Positions 1 to 64,000 of a stretch of 64,000 bases of DNA are shown in pieces. Where the stretch lies: assembly GCA_021613535.1 (NCBI GenBank), contig CP075496.1, positions 12,710,001-12,774,000 of the forward strand. The letters run 5' to 3'. The translations under genes and the position numbers were made by a program. Numbering within the stretch: the stretch's first letter is position 1; the number at the start of each line of letters is the position of its first letter. This stretch comes from Adineta vaga (lineage: Eukaryota > Animalia > Rotifera). The notes under the pieces were generated by a model. It ran no database searches. It had not been told where the DNA came from and saw only the letters and a list, made by a program, of their open reading frames with translations.

Positions 1-1486
1 TTCGATGACTTATTCTTTTGAATTTTTAGAAAGAGTATTGTACAAAGAAAGTGATTTGAGTATTTCATATGGTTTATCATTGAATGGACGTTTATTCTTA
101 GCACCCGGTGATCATCTTGATGCTTTGGTATGTAAAAACATAATCAACAAGAGATTAGTTCGATGAACTTTAGCATTGATAATGATCATCATGCAATATA
201 AAATTGACGTTTAGAATGACTTTTCATGTTGAAGTTAAATACGAAATAAATTAGGAAAAAAAATATCATGATCTTTCGCGATGAATTATATTATCATGAA
301 AAATCTCAATTTGTCTAGGTACCCTTACCTGAACAAGAAGGACCACAACGTGGTACATGGCAAAAATTAGAAATGTTTGGTTCAAAAGAACTTGCTTATG
401 CAATAACTATGCATGATTATGAATTATTCATGGCTATTAATCCAGTGAGAATTTCATTCATAATTCTGAATGTAAAAATAAAACATTTTGATTTCGTTTT
501 TCAGCATGAACTACTTTATCAAGTATTCGGTCGATATAAATATGGAAAACTTACAGCTAATTTAGATACATTTATGCGACGATTTAATGAAATACAATAT
601 TGGATTGTAACAGAAATATGTTTAACGCCAAGTCCTGGTAAACGTGTACAACTTTTAAGAAAATTCATTAAACTTGCATCATAGTAAGTTAAGAAACTAT
701 TTCGAAGAAAATAATAACGAGTTTTTGATTGATTTAGTTGTAAAGAATATCGTAATTTGAATTCGTTTTTTGCGATTGTTATGGGTTTAAGTAATATTGC
801 TGTTAGTCGATTATCTCTTACTTGGGAAGTAAGTAAATTATTAATTATTGACAATCATCTATGATTGTGTTTATATAGAGATTACCAAGTAAAATCAAAC
901 GTATGTTTTCCGAATTTGAAACATTGATGGATCCATCACGTAATCATCGAGTTTATCGTTCAACATTAACTAAACTTACACCACCTATTATATTATTTAT
1001 GCCACTTTTACTCAAAGGTTTGTTTGATAGACTATGTTCACTTGTTTTCAAATATTTATTTAGATTTAACATTTACTCATGAAGGAAACAAAACATATAT
1101 AATTGAAGGATTAGTTAATTTTGAAAAAATGGTACGATTTTTTTGTGTTTGAAATTAAAATTGGTATTCTTGATTCGTTATCTTTTTTAAATTCAGAGAA
1201 TGTTATCACATACAATGCGTACATTAAAGATTTGTCGAAGTCAGACATTACGTAAGCATTTTCGAATGTAAGAATAAATATTGAAATAGAATTTCGATTC
1301 TTATAGAATTACAAGTACCACAAGGTGCAAAAAATCTCTCTGAAATTCAAGAATATGTTCGGTATATTTCATTTCTTGTCTCATATATCTCATTGTATGA
1401 TATTTTCTTCTAGAGAAATGAATGTTATCGATAATCAACGTATTCTCAATCAATTATCGAACAAACTAGAACCACGTCAAACTTAA
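1..1486 (+). CDS. RAPGEF4: Rap guanine nucleotide exchange factor (Epac/RAPGEF4-like), 3' part: end of RA region plus CDC25-type RasGEF domain; 5'-truncated by window
   Basis: About nine short exons give [132 protein letters not shown]. Stop TAA at 1484-1486. Confidence 0.9.
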
Positions 1487-1930
1487 AATATTTGTCTCTC
1501 CATGTGATTCTTTTTTTTTCTTCAAACATATCGAAAAAGGAAAACAATCTTTATTTGTTTGTTTTTTTGCAATTTATTGATGTCTTATAATAAATGATCA
1601 GGAAAGAAATTCTCTTCTAAGTTCTTCTATCTCAACATGAATTTATTTATTCACTCTATGTGTCGATTTAGATCAAAGAGAATGAACTATTTCGATATCT
1701 TTTTTCGTTTATTTTCTTTTCTTTTCTCTTTTTTTTTATATCGAATGATCATGCTGATGTCTAAACAAGAGTCTTGTCAACAATCATTTGTTTATTTGTC
1801 ATTGTAAATAAAAAGATTTGGAAGCGGAGAGTTGCGCGAACTTGCTTTCTTTTGTTTTCTAACAATAATTAAAGCGCTTTTATTCTTCTTCATCATTGTA
1901 ATGAAAAATATCGAGTAGATTGATTTCAGC

Positions 1931-3780
1931 ATGTCAACTGATCAATTAATTGAACGTTGGTGTAAAGATCATGCGACACGTATGTGTTAAATAGAATCAC
2001 GTTGATTTTCTGTTTGTGCTTTGGATTTGTATAGCAGCTACGGTTCAATGGTTGGTAGATAATTTTGAACCAGCTGAAGGTAGTTCAATACGTCGATCGA
2101 TTTTATATAATTTTTATCTTGAACATTGTCTTATTCTCAAAATTGAATCATTAAATCCTGCTAGTTTTGGAAAATTAATTCATTCAGTCTTTCTCGGATT
2201 AAAAACTCGTCGATTAGGTACACGGTAATGATTTTTGATTGAGTTGTTTTTTTTTCAATATCATCTTCTTCTATTCTATTCTCAAGAGGTAATTCAAAAT
2301 ATCATTATTATGGTATTCAAGTAAAATCTTCATCATCTCTAATAAAACAAATGTCTTTCGATGGTGATTTATTACTTCAACAAGATTTCGATACACAATC
2401 AATGAATTTCAATATGTCACCCAATGATTATATATCTTCTCCATTATCAAATAATCTGATGAATTCATCATTTGATTCTTCTTTCACCAATGAATTTCCA
2501 TCGGATATAACAACGGATGATATAAAAATCTTTCATAAAACACATGATGAATATTCAAATAAACTTTATCAAGCTTTAATTAAATTTCAATATGATTCAA
2601 TTGAAAAAATTCTTCAACAATTTTGGTCATTAACAAATATTCATTTTTCACAAACAAATGAACTTACAAATAATGGTAGATTTCTACATTTCTCAAAATT
2701 TATTAGTTTTCCTTTGAGAATTTTCCATTCAGATTCAATGATTATCTGGAAATTTAATCGTATATGTACATTTCCATTTATTCTCGATCAATTTCGTTTA
2801 TTCTATTCGAAATTCTATCAAACAATCATTGATCATTATTTTCCAAATGTTCTCACATCTCTAATACAAACAACACTTGTCTGTTGATATTCTTTTGATA
2901 TTCTCTTATTTTCTCTCTTTCTTCTTCAACACAGGAAGCCATTCGTACAATTGCAATGAATATGTCACATTGGTTTCGTTACGCTATTGACCATCTCTAC
3001 GAGCCATTAAAATCTACACTTCTTCAATATACTCAAATATTCAGTTCACTTCTCTTACGTTATACATCATTAAATCATTTGTCTTTAACAATACAAAATA
3101 TGTTTCTACAATCTTCACGTTTATTAACAATGTCAAATGATTTAACATGTATAAATTTTCCAAATTTACACGAACAAATCAATTGGTTAGTTGAATGTGA
3201 TTTAAATCTTTTTAATAAAATTGAACAATGTTTAAAAAATTTATTTCAATGTCAATCAATGTTAACTATAGAAAATTGGACAACCTTTATCAATACATTA
3301 TTAGATGATTATTTAATTTTATATAATAATACTCCCGATTATCTCTTTCATGCTCGACAATTTCTCTTAAAAACAAATTTTTATTGTTCATTAATCTTAC
3401 GTGAATTAACATTACATTATGGTACATCAGTTGGATCATTTCATCTCTTACAAATATTTATTGAAGAATATCTTTACTATCGTATTGAACATAAACTATC
3501 ATTATATTTCAATCAAACAGCAATGAATTTTATGATGGAAAATTTCATGAATAAACAACAGAATCTTCGAAGAAATTCAACATATGAAGATTTGTTTAAT
3601 GATGACGATCTTGATGATGACTTAGAAAGTTTAGGAGAAGATTTTCATGATCAAAGAAATCATTTGAAACCATTATCACCTGTTCAAATGGAAGATTTTA
3701 TTTTACCAAATGAAACAATTCCAAATTCATTTTCATATATATTTGAAGATCTACAACCATTAGTGAATGAAATCTTTTAA
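1931..3780 (+). CDS. RFX: RFX-family winged-helix transcription factor (DNA-binding domain plus dimerisation domain)
   Basis: ATG 1931. Intron 1980-2034 gives HATPATVQWLVDNFE; then LNPASFGKLIHSVFLGLKTRRLGTR|GNSKYHYYGI. The last exon has LLRYTSLNHL, ARQFLLK and LILRELTLHYGTSVGSFHLL, matching the RFX dimerisation region. Confidence 0.92.
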
Positions 3781-4950
3781 GAAAATAAAAAGCAAAAAAA
3801 CAGATTAGTTATTTTTCGAAATATGTTCTTCTCATCTGTTTCTCATCAAATCAATCTTTTCTTTTTTTTCTCTCTCTGCCATTGTATAAGTCAATTAAAC
3901 TTATGATCGATGAGTATTATTTCATTTTAATATCGAACTTATCATTCATGATACCACACTAACATGTCAAAAATGATCATTATCATCGAAATGAACTGCA
4001 TAAGTCACAATCACAGCATGTTTAGTTTGCCTTTTCCTTTTCTCGAACTCTAGTGACCTTTACTTAGACATTTCACACGTTAATTCGAACTGAAGAGAAA
4101 GAAGAAGAAGAAGAAGTATTAATTGTTCAGTAGAATAACAACTAGGAATCGGACAGTGATAATCCGAGATGAGTAACAATTTGCACGTCTCACATCTGCA
4201 GATCATTGTTGCTGCTTTTACTGGTTATGTCTTATGTTTATATTATTGTTCTTCTTCTTTCAGATATATATATGCAAGAATGTGTACACACGTCGATGCT
4301 CAAATGTCGAATCGTCTTGCTTTTCTCCTTCCGGCTAGATAAACAAGTGCATTTAGCATTAATTCATCCATTCTTAGTCGAGAAGTATTTCAATTGACTT
4401 ATCACTCATTTTCTTTTTCGAATCTGTTCTTTCGATTGAACATCATCAGCAGCAGGAGGAGAATGAATCGTCCATAGAGACTCGTTTATGCAAAAAGAAT
4501 AATGATACTATCAAAATTTGATAAGATTTCGACAAGTGAATGTTGTCGTTTTTTAAATATGATGAAATAAAACAGAATGAGTGAAGGATGGAGAGAAAGA
4601 AAGAATAGGATCGAATAACGATCTTATCAGACATATACTCATCACTTCATCACTGAATTTAACAAATCTTCAATTCCCTGATGAAATATTCTTATTTGTT
4701 ATCAAATTTAGTACTATGATCAATAATTATTTGTTGTATTACGAGAAATGAAGAGCAAGTTTTTGTCGAATAGAATTCTTTAGATCTTCAATCATTTTTA
4801 AGAAAGAACAACAAGAAGAAAACAAAGTGAAGAAGAAAAAAAGACGTCAGGAACAACAATATGATGCGAGCGAGCTATAAGAATTAAAAGAATGATAGAT
4901 GAATAAAGAAAACTCACACCCCGTGGAGAGTTGATTATCTCTACATTTGG

Positions 4951-5805
4951 TTAGTTTTCTTGATAATCATCAGGAGAAAATGGTCCATTACCAATCGATG
5001 TTTGTTGTTCATTATTTGGATTATCATTAGTAGACCAAGCACCTTCCATACGCCATACACTAAATGCATAACTTAATGGACGTTCGCTTTGTTGGACTGG
5101 TGGTGATGATGATGAACTTGTATCAAGTGTAGGCTGCTGTTGTTGTTGTTGTTGTTGTTGTGTTAATGGTAGATTAGATGATGAAGCATGTTCTTCATCA
5201 GAACGTAAAATTTGATACAGAAAATCAATGTATCGAGTTGCTAATTTTAATGTTTGAATTTTAGATAATTTATCCGATGGTAATGTTGGAATAATATGAC
5301 GCAGATGTGCAAAAGCATCATTTAAGGATTGTGTACGTTGTCGTTCTCGTACATTGGCAATAGCACGTTGATTTTGTACATCATCTTGAGACATTGTTTG
5401 CTGTTGCTCTTGCTCTTGCTGCTGCTGCTGCTGCTGTTGTTGGTGATGGTGCTGTTGTCGTCGTTTTGATGACATTCGACGTGATGTATTTGTTGATGAA
5501 TAAGGTTGAACATTTAATCGACGTGTTGTACGACGTATACGTCGAGAATGATTCGTATTATTTGAAGAATCCAATAGATGTTTGTCATTTGTTGTTGATG
5601 TATCAAGATAATTTTCATCAATATGCATCGGTGTTGATGGTGAACTTAAACTTGATTCACTTCCTGCACTATTCATAGATGTTAAAGAATAGATTCCAAC
5701 AGGATATTGTTGATTATTTGTTGATGAAGATGAATATTCACTTTTAATAAATGTATTTAGAAATGTTTGATGTGGAAGAATTGCCGTTGAAGAATTTAAA
5801 TCCAT
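4951..5805 (-). CDS. twist: Twist bHLH transcription factor, single coding exon
   Basis: [55 protein letters not shown] plus the Twist WR motif [14 protein letters not shown]. First in-frame ATG at 5805. Two polyQ tracts. Confidence 0.96.
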
Positions 5806-7832
5806 GAAAACAAAACAAACAAACAAACCAAGCAGACTTTGTAGAAATATCTTTTCGATTCTAAAAATAAATAAATAAATCAAAAAGAAAATTTTAAACT
5901 AAATTATTATTATTATTCTAATAATCTTCATCGTTAATTAAAACCATATTCAATAGTATCAACTCTGTTCTAAAGCGTTTCTCTTTCTTAATTCTTTTCA
6001 CTTGCCTGTGTATATATAGTTATCAGATGTAAACGATTAGGTTCATCTGGTTAATATCGAACATGAAGATCTCCTATTTTCTTGTGCAATGTTGTTGCTC
6101 TAAGCCTGGTGTGTATACAGAGACAAATGTAAGACAAGTACAAGTAGTAGCTGATTCGCACACGTCTTCAATTAGATATGCAATATGGATGCGTTTTGCC
6201 TTTCACTTCTCCAAAAGAAAAGAAAAGAAAAGAAAAGAACAAACATATAGAAATATATTTTTCTTCGCTATTGATTGGTCAATAGATAATCTCGGATGCT
6301 GAGAGAAGAAAAAAAGAAAGAATACTACAGCATTCTTTTTCTTATGTCTCGAATAGAGATTACTAGAACATGAATAAAAGAAAGAACACGATTGCTATTG
6401 GTGGTATGTCTATGGTTAGATTCTTTTTGATTAGCCAATCTGTCTGTAAGTAGTATTGGAGAAAAGAGAAAGATATAATACATGTATATTATCCTAAAGA
6501 TAGAACAATCATATTATTTGTATTTGAAAAGTCAGAGGAAAAAAAATTTGTCATTTGTTTCTTAATTAATGTCATGATTTGTTATACATGAATTCATATA
6601 TAACAATTGACATGTCTCATTAACACAAATTTCTAGTATTATTGCTTTTCTTTTATCTTTTACATACATTTGTTATCCATGTGTGTATATTTAAGTAAGC
6701 TAAGACGATCCTATTCATGTATGATAGATATCGAATAAAAAAAATGTCTTTCATCTCACTCTTGTCTTTCATTTTGTTGTTCCTACTTTGAAAGAAAAAG
6801 AAGAAGATATTTGATGTGTTTATAAAATCGTTGTTTTGATTATTTTGAGAAGATTAAGAAAACGAGACAATTTGATTTTTATTTATTGCAATTGATGGAC
6901 AATGATTACCAAGAGAAATAGATAACAATTTGACTTGTTACAATATTAATGGTAAGAAAAAAAAACATATTTCATATGATTTACTATCCATTCGAGGACA
7001 TATAGATAGAGAAAAGATCGGAGATTTCAGATGGTAATAAAAACAATAGATTTTTTAAAAGTATTCAATTAGTGTCCGATGGTTTACGCATGTATCTAAA
7101 GAATAGAAGTTTATATGATATGTAATGTAGTAATGTATTTCTATCCGATAGTTTTGATGTTTGCAGATGGAAATATAAACAAGAATAGAAGAGGATTTGA
7201 TGTATGTCAGATAATTTGATAAGCTATTTATTATATATCATTCGAATTGTGATATATTTATCAATATAAATCAAATGAATTTTTTACTTATAGCTTTCAA
7301 CAAAGTCTTTGGAATCTTTTATAATCATTATTCAAGTACGAACAAATATAAACTTATTTATAGCAGTAGTTTTCTAATCGATAATTGATACAATATGTTC
7401 TTCATAGAATCAAAATGAAGATTTTGTTTTACTCATGTGTATCTGACATAGTTACAAAAGTCTTTTAAAGAAGTCGTTTTTCCTTGACTCATTTTTTGAC
7501 GCAATAAGTTTACTTTGCAAATATGTCTTGAAAAGAAGAAGGACATATGTCCAGATACAAGAAGAAATGAAACTGTTATATAATACGATCATCACTCGAA
7601 GTGTTGGTTTTATTTAAGATAAATAATCATATTAAAAAAGTCTATATGGATTTTTATTTGATTCTTCTAATTGTTGTACTTTTCATTAGAAAAGATAAAT
7701 GAAAAAAACGATATATATTCAAAAGAAAAGACAACGAGAACTGAGCAATTGAAAAGACATTTTTTTCTATATATTCGAGGATAAAATATGTAAAGATTAT
7801 ATTGAGATTTGAAGAAGTATTTCGAATTAAAT

Positions 7833-10800
7833 CTATAATCGTTTGTTTTTCTCGTATGGTAAATGAAGTTGTTGAATGATTTGACTAACACGTTCCATAG
7901 AATTTACTTCATGCGTATTTTCATTTGATATAACAACAGATCGTTCTCGTAATGCAGATTCGATAGGTGCTAAAAGTTGTTGAGTAGAATAGATATGTGT
8001 TTTAGGCTTTGAAACTCGTTTATGTTGTGCAATATTATTGAATACTGACGGCATTTTTGTACCTGTTCCAGCATTAGTTCGTATTGGAGATGTTTCCGGT
8101 TTTGATGAAGAAGTAATAGTATTATTAGTGATAGAATGTAAACGATGATGATTAATACCATTGGAGTCTGTTTGAGTTTCATACGAATATCGATATGATG
8201 AATCTATGGTGGATGTTTCACCAGGATTTATTGATGATGAAAGATTAAGAAGTGGTGAAATAGATGTTTTTACTTCTAATACATTAGCTAGTTGATTTGT
8301 TTCATTTGTAGGAATTGGTTTTAATTGTTGTGGTGGACGACGTTCAGTACGTAATCGACGTATTGGTAATGTTTTCGATATTGTAGGCTGAGAAACATAT
8401 GTTCCACTTATTGTTGAAATTGTTTGATCAACCGTTGGTGATAGAAAATCATTGAGAGTTAATGAAGCCATCGAAGCTGTTCGTTTACCGATTACTTCTG
8501 ATGCAGATGCATTTCGATCAATACTAACTGATGTTTCTATTGGTGGTTGATCAGATATGCAATAAACATCTAAATAAAATTATCGATCACTTATTAAAGA
8601 TCGAAAATGATGTCTTACTTTGTTCAGTATCAGCATCATAATCATTTGTCTAGAAATGTATGATATTTTAAAAAGATAAATGTAAATATTATTTTATATC
8701 AATAAATTTCTCATACCTGAAATTCTTGTAACATTGCATTGATCTTTTTCTAAAGAAAAATTATCATATTTTGTTTTTCCTATAAATAATCATCTAGCAA
8801 TATTATACCTGTTTTCGTTCTAAAGCTCGTTCCGTACTAAAAATTGGTTGTCCATGTCCACTTCGATTCGCATATTTACTAACAAATAGACACCTCGTGG
8901 TGGTAATAAACGAGTTGCCTTGTCCATCTAAATAACAGAAATAGTTCTATATATATTTTCAAAATAATGTGAGTTACACACAAAACACATGTCAAAGCAT
9001 AAAGCATCCCATTAAAAAAATATATCAAAGCAACACAATTCATATGATATTTTGAAGTTGATGATTAGAGGTGATATTGATTAGGTGACGGACAAAAACT
9101 AGTTTAGATGAATATTTAATGGATTTATTGTTATCTAGAACCTGATCAACAGCAAGCGTAAGTTTTATTTGTTGACACGACTCAGTTTCAGATGCCATTG
9201 ATGGATAGGATATACGATTTCGACGAAGAGGCTCATAAGTAATAGTACCATCAAAATCTTCATTAGTCTATTTAGATTTGATATTGACAGTGCCGATGTA
9301 TTACAATACATGATTAGAAAAAAAAATAGATCTCACCGATGCAAATGTTGTCTTGATAGGTTGAATTTGATGAATCTAAGGGTGAATATCAATGATGTTT
9401 TTTTTCTTTAATTTACTCTAATTTTCTAGATATTTTATCTCATCTTTATCTGATCATAATATGAAATGAATATTCGTATTTATTTTACCTCTCGTTTACG
9501 AGCTAATTTTACTACACGTTCTTCCATGGCTTTCTCAGCTCGTTTTTTTCTTGATTGTTTCTTGGGCATGTTTCCTCCAGTTTCTTCATCATCTGCTCTT
9601 CGTCTTCTTTCTCGTCTACCAACAGCATCAGTAGCATCACTACCACCACCTTTTCGATATGGTATTTCTGGTAACTCACCACCTTCAGGATCACTATCAG
9701 AATCACTCGAACTATTTAAAATGAACAAATTAGTCTTTTTCTATTGAACAAAATAGAATTGATAACAAACGTTGATGCATCTTGTTCATAAATCGTACGA
9801 TGACATTGTGTTAACGCTTGTAAACAATCAGATATTGACGTCATTGAAACTACTGATTCATCATTTTGTTTTTCTTCTAAAATATTCAATTTATCAATGA
9901 TTATTAAAACACATTCTGTTATCTATCTTACCAGGATAGAGAACATGTAATAGACCAGGTGGAATTTTATCTTTTGCTAATTTAAGAAGAACACATTTTG
10001 TAATATCCATAAAGATACCATCCATTCGTCTACATATACAAACAGATAATTAACAATAACAACAAGAAATTCTACTAACGATGGATTAGAAAGAATATCT
10101 AAATATTGTCTTAATGATTCACATATACATTGACCAAATTTTTCATAATCTTGAATATTAAAATGTGATGGTTTATCTCTACAATATAAATATCGATTAA
10201 AAATCTATCAAATAGAGTAAACTTACACAATACTTGATCCACCAAATGATGCTTCAAGTGTAAAACTATTTTTAATCATCATTTCTTTCCACATTACAAC
10301 ACGTCCTGTTGATTCCTTACATCGACGAATATGAAATTTACAATCATCAAATGCAAACATTTCCGGTGCCTATTATATCATAAAATCAATAAATTCATCT
10401 TTCTAAACAATATATCTTCTCCTCACTGTTTTCGACATAATAAATGGTAGAACACGTGCATTTAAGAAATTTTTCATATCTGGTTGTGGTCCATCACATC
10501 CATCACAACCATAAGCGAAGACATTGGACTTTCGACTATGACCATGAAGATCACAAAAAGCTAAAATCTATTCAAAAACAAATACAACGAAAGTTTTCTT
10601 CATATAAATTCTTACTTCACGTCGTTCTTTTTGTAACGTTTGTACTAATTGTTTGATGTGATAAATAGTAGGAAAACTTTGTTTATGTGGATGACGAAAA
10701 TTACGATTCATATCTTTTCCTGTTAATGAACATCGATAATTACCAATAATAACACCATCAGGATTAAGCATTGGAATTATTTTAAATACCAATTGTGAAC

Positions 10801-13800
10801 GTAATCTCTATACAAAAGAAAAACAAAAAAATTTTAGTTTTATTTCAAAGAATTTTCTATCATACTTTAGCAATTTCATCATCGGATGTAATAAATTCAA
10901 GTAAACCACGCATCATATAACTAGAATTCGTTTCACCAGGATGAATTCGAGCTGAAACCAACACAAATTTCTTTTGTTTAATTGGTACAGCTACAAAATA
11001 AGAAATATCTCCTCACTATTTCACATATTTTCTTCTTGTTTATTACATACATTCATCAGTCACAGTTACAATAAAACATGAATTTCCTGCTTGAGATTCA
11101 CATAAAATATCACGACGAAAAATATCACGGGGTCTAATTGAACTTAAATAATCTAAATCATCTTTGAGATCGGTGAATGTATATGGATAACAATGAGATA
11201 TATAACATGTATCACCCGAATAAAAGAATTCCTAAGAGAAAGAAAAATGTTGAAATTCCGAAGAGAAGTTTTTTTTTCTCCTTCATATAAACATACAAGT
11301 TGAAAATCAAGTTCAAAATAATTAATATCACGTTCAAGTAAGGAATTATAAACACGTGGTTTATATTCACAATAATTTATATGATGACCAACACGATGCC
11401 AACCTTGTAATTCACGCTTTTTAGCCATATCAGAAAAAAGTAATATTTTCATGCCTAATTCAAATAAAAACAAACAATTATAAAATGAAATTTTCAATAT
11501 TAATCTGAACTAAATTTCTTTTTGTGTTTTTTTTTTCGTAAAGGAATCGATTCTTATTGCCTAGACATTCTTCATTTTCATCTAAACGTAGGTTTTTATT
11601 GTTTCTATCGTCAAATAATGATTAAAATCAAATATTGACATATTCGATCGTATTATTTAGTTTATGAAGGTTGAATCAACATTGGAAACACTACTAATAA
11701 TAAATCTTAAATTTTGTCATTAAATATTAGAATATGTTTCATAGATGTGTTCAAAATTGTTTCAATAGACGATAAAATCGAAAATAGTCGATTGATTTCT
11801 CAATTCTTCATACGTACTTAACATGAAAACTTATGACATATGTGAATTAGCATTTCAATAGAGAGAGAAGAAAGAAAAGTCTTCATGATCTGCTTTGAAT
11901 TACCTTCATTGTACAGACTGCCTTTTTTCATTAAATTTATAATTCGAAAACGATAAGTAACATTTGCAATCATATTTTGAACCCGAAAATAATACCATTG
12001 TGTATGTCGTCGAGTATAAAGATCAGGACGAAGAATAAGTTCATATTCAAATTGACCTCTAAAAGACATTCTATTTGTATTGAAAACGACAAAAATTCTT
12101 TTTTGTTTTCGATTCTTACACACGTTTTGCTTGTTGTAAATTTCCTCCTTCGAATCGTGATTCGAATATCAACGGTGGACATATAAATTCATTATCTAAC
12201 GGTTTAACTTCTTGTTTTCGCGGTGATTTATCGACATCATAAACAACAATTGAATGTTTAAATACATCAGTATACTTTTGATTAGCTGGTTGATTATCGA
12301 ATGTTTGATGAAGTTTTGTATCTAAAGAATAATATTCTTTAGGTGGATGTTTCATTTGATTTCGTATTAGAAATGAAAATGATGGACCGAGATGATTTAT
12401 CGGTACAATCATTGGCCAAAATGGACCATGATCATCGACAGGTATATCCGTTGAACGAAAACAAAATGTTGTCTTTATTGTTCCATCATTTAATATTGAT
12501 TCTTGTTTTTTATAAATTCGACTACGAAAATTAATATTGGAAAAAAGTTTTTTACTTGAATTAATCGTATTTTCCTGTTCATTCTCTTCCAGACCTAATT
12601 CCGTATCGGAATAGAATTTCAATAAACTATTGGATGTTCGAGAAAATATCAATGAACTTGTTGGATGGTTCAAATTGAAATCTTCTCGTGACCAAATTGA
12701 TTGTCCAATACGCATCGTGGTTTCTCGTCTCAATTAGATTACCTTTTGACATATCGATAACGAAAGAAAACTTTTAACGTCCATTTTGATGTCAAAAAAT
12801 GAATTGCAAAGAGAGAAGAGAAAAGGAAAGAAGTATAGATTGTTTGCCATCATCATCATCATCATCGTCAGATCGTTACCGATCCAAAGACAAATATAAC
12901 GAAGAAAGAAGGAGAAAAATCACTTAAATTTCTAATCTTTTTTTATTCAATTTAAACTTACTATTTAATGATGACTCATCGGTTGTGGAGTAGAATTCTT
13001 TTGGTGATAATTCTCGTGTATTTAATTTCGGTGTCGGATGAAAAATACGATGATCACATGGCCAAAATGGTCCATCTTCACTTATAATAACACCGTGTCG
13101 ATTAACAAATGTCGTTGAATTACCATTGAATGTGGATTGTTGATCAAGTAAATTTAAAATATCTGATTTATTTGATTTGATAGTACTATTTCCATATAAT
13201 AAAACGCATGATGAGGATTCATTATTTGTCGATGTTAATAATGTTCGTTTATCTTGAAGATTTTGAAAATGAAATGAGGAATTTTGTAAAGGATTATCAT
13301 TATTTTGTAGAGAATAACGTCGACGACGGCGATATCCACAAGAATCAAAGTCAAAACTATGATTTAATTGTGTCGATTTTTGATAATTAATTGTTGACGA
13401 ATAATCTCTCGTTTCTGACGAATCTTTACTATTTTGAGTACCAAGAACAGAACGATTACGTCGATCAATTTCACTCCATGGTACACCTTGTGGAATATCA
13501 ATTTCCGATTGTTGAAAAGGTAGACGTTGACCAACTCTTTTGAAAAAAACAATGAGAAAGAAAATGAAATGAATTTCTAATAAATCTTACTGAAAATTTT
13601 TCGAAAGAAACATTTCAGAGAAAATCAAGTCTAAATTTTTGTTTTTGTCAAAAGAATACAAAAGGGTGGAGGTATTCGTTATTTTCTTTTGTTTTTCAAT
13701 AGTTCTATTGAAAATACAAGACTTCTGTTTATGTAAATTTTCTGATGAAAAGAAAAAGTTTACATATGAAACAATCAATCGGTATGTTACAAAGATATTT

Positions 13801-14097
13801 TACATACCGAAGTTGTTGTTGACGTAATCTATGTACACGTTCTCGTTCTTCGGATTCATTGAGTAAGGCATGAACTTGTCGTTGAAGATCTTCTTCTAAT
13901 TGTCGATGAATATTTGAACGCCATTGTTCATAAGAATTTGTATCTAAACATAAGAAAACACAAATCCTTTCAAACGATAAGTCAAGTAAGATCGAACCAG
14001 TTTTTATACTCTGAAGTCTTTCAAGATCGAAATTCTGATTTGAAACTGGGTGAATCTGTGGTAATTTTAATGTTTGATTTTCTTTCGAATCAGCCAT
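7833..14097 (-). CDS. AGBL2: Cytosolic carboxypeptidase (M14D tubulin deglutamylase, CCP2/CCP3/Nna1-like), multi-exon, with long low-complexity tail
   Basis: [32 protein letters not shown], Zn ligands [11 protein letters not shown] and [35 protein letters not shown], catalytic FTLEASFGG, and the DSDSD acidic motif. The tail exons continue to the stop at 7833. The 5' end is uncertain because of alternative starts. Confidence 0.88.
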
Positions 14098-15181
14098 TAT
14101 TCAAATCTGTCGTTGCTAATCAGTTTGTTTTTTCTCTTCTCTTTTTTCAACATCTACTCTAACCACTATTCCGTATTTGACAAAACTTTTCTTTTGATTC
14201 CTTCGCTTACTCACCTTAACACTTAGACAAAACGTACTTCAATTTGCAAGGATGTTATTTTTCTTTTGTTTTATGTTATAATGCATATACACTGTTAAGT
14301 AACAAAAAAACTGTTTTGTTTGTTTTCTAGTTTTTTTTGTTTAACAAAAGAAATCAAGAGAGGGAGAGAGAGAGAGATTGACCTTGGTCCGTTTTCGAAT
14401 ATATTTGAAATCGAATGACGAAAACATTTACCTTTGAGATATTGAATAAAATCGTGTTTCATTTGATCGGATATATCGAGAGATTTGTTCTGTAACTTTC
14501 CTTCTTCTTCTTCTTCTAGAACCATTGTTTGTCGTATAACTTGAAACATTGTCATTAACTTTCTATTTTACTTCTTCTCGATGAATGGAAAAAGGAAAAA
14601 GAAGGATTTTTAATCGTATTAGAAAATAACCTTGATGATTATATACTTTTCTTTTCTTCTTCGATGTAACTGACAGTTATGACACCATAAATTATCATTT
14701 AGATTATCAGATAGTTATATTCAGATTAATTTCAAGATGAAACTTTTCCGTTCTTGTTTAAATGTTCAAGATAATTCCAATTTGACCTTGAAGATCATCT
14801 ATCCATTCTGATGAGAAAAAAGGTGTTTTTTTTTCTTCATTTCCGATGTAACAAAACGTTCCCATGTTGTTTTTTTTCTGACTCAAATAGATTTATATTT
14901 AAAGAACGATAAATTCTTTTTTTATCAAAACATGTTTTTCAGTATTCATTATAAATCTCGATTATTTCGCTGCGTGTTAATTGAATTGACAATCTTATGT
15001 GAGAAGAAATCAGGTCGAACCTTTTATTACTTGAAAAAGAAAGAACTGCACAATAAGAAATAGTCATCATCCAACAATATGGCAAGTATAAAAATTTAAA
15101 AAGGAAAAATAAGACTTGAAGTCTACGATAGTTTTCATTTGTTAAAAGACAGCAGAGATTATACTGATCGTTTGATTTACT

Positions 15182-16243
15182 TTATTTCTTTTGTTGTATA
15201 CGTGCTCGAATAAGTTCTTCTAGTTTTTTCGCATCAATAGAAAATTTTCGTATACCATCAGATAATTTATCACTTGCCATTTCATCTTCATTTAACATCC
15301 AACGAAATGTTTTCTCATCAAGTTTATCAAATTTCTTCTTATCTTTACTTCGATGTGCAGCTTGTTCAGCATTTAAATAAACTTGAAACTTTTCCTTCTC
15401 AACACTTTTTTGTTCACCTAATTCATCGAGTAATTTTGGACTAATAGTCAATAAATCACATCCAACTAAACCAACAATTTGTTTAGTATTACGAAATGAT
15501 GCACCCATGATAACCGTTTTGATATTATTTTGTTTATAATAATTATAAATACGTGTAACACTAACCTATAGAAGAAATGGATGATTAAAATCGTAAAAAA
15601 TATACGAATTCGAATGACTTACAACACCTGGATCTTCATCGATTTCATATTCACGTTTACCTTTTTTTTCAATATACCAATCATAGATTCGACCAACAAA
15701 TGGTGAAATCAATGTTACTTGAGCATCAGCACATGCTAATGCTTGTGCAAAAGAAAATATTAATGTCATATTACAATGAATACCATGTTTTTCTTCTAAT
15801 TCTTTTGCTGCTTGAATACCTTCCCATGTTGATGATAATTTAATTAAAATTCGATCTTTCGATATTCCACGTTCTTGATATAAATCAATTAAATGACGTG
15901 CTTTGTTGATTTGTCCTTCACGATCAAATGAAAGACGTGCATCAACTTCAGTTGATACACGACCAGGAATTATTTTAAGAATTTCAACGCCAAATGCCAC
16001 AAAGACTGTATCCATAATGTCATCAATAATTGCTTGTTCATCTAATGCTGATGAATCTTTTTCGCGACATTTATCAACAATTTCATCAATTAGATGAGAA
16101 TATTGTTTCATATTAGCAGCAGCTAATATCAACGATGGATTTGTTGTTGCATCGGTCGGTTTATATTTTTCTAACGAACCAAAATCACCCGAATCAGCAA
16201 CAATGGTTGTATGTTGACGAATTTGTTCAAGAAGATTAGCCAT
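15182..16243 (-). CDS. TALDO1: Transaldolase (exons 16243-15623 and 15565-15182)
   Basis: [33 protein letters not shown], Schiff-base [45 protein letters not shown]. Confidence 0.97.
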
Positions 16244-17190
16244 GATATAAAATCAAAATATCCTCTAAAAGACGATATATATATATGTTTAGATCAAATA
16301 CTTTGTTCTTTAGGTACAAATAAGTAACGATAAACATCATTCGATACGCTTCATTACACACAATCGATTTCAAACTAACTGATTGAACTTCTACTATATA
16401 AATTTTTTTTAATGCTAATAAGAATCTAAGTAATAATTTTAATTAGAAATGAAAAGAAAACTTTACAATCTCAATAACATTTTCTTTTGACCTTCAAAAT
16501 GTAAATTAAATCACTGCGCCAGATGTTTTCTTTCCCTAGATTTCGATATATTTAGATCAGATGTTTCATCTAATTCTCAGTCATTCTATTGAATACGTTT
16601 CTTTTTTTTTCTTCTTCATCAAACTTATCAAAAAAAGAGAAGATTAAGCAATAATTTATATATGTTTTCTTTGTAAATCCATCCATGATATCGAAAGAAT
16701 AAGAAAACATGAGAGTACAACTCGAAGATACTAAAAGCTACAACGAGTATGTGTACGAGAAAACAAATGAAAAACAAAATCAAAGAAATAAACATCGAAT
16801 AAGATAATAAATATGAAGATCGACAGACGAAAAAAAGAAACAAAAACAGAATGTACATGTAATCAATGAAAACGAGAGAGAGAGATCATCCATGCACCAA
16901 ACAATACTACGAGAAGATTATTTATTTGTTTGTTTGTTTTTCTTTTGATTGTTGCATGTCTATCACTTTTCATTGCACGAAAACAAACTGAACAAAACAC
17001 AGAGAGAAACAGAAAAGAAATTACCGAAATCAAAAACGTAAAAAAAATTTTTTTTTTGAATAAGGCAACAGTAACAACAACAAAAAACCTTTCCCAAGGT
17101 TAATCAAAACATAAAAGAGCTTTTTTCATTTAAATTCACCGACAAAAGCGCAACAGCAAAAGAAGAAGAAGAAGAAGATAAATATTGAGA

Positions 17191-20122
17191 TTAGACAGTT
17201 GTTTGTGATACTGATGAAAAATATCGAAAGAGTTCTTGTCGATAAGTTGAAGGAATATGACCACGTTTGACAAAAACAAGTTTTGTATCTTCAACTTCAC
17301 AATCAATTTGAATCATAGGTACATGATTTGCTGGAACATGAATTGATTCTAGCAAAAAAAACAAAAGTTGAAAAGATCAATTCAAATATGTATTGAACTA
17401 TACTATTTAAATGTGTAATTGAAGCTGGTAAGATAAGAGACATTTTCGGTCGTTGAGTTTGATTCGTTACCATTGCAGGTAAAATTAAATGATCCTAGAC
17501 AAATGAAATGTTTATTGAAAAGATTCAATCAAAATCTCATACGCGTTTGAAAGAAACGAAATAGAGTGTATCATTTCTTCGATCAATTGCATGAATAAAA
17601 TCATCATAATTTGGTTCATATCCTTTATATGGTTGTAATTGTCCTTTACTTGCTGATTGAATTCTAAAGAAATAATAGTTGAATTCAAAGAATATTTTCT
17701 TTTCATTGAAAAAAACAAAGAAAACAAACTTTGGTGTTCGTCGATTTAGAAGAGCAACTTTTCTTGGAATATGTTGTTGATGATCTTGTGAATCACTCAC
17801 AGGGACGAGATTAGGAGCTGTTGGAATGGTAACTGAATTTGAATCAGGTATTGTAACCGGTTTTGTTTTATCAATTGTTTCTTCTTGACGATAATGATCT
17901 TGTACCCATGAACGAAGTTCTTGATTGATTCTATCAAGAAGAAAATTAAATGATATTATCCACAATGAAACTATAGTGAAAATCAAAACATCTATTGAAG
18001 ACTAAGAAAAAAACCTATTTACCGTTGTGAGTGAGTTTTATTAATAAAAGCCACACATTGTAAGTACGGATAGGTCGTAATCAATGATGAATCATTATTA
18101 TTATTCCCAATCGAACCATCGTCAGTATCACTACTAGCTACATATGAATTATCATTACTACTACGTCGACGATCAGCACTAAGAATTGTTCGACCGCGAA
18201 GTATTGTTTCTTCGCCTTTATAACCAGAATGACTATTATATAAAGCAATCGAACCTGATGAATCCGTTGAAATTGGTGATAGAGATCTATATGAAAGAAA
18301 CTTCTTGAAACAAAACTATTCACAGAGAATGTATAATTTACTTTAATGTAAAGATATTGAATACAACTAAAAGAACGATACCCATCAATATCAATGGTTT
18401 ACGTACACGTGGTGACGCTATACCATTACCGAGTTTATAAGTTTTCAAGAGATCGTTCTATAATATTACACAAACGAAGAATTATATTTTTAATTTCTGA
18501 AGAGAATCTACGCTTCATACCTCCATTTCAAGAGTGTGTACACGTGTTAATAATTTCGTATTTTCACTTTTTAATCGATCGTTTTCATCAGATAATTCTT
18601 TTACTTTTACTTCAAGATTTTCCATTAACTAAGAAAAAAAAACATTTTTCTCGTCAGAAAAACTAACGATAAATGATTTCAATTCAAATACGAACTTGTT
18701 TACGTCGTTTACGTGACAGAGATGCTGATTCACGATTTTTTATCATTCGAAGATGTTTCTTCAATGCTTCTTCCTATACGAAATTAAAAGTACGATCTAC
18801 GTTTTTTTGTTTCTTAGATAATAATCATTAAAGAACTTACGCTAACATTTCCATATTGAACTTTTAATTGATCAAGTGTTAATGTCGTTAATTCAGATGG
18901 TTGAACAGGTAATTGCTGTTGATTATTTGAACTTTCTGAACGTCGTCGTTTGGCTGGTGGTGAAGTCATTGAATTTGTTCCATTCAATGTTTTAATAAAG
19001 GTTCCAGTAGTTAATGATGAATTTTCAGTATTAGTCGAATTTGGATATACAGTTGTAATACGTTTCACATTAGTTGTTGGAATAGTATCGGCTTCTACGG
19101 AAAACAAACAAAAACAAAAAAGACGGTTTAAATAATTATTTTCTAATGAATTTAATCTCACCTGTTTTAACAATAGTTACTGGTGTTGCTGTTGTCGTTA
19201 ACGGCATTTTGATTACAGGTACTTTTGCGACAGTAAAAGGTTTTGATGTAGTAATTATTGTAATATTAGCTGGCGATGATTGGACTGGTAGTGTTGTATT
19301 GACTACCGGTTCGATTTTAACACATTTTGTTCCTGTTGATGCTGTACCGGCATAAGATTGAAGTTTAACACAACTTGTAATTTGTGGTTGCTGTTGTGGA
19401 GGAAAATTTATTTGATTTATTGATGGTCTCGGTAAAATTATCGGTCGTTGAGTTGAAATTGGTGATGGTGAAGGAACAAGACTTGATGAGGGTGGAGGAG
19501 ATGGATATGGATTTTGAATTGATGATGGAGATGATAATGGCTATAGAGGAAGAAAAACGAATTAGAAATGTTCTTTTAGTCATGTAAAATAAATTTTTAC
19601 AATTTGTTGTAATGCTTCGGAATTTTGTTGATCGGGTAATTCAAATCCTGCAAAGAGATCATCCAATGTTGAACTATCCGAATCTGTTAAACCATCAGCA
19701 AGCATCAACGAATGCTAAAACAAAAGAGATGAATTGATAAATGATGAAGCAGAAAATATGATCAATTATACTTGTTCATTAATCAATGCATTAATATCAT
19801 AATGTTCACCGTTTGGATCATCGGAAAGTGGACTATCCATAGTCCAAGGCCAAATATCTATTTTTGAAAAATCAATGTCATACTTTCATTGAAAATGAAC
19901 CGATCATACTCACCAAAATGATTATTTAATTCTCCTGTCATCGGTGGTGTATCGGAAATTCGACTATCGTTATCATTTTCAGTTGAGGGTGATGACTATC
20001 AAAACATAAACAAAAAGAATTCATTGAAGAAAAAAAAAGCTTCTATTGTTTTATACATTTTTATTTGAGACTGCGTCAAATCCACCGAATAAAGATTCGT
20101 AATCAATATCAATTGTACTCAT
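17191..20122 (-). CDS. ATF6: ATF6-like ER-membrane bZIP transcription factor
   Basis: bZIP RMIKNRESASLSRKRRK with leucine zipper; TM PLILMGIVLLVVFNIFTL; RxxL site-1 protease motif RTIL; luminal motifs CVAFINKTHSQRINQELRSWV, IDRRNDTLYFVSFKRDHLILPA, RPKMSLILPA, MIQIDCEV. Confidence 0.93.
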
Positions 20123-20414
20123 TGTTAATTTCGTTTTTTAATTATTGAATAAAAGCATTTATGCATTTAATTGTAGACTATATTTTGAAATAAATAACAT
20201 AACATCTGGTGTTTCTTTTTCTATTCTTATAAAAGAACAAAAGAATTGTCCTTCAGCATGAACAGAATATTTAATAATAAACTTTTCTTTTGCTTTTCTG
20301 TCGACAAATATCAATGGTGTGTAGAAATCTAGAAAAAGTTTCAATCAAAACAAAGACGTTAGTTTTACTCAGTAAATGTAAGTTTATTCAAACCAATCGA
20401 GAAACGACAAACGT

Positions 20415-20422
20415 CCACGTCA
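20415..20422 (-). promoter_or_regulatory. UPRE-like element TGACGTGG upstream of ATF6
   Basis: Exact TGACGTGG on the ATF6 sense strand about 290 bp 5' of the ATG. CCAAT/ATTGG boxes lie nearby at 20393, 20461 and about 20514. Confidence 0.55.
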
Positions 20423-22007
20423 GTTTGCTCAAAGAGAAAGATTGATTCGTTGAGTTGGCAATTGGGAAGGAAGAAAGCACAGACGAGAAAAGGAAAAGAA
20501 GAGAATCAGCAACATTGGAATGACTCATTCGGTATATAGAGCGAACAATATACATCATCGATTGTGTTCTGTGGACCCTCATTTTATTCGGCAGGGAATT
20601 GTGTCGAAAGAGGGCGTTGGAATATTTTCTTCAACAAAAATAGCAATTATTTCATGTTAATAAAAAGAAAAAGCTTTCTATTTCAATGAAATTTCAATAA
20701 ATCAGATGAAAGAGAGTGAGCGTATAATGAAAAGGATACTTAACATGACGATATATTTGCACCTGTTCCAATTTTTATTTAGATTTTTGTTCCGACGTGC
20801 ATAAATAAGCAAACTATGGATGTGGGGATATAGTTTCATATGAGATGAGTGTATGACATTCCTCTGCATTATATCGTACTTCAATGCACATGATGATTTA
20901 AAAGGTTATAAATGAATAAATACCAAATATTTTGTGAGTCACTGTGATAAAATGACTTGATAGATAGAAGGGATTTTGATACAATGGGATCATTTTGAAA
21001 AGCCCAAAAAGATTAATTGATGGGATGGAAAGACGACAAACCTTATTGTACGTGCTGTATACATTTTGTCAAATCTTAGCTCGCTGATGATTTTTAACAG
21101 CCAATGATATATTTCCTAGGTCACAAATATGTTTGAGATATAATAAATCATTGCTAAATTAGATATTTGTAGTTATATTTTCCTTGAAAATGTTTAAAGA
21201 AAAACGAACCAATGTATATTTACTAAAAGATTTGCATATCGACGCTTTGAAAAATTGAATTCAATTCACCTTCGGTACTTGGGAAACACTTCCATAATTC
21301 ATACAGATTCGAAAGAATAGATGAAAATCGAGTAACCTTATTCTTTTTTGTAATATTTTTTCATGTTGATGCTATATGATACTATACGGAAGAACGTACA
21401 GGGCTTTGTAGAATAGATTTCTCCGTATCGACTGACGCAAGTTCAAAATAAATTTGATCAATTTTTTGTGATAAGAAAACATTAAAAATGAATCGGAGAA
21501 AATATTTATTTTCCGTTTAGTTTTTCGTCATTAGGGCGTTATTTCTTATGAAATAATCCGATCTCATCTTATACAAAGCTTTGGTTAGGAATAATTTACT
21601 CGTTGAGGAGCAATATCTGAGTACAGATATTTACATATACATGCACGATAGAGGGAAATGGAAACAACTGAAGCACCATTTTCCATTACGATCGTTCGAA
21701 AGAGATGGAAACAACAAAAAAACATACAAATGACTGTTACATCTTGCTGATAAGCAATACAATCGGACGAGACGTGAAACCATCATTGATATAGAAATTG
21801 ATGATGTATCAACATGTCTTGGAACTCTAACATTCATGAAGAAGACTTCCTTGTACCTTTTTTTTCAAGGTTTGAACAAGAAACAATCATTCAAAGACAT
21901 GGAATATATCGAAGGTATTTATTAAGCTTGAATAAATGAATTTTATACATGTTCTTGTACTCTATACGTTAAAATGACTAAAACAATAGCTAAATAGATA
22001 CAAATCA

Positions 22008-22625
22008 TTATGTTTCATTTTGATGTCGATGAACTCGTGTATGTCGATCAAGATTTCCTTTATGACTTGTTGAATATGAACATATCGAACAAACGAATGC
22101 TTTTTGACCCGAATGAATGGATTGATGTCGTCGTAAAAGTGCTTTTCGACAAAATGTACGTCGACATATATCACAATGATATCCAGAACGATGTGCTGTA
22201 TTAACATGTGCACGAAAATGTGCTTTACTCGTAAAGAATTGTTCACAACAATCAATGGGTTTGGAAAGAACTTCATGCATGGTTTGAATATGTCGTTTGA
22301 GATTATTTAATCGATTGGTTGTATATGCACATTGTGGACATGAAAGACGACGACGAACCTTGGAAATTGTTGAAGGTGATGATATGGGAGATTTTTTTCG
22401 ATAAGAATCTTTCTTTGTTGATGAAACATGAGGTTCTTTTTCGTTCGATGTTGAAGATAATAATGTTGGCGATGGTAATAAAAGTGGTAATGGTAGTGGT
22501 GTTGGTGTTGGTATTTGAATATAATGATCAATAAGATTTTTTAAGAAAATTTCGTGATACAATCGAAAGGATGTATCTGATTGAAGTAATAAAGGTGACG
22601 GTGGAGGAAGTGGTGGATAGAACAT
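22008..22625 (-). CDS. Single-exon C2H2 zinc-finger protein (4 fingers, Pro-rich N-terminus)
   Basis: CPQC...HIQTMH, atypical CC...HVNTAH, CDIC...HQSIH, linker SGQKAF, CSIC...HTRVH. Confidence 0.9.
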   Translation of the reverse strand: MFYPPLPPPSPLLLQSDTSFRLYHEIFLKNLIDHYIQIPTPTPLPLPLLLPSPTLLSSTSNEKEPHVSSTKKDSYRKKSPISSPSTISKVRRRLSCPQCAYTTNRLNNLKRHIQTMHEVLSKPIDCCEQFFTSKAHFRAHVNTAHRSGYHCDICRRTFCRKALLRRHQSIHSGQKAFVCSICSYSTSHKGNLDRHTRVHRHQNET

Positions 22626-23347
22626 TGAAGTGAACAGAAATGGATTGGAATTGATTTGTTGATTTGAATTGAATAGAGACCTAGAAATAATATTATTTCA
22701 TAAGATGATCTCTTACTGAATTAGTAACAATTAGAAATCATGTTTTTCTCGATAATTTTTATTATGAATTAGTTAACTTTCATGTTTCTACAAGTATTCT
22801 TCATTGCAATACTTACTCATAGTACGAACTCATCATAGTAATGTTATTGTTCAAACCATTAAAAATGACAAATGGACATGGAATCTATGAATGTCATTGA
22901 GCCGTGTGGTCGATTATTTTTTCTTCGATCTTTTTTTTCTTCTTCTTTTTTCTTCTCTCGATTCAAACATCACCATAAGACATATACGTTTAAGACAGTA
23001 GTACCTTTTTGCTCATGAATACGAGAGCGAACAAAAACAATAAAAGAAAACATTCGATGAGTCGAATCAACACTGACTCGTATAACTTTATGTATCTATC
23101 CAGAGAGAAATGTTGATGTTTCATCTCTCGGAAAAGAAAATTTTAATCATAGTAGATGTGTAAATGTATACACGTCAAAGACGAAAGAGAGAGAGAGAGA
23201 AGAAACAACGATGACAACGACACCGGTGATAAACGAGCATACATTAATTGAATGCCGTTTTGAACTCACTTTTTCCCTAGTGACGTTACATTAGGTGTTC
23301 ATTATAGAGAAGAAAGAAATGATGAGAGACAATGTAAAAGAAAGATG

Positions 23348-25577
23348 TCAAATGTCATCCCAAGAAGTGATTTGTCGTGGTTGTTGATTGAATTTGATTG
23401 GATTCATTAAACCATGATTACGATTTGTTAAAATTGAACATTCAGATTTTAATTCGACGCAATCTTCTTGTTCTTCATAATGTGATTTCGGCAATTGAGA
23501 ATCAACAATAGATTGTGATAAAGAACGTAAATGATAGCCAGATAATGTCGAATCAAGATCACGATTATGTGGATATGAATGATTGTTTGGCATATGGTCA
23601 ATTCCAAGAGTTTTATGACCACGAAAAATGAGAGAACGAAGAGTTTTCAAACGATTTGTTGCGGCTGCTTGTGGTAATATTCGATCTCGACGAACTAGAT
23701 GATGCGACATAAGTGATGAATCATCAAGACGTACGGATGTTTGCGAATGATGTCGACGAGGATGTATCGGTGTTGGATATGCTGAAGTAGTTGTTTTTGT
23801 TTGAGTGCTTAATGTTGGTGGATGAGGATAGAAGTTTCGAAAAGTTGTAGTCGGTTTGGAATGGCTTGGTCTATATACATATAATATATACATATACAGG
23901 AAATATAATAATAACAACAATAATATAAGACGATAGAGATGCAGTTGCGTGCGGTATAAAAAGAACTAATATGCGGATTTGTGCTTACCGCAACGAGAAA
24001 ATGAACCAGATGAGAGCATTGATCAAGATCAGAAGAAAAATGACAGCAGCAACAACACAAATAACAATAACAGTCATATTTGAACGACGGAATGATGCAG
24101 ACTTTGGAAATAAATCTAAATTTTTGAAAAATAAATCAATCAACAATCGATTAAGATACTTTTGTATTTATTCATGTCTTACATTGATTATAAATTGTTT
24201 GATTAAGACCTTGAGATGGCTGTTGTTGTTGTTGATTAACACCAGCCAATGACATGATATCCTAGAGCAAACATAAAAGAATACTTCATGTTTAGATATG
24301 TTCTCACACACTTTATGTTCTTTGAGTGTACCATAGATGGGCGGAGCACCATCATGTCCGGATGGAAATCGTTTTATTAAATCATTTGAATGAGTAGCAA
24401 CTAATGGTGGAAATGGCATTTCATCTCCTTGCCTATGTCTTTCGTCTTTTCCTTCTTCTGATGTTGCTGCTCCTCCTCCTCCTCCTCCTTCTTCTCCTTT
24501 TCCATGATCAATCATAGCATTCATTCCATTATCTCCTATTGGAATATGTAGAGAAGATTGTTGGGACAAATCAAATGGTGGATGATTTGTTGATATTGGC
24601 GATCGGCTAACAGTTGGTGTAGCATAACATTGTAAACGAACAGTAGCATTATTTGATACAGGTAAAACAGAATATTTAATAAGAAAACCACCATGTTTCA
24701 TATGTGCTAATGTATAAAAACGAAGTGTAACATTTTGTTGAACATTACTAACAACAGTTAATGGATCTTGTGTTAAACATTTCGTTTGAAAATCTTGTCC
24801 AAGCCAAAGTATTAGACCAGCTTCTGCACATGTTGGCAAACGAAAATCAATTACTTCGAGAACAATAGCATAGCCTGGAGATGCAAATAATGCACATGGA
24901 CAATTAAGATTTGGAGCAAATCCATGTGGATAATTTGGTGTTGATAAAAATCCGTATGTTAAAGTTGTATCTTGAGGTTGACAAACATTTTGCAGTGAAT
25001 ATTCTGAAGAAGAAGAAGAAGAAGAAAATAAACAACACATCATCTTTATGATAATCATTCATCTGTTTTTCTATTCATTAGAATAACTAATTTTTTTTCT
25101 TCTGTCTAATCATATTTGTTGTATATCATTTTCTTCGAATAACGACATATTTCTACAAATCAAACTTCTTTCATCAATAACAAACCTGCTATACATTCGA
25201 ATTCAGCTTGAACATACGATGCAGCTAAATTCCAACAATCTTGCAATATTAATGGATGTTCAATGACACGAATTGTACAGTTCGTTGTTGTTAAACAGAC
25301 AATATCATCACGTGGAACATCCATCGTACAATCTTTATCAATATAGGAACAATCATTTGACCACGAATAACCATAAATAACACGTCCTAGTTTAATCAAT
25401 TGGTTATTTGGACATCCAAGTGCTAATGTACCACTTTTTATTTCATCCAAACAATAACTTTGTTTTGAATGCCCTAATGATGAATTCTCATTTTAGATAG
25501 AATTATATTTTCATTTTCAACTTACCAATTCGTGCAAAAACTAGAGAAGGTAAGTAGAATAGGACGACTAGAAACAT
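23348..25577 (-). CDS. Type I membrane protein: signal peptide, SUEL/gal-lectin-like Cys domain, CUB domain, TM and cytoplasmic tail
   Basis: Signal peptide MFLVVLFYLPSLVFA; LGCPNNQLIKLGRVIYGY...YVQAEFEC; CUB GFLSTPNYPHGFAPNLNC...VTLRF...GGFLIKY; TM exon VIVICVVAAVIFLLILINALIWFIF near 24000-24070; last exon ends ITSWDDI*. Confidence 0.8.
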
Positions 25578-28337
25578 ATTGAATGTCACTGTTACTTTCC
25601 TAGTAAAAAGAACGAAAATCAATGACTAATGTTTTCGTATTGTCCGTGCTTTTTTTTTCGTTGTTTTTGTTTAATTGTTCAGCTGAACATTGTCCAGACA
25701 AGGGACAAACATTCGTCCACTTAATGTTTATACATTTATATCCGTTCTTTCCGGTAACAAACATAGTTTCGTCACTAGAGTCAGTTATCGTCGCTTGTCG
25801 TTTTTTTCTTCATATATCTATATCTTATTGACATGACGTGTATAAGCTTATCATTCATTTTGTTTACTTAAGAAAAACAAAATTGTTATTATTCTTACAA
25901 TATTTAATAGAGAAAACAATGCCTTTAGTCATTATCATCATTCTATTGAAGTAATTCATGCGATTAAAATTTAGATATGCTGATTTCCCCTTGAGATTGC
26001 TTGAAGAAATGTTTTCTAGGAAATAAATATTACATAGAATTTCCTGTAATAAAATAACTAATTGACCAGAAGATGACAACTGAATGATAAGATGATTTGA
26101 AACCAAACTAAAAGTAATTATCCTATTTCATAACAACGTAATAAAAAACATCGATTGATATATTTTTTTTCTTCAGATCTTCATTAATCGTCTTTTAACA
26201 TCTTTGATGACATAAATTGATCATTGCTTTTGACATAAATATGTTAGTAAAGATATTCAGATAAACAGAAATCATCAATTCTTAACCATTTGCCAATTCA
26301 TATTAGGACATTTCCTGTTCGTATTCAATAGATTTCCTTCATACTAAACGACACAATCTACATATGTTCGTGACAGACAAAAGAAAAAGAAGAAACTATC
26401 TCAGTTGATGATTTAATCTTTCTATCTCCATACAATCAATATAGTCATTGTAATTTACGAGCAATAAGTTTGACATATAAATGGTTTAGAATACCAAGTA
26501 AAAATAAATAAACAAATGTATCAGCAGTATCAACAACATTTACATTTAATGTTTGATCGGTTGATGTGTTCGAGAACAAAATAGATGAATAGATTGGAAA
26601 AAGGAGAAAACGCAAGAGAAAATCTTATGTTAACGAAAAAAATCTGTCCATGAAAGAATAACTAAGGAGAAAAACTAGAGGATAAGATCAAAGAAAACAA
26701 AGAAATAAAGAAGGAAAATAATGTTTATATAACGAACAAGCAAATGTAGTAAGAAAGAATATCTATCTATTTATTAACTAGTCCTTGGGATCGTGCAAAA
26801 AAGAAAAGAAAATAAGTTGCATTAGAAAATTAAGATCGTCTGTTGTACGTCTATCCATCTGTCAATGATTCTTGACGGCTGCTGTTATCAAGAATAAGTT
26901 TGCTTGGATGATCATAACGTATTTATTGGTTTTGTTCTCTCTCTTCTCGAATGGTATTCTCATTTCTTTGTTCTTTGTTCTTTCATTTTCATTCGATATC
27001 TCTCTGGATCGATACAATTAAATCAAGTCGTAACAGTATCTTCGAATTTTCACTATTAAGATTAGTTGCGTCGTTCGTTCTGTTTTAAAGTCGAGAAATA
27101 ATAAAAACAAAACAAAAAAATCCTCTCGAGATAGATAATCAATGCTTGTCGAAATCTCTAGAACACTTCAATATAAAAAGAAAGGGGCGAAATCAAATGA
27201 AATCTGCTGATGAGAAAAATGATCCCATGAGATATCGAAAGATTTAGTAGAGAAATATATATTCAATGTTGATTTAGAGGAAAGAGAGAGAGAGAGAGAA
27301 ACAGAAACAGAAACATTGACGAAGAAAACTCTCGCTATCGAGTTCATTTTGATCGAATATATATATATATATTGGAAGGAAAGAATTATACATAAAGTAC
27401 CATTCTCAGAATAATACGAACAAATACAAATTACATTAGTATCCCATTCCAGTAAGCTAAGTATAGAAAAAGATTCATTCTGTCATAATGAGAAGAAGAA
27501 GAAGAAAAAAAAGAAAAACAGAAATCATGTTAGTCCATCAACCTGATATGGTTTGTCAAAGAACGATCGCTATATCAGTAGGAAAGAACTATAAAAGATT
27601 TTTTTTCAGTTATTTTACAGTGTCTGCAAAATGACATAGACATCGACATATGCTTATATTCGGTTCTAAAAGTCATTTACTCTATTTTCTTATGTATATC
27701 ACATTTATTACTATATTCGTTTTTAATATCTCTTCAACAAGGAAAACTTGAAATAATACCCTTTACGAGATACTTATCTAATGACAGAATGGTAAATAGC
27801 TTCTCCGTTTTCTTTTCTTTTAATGAGATATTATGCGACTGAAGTCTTTTACTATAGTAACAACTCATAATCATTCAGCTCTAATTTTTCATGATGGCTT
27901 TTTTTTTCATTTGTTTGTGTAGTTTTCTCTCTCTCTCTCTCTAGAATATTTAATTAAAGACAAGAATGAGGTGATGAATATAGGAAGTATATTTCTATAG
28001 TTTTCTTTTTCTTCAACTCTCCTGAGATTAAACAAATGCATGCATGCTCATATACAATAGATGAAAAACTAACTAGTATTTGTTGTTCTCTAACGATATT
28101 AGAAAGAAAAATTTTATTGTTGCCCGAGGTTTTCCTTTTGTGCGTCATATGCATACTAACACATTTGAGTTAAATTAATAAGAAGCGTGATATAAGACCT
28201 TTTCTCTCTTAGGTTTTTTTTTTCATACTTGTCTGAAACAAGAAAAGAAATTCGACCCAGACTAATACATTTCTTTGCTTTTCATTAAATAAGGCTCTTC
28301 ATTTTTCTATTTTTTTTAGACAACTTTTTCTTTTCAA

Positions 28338-29022
28338 ATGGGTAATAAAGTTGAAAAAAACCATATTGATCAAAGTGTTATTGATAAATTAATTGAAGAT
28401 ACCGGCTTAGAACGTGAAGTTATTATCGCTTGGAGGTAAGTGAAATCTATGATGTGAAATAAAGACGTTCAATTGATTTAGAAAACAATTTCTATTGGCA
28501 TGTCCATCTGGCAAAATGAATCGAAGGAAATTTTATAAATTCTATCGTACATTACGTGTTGAATCCGATGAAAAAGTCAAAGAAATAGCAAATTTTGTAT
28601 TTGCAGCATTTGATCGAGATTCAAATGGAAAAATTGATTTCACGGAATTTCTTTGTACGTATTTTTATCTAAAAGAGATTTTCTTTTTCTTATATTAAAA
28701 AAAAACAAAACGAAAATTCAATTTAGGTGGCTATGCGATAACTTCATTAGGCACAACACGACAGAAACTTGATTATGTTTTTGCACTTTATGATAAAGAT
28801 AAAAATAATTCAATTGATCGAAAAGAAATGATACGAGTTATTTCGGCAATGTATGATCTATTAGGTAAATCGAAAATAGATTATCCACCTGAACGTTGTG
28901 TTGAAGATGTGTTTTCATTAATCGATGTTAACAATGATCGATCGTTAACTAAAGATGAATTTATTGATGGTGTTATGAACAATCCTTATCTTTCCGATAT
29001 TATTTCACCATTTAATGAATAA
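28338..29022 (+). CDS. Neuronal calcium sensor / recoverin-family EF-hand protein (3 exons)
   Basis: MGNK myristoylation start, CPSG non-binding EF1 signature, EF loops DRDSNGKIDFTE, DKDKNNSIDRKE and DVNNDRSLTKDE. Confidence 0.92.
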
Positions 29023-30282
29023 ACTACTATCGTATTTGGGTAATATACAAAAATATATATATATGTAGAGATACAATATGTGTGTATTGCTGTTTCTCTC
29101 TCTCTCTCTTTTCTTTTCTTTTTTTGGCGGTGCTTCTATATATATAATATTTGATTTCTGCTTGTCTCTGTGTGTATATAAATATACAATAGTATACATA
29201 TGAAATATATGTGTACATATGTCTCTCGAGGTATTCACTAAGTATTTGTCTTAATGAGAGAGAAATAAAAATAAACCTTTGCATTTTTTGTTTGTTCTTT
29301 GTTTTATTTTCAATTGGAATAAAAATTATGTGCAGAAGATTGAGAATTAAGATCTTCGGAAGACAAATAATAACAATTGCAAAGATAGGAGAAGATATTT
29401 GATATTCAGTGAACGATATTTCTTTTTCTCCTGAGATAAAGCGATAGTTGAGAATATTCAAAAGAAGAAGCAGAAAGATTTTCGACGAAATAATGACTTT
29501 TCTTTCAATACGGTTGAAATCTGAATGAAAAATTTGATTTTATTATCGAAGAAAAAAACAGATTTGATTCTATTTTCATGAGATATTGATTATTGATCTA
29601 TTCAAAGAAAGTATAGGGAATAATCTTGTATGAAATTCAATCTTGATCACAAGAGATAGAAATCTGCTTTGATCATCATTAGGTCTCTTGTGACTCTATC
29701 AAAAAAAGAAATCAAGGCTATTCTTCTTCGTCTTCGTCTTTGATAACATATGCAAATATTCAATAAACAAAAATCCAAAAAGAGAACAGATTTGGCAGGT
29801 AATGATCAATGATAAGATTTCAAATTCTTCTCGAGAATGTTATTTTCATAACTTTACTTCGTCGATATATCATCATGAATGATTATTTACTTAGAAATGT
29901 TTTGCATACCATATTTGATTGAGATACTGTCAACGAAATCTAATACATATTCATTGACTAATTTAATAAAAACTTATTTTCTAAGGTTAGATTTCCTTTT
30001 TCTCATATGTTGATAACTAAATGATGGCTTTTTTCCCTTCGTCTATATGTCAAACAAATAGACAACATATCAACGCATGATTACTGTGCAATTCTTCTTC
30101 AAATACCGATTTCAACAAACGATTAAGCATTGATAACATTGAACTAACCGTATTTTAACCTTCAGACGAAAATATAATTAATTGATTTGATTGGCCTTGT
30201 TGAATATCTTTTTATATATAATTGAATTCATTTTTCCTTTTTATTTTAATACAATATAAGAAAAATAAATGGATTGCTAATA

Positions 30283-30562
30283 GACATGCACCAGTCCGAT
30301 GAAGTCGATAACAAAGATGAATAAATTTCAATAACTAAACCAACAAATTCTTCAAGTCATATCGATCAGATTAAGCAAATACTACTGATAAATTTGGAGA
30401 GAAAAAATCAGGCATAGAGAAGAAAGCACTAATCTAAAGTTTCTCAATAGAGTCTGATTGATATTAAATTAGAATGAGTGAAAATAATTGGTAAGAATTG
30501 AATGATTTAGTTATTCAAATATATTCATCTTTTTTATCGATTTTATGCGACTGGTGCATTAC
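30283..30562. mobile_element. Putative MITE / non-autonomous Tc1-mariner-like element (about 280 bp) with long imperfect TIRs and TA flanks
   Basis: atgcaccagtc (30286) and gactggtgcat (30549-30559) are a perfect 11-bp inverted pair that extends inward to about 67 bp with about 11 mismatches. TA occurs at 30281-30282 and 30563-30564. No coding capacity. Confidence 0.7.
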
Positions 30563-30667
30563 TAAATTGTTAACTGTTCTTATCAAGAGCATGTGTATCT
30601 AGTAAAAAGCTAAACGCCTACTCAGAAGATAAGAAGTGAAAAAAAGCTGTCTTTTTTTTTCTAAATA

Positions 30668-31818
30668 ATGCACGGTAACAATATGCTCGATAATCGTAAA
30701 TATTCTATATTTATTAATAAAGATTTAGATTATAAATTTTGAAGTTTTTAGGAGGTTATAAGAAATTTATCTTCATTCTTTTGGTTATCTGTGCTTTGGT
30801 GACTTTTATTTATATTATTCAACGTCCTTCTTCATTTGACAAAACGATCAATACAATTGATGCATCATCTTCATGGACAAGTTGTAAGCATGTATCCGTT
30901 GAAGAATTAGATCAATGGTTTCATTCAAAAGAATGGAAAGAAATTCCGAAAATCATCCATCAAACATGGAAAAATCAAACTTTACGTGAACGACAAGCGC
31001 AATGGAGTCAAACTTGGTGTAAACAATATACAAATTGGCGATATCATCTATGGACTGATGAAGAAAATGATGTTTTTGCTCGAACCAAATTTCCATGGTT
31101 TTATCCCACCTATAAACAATTATCACCGGCAATTCTTCGAGCAGATAGTGTACGCTATTTATATATGTTATATTATGGTGGACTATATGTAAGATAATTT
31201 AATTTAATATAAGATTGGTATTTTTTTTTTCGTTTCTTCTAGCTTGATTTAGATTATGAATCAATTCGACGTGTTGATCATGTATTCATAAATAAAACTG
31301 TTGTTTTTGCGTTGTTAAACTATTCATTTCAATCGAAGAATAGTGTACCCAATTCATGGATGGCTTCACAACCTGATCATCCATTATGGACTTATATTCT
31401 CTATCGAATCATGTTATTATGGTCTCGTGTAACAGATAAAGAACGAAATGAATTTTGGAATGGAAAAGCCGAGTTTTTTACGGGACCACAGTCACTTTTC
31501 GAAGGTTTAATGTTTTATATTCAATCGAATCAATATACTGATCAATCACTTGATCAATTACTTGGAAATCAACAAAATCTAACTTCGGATGCGATATTAG
31601 ATGTAGCAAATATAACATTTCTTGGACCGAAATTAATGAATGCATATGATTGGATGAATGGAATTGGTGCTGATGTATGTTCAGCAGAACGAGCAACATT
31701 CGATGAAAGTAAATGTAAAGATATAGTGAAACCAATCTATGGAATTACATACTGGTCACATTCTTATGGACATGGACATGAAAATGATGCGAATTATTTA
31801 CGAAAGAATGGAACTTGA
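30668..31818 (+). CDS. GT32 DXD glycosyltransferase, SUR1/CSH1/OCH1-like type II membrane protein, about 346 aa (exons 30668-30695, 30752-31188, 31243-31818)
   Basis: N-terminal TM, IPKIIHQTWK, YHLWTDEE, RADSVRYLYMLYYGGLY|LDLDY (DXD formed across the splice), NSWMASQPDHP, TGPQ. Confidence 0.88.
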
Positions 31819-32202
31819 TAAGAATGTTGTTAAAGTTATTTTGTTCTTTATTTTATTCTTGATATGAAAATGTGTTATTAAATATAAATATATGTGGTTT
31901 TATTATTTGAAAGCTTATATTGTTAATTGAATAGATTTCTTCGATAGTTTTTATTGATAAACTATTATTATTCCTACGTTTAAATGTATTGATAAACTGA
32001 CGCTTTGTTTTCAGAATTGTTAAAAGAACGGTAAGAAACATTACTCATTTCGATTTTGCTCTTGAGCGTCGGTTTTCTTTATATTGAAAATATACGAGTC
32101 AGAACAGAGGAAAAAGAAAGAAAAGTATGGCAATGACAACTAGGATACTACAAAAGAAAAGTCTCATTCCTTCGATATTTTCATGATCGACATCGATTAG
32201 TC

Positions 32203-33520
32203 ATGATGACTTGTGACGAAAGATCGTGTACTAATTTACAATCAGCTATTTGTCTTCATTGTACTCGTTATTTATGTACCTTACATATTGTTGAACATGG
32301 AACACGGCTTTTACAAGAAGCTGACGAATTATGTCAACAAATTAATCAAGTAGTCGAACATTTAAATAATTCCTTAGAACAAATACAAATAAAATGCAAT
32401 GAAGCAGTTGCTGCACTTGATACTTGGCGACAGAAAGAAATCGATAAAATCGAAGATAGATATGCAGAAAAGATTCAAGAAATTGAATCAAAACAAGATT
32501 ATTTAACAAATCTTGAAAATAATTTATTAGAACGACTTATTAAGAATGCCAAAGATCCATTGGAACAAATGCAAACACAAAAGACTGCAAATCGACAAAT
32601 GATTCAAACTATCAATCACACTCTGACAGAATTACAACAAGCAAGTAGAAAACTTGAATGGAATTCAATGGAATCATTAGATCAAAATACATCGGTCGCA
32701 ATCGAAAAGATGTCTATAAATACATCTGAACAAGATTATCATCAGAATAATTCATTACGTCAATCGAATTCGGGATCTTGTAATTTTATTCCATTAGTTA
32801 GACCAGAATCTGGATACAATCAAACTATAACTTCAATTTCATACTATTCACAACCAATGCCATCATCTACGACTTCTAGTTATCAAGTATCCTTTCCCAT
32901 ATCACCATTTATTTCATTACCACCAAAACCAATCGATTTCAAACATCTTCCTACACATTCTTCTCCAAAATTCATCGACTTCTTTTTAAACGTATCCGAC
33001 AATCATGATCATTTTTTAGATCAATTTCTTATCAATGTAAGTGAATTGTCTTTTGAATCGTATCATTACGTATGTTCTCTTAGAATTTCAATCGAACAGT
33101 ATATTTCAGCAACTTAATGATTATCTTATTATCTTTTCTCGAAGCATGGCATTCGAAAACAACACCAAAAGTTTTTAATGAACGTGTTTTATCCTATCAT
33201 ATCTTTACGATAAAGAAATACATCTTTGATCAAGATTCTGAACGAATTATCCTTGCTGCAATTCTCGTTTATATTCATTCTTGTCACTATGATGAAACTC
33301 GATCAGGTACATTTCATTTGAACAATTCTTATGCAATTTTAAATCGTATCTAGGTCAACTTATGTTGAATCTATTGCATCATTTTTTCGATCAGAAATGT
33401 CTTTCAAAGAATACAATTCTTGATTGGTATGAGAATGGTGATCAATATAATTATCCGACTTTTCAACAAGGAAAACAATGGGCTACATCGTTTATTGATT
33501 ATTTAAATAATACAGTTTAA
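32203..33520 (+). CDS. B-box-like Zn finger, coiled coil and C-terminal W2-like (eIF4G/eIF5/eIF2B-epsilon) domain protein, about 407 aa (exons 32203-33036, 33084-33306, 33354-33520)
   Basis: CDERSC...CLHC...LCTLHIVEH; heptad region with W..KEIDKI; after two 47-nt introns IKKYIFDQDSERIILAAIL...LLHHFFDQKCLSKNTILDWY...QQGKQWATSFIDYL*. Confidence 0.8.
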
Positions 33521-33609
33521 ATTTTTGTGTAATTTTTGTATTTAAGATCTAATAATTGTGTACATATCATGAAAGAAGAAAAAAACACCGACAACAACTA
33601 GAATAACAT

Positions 33610-33916
33610 TTATTCAATCTCTTTTGCTAAGTCTTCAACTAATGAATTCAATGATGTGGAATATTTACATCCTAAACATCGCATATTCACATAACATTCT
33701 AAAAGAAAAGAAGAAATATTCAAAAGAAATTCATGGTAAAATTGAATACTAACGAGCTAAACATAATAATCGCTCTTGATCATATTGATTCCAATATCTT
33801 TCCAGAAATTTCTTTCTCAATTCCCATTGTTTTCTACTTTCCGAAGGTAATCGATGAGTCTTTTCTAAGTCATCTGAATTAGGTGTTTCACCAACCAGCT
33901 TCGTTTCAGTCGACAT
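33610..33916 (-). CDS. XRN2-binding-domain (XTBD) microprotein, CDKN2AIPNL/PAXT-1-like, about 85 aa, 2 coding exons
   Basis: Not on the ORF track. HRLPSESRKQWELRKKFLERYWNQYDQERLLCLA|QCYVNMRCLGCKYSTSLNSLVEDLAKEIE* matches the XTBD pattern R..E...W..R..F / RL.CL / N...LGC.Y. Confidence 0.85.
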
Positions 33917-34305
33917 TTGATGAATAATCTGAAATGAATATTTTGCTTTTATCCCGTCAGTCTATTTTTGTTCATCAAAAGAAGAGGAAAAAAAAGGAAA
34001 CAACAAGAAAAGTGATGGAAATATATGTATATATATACACACCCACACCCACACGCAGAAAAAAACAAACAAAAATGACAAGTTCCTGAGATATTAGGTA
34101 GGCACAAAATGCATCGATACCAAAAACGAAAAAGAAAATGTTAGAGCACAAGAACAAAAAAATTTTAAGACAAAAAACCGGGTTATCTGATTCTTTTTTC
34201 TGTTTCGATTGAACTTTTTTTTTGTTTCGACTAGAAATCACAAATCATTGTTGAATATTTTGAGGAAAACAAAAGCGAAGAAATTTAATAAATTATCATA
34301 CAAAA

Positions 34306-34805
34306 TCAATTGTTCACTGACTGACGTAAACTATCATATTCAACTTTTAATGCATCACGAGTAACTTTCAAGTCATTCAATTGTTCAGGTGTTGGAACCT
34401 AAATATACAAATCAATTGATCAATCTATGAGGAAAATGATATTCTTACATGAATATCCAGATCACGACAAATGATTGTTAATGGATTATCAGGCCATTCG
34501 TTTTGATTATACATTCGTTGTAAACTTGTTGAGTATCGCTTGACGAACATCTGGTGCTTTCTTTTGAAAATATTCATCAACTTTATCTAATTCGGCTTCA
34601 AATGAACGAAGAAATGCGGGTTGAGGAAGATTATTTGTTGAATCAATGGAACCATTTTTATTATCAATAGTTTGATGATCTTAAATTTAAACAAAGTTAG
34701 ATTAGATCATCGAAAGATATCGTAATGAAGATTTTTATTACCAGAAGTTGATATGGAAGAATTTGTCGATGAAGTTGGTGGTGTTGGTGATAGAGCAGCA
34801 CACAT
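34306..34805 (-). pseudogene. MYCBP/AMY-1-like small protein gene with a 1-nt frameshift (exons 34805-34742, 34679-34449, 34398-34306)
   Basis: EYFQKKAPDVRQAILNK then, one base out of frame, LQRMYNQNEWPDNPLTIICRDL|VPTPEQLNDLKVTRDALKVEYDSL, resembling the MYCBP docking helix plus coiled coil. The unshifted frame stops at 34509-34507. Confidence 0.6.
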
Positions 34806-37308
34806 TGATAATAAACTGAAGAGAGAAAGAAAGAAAGAAAAAAGAATCGAAAATTTACTTATGAAATTTCATTGGAAAAAATAAATAAATAAGTAAACAT
34901 CTTTGAATTGAATTTGATTCGATAATGGGTAAAATCTATATGAATAATGATGAAAGAGGAAAAGAACGATATGTTATATCAACTAGTGTCACCTATTGTT
35001 TTCTTTTTGATTAGATTTTCCTTTAAAACTTTCAATTTCTTCTTGATCCTTTTGTTTTAAATTGAAAATGATTCTTTTCGTTTTCTTCTTATTGTAATAT
35101 GAGATGTTGTCGATAAGTCTTTCTTTTCTTTTCTCAATAAGATTGACAATTATCATCATTCATGCATTCGCTACTAATCAAGAAACAAAATCGAGTAAAA
35201 TATATGATGATAGTCATATTTAATCTTTTTGAAACAAAGACAATACGCAGAGGGAAATGATGAAATAAACTTTACAGTTAATATGATGCAGAAGAGTTGC
35301 ATAATCAATTCTTCGTCTTCTTTTTTTCACAATCCCAATAGCACTGCAAATCGTGTTCTGACTTTTATCATCGACAAGCACACAACCATCACTTGCATGC
35401 ATGATTTAGCGTGACAGAATAAAACCGAAGACGACGACGACGACAAGTGCCGGATGTTTCTTTTTTAGAATAATAAAATCTAAGTAATAGCTATGTAATT
35501 CTTAATGATAATTTGAAGCAAAACAGAACAAATACATGATTAATAAAAAAGGAATTAGCTTTCGAGATTAGAATTGTGATTACTAATAGAATTTTATATA
35601 GGTTATTCTTCGAAGAAAATCAAAACTAACACATATTGAGAATATAGAATCAATGTACAGATGGATTGAACAGTTGTGTGTCGGAAAAACGTCGGAATGA
35701 TGATTAGCTTGTTCTTTGTCTAAAACAACTTGCAAAAGAAAAGATGAAGAAGAAGAAGAAGAGACTATCCTTGTGGGAAGTCGTCAATTGAGTAGAGACC
35801 ATGCTGAGTATATACGTGTGCTGCATGTGGTCAAGTCGAGAAAAATATTCTGTTCAAATCATAGCCGTATGTGAACTGTACGTTTCGATCATCGTCAATC
35901 GACATCATTTACCTTTTCTAATACTCTAATTGATCATGGTCTTCAAAGTACATAATCATGTACATATATACATATATATTCTTTTTTCATGTTCTATGTC
36001 TTTTATTTTTGTGCTTAAGTAGCCAGTCGATTGATACAAATGAACGTCGAATGGACAGAAAAGGAAATTAGATAGTCTGACAGGCTATAAAATAAGAGCT
36101 ACGCAATATCAGTTCGACATGTTTTCTCCATTATATTTTGTTCTCTTCTCATGAACGATACATTTTGAGATCAATCCATATTCTTTTACTAGAGTAATGA
36201 TAAATCAAGTGATGACGAATTGATTCAGATATGTAGAAATGATGAAGAAAAGAGAGTTCTTCTTTTCTCATCACCCTTAGTTAATAGAGAGCAACTATAT
36301 ACGTCCAATTAGCCTTCTATTCAAGCGTTTTAGCTCTTCTTTCCAATATTCTTGACACGAGCTCGTTATCATCATCACCAAACAAGTGTCGGTAGGATGT
36401 GTGTGGACGCTCGAGGCCACTGTCAAGTGGAATAGAAGCAACAGCTCGTTTGTGCTTTTTCGACTAAATTAGTTGGCTAGTATTGAACAAATACATATAA
36501 ATACACATCATATGATTGATCGATATTAGAAGAGAAAAGATATCCTATACCATCTTAAAAAAAGAAATATGAAAGAATTCAATGGTAATATACTTATGTG
36601 TACATAGGAGTTTTAGGGATCGACATTAATGTACTGGTCGGTGTCTTTTTCTCTTTCTTTTGTATTATGTTCACTCATATGCTTACACGAACATATAGAA
36701 ATACATATGAAACAAAGAAAATAGAATAGCACAAAGCTCATCATATAATCGTTCCGTTTTTCTTCTGTATTCACGAAAGAGAAATGGAAATTCAATTGAT
36801 ATATGCAAGAAGAAGAAGAAGAAAAAAAAAGAGAAGTTGACTAACATCACTAATCAATAAATATTTTTTTCATCTTTCTCGTCTCCTTTTCTTTTTTGTT
36901 TTATTCTTCCCTCATTTTTATTCAACAGGGAGATTCGCTCATGCCTTACTCTCACAATAGTAAGTAAGTAAGTAGTAGTATTGGTAATTCATCGCATAAG
37001 CGAGTGAGCGAAAAAAACCATAAGGACATTTAAAGATAGAACAGAGAGAGAGACTGCTTGCATAATCGCCGAATTTGAAGGATTAATACGTGCGGGAAGC
37101 GAGTGTATAGGCATTGTTCATATGCATGCATGTGTATGTGCACTCATTCAGTTTATGATAGGTGAATAGTGACCACTTGGCTATTCTTTCAACCGATATT
37201 GAGATCCTTGATTAAAACAATAAAGAAGTTAGGTGTTACTATTGGACTATACATCAGGTACTAATTTCAGTGCCATTTATATGTATGTGTAAAGAAATCA
37301 AGTCAGTG

Positions 37309-37349
37309 CATCATCATCACCACCATCATCATCATCATCATCATCATCA
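37309..37349. repeat. (CAT)n microsatellite with a CAC interruption
   Basis: Direct reading; non-coding region upstream of the Ig gene. Confidence 0.9.
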
Positions 37350-38405
37350 ACGTCGGACTCATCAATTTACAGTTCATTAGCGTTGCAGCTAGTGAATAGA
37401 GGAAAAGATGATGAAGCAAATGATAACAATGAGCCAATTATTTGACTGTCTGTCTGCTTTCTTCTCTGCCTCTCTCTCTCTCTTCCTTTTTCTTGCGCTC
37501 TTATGTTTTGCTCTCTCGCTTCTCTTCTCTTCTCTTCTCTGTTTCTCATAAAACACATCGAAGAGAAAGTGGACGAAGAAGAAGAAGAAACAGCAGCAGC
37601 AGCAGCAGCAGAAAAGGAAGGTGAATTTATTTCTTCTTATAACAATATGTGTGTTAGATGAACCATACATTGTTGATGTACAGCCAAAAGCAGATCATCA
37701 AAAAACCTATATCTTTAATCAATAGAAGTGAGTTCATCTTTTTTTATCTCTTCTTTACTCTATTTTGTCTACCTGCTCATCGATCTTGACGTCGAAATCT
37801 CTCATCTTCTCATTTTTTTAATATTAATGTTTATATTGTATGTGCGCGTGCGTAGATATACATTAACTGTTGATGATCGACGAGAAATGGGAGGAGATCA
37901 AGCATCATATACATCCATACATACATCAACTGATCATCTACAAAACAATATGAGATGAAAATTGGAAAAAAATAAGTTCATTCATCCATTTTAATCATGT
38001 CATGACATAGGCAAACGATGTTCTTACCTTCTATTCCAACGTATTCAAGGTTAAAAGTAATAGAGACGAAAGACAAGTAATCTTCCGTGTATATATATAC
38101 GCACATGCATGAAACCCATAGGGTCTAATATAGATATATATATATATAAGAAGCTAAAGTCGAAGTACTATGACATGAGCAAAAAAAGTAGAAAAAAGTA
38201 GTTGCAAACGTCAGCGATAGTATAGCGTGTACGAGGTGTTAGAATTCGCTTTTGGCTATTCAACATTTATTCATACATACATGTATCCTATGTACGCAAA
38301 CATGCGTGAATAGATAGACAAGCTTAAGTCTTTTCTTTTCCCTTCAACACACATTTTCTTTTCTTTTTTTTCAGATGTACGATTATTTTCTTCTATATTG
38401 ATGAA

Positions 38406-40386
38406 ATGATTATCGGTCGTCTTATGACGACATTAGTTTTAACCGTTTTGCACACAATGACAAATAGTTTCAAAGATGATCTACAGATATCTCGAGATTA
38501 TATTAATGTCAATGTGGGCAAACGAGTTCGAATGGAATGTGAACTAAGTAATTTAACGATATCTGGGAATATGAAAGTAAGTTCAATTATGAATGACATT
38601 CTTTTTCTTCACCTGTCGTCAAATGTCTAATGATCATTGACATTTGAGGAGACGAATGAAATGAAATGAAATAAAAAGAAAACGGGAACTTTTCATTTGA
38701 TTATAATCAAACTTAATGATCCTTATGTATTTCTTTTCTTTTTTTCATTCATTCAGGGTCTATGGTTACGTTTAGAAGATGCCGAAGTTTTTTTCTATTC
38801 AACAAGTCGAATTTATTCTGATCAACGTTTTCAAATTGAACAACGTCCTATTCTTCATATTAATAATGGAACATCATACGAAATAACGACATATTCATTG
38901 ACAATTGATGATGTACGTCTAGATGATGGTGGGACGTATTCATGTCAAGAAGACAATAGAATTATCAAACTATTTCTTTTAAATATTGTTGGTAAGTATG
39001 TTCATCATCCGTTTATGACAGTCAACCATATATAACATTTGATAACAATGCATTACATCATCCAGTTCTTTCTTTTTTTTCGTCCTATTCCCAATATTTA
39101 AATAGAGAAGAACAGGAATTAAAACGAGATGATGATGATTAGTCATCGAAGTTCTATTGTCCTTTCTTTAGTACTAATGAGCATTGGGTCAGAATTTTGA
39201 CATCTTTTCTTCTTTTAGTTTTTCAAGTGTACACTAAACATCCTTGTTCTTTCTTTCTTTCTTTTTTATTTGATTAGAACGACCCTATTTTGTTACACAT
39301 GAATATACAACATTATTACGTACACAAATCGGCAAAAATGTGTCTATTGCATGTGAAGCGCAAGGCAAACCTAGTCCATTTGTCAGTTGGATAAAAAAGA
39401 TCGATGGTAGAGATTAAAAACAATAAGAATAATTCATTCTCTTCTTTTGTTTTGCTTTCTCTTTTTTCATCAGACGATCAACCCAAAACGATGATCAATT
39501 GTACAACAACGCCTACCACCTGTCAATTGAATCTTCTCAATGTTAATCGTTGGCATCATGGTATATATGAATGCGTTGCCACAAATTCTATTGGTACAAT
39601 TGGACGATTTTATACATTAGATGTTCAATGTAAGTTTATTTTGATAAGAACGAAAAAGATCAAATCGTATTTTGTATTTCGTTCTTTGTTTGATTAGTTC
39701 CTCCAGATGTTTATAGTTCAAAAGTAAAATCATATCATTCAATTGGTGATACAATTACATTTGAATGTTTGATTGATGCTAATCCGGAACCGGATATACG
39801 GTGGTTACATCGATTCACCGATGATATTAATCAAGAAATGGATTTATCTCGTCAATATAACCAAGGATTTTATCATAATAAACGAAGAGATGGTCCAATT
39901 TGGTCGATTACACAAGAAAAAATCAATTCATCTCGATGGAAAACGATTCTTTTTATCAAAGTAAGTCAAATTCTATTGTCTATCAAATAAATCATGAGAA
40001 AAAACTTGTTTAGCATATACCAAAACGGTTTTTTAATTCAAAATTTATTTGTCGTGCGAAAAATCGTCACGGTCAAAATGAGAAATCTGTCACCGTTATT
40101 CAAAATCATCATTCAATTTCGAAAAAACATCGTCATACAACAAGTACAACAAAAACTCTCACAACAACAGCAAAGCCAGATTTTCAAAAACAATACAGTG
40201 CAGATGAATATCAATCAACCAGCACAATTCGTAAATATTTAATTTATGATTCAATTCATCTTTTATTTTCCCATCTATTTAGATTTCTTCTCTCAAGAAA
40301 CAGATGAACTCTCTAATCATTCAAGAAGACTCTCTCCGTATTTATTCTATTCATTTATTCTTACTCTATATTCATTTGTACTATGA
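38406..40386 (+). CDS. Three-Ig-domain GPI-anchored cell adhesion protein (IgLON/lachesin/DIP-like)
   Basis: Signal peptide; Ig1 VRMEC...WLR...YSLTIDDVRLDDGGTYSC; Ig2 VSIACEAQGKPSPFVSW...HGIYECVATN; Ig3 ITFECLIDANPEPDIRW...FICRAKN; Thr-rich stalk; intron about 40232-40282 gives the hydrophobic end SNHSRRLSPYLFYSFILTLYSFVL*. Confidence 0.85.
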
Positions 40387-41244
40387 AAAGATCTTTTACT
40401 CGCAATTTTTCATGACTTTTTTTTCTATTCTCTCTCTCTCCGTCCGTGGCCCATCGAAGGAATTTTCTCAGTATTAATATGTATGTTTGTTTTCTCGTGT
40501 GTTTTTGTCTCCGATCATTCTCAGGAATTTCACCAGAAAAGAAAATAAACATACATATGTACAAAAACAAACCAGCCGATAAGCTTTCTTTCTCAGAAAC
40601 TATTTCATTGTCTTTGAAACGATGACAAATTGCTCGACGTTTAACATGTCAAAAACACTTTCGATTATAGTAACAACCATTGACATATCACGTTCTTCAA
40701 TTAATCTAATAGAATAAATATTCACTTTATTGATTCAAACGAGTAGGCCACAAGTTACCATGATCATCTCGATAATTATTAGAATGACGATCGTTTCTTC
40801 TTCCGTTTAATTCAATCATGTCAATTAACGATTACATCATCGAAGGAGAAACAAAAAGAACAGTTACTGTTTCCGAGAGATGTTATATAGTTTTAAAAAT
40901 GCAATACAATGACAACAATAAAAAAAGAAAGAAAGAAAGAAAAACGAGAGATAGTAATTAATAAGAAGTAAAAAAAAGGACTAGTGGAATGAGTATCGAA
41001 GATAGTAATCGTTATTCATTCATTTTGTTTGCTTTTAATAGCTCATTGCACAAAGAACTCTGATTAACAACATTGCGTATCGATAGATCACGAATATTTA
41101 AATTCTTTTTGTTTTTCATCTTGACTATCAATAATAAAATACTGTTTATATGACAGACGAACAACATGAGACAAATAAAATATAAGAGATCAATAGACAT
41201 TTGACTTGATCGTTCTTTTCTTCTTCACTTTTACTTCATTTCAT

Positions 41245-43142
41245 TTAGAATCCACCACTACGTCGACTGTTGAAATCATTAGTTCCATCAGTATCCATTC
41301 GACAGACTTGTCGTATCCAAGATGAAACTTCTTGATTATCACTTTCGGTTTCATATCGTTTATAAAATGGATGATGCTAAAATAGATTACAGAAGAATTT
41401 CTTTTTAAAAAGAAACAAATTTTGAATGATTCTACCAGAAGAGTATTTAAATCTGCTCGTTCATTTGTACTTTTTTTCAAACTAAACAGAAAAATACTAA
41501 TTCTAGAATTCATAATTCAAAATTCACGAACCATCGATCAACGAAATCACAGAATTCTGCTGAAAAATGTGAACGAGGTAGACTTGGTGGTGTTTCATTA
41601 ACAATCCATTCCATCAATTCAAATATTGCTAGACCTTTATGACATCCGTATCCTAAAGCATATTTTTACATGTAATCTAATTTTAAACATTCAATGAGAA
41701 ATAACCTTCAGGTCGAGGTCGATTTCCATGCGGATCTTCTTTGAATAAATCATCAGTATCTTGTATTGACGGTGGTGGAATTGGATAACGACCAACAGCC
41801 ATTTCCACAAGTGAAAGACCCAATGACCATATATCACTCATGACTCCATAGTGTGCACCTTCAAGTCTTTCCGGCTTTGAAAACAAAATCAAATAAATGA
41901 AAAAGAATGAATATTTCTCTTACCGACATATATGAACGTGTACCAATAAATGTATGTAATGTTGAATCAATCAATTGTGCACTTACACCAAAATCACATA
42001 ATTTGATTTCGCCTAGATGAAATGAATCATTCAATTCAATCAAATCTCTACATCTATTTGAAAAACGAATCCTACCTTGATGATTGACAAGAATATTTGA
42101 TGGTTTAATATCTAAATATTATGAATCAATTAAAAAGAATGAATATTGGCATAGAAAACATTACCTCGATGCATGATTCGATGTCTTTCACGTAAATAAC
42201 TCAGACCACGAAGAACCTATTGAATTTGAATGATTCAATTTGTTTCATAGATAACAATAATCAACTTACAGCAACAGTAATTTTACCGAGAATATGTTCG
42301 GGAATACGCATGACTTTTTTCAAAATTAAATCTAATGATCCACCATCCTAGAACAAAATCATAAATCTGATGTATTAAAAAGTTACTGAAGCATAAAATA
42401 AAGATTTTCAAAATATAATTTCACGTATAATTAACTGATCGATAATTTTAAAATTTTTTATGATGATTCATCGAGATATCTTTAAAAATCTTTCGTATAT
42501 TTACCATATATTCCATACAGATACTAATCTGTGCTTCGACAGCAAATGCTCCATAGAAACCAACGATATATGGAGAATTACATTGATGAAGAACCTAATG
42601 AGATAAGAGAATTCATGAAATTTCGAAAGGAAAAACAAGGATTTACTTTTAATTCACGAATAATTTGAGTTTTTAAAGCTGGTTTTACTTCCAAATATAT
42701 TAACTAAAGTATAAAATAAACATTGATAAAAAAAGACGAAAATTTTTCATTATTTTTCATCAATACTTTTCTTGCCATGATTTTTTCTGTTGGTTTATGT
42801 CGAACTTTCCAAACTACGCCACCATTTCCTTGTCCAAGCTCATATATATTCACCAGATCATCTTGTCTCAATTCTCCAACAGCACGTTTTGCTTTGAAAA
42901 ATTCTTCCATACGATCTTTTTGTTTATCAGTACAATCCAATTGATTAAATTCTTCTTGTAAACGTTCAATACAAACATCTGGTATACTAGAATGAAACAA
43001 ATGAACATAACTGTCATCTTTCCTACTATTATTCTTCTTACCCATTTTCACTATGATTTTGCTCACTGGGATCCTTTGGCACTTCCGGTAATGTTAAACC
43101 TAATTTATTTTTGCCTGATGATATCGGTTCATTTATAGGCAT
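41245..43142 (-). CDS. MAP2K1: MAP kinase kinase MEK1/2
   Basis: D-site KNKLGLTL, regulatory helix [92 protein letters not shown]. Confidence 0.95.
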
Positions 43143-43489
43143 TGTACTTCGTATCGTAATCGAATAAGAAATCAGATCAATCTATTAAGACTAGAAATCT
43201 CATCAACAGAACAGCAGATATTTGATGCTTCCTTCAAATATTGACAATAATAAACAAAATCATACGAGCGCCACATTCAATGTCAATTTAATTTCAAACG
43301 TTTTTTCTTCGATGAATTCATCCATAAAAAGTTATTAATTTTCAGAAAAAATATCAAGTTAATTATAAAACTAAAAGAATTTTTTACAGATGAATTTTCG
43401 TTGGTGAAGATTATTCTCCAATGAGATAAGCAGAAAATAATTGGCTAATACTTTTTAATTTGTAAAAAAATAAATTTGTATTGTAGTAG

Positions 43490-44958
43490 ATGTCGAATTA
43501 TCAAGGCCGAAAACCGGATTTTATTCCGGCGGTCTATACACGTTATTTTGAACGAAGTGAAACTCCCAAAACTTCCAGTGGCCATATCTATTTTAATGAA
43601 GATAATGATGAAAAATCTTCAAATTATCAAATAAAACGAGATCTTATATTTAAGCGATTGTTTCCTTCGAAATTTGCTCAGTCAGATAATGATCAATCTG
43701 AAGCGGACCAGTAAGAATCTGTTACTTGAAAAGAAAAAAGAACAACATTTACTTCTTTTCTTTCGATAGAAATCAACCAAATCGAACTGCTAATTCCTCA
43801 AATCCTGCTCAAGCATTAGGTGATTTTATTCCACTTTCAAATACAAAGTAAAAAATTGAATCATTATTTCAATACTTTTTTTTATCTTTCTTCTCAATAG
43901 AAAACAATCATCACCTGACATAGATGAAGTTCGTTCAAGTTCAGATGAAACCGATGAAGATCTATTGATAGAGTATGATTTCATTTATTGAATTCTAATT
44001 TCAGAACAATGTTGAAATTTTCAGAGCACAATTACCTACATCGCACATGAATCCATTGTTGGTCATCTTCATCCTCGTTCAACAATCGAAAATGTCCGAG
44101 CAATTTTAATACGTGAATTGTATGAACGAACAAGTGATTCAAATACCGAATGGTTAAAATGTAAAATGGAATTACCACGAGAATATATTAATCCGAAATA
44201 TTTTGCCGATTTTCAACGACGTTATAGAAAAGATATACAAAAACATGGTACTCGAAAGAAGAAATCAAATTTGGTAAAAAATAAAACTGATAATGGATAT
44301 AATGCTTTTAATTTAACGAAACAAATGGATGTCAAAATAGAGAATGGTATGTGGATTTTTGTTAAGAAAAAGACAACTGAGAAAATGGAAAATTTGAGTA
44401 TCTTGTATTCTATACTTAATTTGATTTCTTTTCTTAGACGATATTATTGAAATTTCATCGAAAAAAGCAGTAAAAACAACTTCATCTTCGTCACCTATCA
44501 TCCTATCGAATAGCACATCCAGTGAATCAAAGTCTCCACCTGAATTTATCGTTGTCGATACTGATGATGAAGATAACGATGATCATCTCAATACTAATGA
44601 AAATTCATCATATTTCATCGATCGATCATCCACATCATTCACTGCTGTATCTCAACCAATTGTCCAGACGTCTACTGATGATTATCATAAAGAAGATTCC
44701 AAATATGCTCAATTACCATCACGTTCAACGTCTTCATCAACTATAATTCGTCCTATTATTAGTAAACATCAACGACGTAAACAAAGTCAAATAAAAGATT
44801 CATCAAAACCACTTGTTTCAGCAATCGATCGAATTATTGATCAAATGGATCAATCGAATACATTAAATGATTCAAATACAATGGAAGAACAAAATCTTCT
44901 AATAAAACAAATTAAAAAACGAAAAAAGAAAAAGAAAAAATCAGTTACTACGAATTAA
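43490..44958 (+). CDS. Uncharacterised protein, Ser-rich with basic C-terminal patch (about 5 exons)
   Basis: Consistent GT-AG exon chain from ATG 43490 to TAA 44956-44958. Folded-looking core HESIVGHLHP...WLKCKMELPREY. C-terminal KKRKKKKKK NLS-like patch. No family recognised. Confidence 0.65.
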
Positions 44959-45443
44959 AATCTTCCTAATGCAACTCAACTATTTTGTTTTCTTTTTCTT
45001 TGTTTGTTTGTTATATTAGTAACTGGATAAAGTCTTTCTCTTTTGATTCTTCTTGCATCAAGACATTTGTTTGAAATTTAAAATAAAAAAAAAGGATCGG
45101 TTTAATACATATATATATATTTCTTTAGAAATGAAAAAAAAACTCACAATTGACTTTTCCAAGATAAAAACGAACAAACAAATTTGGAATGATAACACAG
45201 TTGAATACTGTTTCTTAGTATTATTATTATTATTATTTTCACTACCACAAGAAAAAGAATTAAAGCAAAACAAGAGAGAAATAAAAACTACCACCGTAAG
45301 AGAGATAGAACAAAAGGAAGAAAAAAGGAATACGAAAAAGAAAAATATCAATAACAATATCAAAAACTCGAAATACATGAATACATATATAAACGTATAT
45401 CTGTCATGTACGGTTCTTTTCTCCTTTGTTTTTTTTCTGTTAC

Positions 45444-48400
45444 CTATTCCATCAGTAACTCTTTGACATTTTCTACGCCAATAAGTGAATCTGGTTGAAC
45501 AAGTGTTCCATTAAAATGAAGTTTCATATGGTCTTCTAATGTAGAAGAAGATGTTGTATGAGCAATAAAAGAACAAAATGGACATGATTGATTGTTTTGC
45601 AGATGATTTAGATGATCAGTATAGATATGCATTGTAAATTGTTCAAGATTTTCAAAATTATTTCGATTTAATGATGGTGTACATAATGGACATTGAAATA
45701 TATTTATAGTTGAATCGACCGGTAAATTGCTATCATCATTATCCATATCTGCGTCGTCATCACCACCACCACCAATACCTGAGGATGAATCAATATCAAA
45801 TTCTTCATCATCATGTTCTAGACGACGATGAACATCTAATGCTTCTGAACAATCACATTGATATGAACACATAGGACATTGATGTTGTTCAATAAGAGTT
45901 GCATTTGTTGTTTGAATAATAGATTGAAATTTAGTTATCATTTGACTAGTTGGATGCACGATTGTCATATGGCGAATCATTGAATTCGAAGAGGATGTTG
46001 CATAAGAACAAAGAGGACAAATAACACCTTGGCCAGTTAAATGAAGTGATAAATGACGTTGAACTAAATCGATATTCGAACGTTTATATGGACAAACTGA
46101 ACAAAGATAATTCACAGTTGTATGTTCATTTAAATTATCATCGTCTTCATCATCAAAATCATTTTCAAACGATGACTTCACTTGATTCTTATAATCTCCA
46201 TTATAGTGTTTGAAATCGTTTGATGGTATTGTTTTGAGAGACAGGTCTAATGGTGCATCATCATCATTACTATGTGAAGGTGATGTTGTTAAGAGAAGAC
46301 GTGAAACAATATTCGATGGATTGGGTAATTGTTTAAACTAAATAAAAGAAAGACGAAAAGAATTGAAATTCAATGAAAAGAAAAAAAGAGGAGAGAAATG
46401 GTTTGTTTTCACATACATCATCTTTTTTATTCGATAGAACTTGATTGTAAGTTTTAGTAATGATTTTCGGTTCATGTTTTATTTTAGGTTTATTCAAACG
46501 TTTTGTTTCATCATTGGTTGATAATGGTATTGGAAGATTTTTCTTTGGTTTATTTGGATCATTTGTTGATGTTCCACCATTTGCATTCGTCTGTATAGAT
46601 AGAAGAAAAGAAATCAATGATGACAAATAAAGAAAAAGAAAAAGAATGTCATTTACATATTGTAATGAACCATCTTTTGGTGTAAATTCTTCTTCAGCTT
46701 TAGCCCAATCGTTCCATGTACGAAATGTTCGTCGTCGTAATTCTTTTCCAAATGTATTTTCATATGTTTCGATGGTTGAACGTGCTTCTTGTTCTGTCAT
46801 CATAATCATATCTAAAAAAAAAAGGAAAAAGAAAATTTGACAAATCTCAGTTCTTTTCTAAAACATTTTTACCTTTATTATGATCAGGTTCAGTTAAATT
46901 ATGTCTGATTCGTACATGACGTATCATATCGGTTTTCCAGTTTGAACGATAAAAACAATGACGACATTTTAAACGTTTGATACCGAATTTTGGTTGAACA
47001 GCATAGATACCGGAATTGATTTTCGAACCTTGTAATGATAATAAAGCTTCTTCAACTGCAGGAGAAAACTTTGCTTTAGCTAATGCACTTGTTGGAGATA
47101 ATGGAGCTGTCATTGATAGTTTTGTTACTGTAGCTATTGTTGGTTGATTTCCATGTTTATGTTTCGATTTTTTCGAATTCAATTTGACATTTTGATCATT
47201 GACCGTTGATCGACACTGTGTTAACATATGAGCATTTGGTTGATCAGAATGTAGATCATTGATGTGTCTTTGAATATTCCATGGAACATTAGCTGTAAAT
47301 TCACATATCGAACATTTATAGATAAATATCATTGAACCATTGCTATTCGGATCTGTTGATGATGAACGGATATTATCACTTTCCTCATCTTCATCATCTG
47401 GATCTTGTTGACGAAATAGATCAGTTGGTCCATCGGGAGCCATTTCATTACATGAACTGCTTCTTGATGATGATTCTGAATCATGATTAAAAGATTTACT
47501 TGGAAAATCTCCTATTAAAAGATAGACAAACAATTACAATTGAATCATCGTGAAAAATAATGAATAACTAACCATTTTGAAATGAATATGAATCATCATT
47601 AATTGGTGTCCCATCTGGTTGTATATCAAGTACAGATGCTGTTTGTAATGTATGAAAATGTTTAATATGCTAAAGGTAGAAAACATTGATTTGATTTTTT
47701 TCAAAAATATCATGAAAAACATACACGAATGATAACCCATGTATGTTTCGATTGTAATGGACATAATGAACATCGAAATCGTTTCAATGGTGGTGTGATT
47801 TTCTGTAATTTTACAGCTAATTCTGCTGGTAATTCAATGACATGTGCATCAGGTTGATCAGGATGTTTCGCACGAATATGTCTTTCAACAACCCATTTGT
47901 ATGTACCTTGTTGATGACATGAACTACATTGAAATACTCGAACGGGTGCAAAATTTGGTAGCATAGGTAAAATTGATGGATGTTGTTGAATGAAATTAAC
48001 ATCGGTTTTTTTCACTGTTTTGATTTTTTCTTTTCGTTCTGGTTGTTCAAGTACGTTTACATTTGGTTTTGTTCTTGAATTATTATTATCTTCATCATCA
48101 TCAATACCACGATCATCACTGGATGGAAATGGATGATTAGGATTTATTATTGCCGAATGATTTTGATGTTCTGAATCTTGTCGGACGATTTTTATTACTT
48201 TAGATTCAACATTTGGATGTTTACGTGCTTGATGTTTTCTATTCGTAGACGAAAAACAAAACAAAACAATTCGTAAAAAAATTTAAGAGGAAATAAAAAA
48301 GGAACTTACCGAACATCTCCACCATAATTGGATGTATAATCACAATAGGGACAACCAAAATATCGTACAGGCTCATCTTGTTCACGTGATAGATTCGATT

Positions 48401-49804
48401 GATTCAAAACACCATTGATTGATGATCCATGTCCACCAGACTGAGTTGACATAGTTTCATCTCCATCAGTCGTATCGAATAAAAATCGTTGAATATAATC
48501 ATTTGAATTTGTACTATATCGATGATGTTTACGACGAATATGAAATGAACAATCACCTATGAAATCATTTTAATAATTAAAATGAAAGAATGAAACTCGA
48601 TCATTTTACCTCGATATTTATATAAACGATTACATAATAAACATCGATAATTTTTATCACGAATATGTGCGATAATATGTGATTTAAATTGTTCAATATC
48701 AGTTGTCTTATAATCACAATAGGGACAATCAGTCGTTGCATTTGTATCCATTGATGTTTCATCTACGAGAAAAGAAGAGAAAGAATGAAGTTAGTTTTTA
48801 TTATTTCGAATCAATTTACTTTGTTGTTGACATGGTTTTTCTGACAAATCGGTAGTATCAATTTCAATTGAATTCATTTGTTCTTTACTGTTCTTAGTTA
48901 AATCAATATCAGATGATTCCACATGATTAGTTTGTGATGTAAGAATATCAAATGTATGTGGTCCATCATAATTTGATAAATCAATTCGATGTTTTCGTTT
49001 AGCATGTCGTATTAAATGTCCAAGACGATAGTATGTTGAACCACATGTTGGACATGTTAGAATAGTTCGTGGAGACATTGTTGTTGGATCAGATGATGAA
49101 TCTCGTTCATCATCTTCATCTGAATCATTAGATTCATTATCATCATCATCATCATGTTCGGAATTATTATTATCATTGCCATTGATAAATAGATTCGATG
49201 GTGTTGGCGGAGATAATGTTCGTCGAACTCGTTTGACACCAAATGGATGTTCTACGGAAAAAAAACCACAATAATCGAAGATAATGTGTACAAATCGACG
49301 AAAATGTAGATTCGATGTTATTTAAAGAAAAACCTTTCCTCTCCTTTTCTATCAGATAAGAAAGATATTGAATTCGAATAATTCAGTAATAGAAAGATCT
49401 TTTCTTTTTCAAATACCTTTTATTTGTTTAAAACCATTCAATGATGATTGAGACTAGATAAATAAAGATAATATCGAATGATTGTAGAAAAAAAAAACGT
49501 TGAACGAGGTTAATGTACGAAAGTTACCTGTTCATCGTCAGGCGCCTCGCGTTTACCGCCCTTGTTAATAATGTTCGATGATGATGATAATGATGATGAT
49601 GATGACGATTGTACTTGTGATGGTAGTGGTGCATCTTGACACCCGTGCCCGTGCGTATCTGAAGGTATATACATATGTATAGAGTAGATCAAGGTGATAT
49701 TAAATTTATTTTATACTTGTTAAATGATTTTCAAGTGCTTCTAAATTGTCTGAATTGAATGGACAATAGATGCAAATATAAGCTGTCGATGCATCGTCAG
49801 TCAT
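45444..49804 (-). CDS. Large multi-C2H2 zinc-finger protein with dispersed fingers (more than 12, many CxxC.(Y/F) type)
   Basis: Fingers include CIYC..HLTNTH, CPTC..HAKRKH, CPYC, CLLC, CSSC..HIRAKH, CSIC, CRHC..HVRIRH, CSVC, CPLC, CPMC and CPFC. The start at 49804 is tentative; upstream 5' exons are likely. Confidence 0.85.
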
Positions 49805-51380
49805 CACCGGTGCTTGGAAAAATCGAAAGAAAGAAAGAAGAAAAGAAAAAAAAGACGATGATATAGAAACTATCTATAAGCAAAATAGATCAATAACGAT
49901 TTATTCAACAAAAAAAACGAAAAAAAGAAAGAAAGAAAGAAAGATACATATCCATAGATATATGCACATGTCAATTTTGATCGATCATTATATAGTGTAC
50001 ATTCGTTTACGATCTATTCTTTACATGAGATATTTCGTTTGATTTCTCTTCATCGTTTTTATTCTTCAATAATAATAAGAAGAATAATGATAACAACAAC
50101 ATCATGTTATATCGTACAGGTGTATTGAATAGATAAGAGCTTGAAAAGCTTATTGTCGAGAAAAGAAATATAAAATCTTATTCTCAAGATTGATCGATCG
50201 AATGATAACGAATTATGATTAGTTCTATCATTTGAATATTTATCATATAAGAGGAAAAATAAACTAAAGCATGATTATTAACTACATTTAGTTAATGTTA
50301 TCCTTTTTTTTGAATTTTCTATATAGCATTCTTTTCTTACCTAATTATTGATAGATGATGATTGAGAAAAGTATTACAAACATCAAACTGATATTAGAGA
50401 ACAAAAATCTAAAACTGGAAAATACCATATAGAGTCAAAATATCCCATTGTTCTTCTATGAGCAAGTATGTAAAATTTGTTAGATAAATTCCTAAGATGT
50501 CGATAGTTTGAATTAGAGAAAGCTTCATAAGATTTGTAATAAATGTACATATGAATGTATATTCGATAATGATGGGCACGTATAGATAAGATACAAAAAA
50601 GAGAAGAAAAAGAAAAAAAAACATCTTTTTTTACATCTTCGTTTTCTCGTATCCTGTAACACTAAGAAAGAAAAACGACGTAAAGCGCAACATTCTTTTC
50701 CTCTTCTTTTTCATTATACACATTCAATACTCAATTTCTTTACGTCTTTCGTTCTCTCTCTCTCTGTTCGTCTTCTTTCGACGTGCACACATCTATTGAT
50801 TCGTATTGGCGTGATTATAGAACATGTCGAGCAAAGACAAGAAGAAGGAAGGAGAGAGAAAGAGATGCGCACGTCTATAGCACATATGATGCGCTTGTGC
50901 ACACGCAGTTTTTTAAAAAACGAAGAAGAAAGACAGAAATAGAAGAGTACATTGAAGGCGAAAGACGAAGGCCAAAGACGTGTATATGTATGTGTACATA
51001 TGTACACCATCGCCTACTTCTCATTGTGATCTTCCAATCATTATCATCATCATCTTCTTCTCTTCGCATCATACATAAGCAATTTTCAAGAGAAAAATGT
51101 GTGATATAGAATGCAACATTTTTGTCAGTTATTATACAGACAACAACCGAAGAAGACATGATCAGGAAAAGAAATCGATTTCTCGCACATACATACATAC
51201 ATACATTTACTAACACACTAATGGGTTCGACTTTTACCTGTATATGTACATATACATACGAATATTCGTACGCGTGTCGTTACCATTTTTCTCTTATATG
51301 TGGAAAAAAAAGTAAATTGGTCATGAAAATGACTACTAAGTTGTAGAAAATTAATGAGAGTTTTCACACTTTCGACAAAG

Positions 51381-51425
51381 TAATGAAATATGAAAAATAA
51401 ACACATTATTTTTCATATTTCATTA
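51381..51425. repeat. Perfect 20-bp inverted repeat with 5-nt loop
   Basis: taatgaaatatgaaaaataa-acaca-ttatttttcatatttcatta. Confidence 0.95.
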
Positions 51426-53566
51426 TAAGTCAGTGGAACTAATAATTTATAATGAAAATATAATAAAGAATATTTTGTTTGATATTATTCATATTTCCGA
51501 AGAGAGAATACTTACGAGAAAAAAGAAAAGATATAACATTAATTTTATTTATCATCTTGTCGACAAATTCGTCGATTTGTCTCTTCTTTCCAATTTCAAT
51601 AGATGTGAAAAAGACACGGAGGGAGAGAGAGAGAGAACACAAAAAGAAAGGGTTTAGATTTTTAGTCCTTTTTCTTCTTTAAATTCAAATATGAAATTGG
51701 TTGTGATAATAGTAAGTCACTACTGACAAAGAAGAGAAGGAGAAAAGATTTTTTAACATGACGAGAATATACGCAGATGCACTTCATTTATAAAGAGAGT
51801 ATATAGATATATATTGAGGAGATTTAGTGGTTCTATGTTTGAAAAGTATAGTGAGGGGATCGAAGCACAGATGGTTCGAGAATGGAAAATGTGAAATAAA
51901 AAAAACGGGCAAAGAAGAAAGAAACTAAAGAGAATAAGAGAGAAATACGAGACTGATTTCTAGTCAGAGTATGGCTGCAGATGGTAGTGAAAGAATTCGT
52001 ACGTTTCACTCATACTCAAGAATAGAAAGATTCTTGATGGCAATGTTTCTGCTCTTTCTCTCATGTTGCCTGCATATGTGTATCCGTTTGTCCCTTTCTC
52101 TTGTTCTCTGTCTGTATTTGTTAAAAAATGCTAACAGAAAAAAGTCTACACGAACAAACACTACTAGTCGAAGAATATTTTACTTTCTAAACAATCCTTA
52201 GTATCTCTATTCGATTAGTCAGAAAGGAGCAAAAATGTCGATAGAATTTATCTCATCACATAGATAGATTCTGATAAAGTCGTCTAGATCAAAGACTTCT
52301 TTTCTTTTTTAGCTTTTTCGTATTATGATGTATGACTGTATATTTGATAGACTCTATCTCGTCCAAAGAATATGAATACCAACATCAATGATTTACGTAT
52401 ATGCACACCAATACACATAGGAAAAAAAGAGAGGGGGGGGGGAATGAGTAAGGGAAGAGAAAAAAGTAATGTTCGAACGCAAAAGTGGATGCATGGATGG
52501 TTGACTGAGAAGAATTATAATCATTTACTTAAGATTTTGCTTTACCTATTGCAATGTTTCTATACATAAAGGAAGAGAGCAAAACTACTTACCATCGAGG
52601 AGAAGAAATGCGAGAGTTTTATGCTCTGCCGATTCAAAACGAGTATATAACTTATATATATATATATGTATGTATGCATGCATGTGACTAGGCAAAAGAA
52701 AAGGAAGCAGGCAACGACTAAGGATTAAGTTCATGTGCGCACAAGTGAGTTTGAAATAATGCTAGTCCTTCTCTTCTTTTCCTTTTCGAGATTTTTTTCT
52801 TCTTCTGTATATATTGATGTGTGCATATACAATTCCTCCTCGAGTGACGAAAATGTTGTATAAAATATATTAGGTAGAGAATGATGAATATTATGAGAAA
52901 AAAAAGCAACGGAAAGAGTTTATCGATATATAACGGGATCGAAAAATGCAAGAAGCTAGTTTCGAAAGACGCATTTTACCTATTTTTTCTCCTTTTTTCT
53001 TTCGATCTCTCTCTCACTCTTCTTCCTATTTCAATCGAAAATCGTCCGGATGAATGAGTTTCATGTAGGTTACGCATATTGATCCAGGTAGATGTGAATA
53101 TGCATCCAAATGCACATTTGATCAGTGAATTAACAGAAACCTGTGTATTTCGTTATACTTACTTCGACATTCTTTTTTCAATGCTCTTGATATTTGATAA
53201 ATTGATCATGTAAAAAGTGATATGTTCTCTCCGTTTTTTATCAATGCTGGAACATGTTTATAAAGTAGAAGTATAGAAGAAGAAGAAAAAAAGTAGTGCT
53301 CAGTATAGAATACCATTAAAGGAAAAACGAAAAAAACAAAACAAAATGAAGGAAAAGGAAGTAGAGATCATGTACAATGATACACACATACACAAAACAC
53401 ATACAAATATAATTCTTGTTTTTTCTCGCAGTAATCACAAGCAATAGAAAATCCAATCCGATCATATAAATCTTTTCATTTGACAAGAGAACAATGTCAA
53501 AGAAATACACGAAATATAAAGATGGGTTTATTACTATGATAAACAACTAGACATAAACATAGTGAT

Positions 53567-56500
53567 CTAAAAACGTCGTTGCGGTAATGACTGTGTAACA
53601 ACATAGTGAGGTTCATAAGTACGTGTTTGTCCAGTTGGATGAAGGACAAGTCCAGGCGGTGGTGGTTGTTGAGTAACATACGTAGTTGTATGATGAAGAG
53701 ACTGTGGTGGTGGTGGTTGTGGAACTAATGATGTATGTTGTTGAGATGTTGGAAGAGCACCAACAGATACACCAGGATGATTATAAAGATGAGTTTGACC
53801 AGTCGTACTACCACGAGATGATGGAGGCGGAGGTGGTGGTGCTTGATTCGATGGAAGTATTGGAATACGTTGACCACTGAGCACATTAGGACGCGATCGA
53901 TCATGAGATGATGGTGGAACTTGTTGTGAAACATGTTGCCAACCATAAGGATCAACTACAGGTGCATGAGAAGTTGCTAATAGAGTAGAATTATTTAAAT
54001 AAAACTATCGATAGAAATATATTTTCTTACTTTTAACTGGTAAATCAGGATGATGATGTTGTTGTCTCGATGGAGGTGCGGCTGACCATAAACCTTGCTG
54101 CTGCTGTTGTTGTTGTTGTTGTGTTGATGATGTTGAGTCGGAAAGATATTGATTAGCTAAATACTTATGAGTATCTAAAACAGTGTTTATAAAATTTTGA
54201 ATATCAACCAAATTAAACAATATCTACCATCAATATAATGTGTACCATCACGTGGTTTTGGTCGTTCCCAATGTGCAGTTTCCATTGGTTCACGACGCAA
54301 AGTAGCAGTGTTCGGTGGTGATCTATCACGACGTTGTGTTTGTTGAAGGTATTCTCGATCATCAAATCGCTCTCGCGAATGTGGACGTCGAAGAATCGCA
54401 CTGTTATTAGTCGGTGATGCTCCACTATTTCGAGAAGATCGTTCGTAACCATACTAACAGATGATGATGGTGGTGGTGGTGGTGGTAAAGCCATATCTCG
54501 ACCACGCTGTGGTAGTGTATTGTATGGATCTACTGGTCGATGTTGATTGGATGATGGAGGAAGATAACGTTGATTGTGACTATTATTATTGTTATTATTA
54601 TTATTTGAAATGATTGATGATGAAGAACTAAGGCCAAGATTTGAATTAGACGATGGAAGATCAGAATCACGATAAACAGCACGATCACGGCTAAATAAAA
54701 TAAAGAGAATATTGAACTTCTTTAAGAAAACGAATCGATGGAACTTACAACATTGTTTCACGTTGATTATTTGTATTATTACTATATTGTCGCTTCGCTT
54801 CGGGATAATAGTCACGACCATTGTCACCAAGTGATCGTTCGCGTCCACGTTCATTAACTGTATTCGATGATGATCGATGATCATATCCTTTATTGGAACT
54901 ATTATTATTATTACTACTATTATTTGAATTTGAATAATGTGAACGTTGTGAATCATGTTGTGATGAACGTGGACGTTTATTATCTTGATGAGCTATTCGA
55001 TGTAATTTTTCATCACGTAATTTTGCTTCTGCTTGTTGTTGTCGATGTTTAGCTTCATCAGCTAATCGTCTTTGTTGTTTATCAAGTTCACGTGCTTGAT
55101 CTTGTTTTTCTTTTTCTAATGCTAATCGAGTACGTTCGATCTCTAAACGTTCACGTTCAAGAACTAAAAACAAATCATATGAATTTGAAAAGATATTGGC
55201 AAAGAAAGAAACTGCAATTTACATTCAAATTCACGTCGCATTCGTTCACGTTCTTCTGCTAATCGCCGTTGTTGTTCCTTAATTTTTTCTTCTTCTTGTT
55301 GTTGAACAATTTGTTTATGTACAAGTAATTCTTTTTCATGCCGTAAACGTTGCTCATTCTGATATGTTGAACGACGATCATTATCATATGTACTTGATGT
55401 TGTAGAACGATGAGTATCTTTTGGTTTATCGTATTTATTTGTCATATTATGAGATGATGTACGTGGTTTAGATTTATCATTGGATAACGAATGATGATAA
55501 TCTGATTTAGTTGATGTAGAAGTCGACTGTTTTTCATTTGAACGACCATGATTAGCAGTAGATGATGATACTTTGTTTTTCGATAAATCTGTCGAATGCG
55601 TTGATGATCTTTCAAATCGATTTGTATGTTTACCATTTGATCGATTAGTACTAGAGGATTTATGAACAGATTCTAGAATGAATGATAGATATTATACTGA
55701 CAATGGATTGATCATTGTCATACCTGTTCTTTCGCTTGTTCTTGAAACATCTGCTCGAGAAATATGCTGTTTAGATGATTGACTGTTACTACTATTTGAT
55801 GGTGCTCTTCTATGATCCGAATTTGATTCAGAGGATTTTCTAGTTGATGCATCAGTTTCGTGTGATTTTATTGATTTTTCATCATTATTTGATTTTTTTA
55901 CATCACTGGTTGATAGTTTCTTTTTATTATCATTTGATATGGATGCTGGACGTTTTTTCGAAGGCACATTGCGATTTGCGTTGGATGATTTTTCATGAAT
56001 ATTTGTGTTTGAATCTCGTCTTTTATACGAATCATTGGTTGATGATTTGTGACTTGAATAATCTGATGGTTTCTTATTTGTATTAGGTGATGATGATGAT
56101 GAAGAATCATTGTGTGATTTTGATTTCGAAGATGATGAATGAGTTGTTTGATCATACATTTCCTAATACATTCAAATTTTTAGTCTTAACACACGTTGTT
56201 TCTATGACTTTTAGTTTCAGTCAATATAAACAATTAACAGAGAGAAAGAGAGAGGGGCAGTTTCAATAAGATTTTATGTATGTTCAATCTACGCAATTCT
56301 TTTCGACTTCTAAAGATAATATCGATAATTCTCTTTTCAACATACTCGATCTACATAGATCTTCTTTCCATGTAATTCAGTTTGATGTAATGCATTGATA
56401 CACTTTTCTACATCGTCTGGTGTTGCTAAATTAATATATCCAAACCATTGTGATGAACTTGATCCAATAACTTTTGTTGTTAATACCTATCGAAAATCAA

Positions 56501-58401
56501 TAACATTATTAATTCAAATTTGTAGATGAATTAATACTTACTTTTCCATGTTTTGAAAATAATGCTTTTAAATCAGATGCATGAGTTTCTTTGGCAATAT
56601 TTGATACCCAAAGATAACATTGATCTGAATAGAAAATGAAAAATTGTTTCAGAAAAACTTGTTTTGTTTACTTCGAAATTCTCACCTTTATTTGTATTGC
56701 TTTTCTTCTGTTGTTCATCGGTTGATTCTTGTTGTTTGTTTTCGCTGATAATTACAAAATAAAGATTAAATACTATTCTTGAGAAGATAATTCAATAGAA
56801 AGAAAGACAAAAAAAAGAATCGCGCAACGAAATGAGTAATAATAACAAATAAAATAAAAATAGAAGAATGAATTCGATTCGCCATCGTCGTTGATTTCAA
56901 GACGAAATCAAAATTTTTTGCCGTTGTTAATTTGTCGTCGTTGTTTGTGATACAAAAAAAGGAGGAGGAGAAGAAGAAAACACAACCACACACACACACA
57001 CACACACACATTTCATACAGAATCTGTTCACTTTTTATCAATATGTATTTAGAATAGAGACGAAATCGATTGATTACCTTTTTGATCGATTATCATTATC
57101 AGTCGGTAGATTTGCTGTTGTAGATTGATTGTCTTCACCATGATTTGAATCGGATGATATTTGTTGTTCGTTAGATGTTTTACTATGAGTATTCGTCGAT
57201 GATTGTACTATAGTTGATTCTTCATCAGACGATGAACAAGAAACTTGTGTAAGACCATGATCAATATTATCATTACTACATTCTTCCTCATGTTTTGTTG
57301 CGGTGGTAGTTTCATCAATTGTTAAAAAGATATTTTCATTTTCATGATCTTCAACCATTTGTCTCAAATCAATGGTATCCATTGGATTGGTTTGATCATC
57401 ATTATTGTCAAGTTTCGTCGATATTGCCGTTGTCGAAGTATGAAGTGGATGTGGTGAAGACGATGATGATGTTGAATTGATTTGCTCTTTGAAACAATAT
57501 GGATTTATTTTTAGTTCAAGATCTCTGTCTTTTCTCATCAATAGATAAGTAAATAGATGTATCTATTTTCCAAAACTTTTTTGAATAACTATGAATGTAA
57601 TTTTTCTCGATATATCTTTTGTATGCATAAAGCATTGAATCAAACGCGAATATGATATTTATATATACATATAATACAATGTATGTCGAATCATGGAGAA
57701 AAATATAGAGAATATAAGATTAGTAGATGGCTAATGTAATAAAAGCAAAAACAAAAGATTTTTCTTCTCACCTGTATTTTCAATATGAGATGTTTGTTCA
57801 GAATCGATCTAAATCAAGTAAAGAAAAGAATTAATATAAATGTAATTTGATATCCATTATGATTTCAACAATGACGTAAGATAGATCAACTATTTCTTTC
57901 TTGCTAATCTTCTCGACTGAGAAAGAAAATGACAATGATTATAAATGAATGCAATATTTCATTCAAACACTTCATTTTATCTATTTATATTCGTAAATGA
58001 ACGTACCTCCATTATTGACGTTTCTAAACAATTGACATCATGTGCACTATTTTCATCATGAGTCTGAAAAGCAGAATGAATTAACTAAAGGTTTAAGAAA
58101 AATTGTATATATTTACTCGATTATTATCATCGGATGATATTGTTTTTAAATCAACGGATGCATCAAAATGATAATTATCTGGATCAAGATTTCGATCGAT
58201 TAAAGCCTAGAATAAATTTGATTTATATTAAACGAAAAGAAACAAAACAATGAAATTTACCTGACGTAATTTTTCATAAAGTGATCCTTTCAATTCTTTT
58301 TTGTCATAAGATATATTAAATAAACGTAATTCACGTTGTAAATCAGTTACACGTAAATCATTTAATTTCCGTTGTTTAGCTGAATTGCTTGTGGATGTCA
58401 T
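53567..58401 (-). CDS. SAFB: SAFB/SLTM-like protein (SAP domain, RRM, ER-rich coiled coil, low-complexity tail)
   Basis: SAP RKLNDLRVTDLQRELR...LYEKLRQAL; RRM LWVSNIAKETHASDLKALFSKHGKV...FGYI...CINALHQTELHGKKIYVD; ERERLEIER coiled coil. Confidence 0.9.
56987..57010. repeat. (CA)n microsatellite in a SAFB intron
   Basis: Direct reading. Confidence 0.9.
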
Positions 58402-58949
58402 TGATATTGAACAATTGAATTACATTAAAAATAGAATGAATTTATAAATATCTACAAATAAACTTGTTCTCGTCAATGTTTTTATCTCGTTTTTTCATGG
58501 AATAGAACTGATGAATGCACTCAACTTTTTTTTGTTTATTATAATATAAGTTCATGTGCATACAGTAAAGAATTTCGTCCATTATACATCAAAACAAACC
58601 TCTCATGAGATAGATGGCGCCAGCAACTGTTGAATAATCATTTTACAATTAATTTAGTTCTTCAATCGTTCAATTTGTTTGATGTAAAAGAAGAGAATTT
58701 TATTCGATGATATGAATAGATAATCTTTTCTAATCATATTTTGTCTAGATAGAAGAAAAAACAACAATAACATTGATATGGAAATTATTCGGCGTCAGTT
58801 TGCAATTTACAGATGCATAAGAACTGTTACCAAATATGTCTGTCAAATGTTATCGATATATATATGTTATTCTTTTCTCAAAAACTGAGACATTATATGG
58901 ATGGATGATAAAGATTTTCAGAACAAGATGACCTTGACGAATCGATAGA

Positions 58950-59280
58950 TTATATATAACTCACATTATTTTCTTCTTCTTTCAATTCATCTAAACTATT
59001 CTGTACATCTTCGACAATACCAGTCGACTCTCGACAACATAATAACATAATAAACCTAAAATATTCCGAAATAATCATCACAAAGAATGTTTTGTGAATG
59101 TGAAGACAAACCATATACATATGACAAGACAACTAATAGTCAATAAGATAAGTAATGCAATACAATTGAGAATAATACTAAGAAAATGATACTTATCTAA
59201 TGAGAAAACTAAAAGATCTTCATTAATTATTACTTACAGAAAGGTAAAAGAATTGAAAAAGATTTTAAAACGTTGGTCAT
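58950..59280 (-). CDS. Putative 77-aa single-pass membrane microprotein (exons 59280-59238, 59196-59112, 59055-58950)
   Basis: Phase-consistent GT-AG introns of 41 and 56 nt give MTNVLKSFSILLPFYKYHFLSIILNCIALLILLTISCLVICIWFIMLLCCRESTGIVEDVQNSLDELKEEENNVSYI*. Confidence 0.55.
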
Positions 59281-59399
59281 AATTAACAGTTAGTGTTGTG
59301 TTGGATTCAAACATTTCATTAGAAGTTCGATTTCCCGCGTCTGTTCTGTCAATCATCTCAAGAACAGTTCAAATTAATGTGAATGATATATTTTCGATA

Positions 59400-60366
59400 A
59401 TGAATACTGTTGATGAAACAGTTTATAATCTTCTTAATCATATACCTCAATGTTTACCATCAATACCAAATCATACTAAGTACGATATTCTTTGATTTTG
59501 AATGAAAACAAAACATTCATATTCTAGACAAACATATCGATCGATGTTTACTTTCGATGTCGTACATAATTACAATAAAAATAAGCGTTCTCATCGTACA
59601 ATGGGTTTAGCTGTTATTCCTAAATCTGATCCAAATCATCCTCTTCGACGACGAGAAAACTATATTCCATTACCCGAGAGTATTACAACATAATTTCGTT
59701 TGTTTTCTCTTTTAAATTCTTTTCTAAGATTAGTTACACCATTCATTCGATCACATCGAATGCCACCCATTCCAAAAATGATTAAATCAAATACATTCGA
59801 TTCAAGAATATCATCGAAAAATTATGTTAAAGAGAATATTAATCAAATGAAGAATTCCTTACCGAAATATCCTCGTCGATATATGGTTTCTGATCGAAAA
59901 GGGAATAAATTTCTGATGAATGGAAGTGGTTTACAAAAAGAATTTATTTATAAAAAAGTTATTTAATCACATTTATTCTTTCAGTATATTCTCTCTCATT
60001 TCCAATATAGAATTATGGTCAGATTCCAATGTATCTGCAAGCATATAGAATATCTCCTGATCAAATGAATTGCTATACAAATGATAATTCGATGATTGCA
60101 ATGTCAATAGAAGAACGTTCTTGCTTGATTCATAGTATTACTTTTGCATTATAAATCATTCATTGATTTTCTTGACATCTAAATATTTAGATTTGAAAAT
60201 TCGTCATGAAGAAGTCTTTGCAGAATATCAACGTTTACCTTTACGTCTTGAAACAGCATCCACATTGATGAAGCATAGATTATTTACCAATGAATTGATT
60301 CAAATTGAACGTGACATTGATTTTCTTGAGAAACATGAACATATATTCATTGATCGAACATTATAA
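59400..60366 (+). CDS. ENKUR: Enkurin-like ciliary protein
   Basis: ETVYNLL, YRSMF, HRTMG, PPIP, KNYVKEN, DRKGNKFLMNGSGLQKEFIYKK|NYGQIPMYL, EEVFAEYQRLP, ELIQIERDIDFLEKHEHIFI. Confidence 0.88.
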
Positions 60367-61148
60367 AGTAGTTTTCCAAAGATAATTATCTTATTGATTT
60401 CAAACTAGAATAATAAAGAAAATATAAAACTTTCCTTTCAACTCTATCAACAAAAAGATCATATGTTTATCAACGTGCAATGTCCATCAATAATCCCATG
60501 AATTCATTGAATAACAATAATCTTTGCTACAATAAAATCCACATATATTAACTACATCAACACAGACAAATATTTCATGAGAGAAAATATATTAATACAT
60601 ATTACCATTACAAAATCGATTGATTTCTCTTGTCTAAAAGAAAATCTTCCTTGAATTGAACATGTAGTTACCTGAATGATAATCAACTTACGACAACATA
60701 TTTTTCTACCATCATAAAAATCTCTTTTTACAACAAAATTTCCATGTAGAATCTTCATCCAATATCAACAAGATATTCACAATAGAAATCTTTCAACATG
60801 AATAATACAAACAACATACATTTGCTTCTAATTGACTTATGTTGGATTGTCTTTCTTTTCTTTTTCTTTCGTGGATATCTATTTGATGTCAATGAGGAAA
60901 TATGAATTGACATATATAACAAAGAGAACGAATGACAACGAGAAGGAAATGAAAAGTAAAGCAAGAAAAGAAAAATGGGAGAAAATGAAATTTAGATACA
61001 ATGATACACAAGAAATTTTGCGTCAAGAATAACCATCTTCAACATCATCTGCAGTAGCAACATCAAAAGTCAAATAGTCAATCCAATAGATCTTCAACAT
61101 GGAAACATATACAATTCAACTACTTCAAAAAAATTGTCCTAGTTCATT

Positions 61149-63707
61149 TTAACGATATGGTGATCGTCCTCGTGAACGATCATAAACACCGGTATTCGAA
61201 CCGGTCACACCTGCATTACCAAGTACGCCTCCAACCGAACGTTGCGTACTCGTATTCGATGATGTATAAGGACCTAAAGATCCACCAAGACCACTAACAC
61301 CACCGACACCCGTACCTAAGACACCTCGACCACCTGCAAACGATGAATTCGGTTGTGTACGAACCGATGAGACGGCAGAAACTCCGACAGGTGCTGATTG
61401 ACCCAAACGTGCATCGTCATCTTTGTAGAATGAGCCTGGATATGGATAGATAGGAATTCAAATCGATATTTAGAATCAAAACAGACAACTGAAAAAGCAA
61501 AGCAAAATCTCCTCTTCATTTTTCTTACACTACCTGATAATTGTGATGATAATTGAGAAGCACCAGTTAAACCTGATGATTGTTGATAATTTGAATAACC
61601 ACCAGCAAGTGATGCATAAAGTGAATCTAAAATATAATGAAACGTTTTTTTTTATCCTTGAATGAGTAGTTATACAAACTTGTATTTGTATATGGATCAA
61701 TACCTAATGTTGACGATGTATTTAAATTTGAATTAGTAGATTGAAGTCCTAGAAAATTTCCAATATGATTGAGACAAAGAATAATTGTTATAACAAACCA
61801 GCAAGCGAATTCAAGCCAGAAAAACCACTGGCAGCTAATTGAGTTAATGCACTGATTGCACTTGGTGATAGTTGTGAAAGTGCTTGTAAAGCTGTGAGAT
61901 CACTATGATTCATATAATCTTTAAGAGGAAAAAGAAAGGTTTTCGAAAATTTCACGAGAAAAATAAATATCAACCTGAAACACTGGGTGTAATATTTTGA
62001 ATTGGATTTGAATTGATTTGTGGTATGGATGGTTCAAGTTGATTAACATCTACAAATAAGAATTCAATTGATAAATCTTTCAAAATTCAATTTTTTTATT
62101 ACTATTGCTTCGAAATGGATTTCCAGCAATACCTAAACCAACACCAATAGATTTTAAACCACCTAAAATTCAAAATAAATTTCATTTTTTTAAATTAAGA
62201 ATAGAGCATTTAGTTTACTTGGTAATTTCATTGATCTTCCATCATCTTTGCCTTCATCTTTCAAATCAATTTTAACGGCCATAATTCTATCATATAATTG
62301 TTGTTCATTAAACATTGATACTGCTTGAACAGCTTCTGATGGATGTTCATATTCAACTACAGCCATACCACGACTTTGACCTTCTTTATTTCGTTTTAAT
62401 GTTACATCACGTATACGACCAGCTAATGAAAAGACTTCACGAATTTTCTTCTCATCACATTTGAAATCCAACTAAAGAAAAGTTCTCGTTGTTTTTTTCA
62501 TTTTCTCATTCAAATAAATCTTTCATTTCAATTACATACATTTGCTACAAAGACTTTATTGGTAATTGGTCCTTCAATACCTAATCTTTGTAATAAATAG
62601 GATGGAATACCAGCAGCAGATGAATAACCTGATAAGGATGTTCCAATACCACTAAGACCTATCGATATAATGAATTGAATTACTTTTATTTCAAAAATAT
62701 AATAGATGACATTACCTGCTACTTGAGATGAATGAGATAAACCACCAGAATTTCCATTATTACCATTATCAAATTGATTTGAGAGATTATTATGTTGTTG
62801 TTGTTGTTGAAACATATTATTCTTTTGAGAAAGACGACCTTCCAATGATTGATATTTAGCACGACGAGTACGAAAACCTTCTTCATCCTAGAAATACAAA
62901 ATAAAGATCATTCTTAAATCATATCTATTTCAAAACATATCTTCAATAGACATATTCAATCAACTAACTATCTCAATGATATATTCACTGAATCATTTTT
63001 CTTACCAATTTTACTGCTAATTTTCGACCACCATATTCAAATTGATGCATTTTTTCAACAGCACGTCTCGCTTCTTCCACTGTTCGGAATTCTACTGATC
63101 TAAATGACAAACATTAAAAATTCATTTTACAATCACATGATCTTACCCACAACCAAGTGATTTACCATCGCGTTCAAAAACTTCTGTATACATTACTTCA
63201 CCAACTATAATCAAATGATAAAAACTAATTATCAATAATCTACCATCAAACTTACCTTCTGTTCGAAATAAATCTTTCAATGCTGTCCATCTCATATCGT
63301 ATGGAATATTTGATACATGAACTGTTTTTTCCCATCTAAATTTTGAAAGTAAAGAAAATGATTTCGATGAAAATCTATTTATACCGATATTTTAATCCTA
63401 ATTCACGATCAGAATATAGATTAACGGTTTGACTAAGACGATCAGCACCTCCACTTCGATGATCATTTCCATTATTTGTATTTGATCGATATCGATTATT
63501 TCTTCGATCACGAAAATGCTGATCATTATTATTTCTTGACATCGAACGATTATTATGTGAAGGTGAAAGACGATTTGGACTTCGTGAACGTGAACGCGAA
63601 TGATCAGAAGCTCGTTGATTATTATAATCACTTTATTAAAGAAAGAAAAAAAAAGTATATATGAATTCTTCGTGTAATCATGATCGACATTAAAATTACC
63701 CAGACAT
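61149..63707 (-). CDS. HNRNPM: hnRNP M / MYEF2-like RRM protein with N-terminal RS region
   Basis: RRM1 VHVSNIPYDMRWTALKDLFR..VGEV; RRM2 GPITNKVFVANLDFK...SRGMAVVEYEHPSEAVQAVSMF; KLPSGLKSIGVGLG linker. 8-nt first coding exon. Confidence 0.88.
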
Positions 63708-63788
63708 GATCTTTTCGTATGTAGAAAAAGTCAAAATAAGGAAAACAAATAGATATGAATCTAAAAAAGAAAAGAGAGCAAAGACTTG

Positions 63789-64000
63789 TTAATTATTCGA
63801 GAGATTTTCAATCTCAATCGGATCGACATGATCAGCCATTTGAAAACGGAATATTTTCGAAAAAAAATAAAACTGTCCATCTAAACTTCGTCGAATATTT
63901 TCAGCTTTTCGAAAGCCATGTTGTTCACCGTCAAAAAGAACGTAAGCAACTGGAAGATGCTTTTCACGTAAGGCATTAACCATGATTTCGGCTTGACTTG
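63789..64000 (-). CDS. S9 (prolyl oligopeptidase / acylaminoacyl peptidase-like) serine peptidase, C-terminal fragment
   Basis: [32 protein letters not shown] (catalytic His motif GEQHGF). Truncated by the window edge. Confidence 0.85.

What the first reader, a model, noticed from the sequence alone, without database searches (positions are those of the whole stretch)
32203..33520. B-box/coiled-coil protein fused to an eIF4G-like W2 domain
Seen: N-terminal C-x4-C-x7-C-x2-C-x4-C-x2-H-x3-H, a long coiled coil, a Ser/Pro linker, and a C-terminus visible only after splicing two 47-nt introns: KKYIFDQDSERIILAAIL...LLHHFFDQKCLSKNTILDWY...QQGKQWATSFIDYL. Known: W2 domains of eIF4G, eIF5, eIF2B-epsilon and BZW end with L(Y/F)D.D.L....IL.W followed by ..F..WL, and eIF4G has QQGK in the same place. 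W2 domains bind eIF2beta or Mnk. Inference: a RING-less TRIM-like scaffold carrying a translation-factor module, an architecture I do not recognise. It could act as a dimeric decoy or regulator of translation initiation in stress, desiccation or antiviral defence. The acidic AA-boxes look partly eroded, so its ligand may differ.
Basis: partly seen in the sequence, partly recalled or inferred. Interest (0 to 1): 0.75.

Follow-up and report, generated by a model that had tools for sequence, protein, structure and literature searches.

The report
Rotifer TRIM-like protein with repurposed W2
A real, spliced gene of a bdelloid rotifer belongs to a small family, found here in eight bdelloid species, that joins a zinc finger and coiled coil (predicted to pair as in TRIM proteins) to a W2 domain of the kind found in translation-initiation factors; the whole family lacks the residues W2 normally uses to grip eIF2, so it likely binds some other partner.

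Summary
The 407-aa gene model is right: both 47-nt introns are skipped in contigs of four probably-RNA runs and kept in a genomic-looking run, and Adineta ricciae orthologues are 57-61% identical end to end. The C-terminal domain is W2: Pfam E=5e-6 (below the curated cut-off), and the top seven of 48,161 solved chains are W2 domains. The architecture is a family: 21 named proteins from eight Adineta and Rotaria species, and 14 of 19 metagenome loci, carry both halves; A. vaga P0015 has two W2 domains. The N-terminus is predicted to form an antiparallel TRIM-like dimer (0.57, controls 0.00; possibly from memory of solved TRIMs). 'eIF4G-like' is not favoured: eIF2B-epsilon scores best and the donor is unresolved; QQGK occurs in 1 of 46 domains. 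The AA-boxes are lost rather than partly eroded: the second Trp is absent in 46 of 46 and there is no acidic tail. The domain stays under purifying selection (omega about 0.3), with no positive selection. Most likely a bivalent adaptor with a new ligand, not an eIF2-beta/Mnk decoy. No description found in the papers searched.

The parts
32203..33036 (+). Exon 1 (codons 1-278): zinc finger, coiled coil, Ser/Pro linker, first two W2 helices
   Evidence: single open frame; covered by RNA-like contigs without a joint; 55% identical to A. ricciae P0001 over its whole length
32212..32298 (+). B-box-like zinc finger, C4-C9-C17-C20-C25-H28-H32 (7 ligands; H19 also conserved)
   Evidence: sequence; all seven plus H19 conserved in at least 90% of alignment A6; Atlas neighbours are rotifer B-box-type clusters, 0.93-0.95; no Pfam B-box hit for this stretch
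32308..32667 (+). Coiled coil (about residues 36-155), predicted antiparallel homodimer centred near residue 82
   Evidence: one long helix 36-157 in the orthologue model; complex score 0.57, best control 0.00
32668..32922 (+). Ser/Pro/Thr/Asn-rich linker (residues 156-240), variable in length and sequence
   Evidence: 19 Ser and 7 Pro in 85 residues; 40-47% identity to orthologues against 64-72% elsewhere
32923..33517 (+). W2 (HEAT3)-fold domain, residues about 241-407, spread over three exons; first Trp kept, second Trp and acidic boxes lost
   Evidence: Pfam W2; Atlas 0.94; fold search; family columns
33037..33083 (+). Intron 1, 47 nt, GT-AG, phase 0
   Evidence: skipped in contigs of X1, X2, X4, X3; kept in X11
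33084..33306 (+). Exon 2 (middle of the W2-like domain)
   Evidence: 76% identical to P0001
33307..33353 (+). Intron 2, 47 nt, GT-AG, phase 1; position conserved in the family
   Evidence: skipped in X1, X2, X4, X3; same acceptor position in 18 of 19 loci
33354..33520 (+). Exon 3 (last helices of W2, degenerate AA-box region) with TAA stop
   Evidence: Pfam W2 E=5.4e-6 on this frame

Best explanation
This is a spliced member of a bdelloid family in which a B-box-like zinc finger and coiled coil, predicted to form an antiparallel TRIM-type dimer, are fused to a W2-fold domain that lacks the eIF2-beta/Mnk-binding boxes and likely serves as a bivalent adaptor for a different partner. Shown: gene structure, W2 fold relationship, family-wide fusion, loss of the second Trp and acidic boxes, purifying selection. 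Inferred: one fusion before Adineta and Rotaria split, since both halves give the same orthologue groups; a W2 copied from a translation factor (donor unresolved) took the slot that SPRY or NHL domains fill in TRIM proteins. The rod would dimerise and the flexible linkers would present two W2 domains (four in tandem-W2 members), binding a protein partner by avidity through the surfaces the family does conserve (the S-Y-L-x-A-W helix and the Y-x-G-F-x-x-A-K turn before the last helix). The partner is most likely a component of the translation or mRNP machinery contacted outside the AA-boxes, given the domain's origin; this last step is a guess. With no RING it would act as a scaffold or sequestering factor, not as a stand-alone ubiquitin ligase.
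For: Splicing. Orthologues 57-61% identical over 404-426 columns, W2 part 111 of 162. W2: 16 of 27 proteins hit Pfam W2 at E<=0.01, none above cut-off; ranks 1-7 of 48,161 are W2, Z 8.9-9.5, rmsd 3.5-4.7 A, 132-152 aligned. Family: 19 of 19 named genome proteins among the 46 hits, plus P0015 and P0022, have both halves; 14 of 19 metagenome loci have both in cis. Same orthologue groups in both trees. Dimer: 0.57 against best control 0.00, runs agree in at least 90% of contacts, pLDDT 83-84, pairs 87-76, 94-69, 101-61, 109-54 show an antiparallel register; mark reached by 17 of 29 eukaryotic solved homodimers and 0 of 30 single chains; solved TRIM dimers exist, so the pass may be from memory. 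Lost determinants in 46 domains: first Trp 46/46, second Trp 0/46, mean 0.87 acidic residues in the 12 after the last helix, acidic residues at the three AA-box-1 Glu positions of eIF2B-epsilon in 2, 2 and 10 of 46. Codon model omega 0.26-0.31 for W2 (13 loci) and 0.30-0.34 for the N-terminus (9 loci); omega=1 rejected by 2dlnL 60-105.
Against: No ligand identified and no W2 complex modelled. The W2 model is of the A. ricciae orthologue at mean pLDDT 60.8; Foldseek gave no E<=0.001 (best 0.067); Z near 9 is below the level the tool calls safe for helical bundles, and MA3 of Pdcd4 is close behind (8.8). The full-length model (pLDDT 43.8) matched no W2 or TRIM chain in its top 50. No Pfam B-box hit for the window protein or among the 25 leading families of 49 members. 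One AA-box-1 column (117) is still acidic in 20 of 46, and eIF2-beta also binds through hydrophobic helices (PMC12439599, passages), so weak residual binding is possible.
Confidence: 0.5

Rival explanations
1. A 5MP-like decoy: the dimer still binds the eIF2-beta N-terminal tail or Mnk, with avidity making up for lost charge, and dampens initiation under stress.
For: W2 fold and first Trp kept; eIF2-beta binds eIF5 partly through hydrophobic helices (PMC12439599, passages); dimer predicted.
Against: Second Trp absent in 46 of 46; by position it matches yeast W699/W391, named as important for eIF2 binding in PMC3877758 (passages; the equivalence is my inference). No acidic tail; AA-box-1 column 123 is basic in 22 of 46. 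AA-box 2 is the main Mnk site (PMC9177959, passages).
Confidence: 0.15
2. An immune bait: the W2 copy mimics translation factors that pathogens attack, and the TRIM-like rod reports or captures the attacker.
For: Multigene family with 23-37% identity between paralogues, apparent tandem copies and doubled W2; TRIM scaffolds do acquire recognition domains, e.g. TRIM5-CypA (PMC2533329, passages).
Against: No positive selection: M2a equals M1a for the N-terminus, W2 p=0.055 (F3x4) and 0.92 (F61); orthologue groups are stable across species; no induction data; no viral relative.
Confidence: 0.15
3. A stand-alone mimic of the eIF2B-epsilon catalytic domain that contacts eIF2-gamma and promotes or blocks nucleotide exchange.
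For: eIF2B-epsilon is the best sequence match in PDB (E 2e-5 to 4e-5) and tied first in structure.
Against: The match covers only the C-terminal half (profile 73-157 of 160). No acidic residue reaches 60% conservation in profile columns 1-104 of 23 domains, so there is no counterpart of the essential E569 (PMC3877758, passages).
Confidence: 0.07
4. The C-terminal domain is a generic helical repeat whose likeness to W2 is chance or limited to the last helices.
For: All Pfam scores are under the cut-off; Foldseek E>0.06; moderate model confidence.
Against: Four methods pick W2 first: Pfam, Atlas with ten of ten best family hits agreeing (15), profile against PDB, structure ranks 1-7 (41).
Confidence: 0.05

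Closest known systems
W2/HEAT3 domains of eIF2B-epsilon (3JUI, 1PAQ), DAP5/eIF4G2 (3D3M, 3L6A), eIF5 (2IU1, 9F79), eIF4G1 (1UG3)
   Same: Eight-helix fold at the C-terminus; hydrophobic pattern and first Trp of AA-box 1.
   Different: No second Trp, no acidic tail, few acidic residues in AA-box 1, a family-specific Cys (41 of 46); no MIF4G, MA3, GAP or nucleotidyl-transferase-like partner domain; P0015 carries W2 twice.
5MP1/5MP2 (BZW2/BZW1), eIF5-mimic proteins
   Same: Non-catalytic protein ending in W2; the model for a W2 decoy.
   Different: 5MP keeps its AA-boxes and binds eIF2-beta K-boxes (PMC12439599, passages); this family lacks them and has a zinc finger/coiled-coil front.
RING-less TRIM-like proteins (e.g. 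TRIM29, TRIM44, TRIM66) and TRIM-NHL/TRIM-SPRY scaffolds
   Same: Zinc finger, then about 120-residue coiled coil, linker and C-terminal domain; predicted antiparallel dimer; Atlas structure neighbours of P0016 include RNF207, TRIM39-like and TRIM71 clusters at TM under 0.5 (lead only).
   Different: Single B-box1-like finger with seven clear ligands and no Pfam B-box score; W2 is not among the human TRIM C-terminal domains named in the table key of PMC2533329 (passages).
Unnamed rotifer B-box-type/coiled-coil clusters in the ESM Atlas
   Same: Best feature matches of the N-terminus, 0.93-0.95, mostly Rotifera.
   Different: Their C-terminal parts were not examined; the first cluster may be exon-1 calls of this same family.

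Membership tests
W2/HEAT3 domain | Eight-helix HEAT fold superposable on solved W2 domains | tested here: met
   Orthologue model (pLDDT 60.8): ranks 1-7 of 48,161 are W2, Z 8.9-9.5; Foldseek top rows W2/MA3 but E>0.06
W2/HEAT3 domain | Pfam PF02020 at or above the gathering score | tested here: not met
   26.8 bits against 30 for the window; best relative 27.5
W2/HEAT3 domain | Two invariant tryptophans (PMC9177959) | tested here: not met
   First 46 of 46, second 0 of 46
W2/HEAT3 domain | Acidic/aromatic boxes 1 and 2 | tested here: not met
   33 of 46 have no acidic residue at the three box-1 Glu positions; tail mean 0.87 acidic in 12 residues
W2/HEAT3 domain | Binding to eIF2-beta K-boxes or Mnk | not testable with these tools
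   No rotifer eIF2-beta or Mnk sequence obtained; needs pull-down
eIF4G/DAP5-type W2 | Closer to eIF4G than to other W2 domains | tested here: inconclusive
   eIF2B-epsilon best by sequence; eIF4G1 weak (E=0.19) but spans profile 10-157; DAP5 tied in structure; no tree with canonical W2 sequences could be built
eIF2B-epsilon catalytic domain | Conserved catalytic Glu (yeast E569) in the N-terminal helices | tested here: not met
   No acidic column at 60% or more in profile columns 1-104 of 23 domains; residue-level superposition not available
B-box zinc finger | Eight zinc ligands binding two zinc ions (PMC2533329) | tested here: inconclusive
   Seven spaced ligands conserved; 48 of 55 proteins with the motif have no further His/Cys just after the last His; conserved H19, or the Glu before H32 (38 of 55), could serve
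B-box zinc finger | Match to Pfam B-box models or solved B-boxes | tested here: inconclusive
   No Pfam hit for the window finger; one relative at E=0.73; none in PDB profile search; Atlas zf-B_box clusters at 0.86
TRIM/RBCC | RING domain | tested here: not met
   Protein begins at the finger; 22 codons of open frame upstream hold no Cys; none in relatives
TRIM/RBCC | Coiled coil after the B-box forming an antiparallel dimer | tested here: met
   Prediction only: 0.57 against control 0.00; may be from memory of solved TRIM dimers

The most novel reading that the evidence does not exclude
Bdelloids copied a translation-factor W2 domain onto a TRIM-like dimer and turned it into a new recognition module: a family of baits or adaptors that control translation, or catch pathogen proteins aimed at it, through a W2 surface that has not been described.
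Probability: 0.25. Interest if true: 0.75.

Novelty: new variant of a known kind. Interest (0 to 1): 0.5.

Why it matters
Studied W2 domains sit in a handful of initiation factors and work through acidic boxes. Here a W2 fold has been kept under purifying selection across two bdelloid genera after losing those boxes, on a scaffold that other animals use to display recognition domains. It points to a second usable surface on W2 and to a lineage-specific control or defence layer in animals known for extreme stress tolerance. Without a ligand or phenotype it remains a well-supported new architecture, not a new mechanism.

Tried and rejected
No whole genome was held, so copy number in this organism and its canonical W2 genes were not counted. 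Pairwise Nei-Gojobori ratios near or above 1 for the N-terminus looked like positive selection but are an artefact of very low GC3 (0.02-0.17); codon models give about 0.3. The apparent M2a gain for N/F3x4 (p=0.009) was an optimiser failure; refitted M1a equals M2a. Allelic differences, 11 nonsynonymous and 4 synonymous among the 15 coding rows shown (9 rows were not shown), do not differ from the neighbour gene (5 and 4; Fisher p=0.41). The interferon-gamma hit of the thin profile (E=0.045) vanished with the family profile. P0024 is a repeat-protein false hit, dropped. First metagenome scan found nothing; viral contigs nothing. No listed run is on record as RNA; runs X8-X10 gave only short pieces. 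Expression look-up failed: locus-tag numbers do not match the supplement's gene ids (file cut when stored), and only a 7-kB supplement of PMC10809525 was held, so stress-expression tables were not seen. Earlier-findings searches by place and sequence were blank.

Full report
Gene model. The window is about 30% GC. Splicing 33037-33083 and 33307-33353 from the ATG at 32203 gives 407 aa. Because 20 GT-AG intron pairs would also give an open frame, I tested the joints. Both appear in contigs of runs X1, X2, X4 and X3, from two studies, and not in X11, which reads through both introns. The tool only guesses that these runs are RNA; the missing introns support the guess. One X1 contig links the 3' part of exon 1 to exons 2 and 3. 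No single contig spans the whole gene, but exon 1 is one open frame with no joint. Adineta ricciae proteins P0001, P0002, P0004 and P0005 align end to end at 57-61%, so the organism is inferred to be a bdelloid close to Adineta.

C-terminal domain. Four methods name W2. Pfam gives E=5.4e-6 on the last exon, under the curated cut-off, and 16 of 27 relatives hit at E<=0.01. The Atlas gives 0.94 to W2 clusters. A model of the orthologue's domain (pLDDT 60.8) ranks seven W2 chains first among 48,161 (Z 8.9-9.5), with Pdcd4 MA3 next at 8.8; Foldseek lists the same folds on top without significance. A 32-row family profile finds human eIF2B-epsilon at E=4.4e-5, eIF5 at 0.079 and eIF4G1 at 0.19; a second profile agrees and gives DAP5 0.75; a third, of one clade, gives only E=0.09. 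The donor is therefore unresolved and 'eIF4G-like' is not favoured.

A family, not a single gene. A profile search of 1.84 billion representatives gave 33 hits, no canonical initiation factor among those named or read. A full-length profile gave 46 hits; the 19 named genome proteins all have both halves, 26 others are metagenome calls of the N-terminal part and one of the C-terminal part. With P0015 and P0022 this makes 21 named proteins from Adineta ricciae, A. vaga, A. steineri, Rotaria sordida, R. socialis, R. magnacalcarata and Rotaria sp. Silwood1 and Silwood2. P0015 has two full W2 domains; P0022 and P0029 show a partial second or first copy. In raw DNA, 14 of 19 metagenome loci carry both halves in cis; most of the other five begin or end inside the gene, and L019 is doubtful; 18 of 19 have the intron-2 acceptor at the same place. 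Trees of the two halves recover the same orthologue groups (P0014, P0018 and P0058 left out of the N-terminal tree as incomplete), which fits one old fusion followed by duplications. No monogonont or non-rotifer protein was among the named hits, but the searches are limited by shared words and lengths.

What the W2 has lost. W2 domains bind eIF2-beta or Mnk through two acidic/aromatic boxes (PMC12439599 and PMC9177959, passages read), and the C-terminal Trp matters for eIF2 binding (PMC3877758, passages). In 46 family C-termini (90%-cluster duplicates dropped) the first Trp is invariant, the second is absent in all, the tail holds on average 0.87 acidic residues in 12, and the three box-1 Glu positions of eIF2B-epsilon are acidic in 2, 2 and 10 of 46. 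No acidic column is conserved in the N-terminal two thirds, so a counterpart of the exchange-factor Glu is unlikely. Conserved instead are a Cys in box 1 (41 of 46), an S-Y-L-x-A-W helix (Trp 21 of 23) and a Y-x-G-F-x-x-A-K turn. Codon models on metagenome loci of one clade give omega 0.26-0.31 for W2 and 0.30-0.34 for the N-terminus, reject neutrality, and show no positive selection. The domain is being kept, not decaying.

N-terminus. Pfam and PDB profiles find no B-box; the Atlas places the region with rotifer B-box-type clusters and lists TRIM-like models as weak structure neighbours of P0016. Two copies of residues 1-160 with zinc fold as an antiparallel dimer, score 0.57 against a best control of 0.00, with runs agreeing in at least 90% of contacts and pLDDT 83-84. 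The mark was reached by 17 of 29 solved eukaryotic homodimers and 0 of 30 single chains, and solved TRIM dimers may have been remembered. It works like a TRIM rod; membership of TRIM fails on the RING and is open on the B-box.

Mechanism. The best reading (0.5) is a bivalent adaptor: the rod dimerises, linkers present two W2 folds, and these bind a partner other than eIF2-beta K-boxes or Mnk, most likely in the translation or mRNP machinery; the partner is a guess. Rivals are a residual 5MP-like decoy (0.15), an immune bait (0.15), an eIF2B-epsilon mimic (0.07) and a false W2 (0.05).

Novelty. Listings of seven full-text searches showed no paper on this fusion; only 2 papers held two of 'bdelloid', 'B-box' and 'W2 domain', both unrelated. 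A term search of PMC11258130 found no B-box or eIF mention. UniRef already auto-labels P0014 and P0018 as W2 domain-containing. Subscription papers and supplements I could not see may list the family. Verdict: real, new variant of known parts, interest 0.5.

Noticed in passing
window 33556-33961 (minus strand): Convergent neighbour encoding a short XTBD (XRN2-binding domain) protein, Pfam E=3e-8, with a 55-nt intron at 33699-33753 skipped in X1 and X4; its transcribed 3' region comes within about 40 nt of the W2 gene's stop and an X1 contig runs through both.
   Followed up: partly
window 30736-31818 (+): Upstream neighbour with a DXD glycosyltransferase domain (PF04488, E=1e-8), transcribed in the same runs.
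   Followed up: no
window 28477-29022 (+): EF-hand calcium-sensor-like gene in two frames.
   Followed up: no
P0028/P0057 (A. vaga) and P0055/P0061 (A. ricciae): Locus tags two apart, and equal contig lengths, suggest a conserved tandem pair of family members.
   Followed up: no
L005, minus strand 146-352: A second, partial W2 exon on the opposite strand next to an intact family gene; possibly an inverted duplicate.
   Followed up: partly
L001-L017, exon 1: Third-position GC is extremely low (0.02-0.17) in these environmental family members against 0.19 in the window gene.
   Followed up: no
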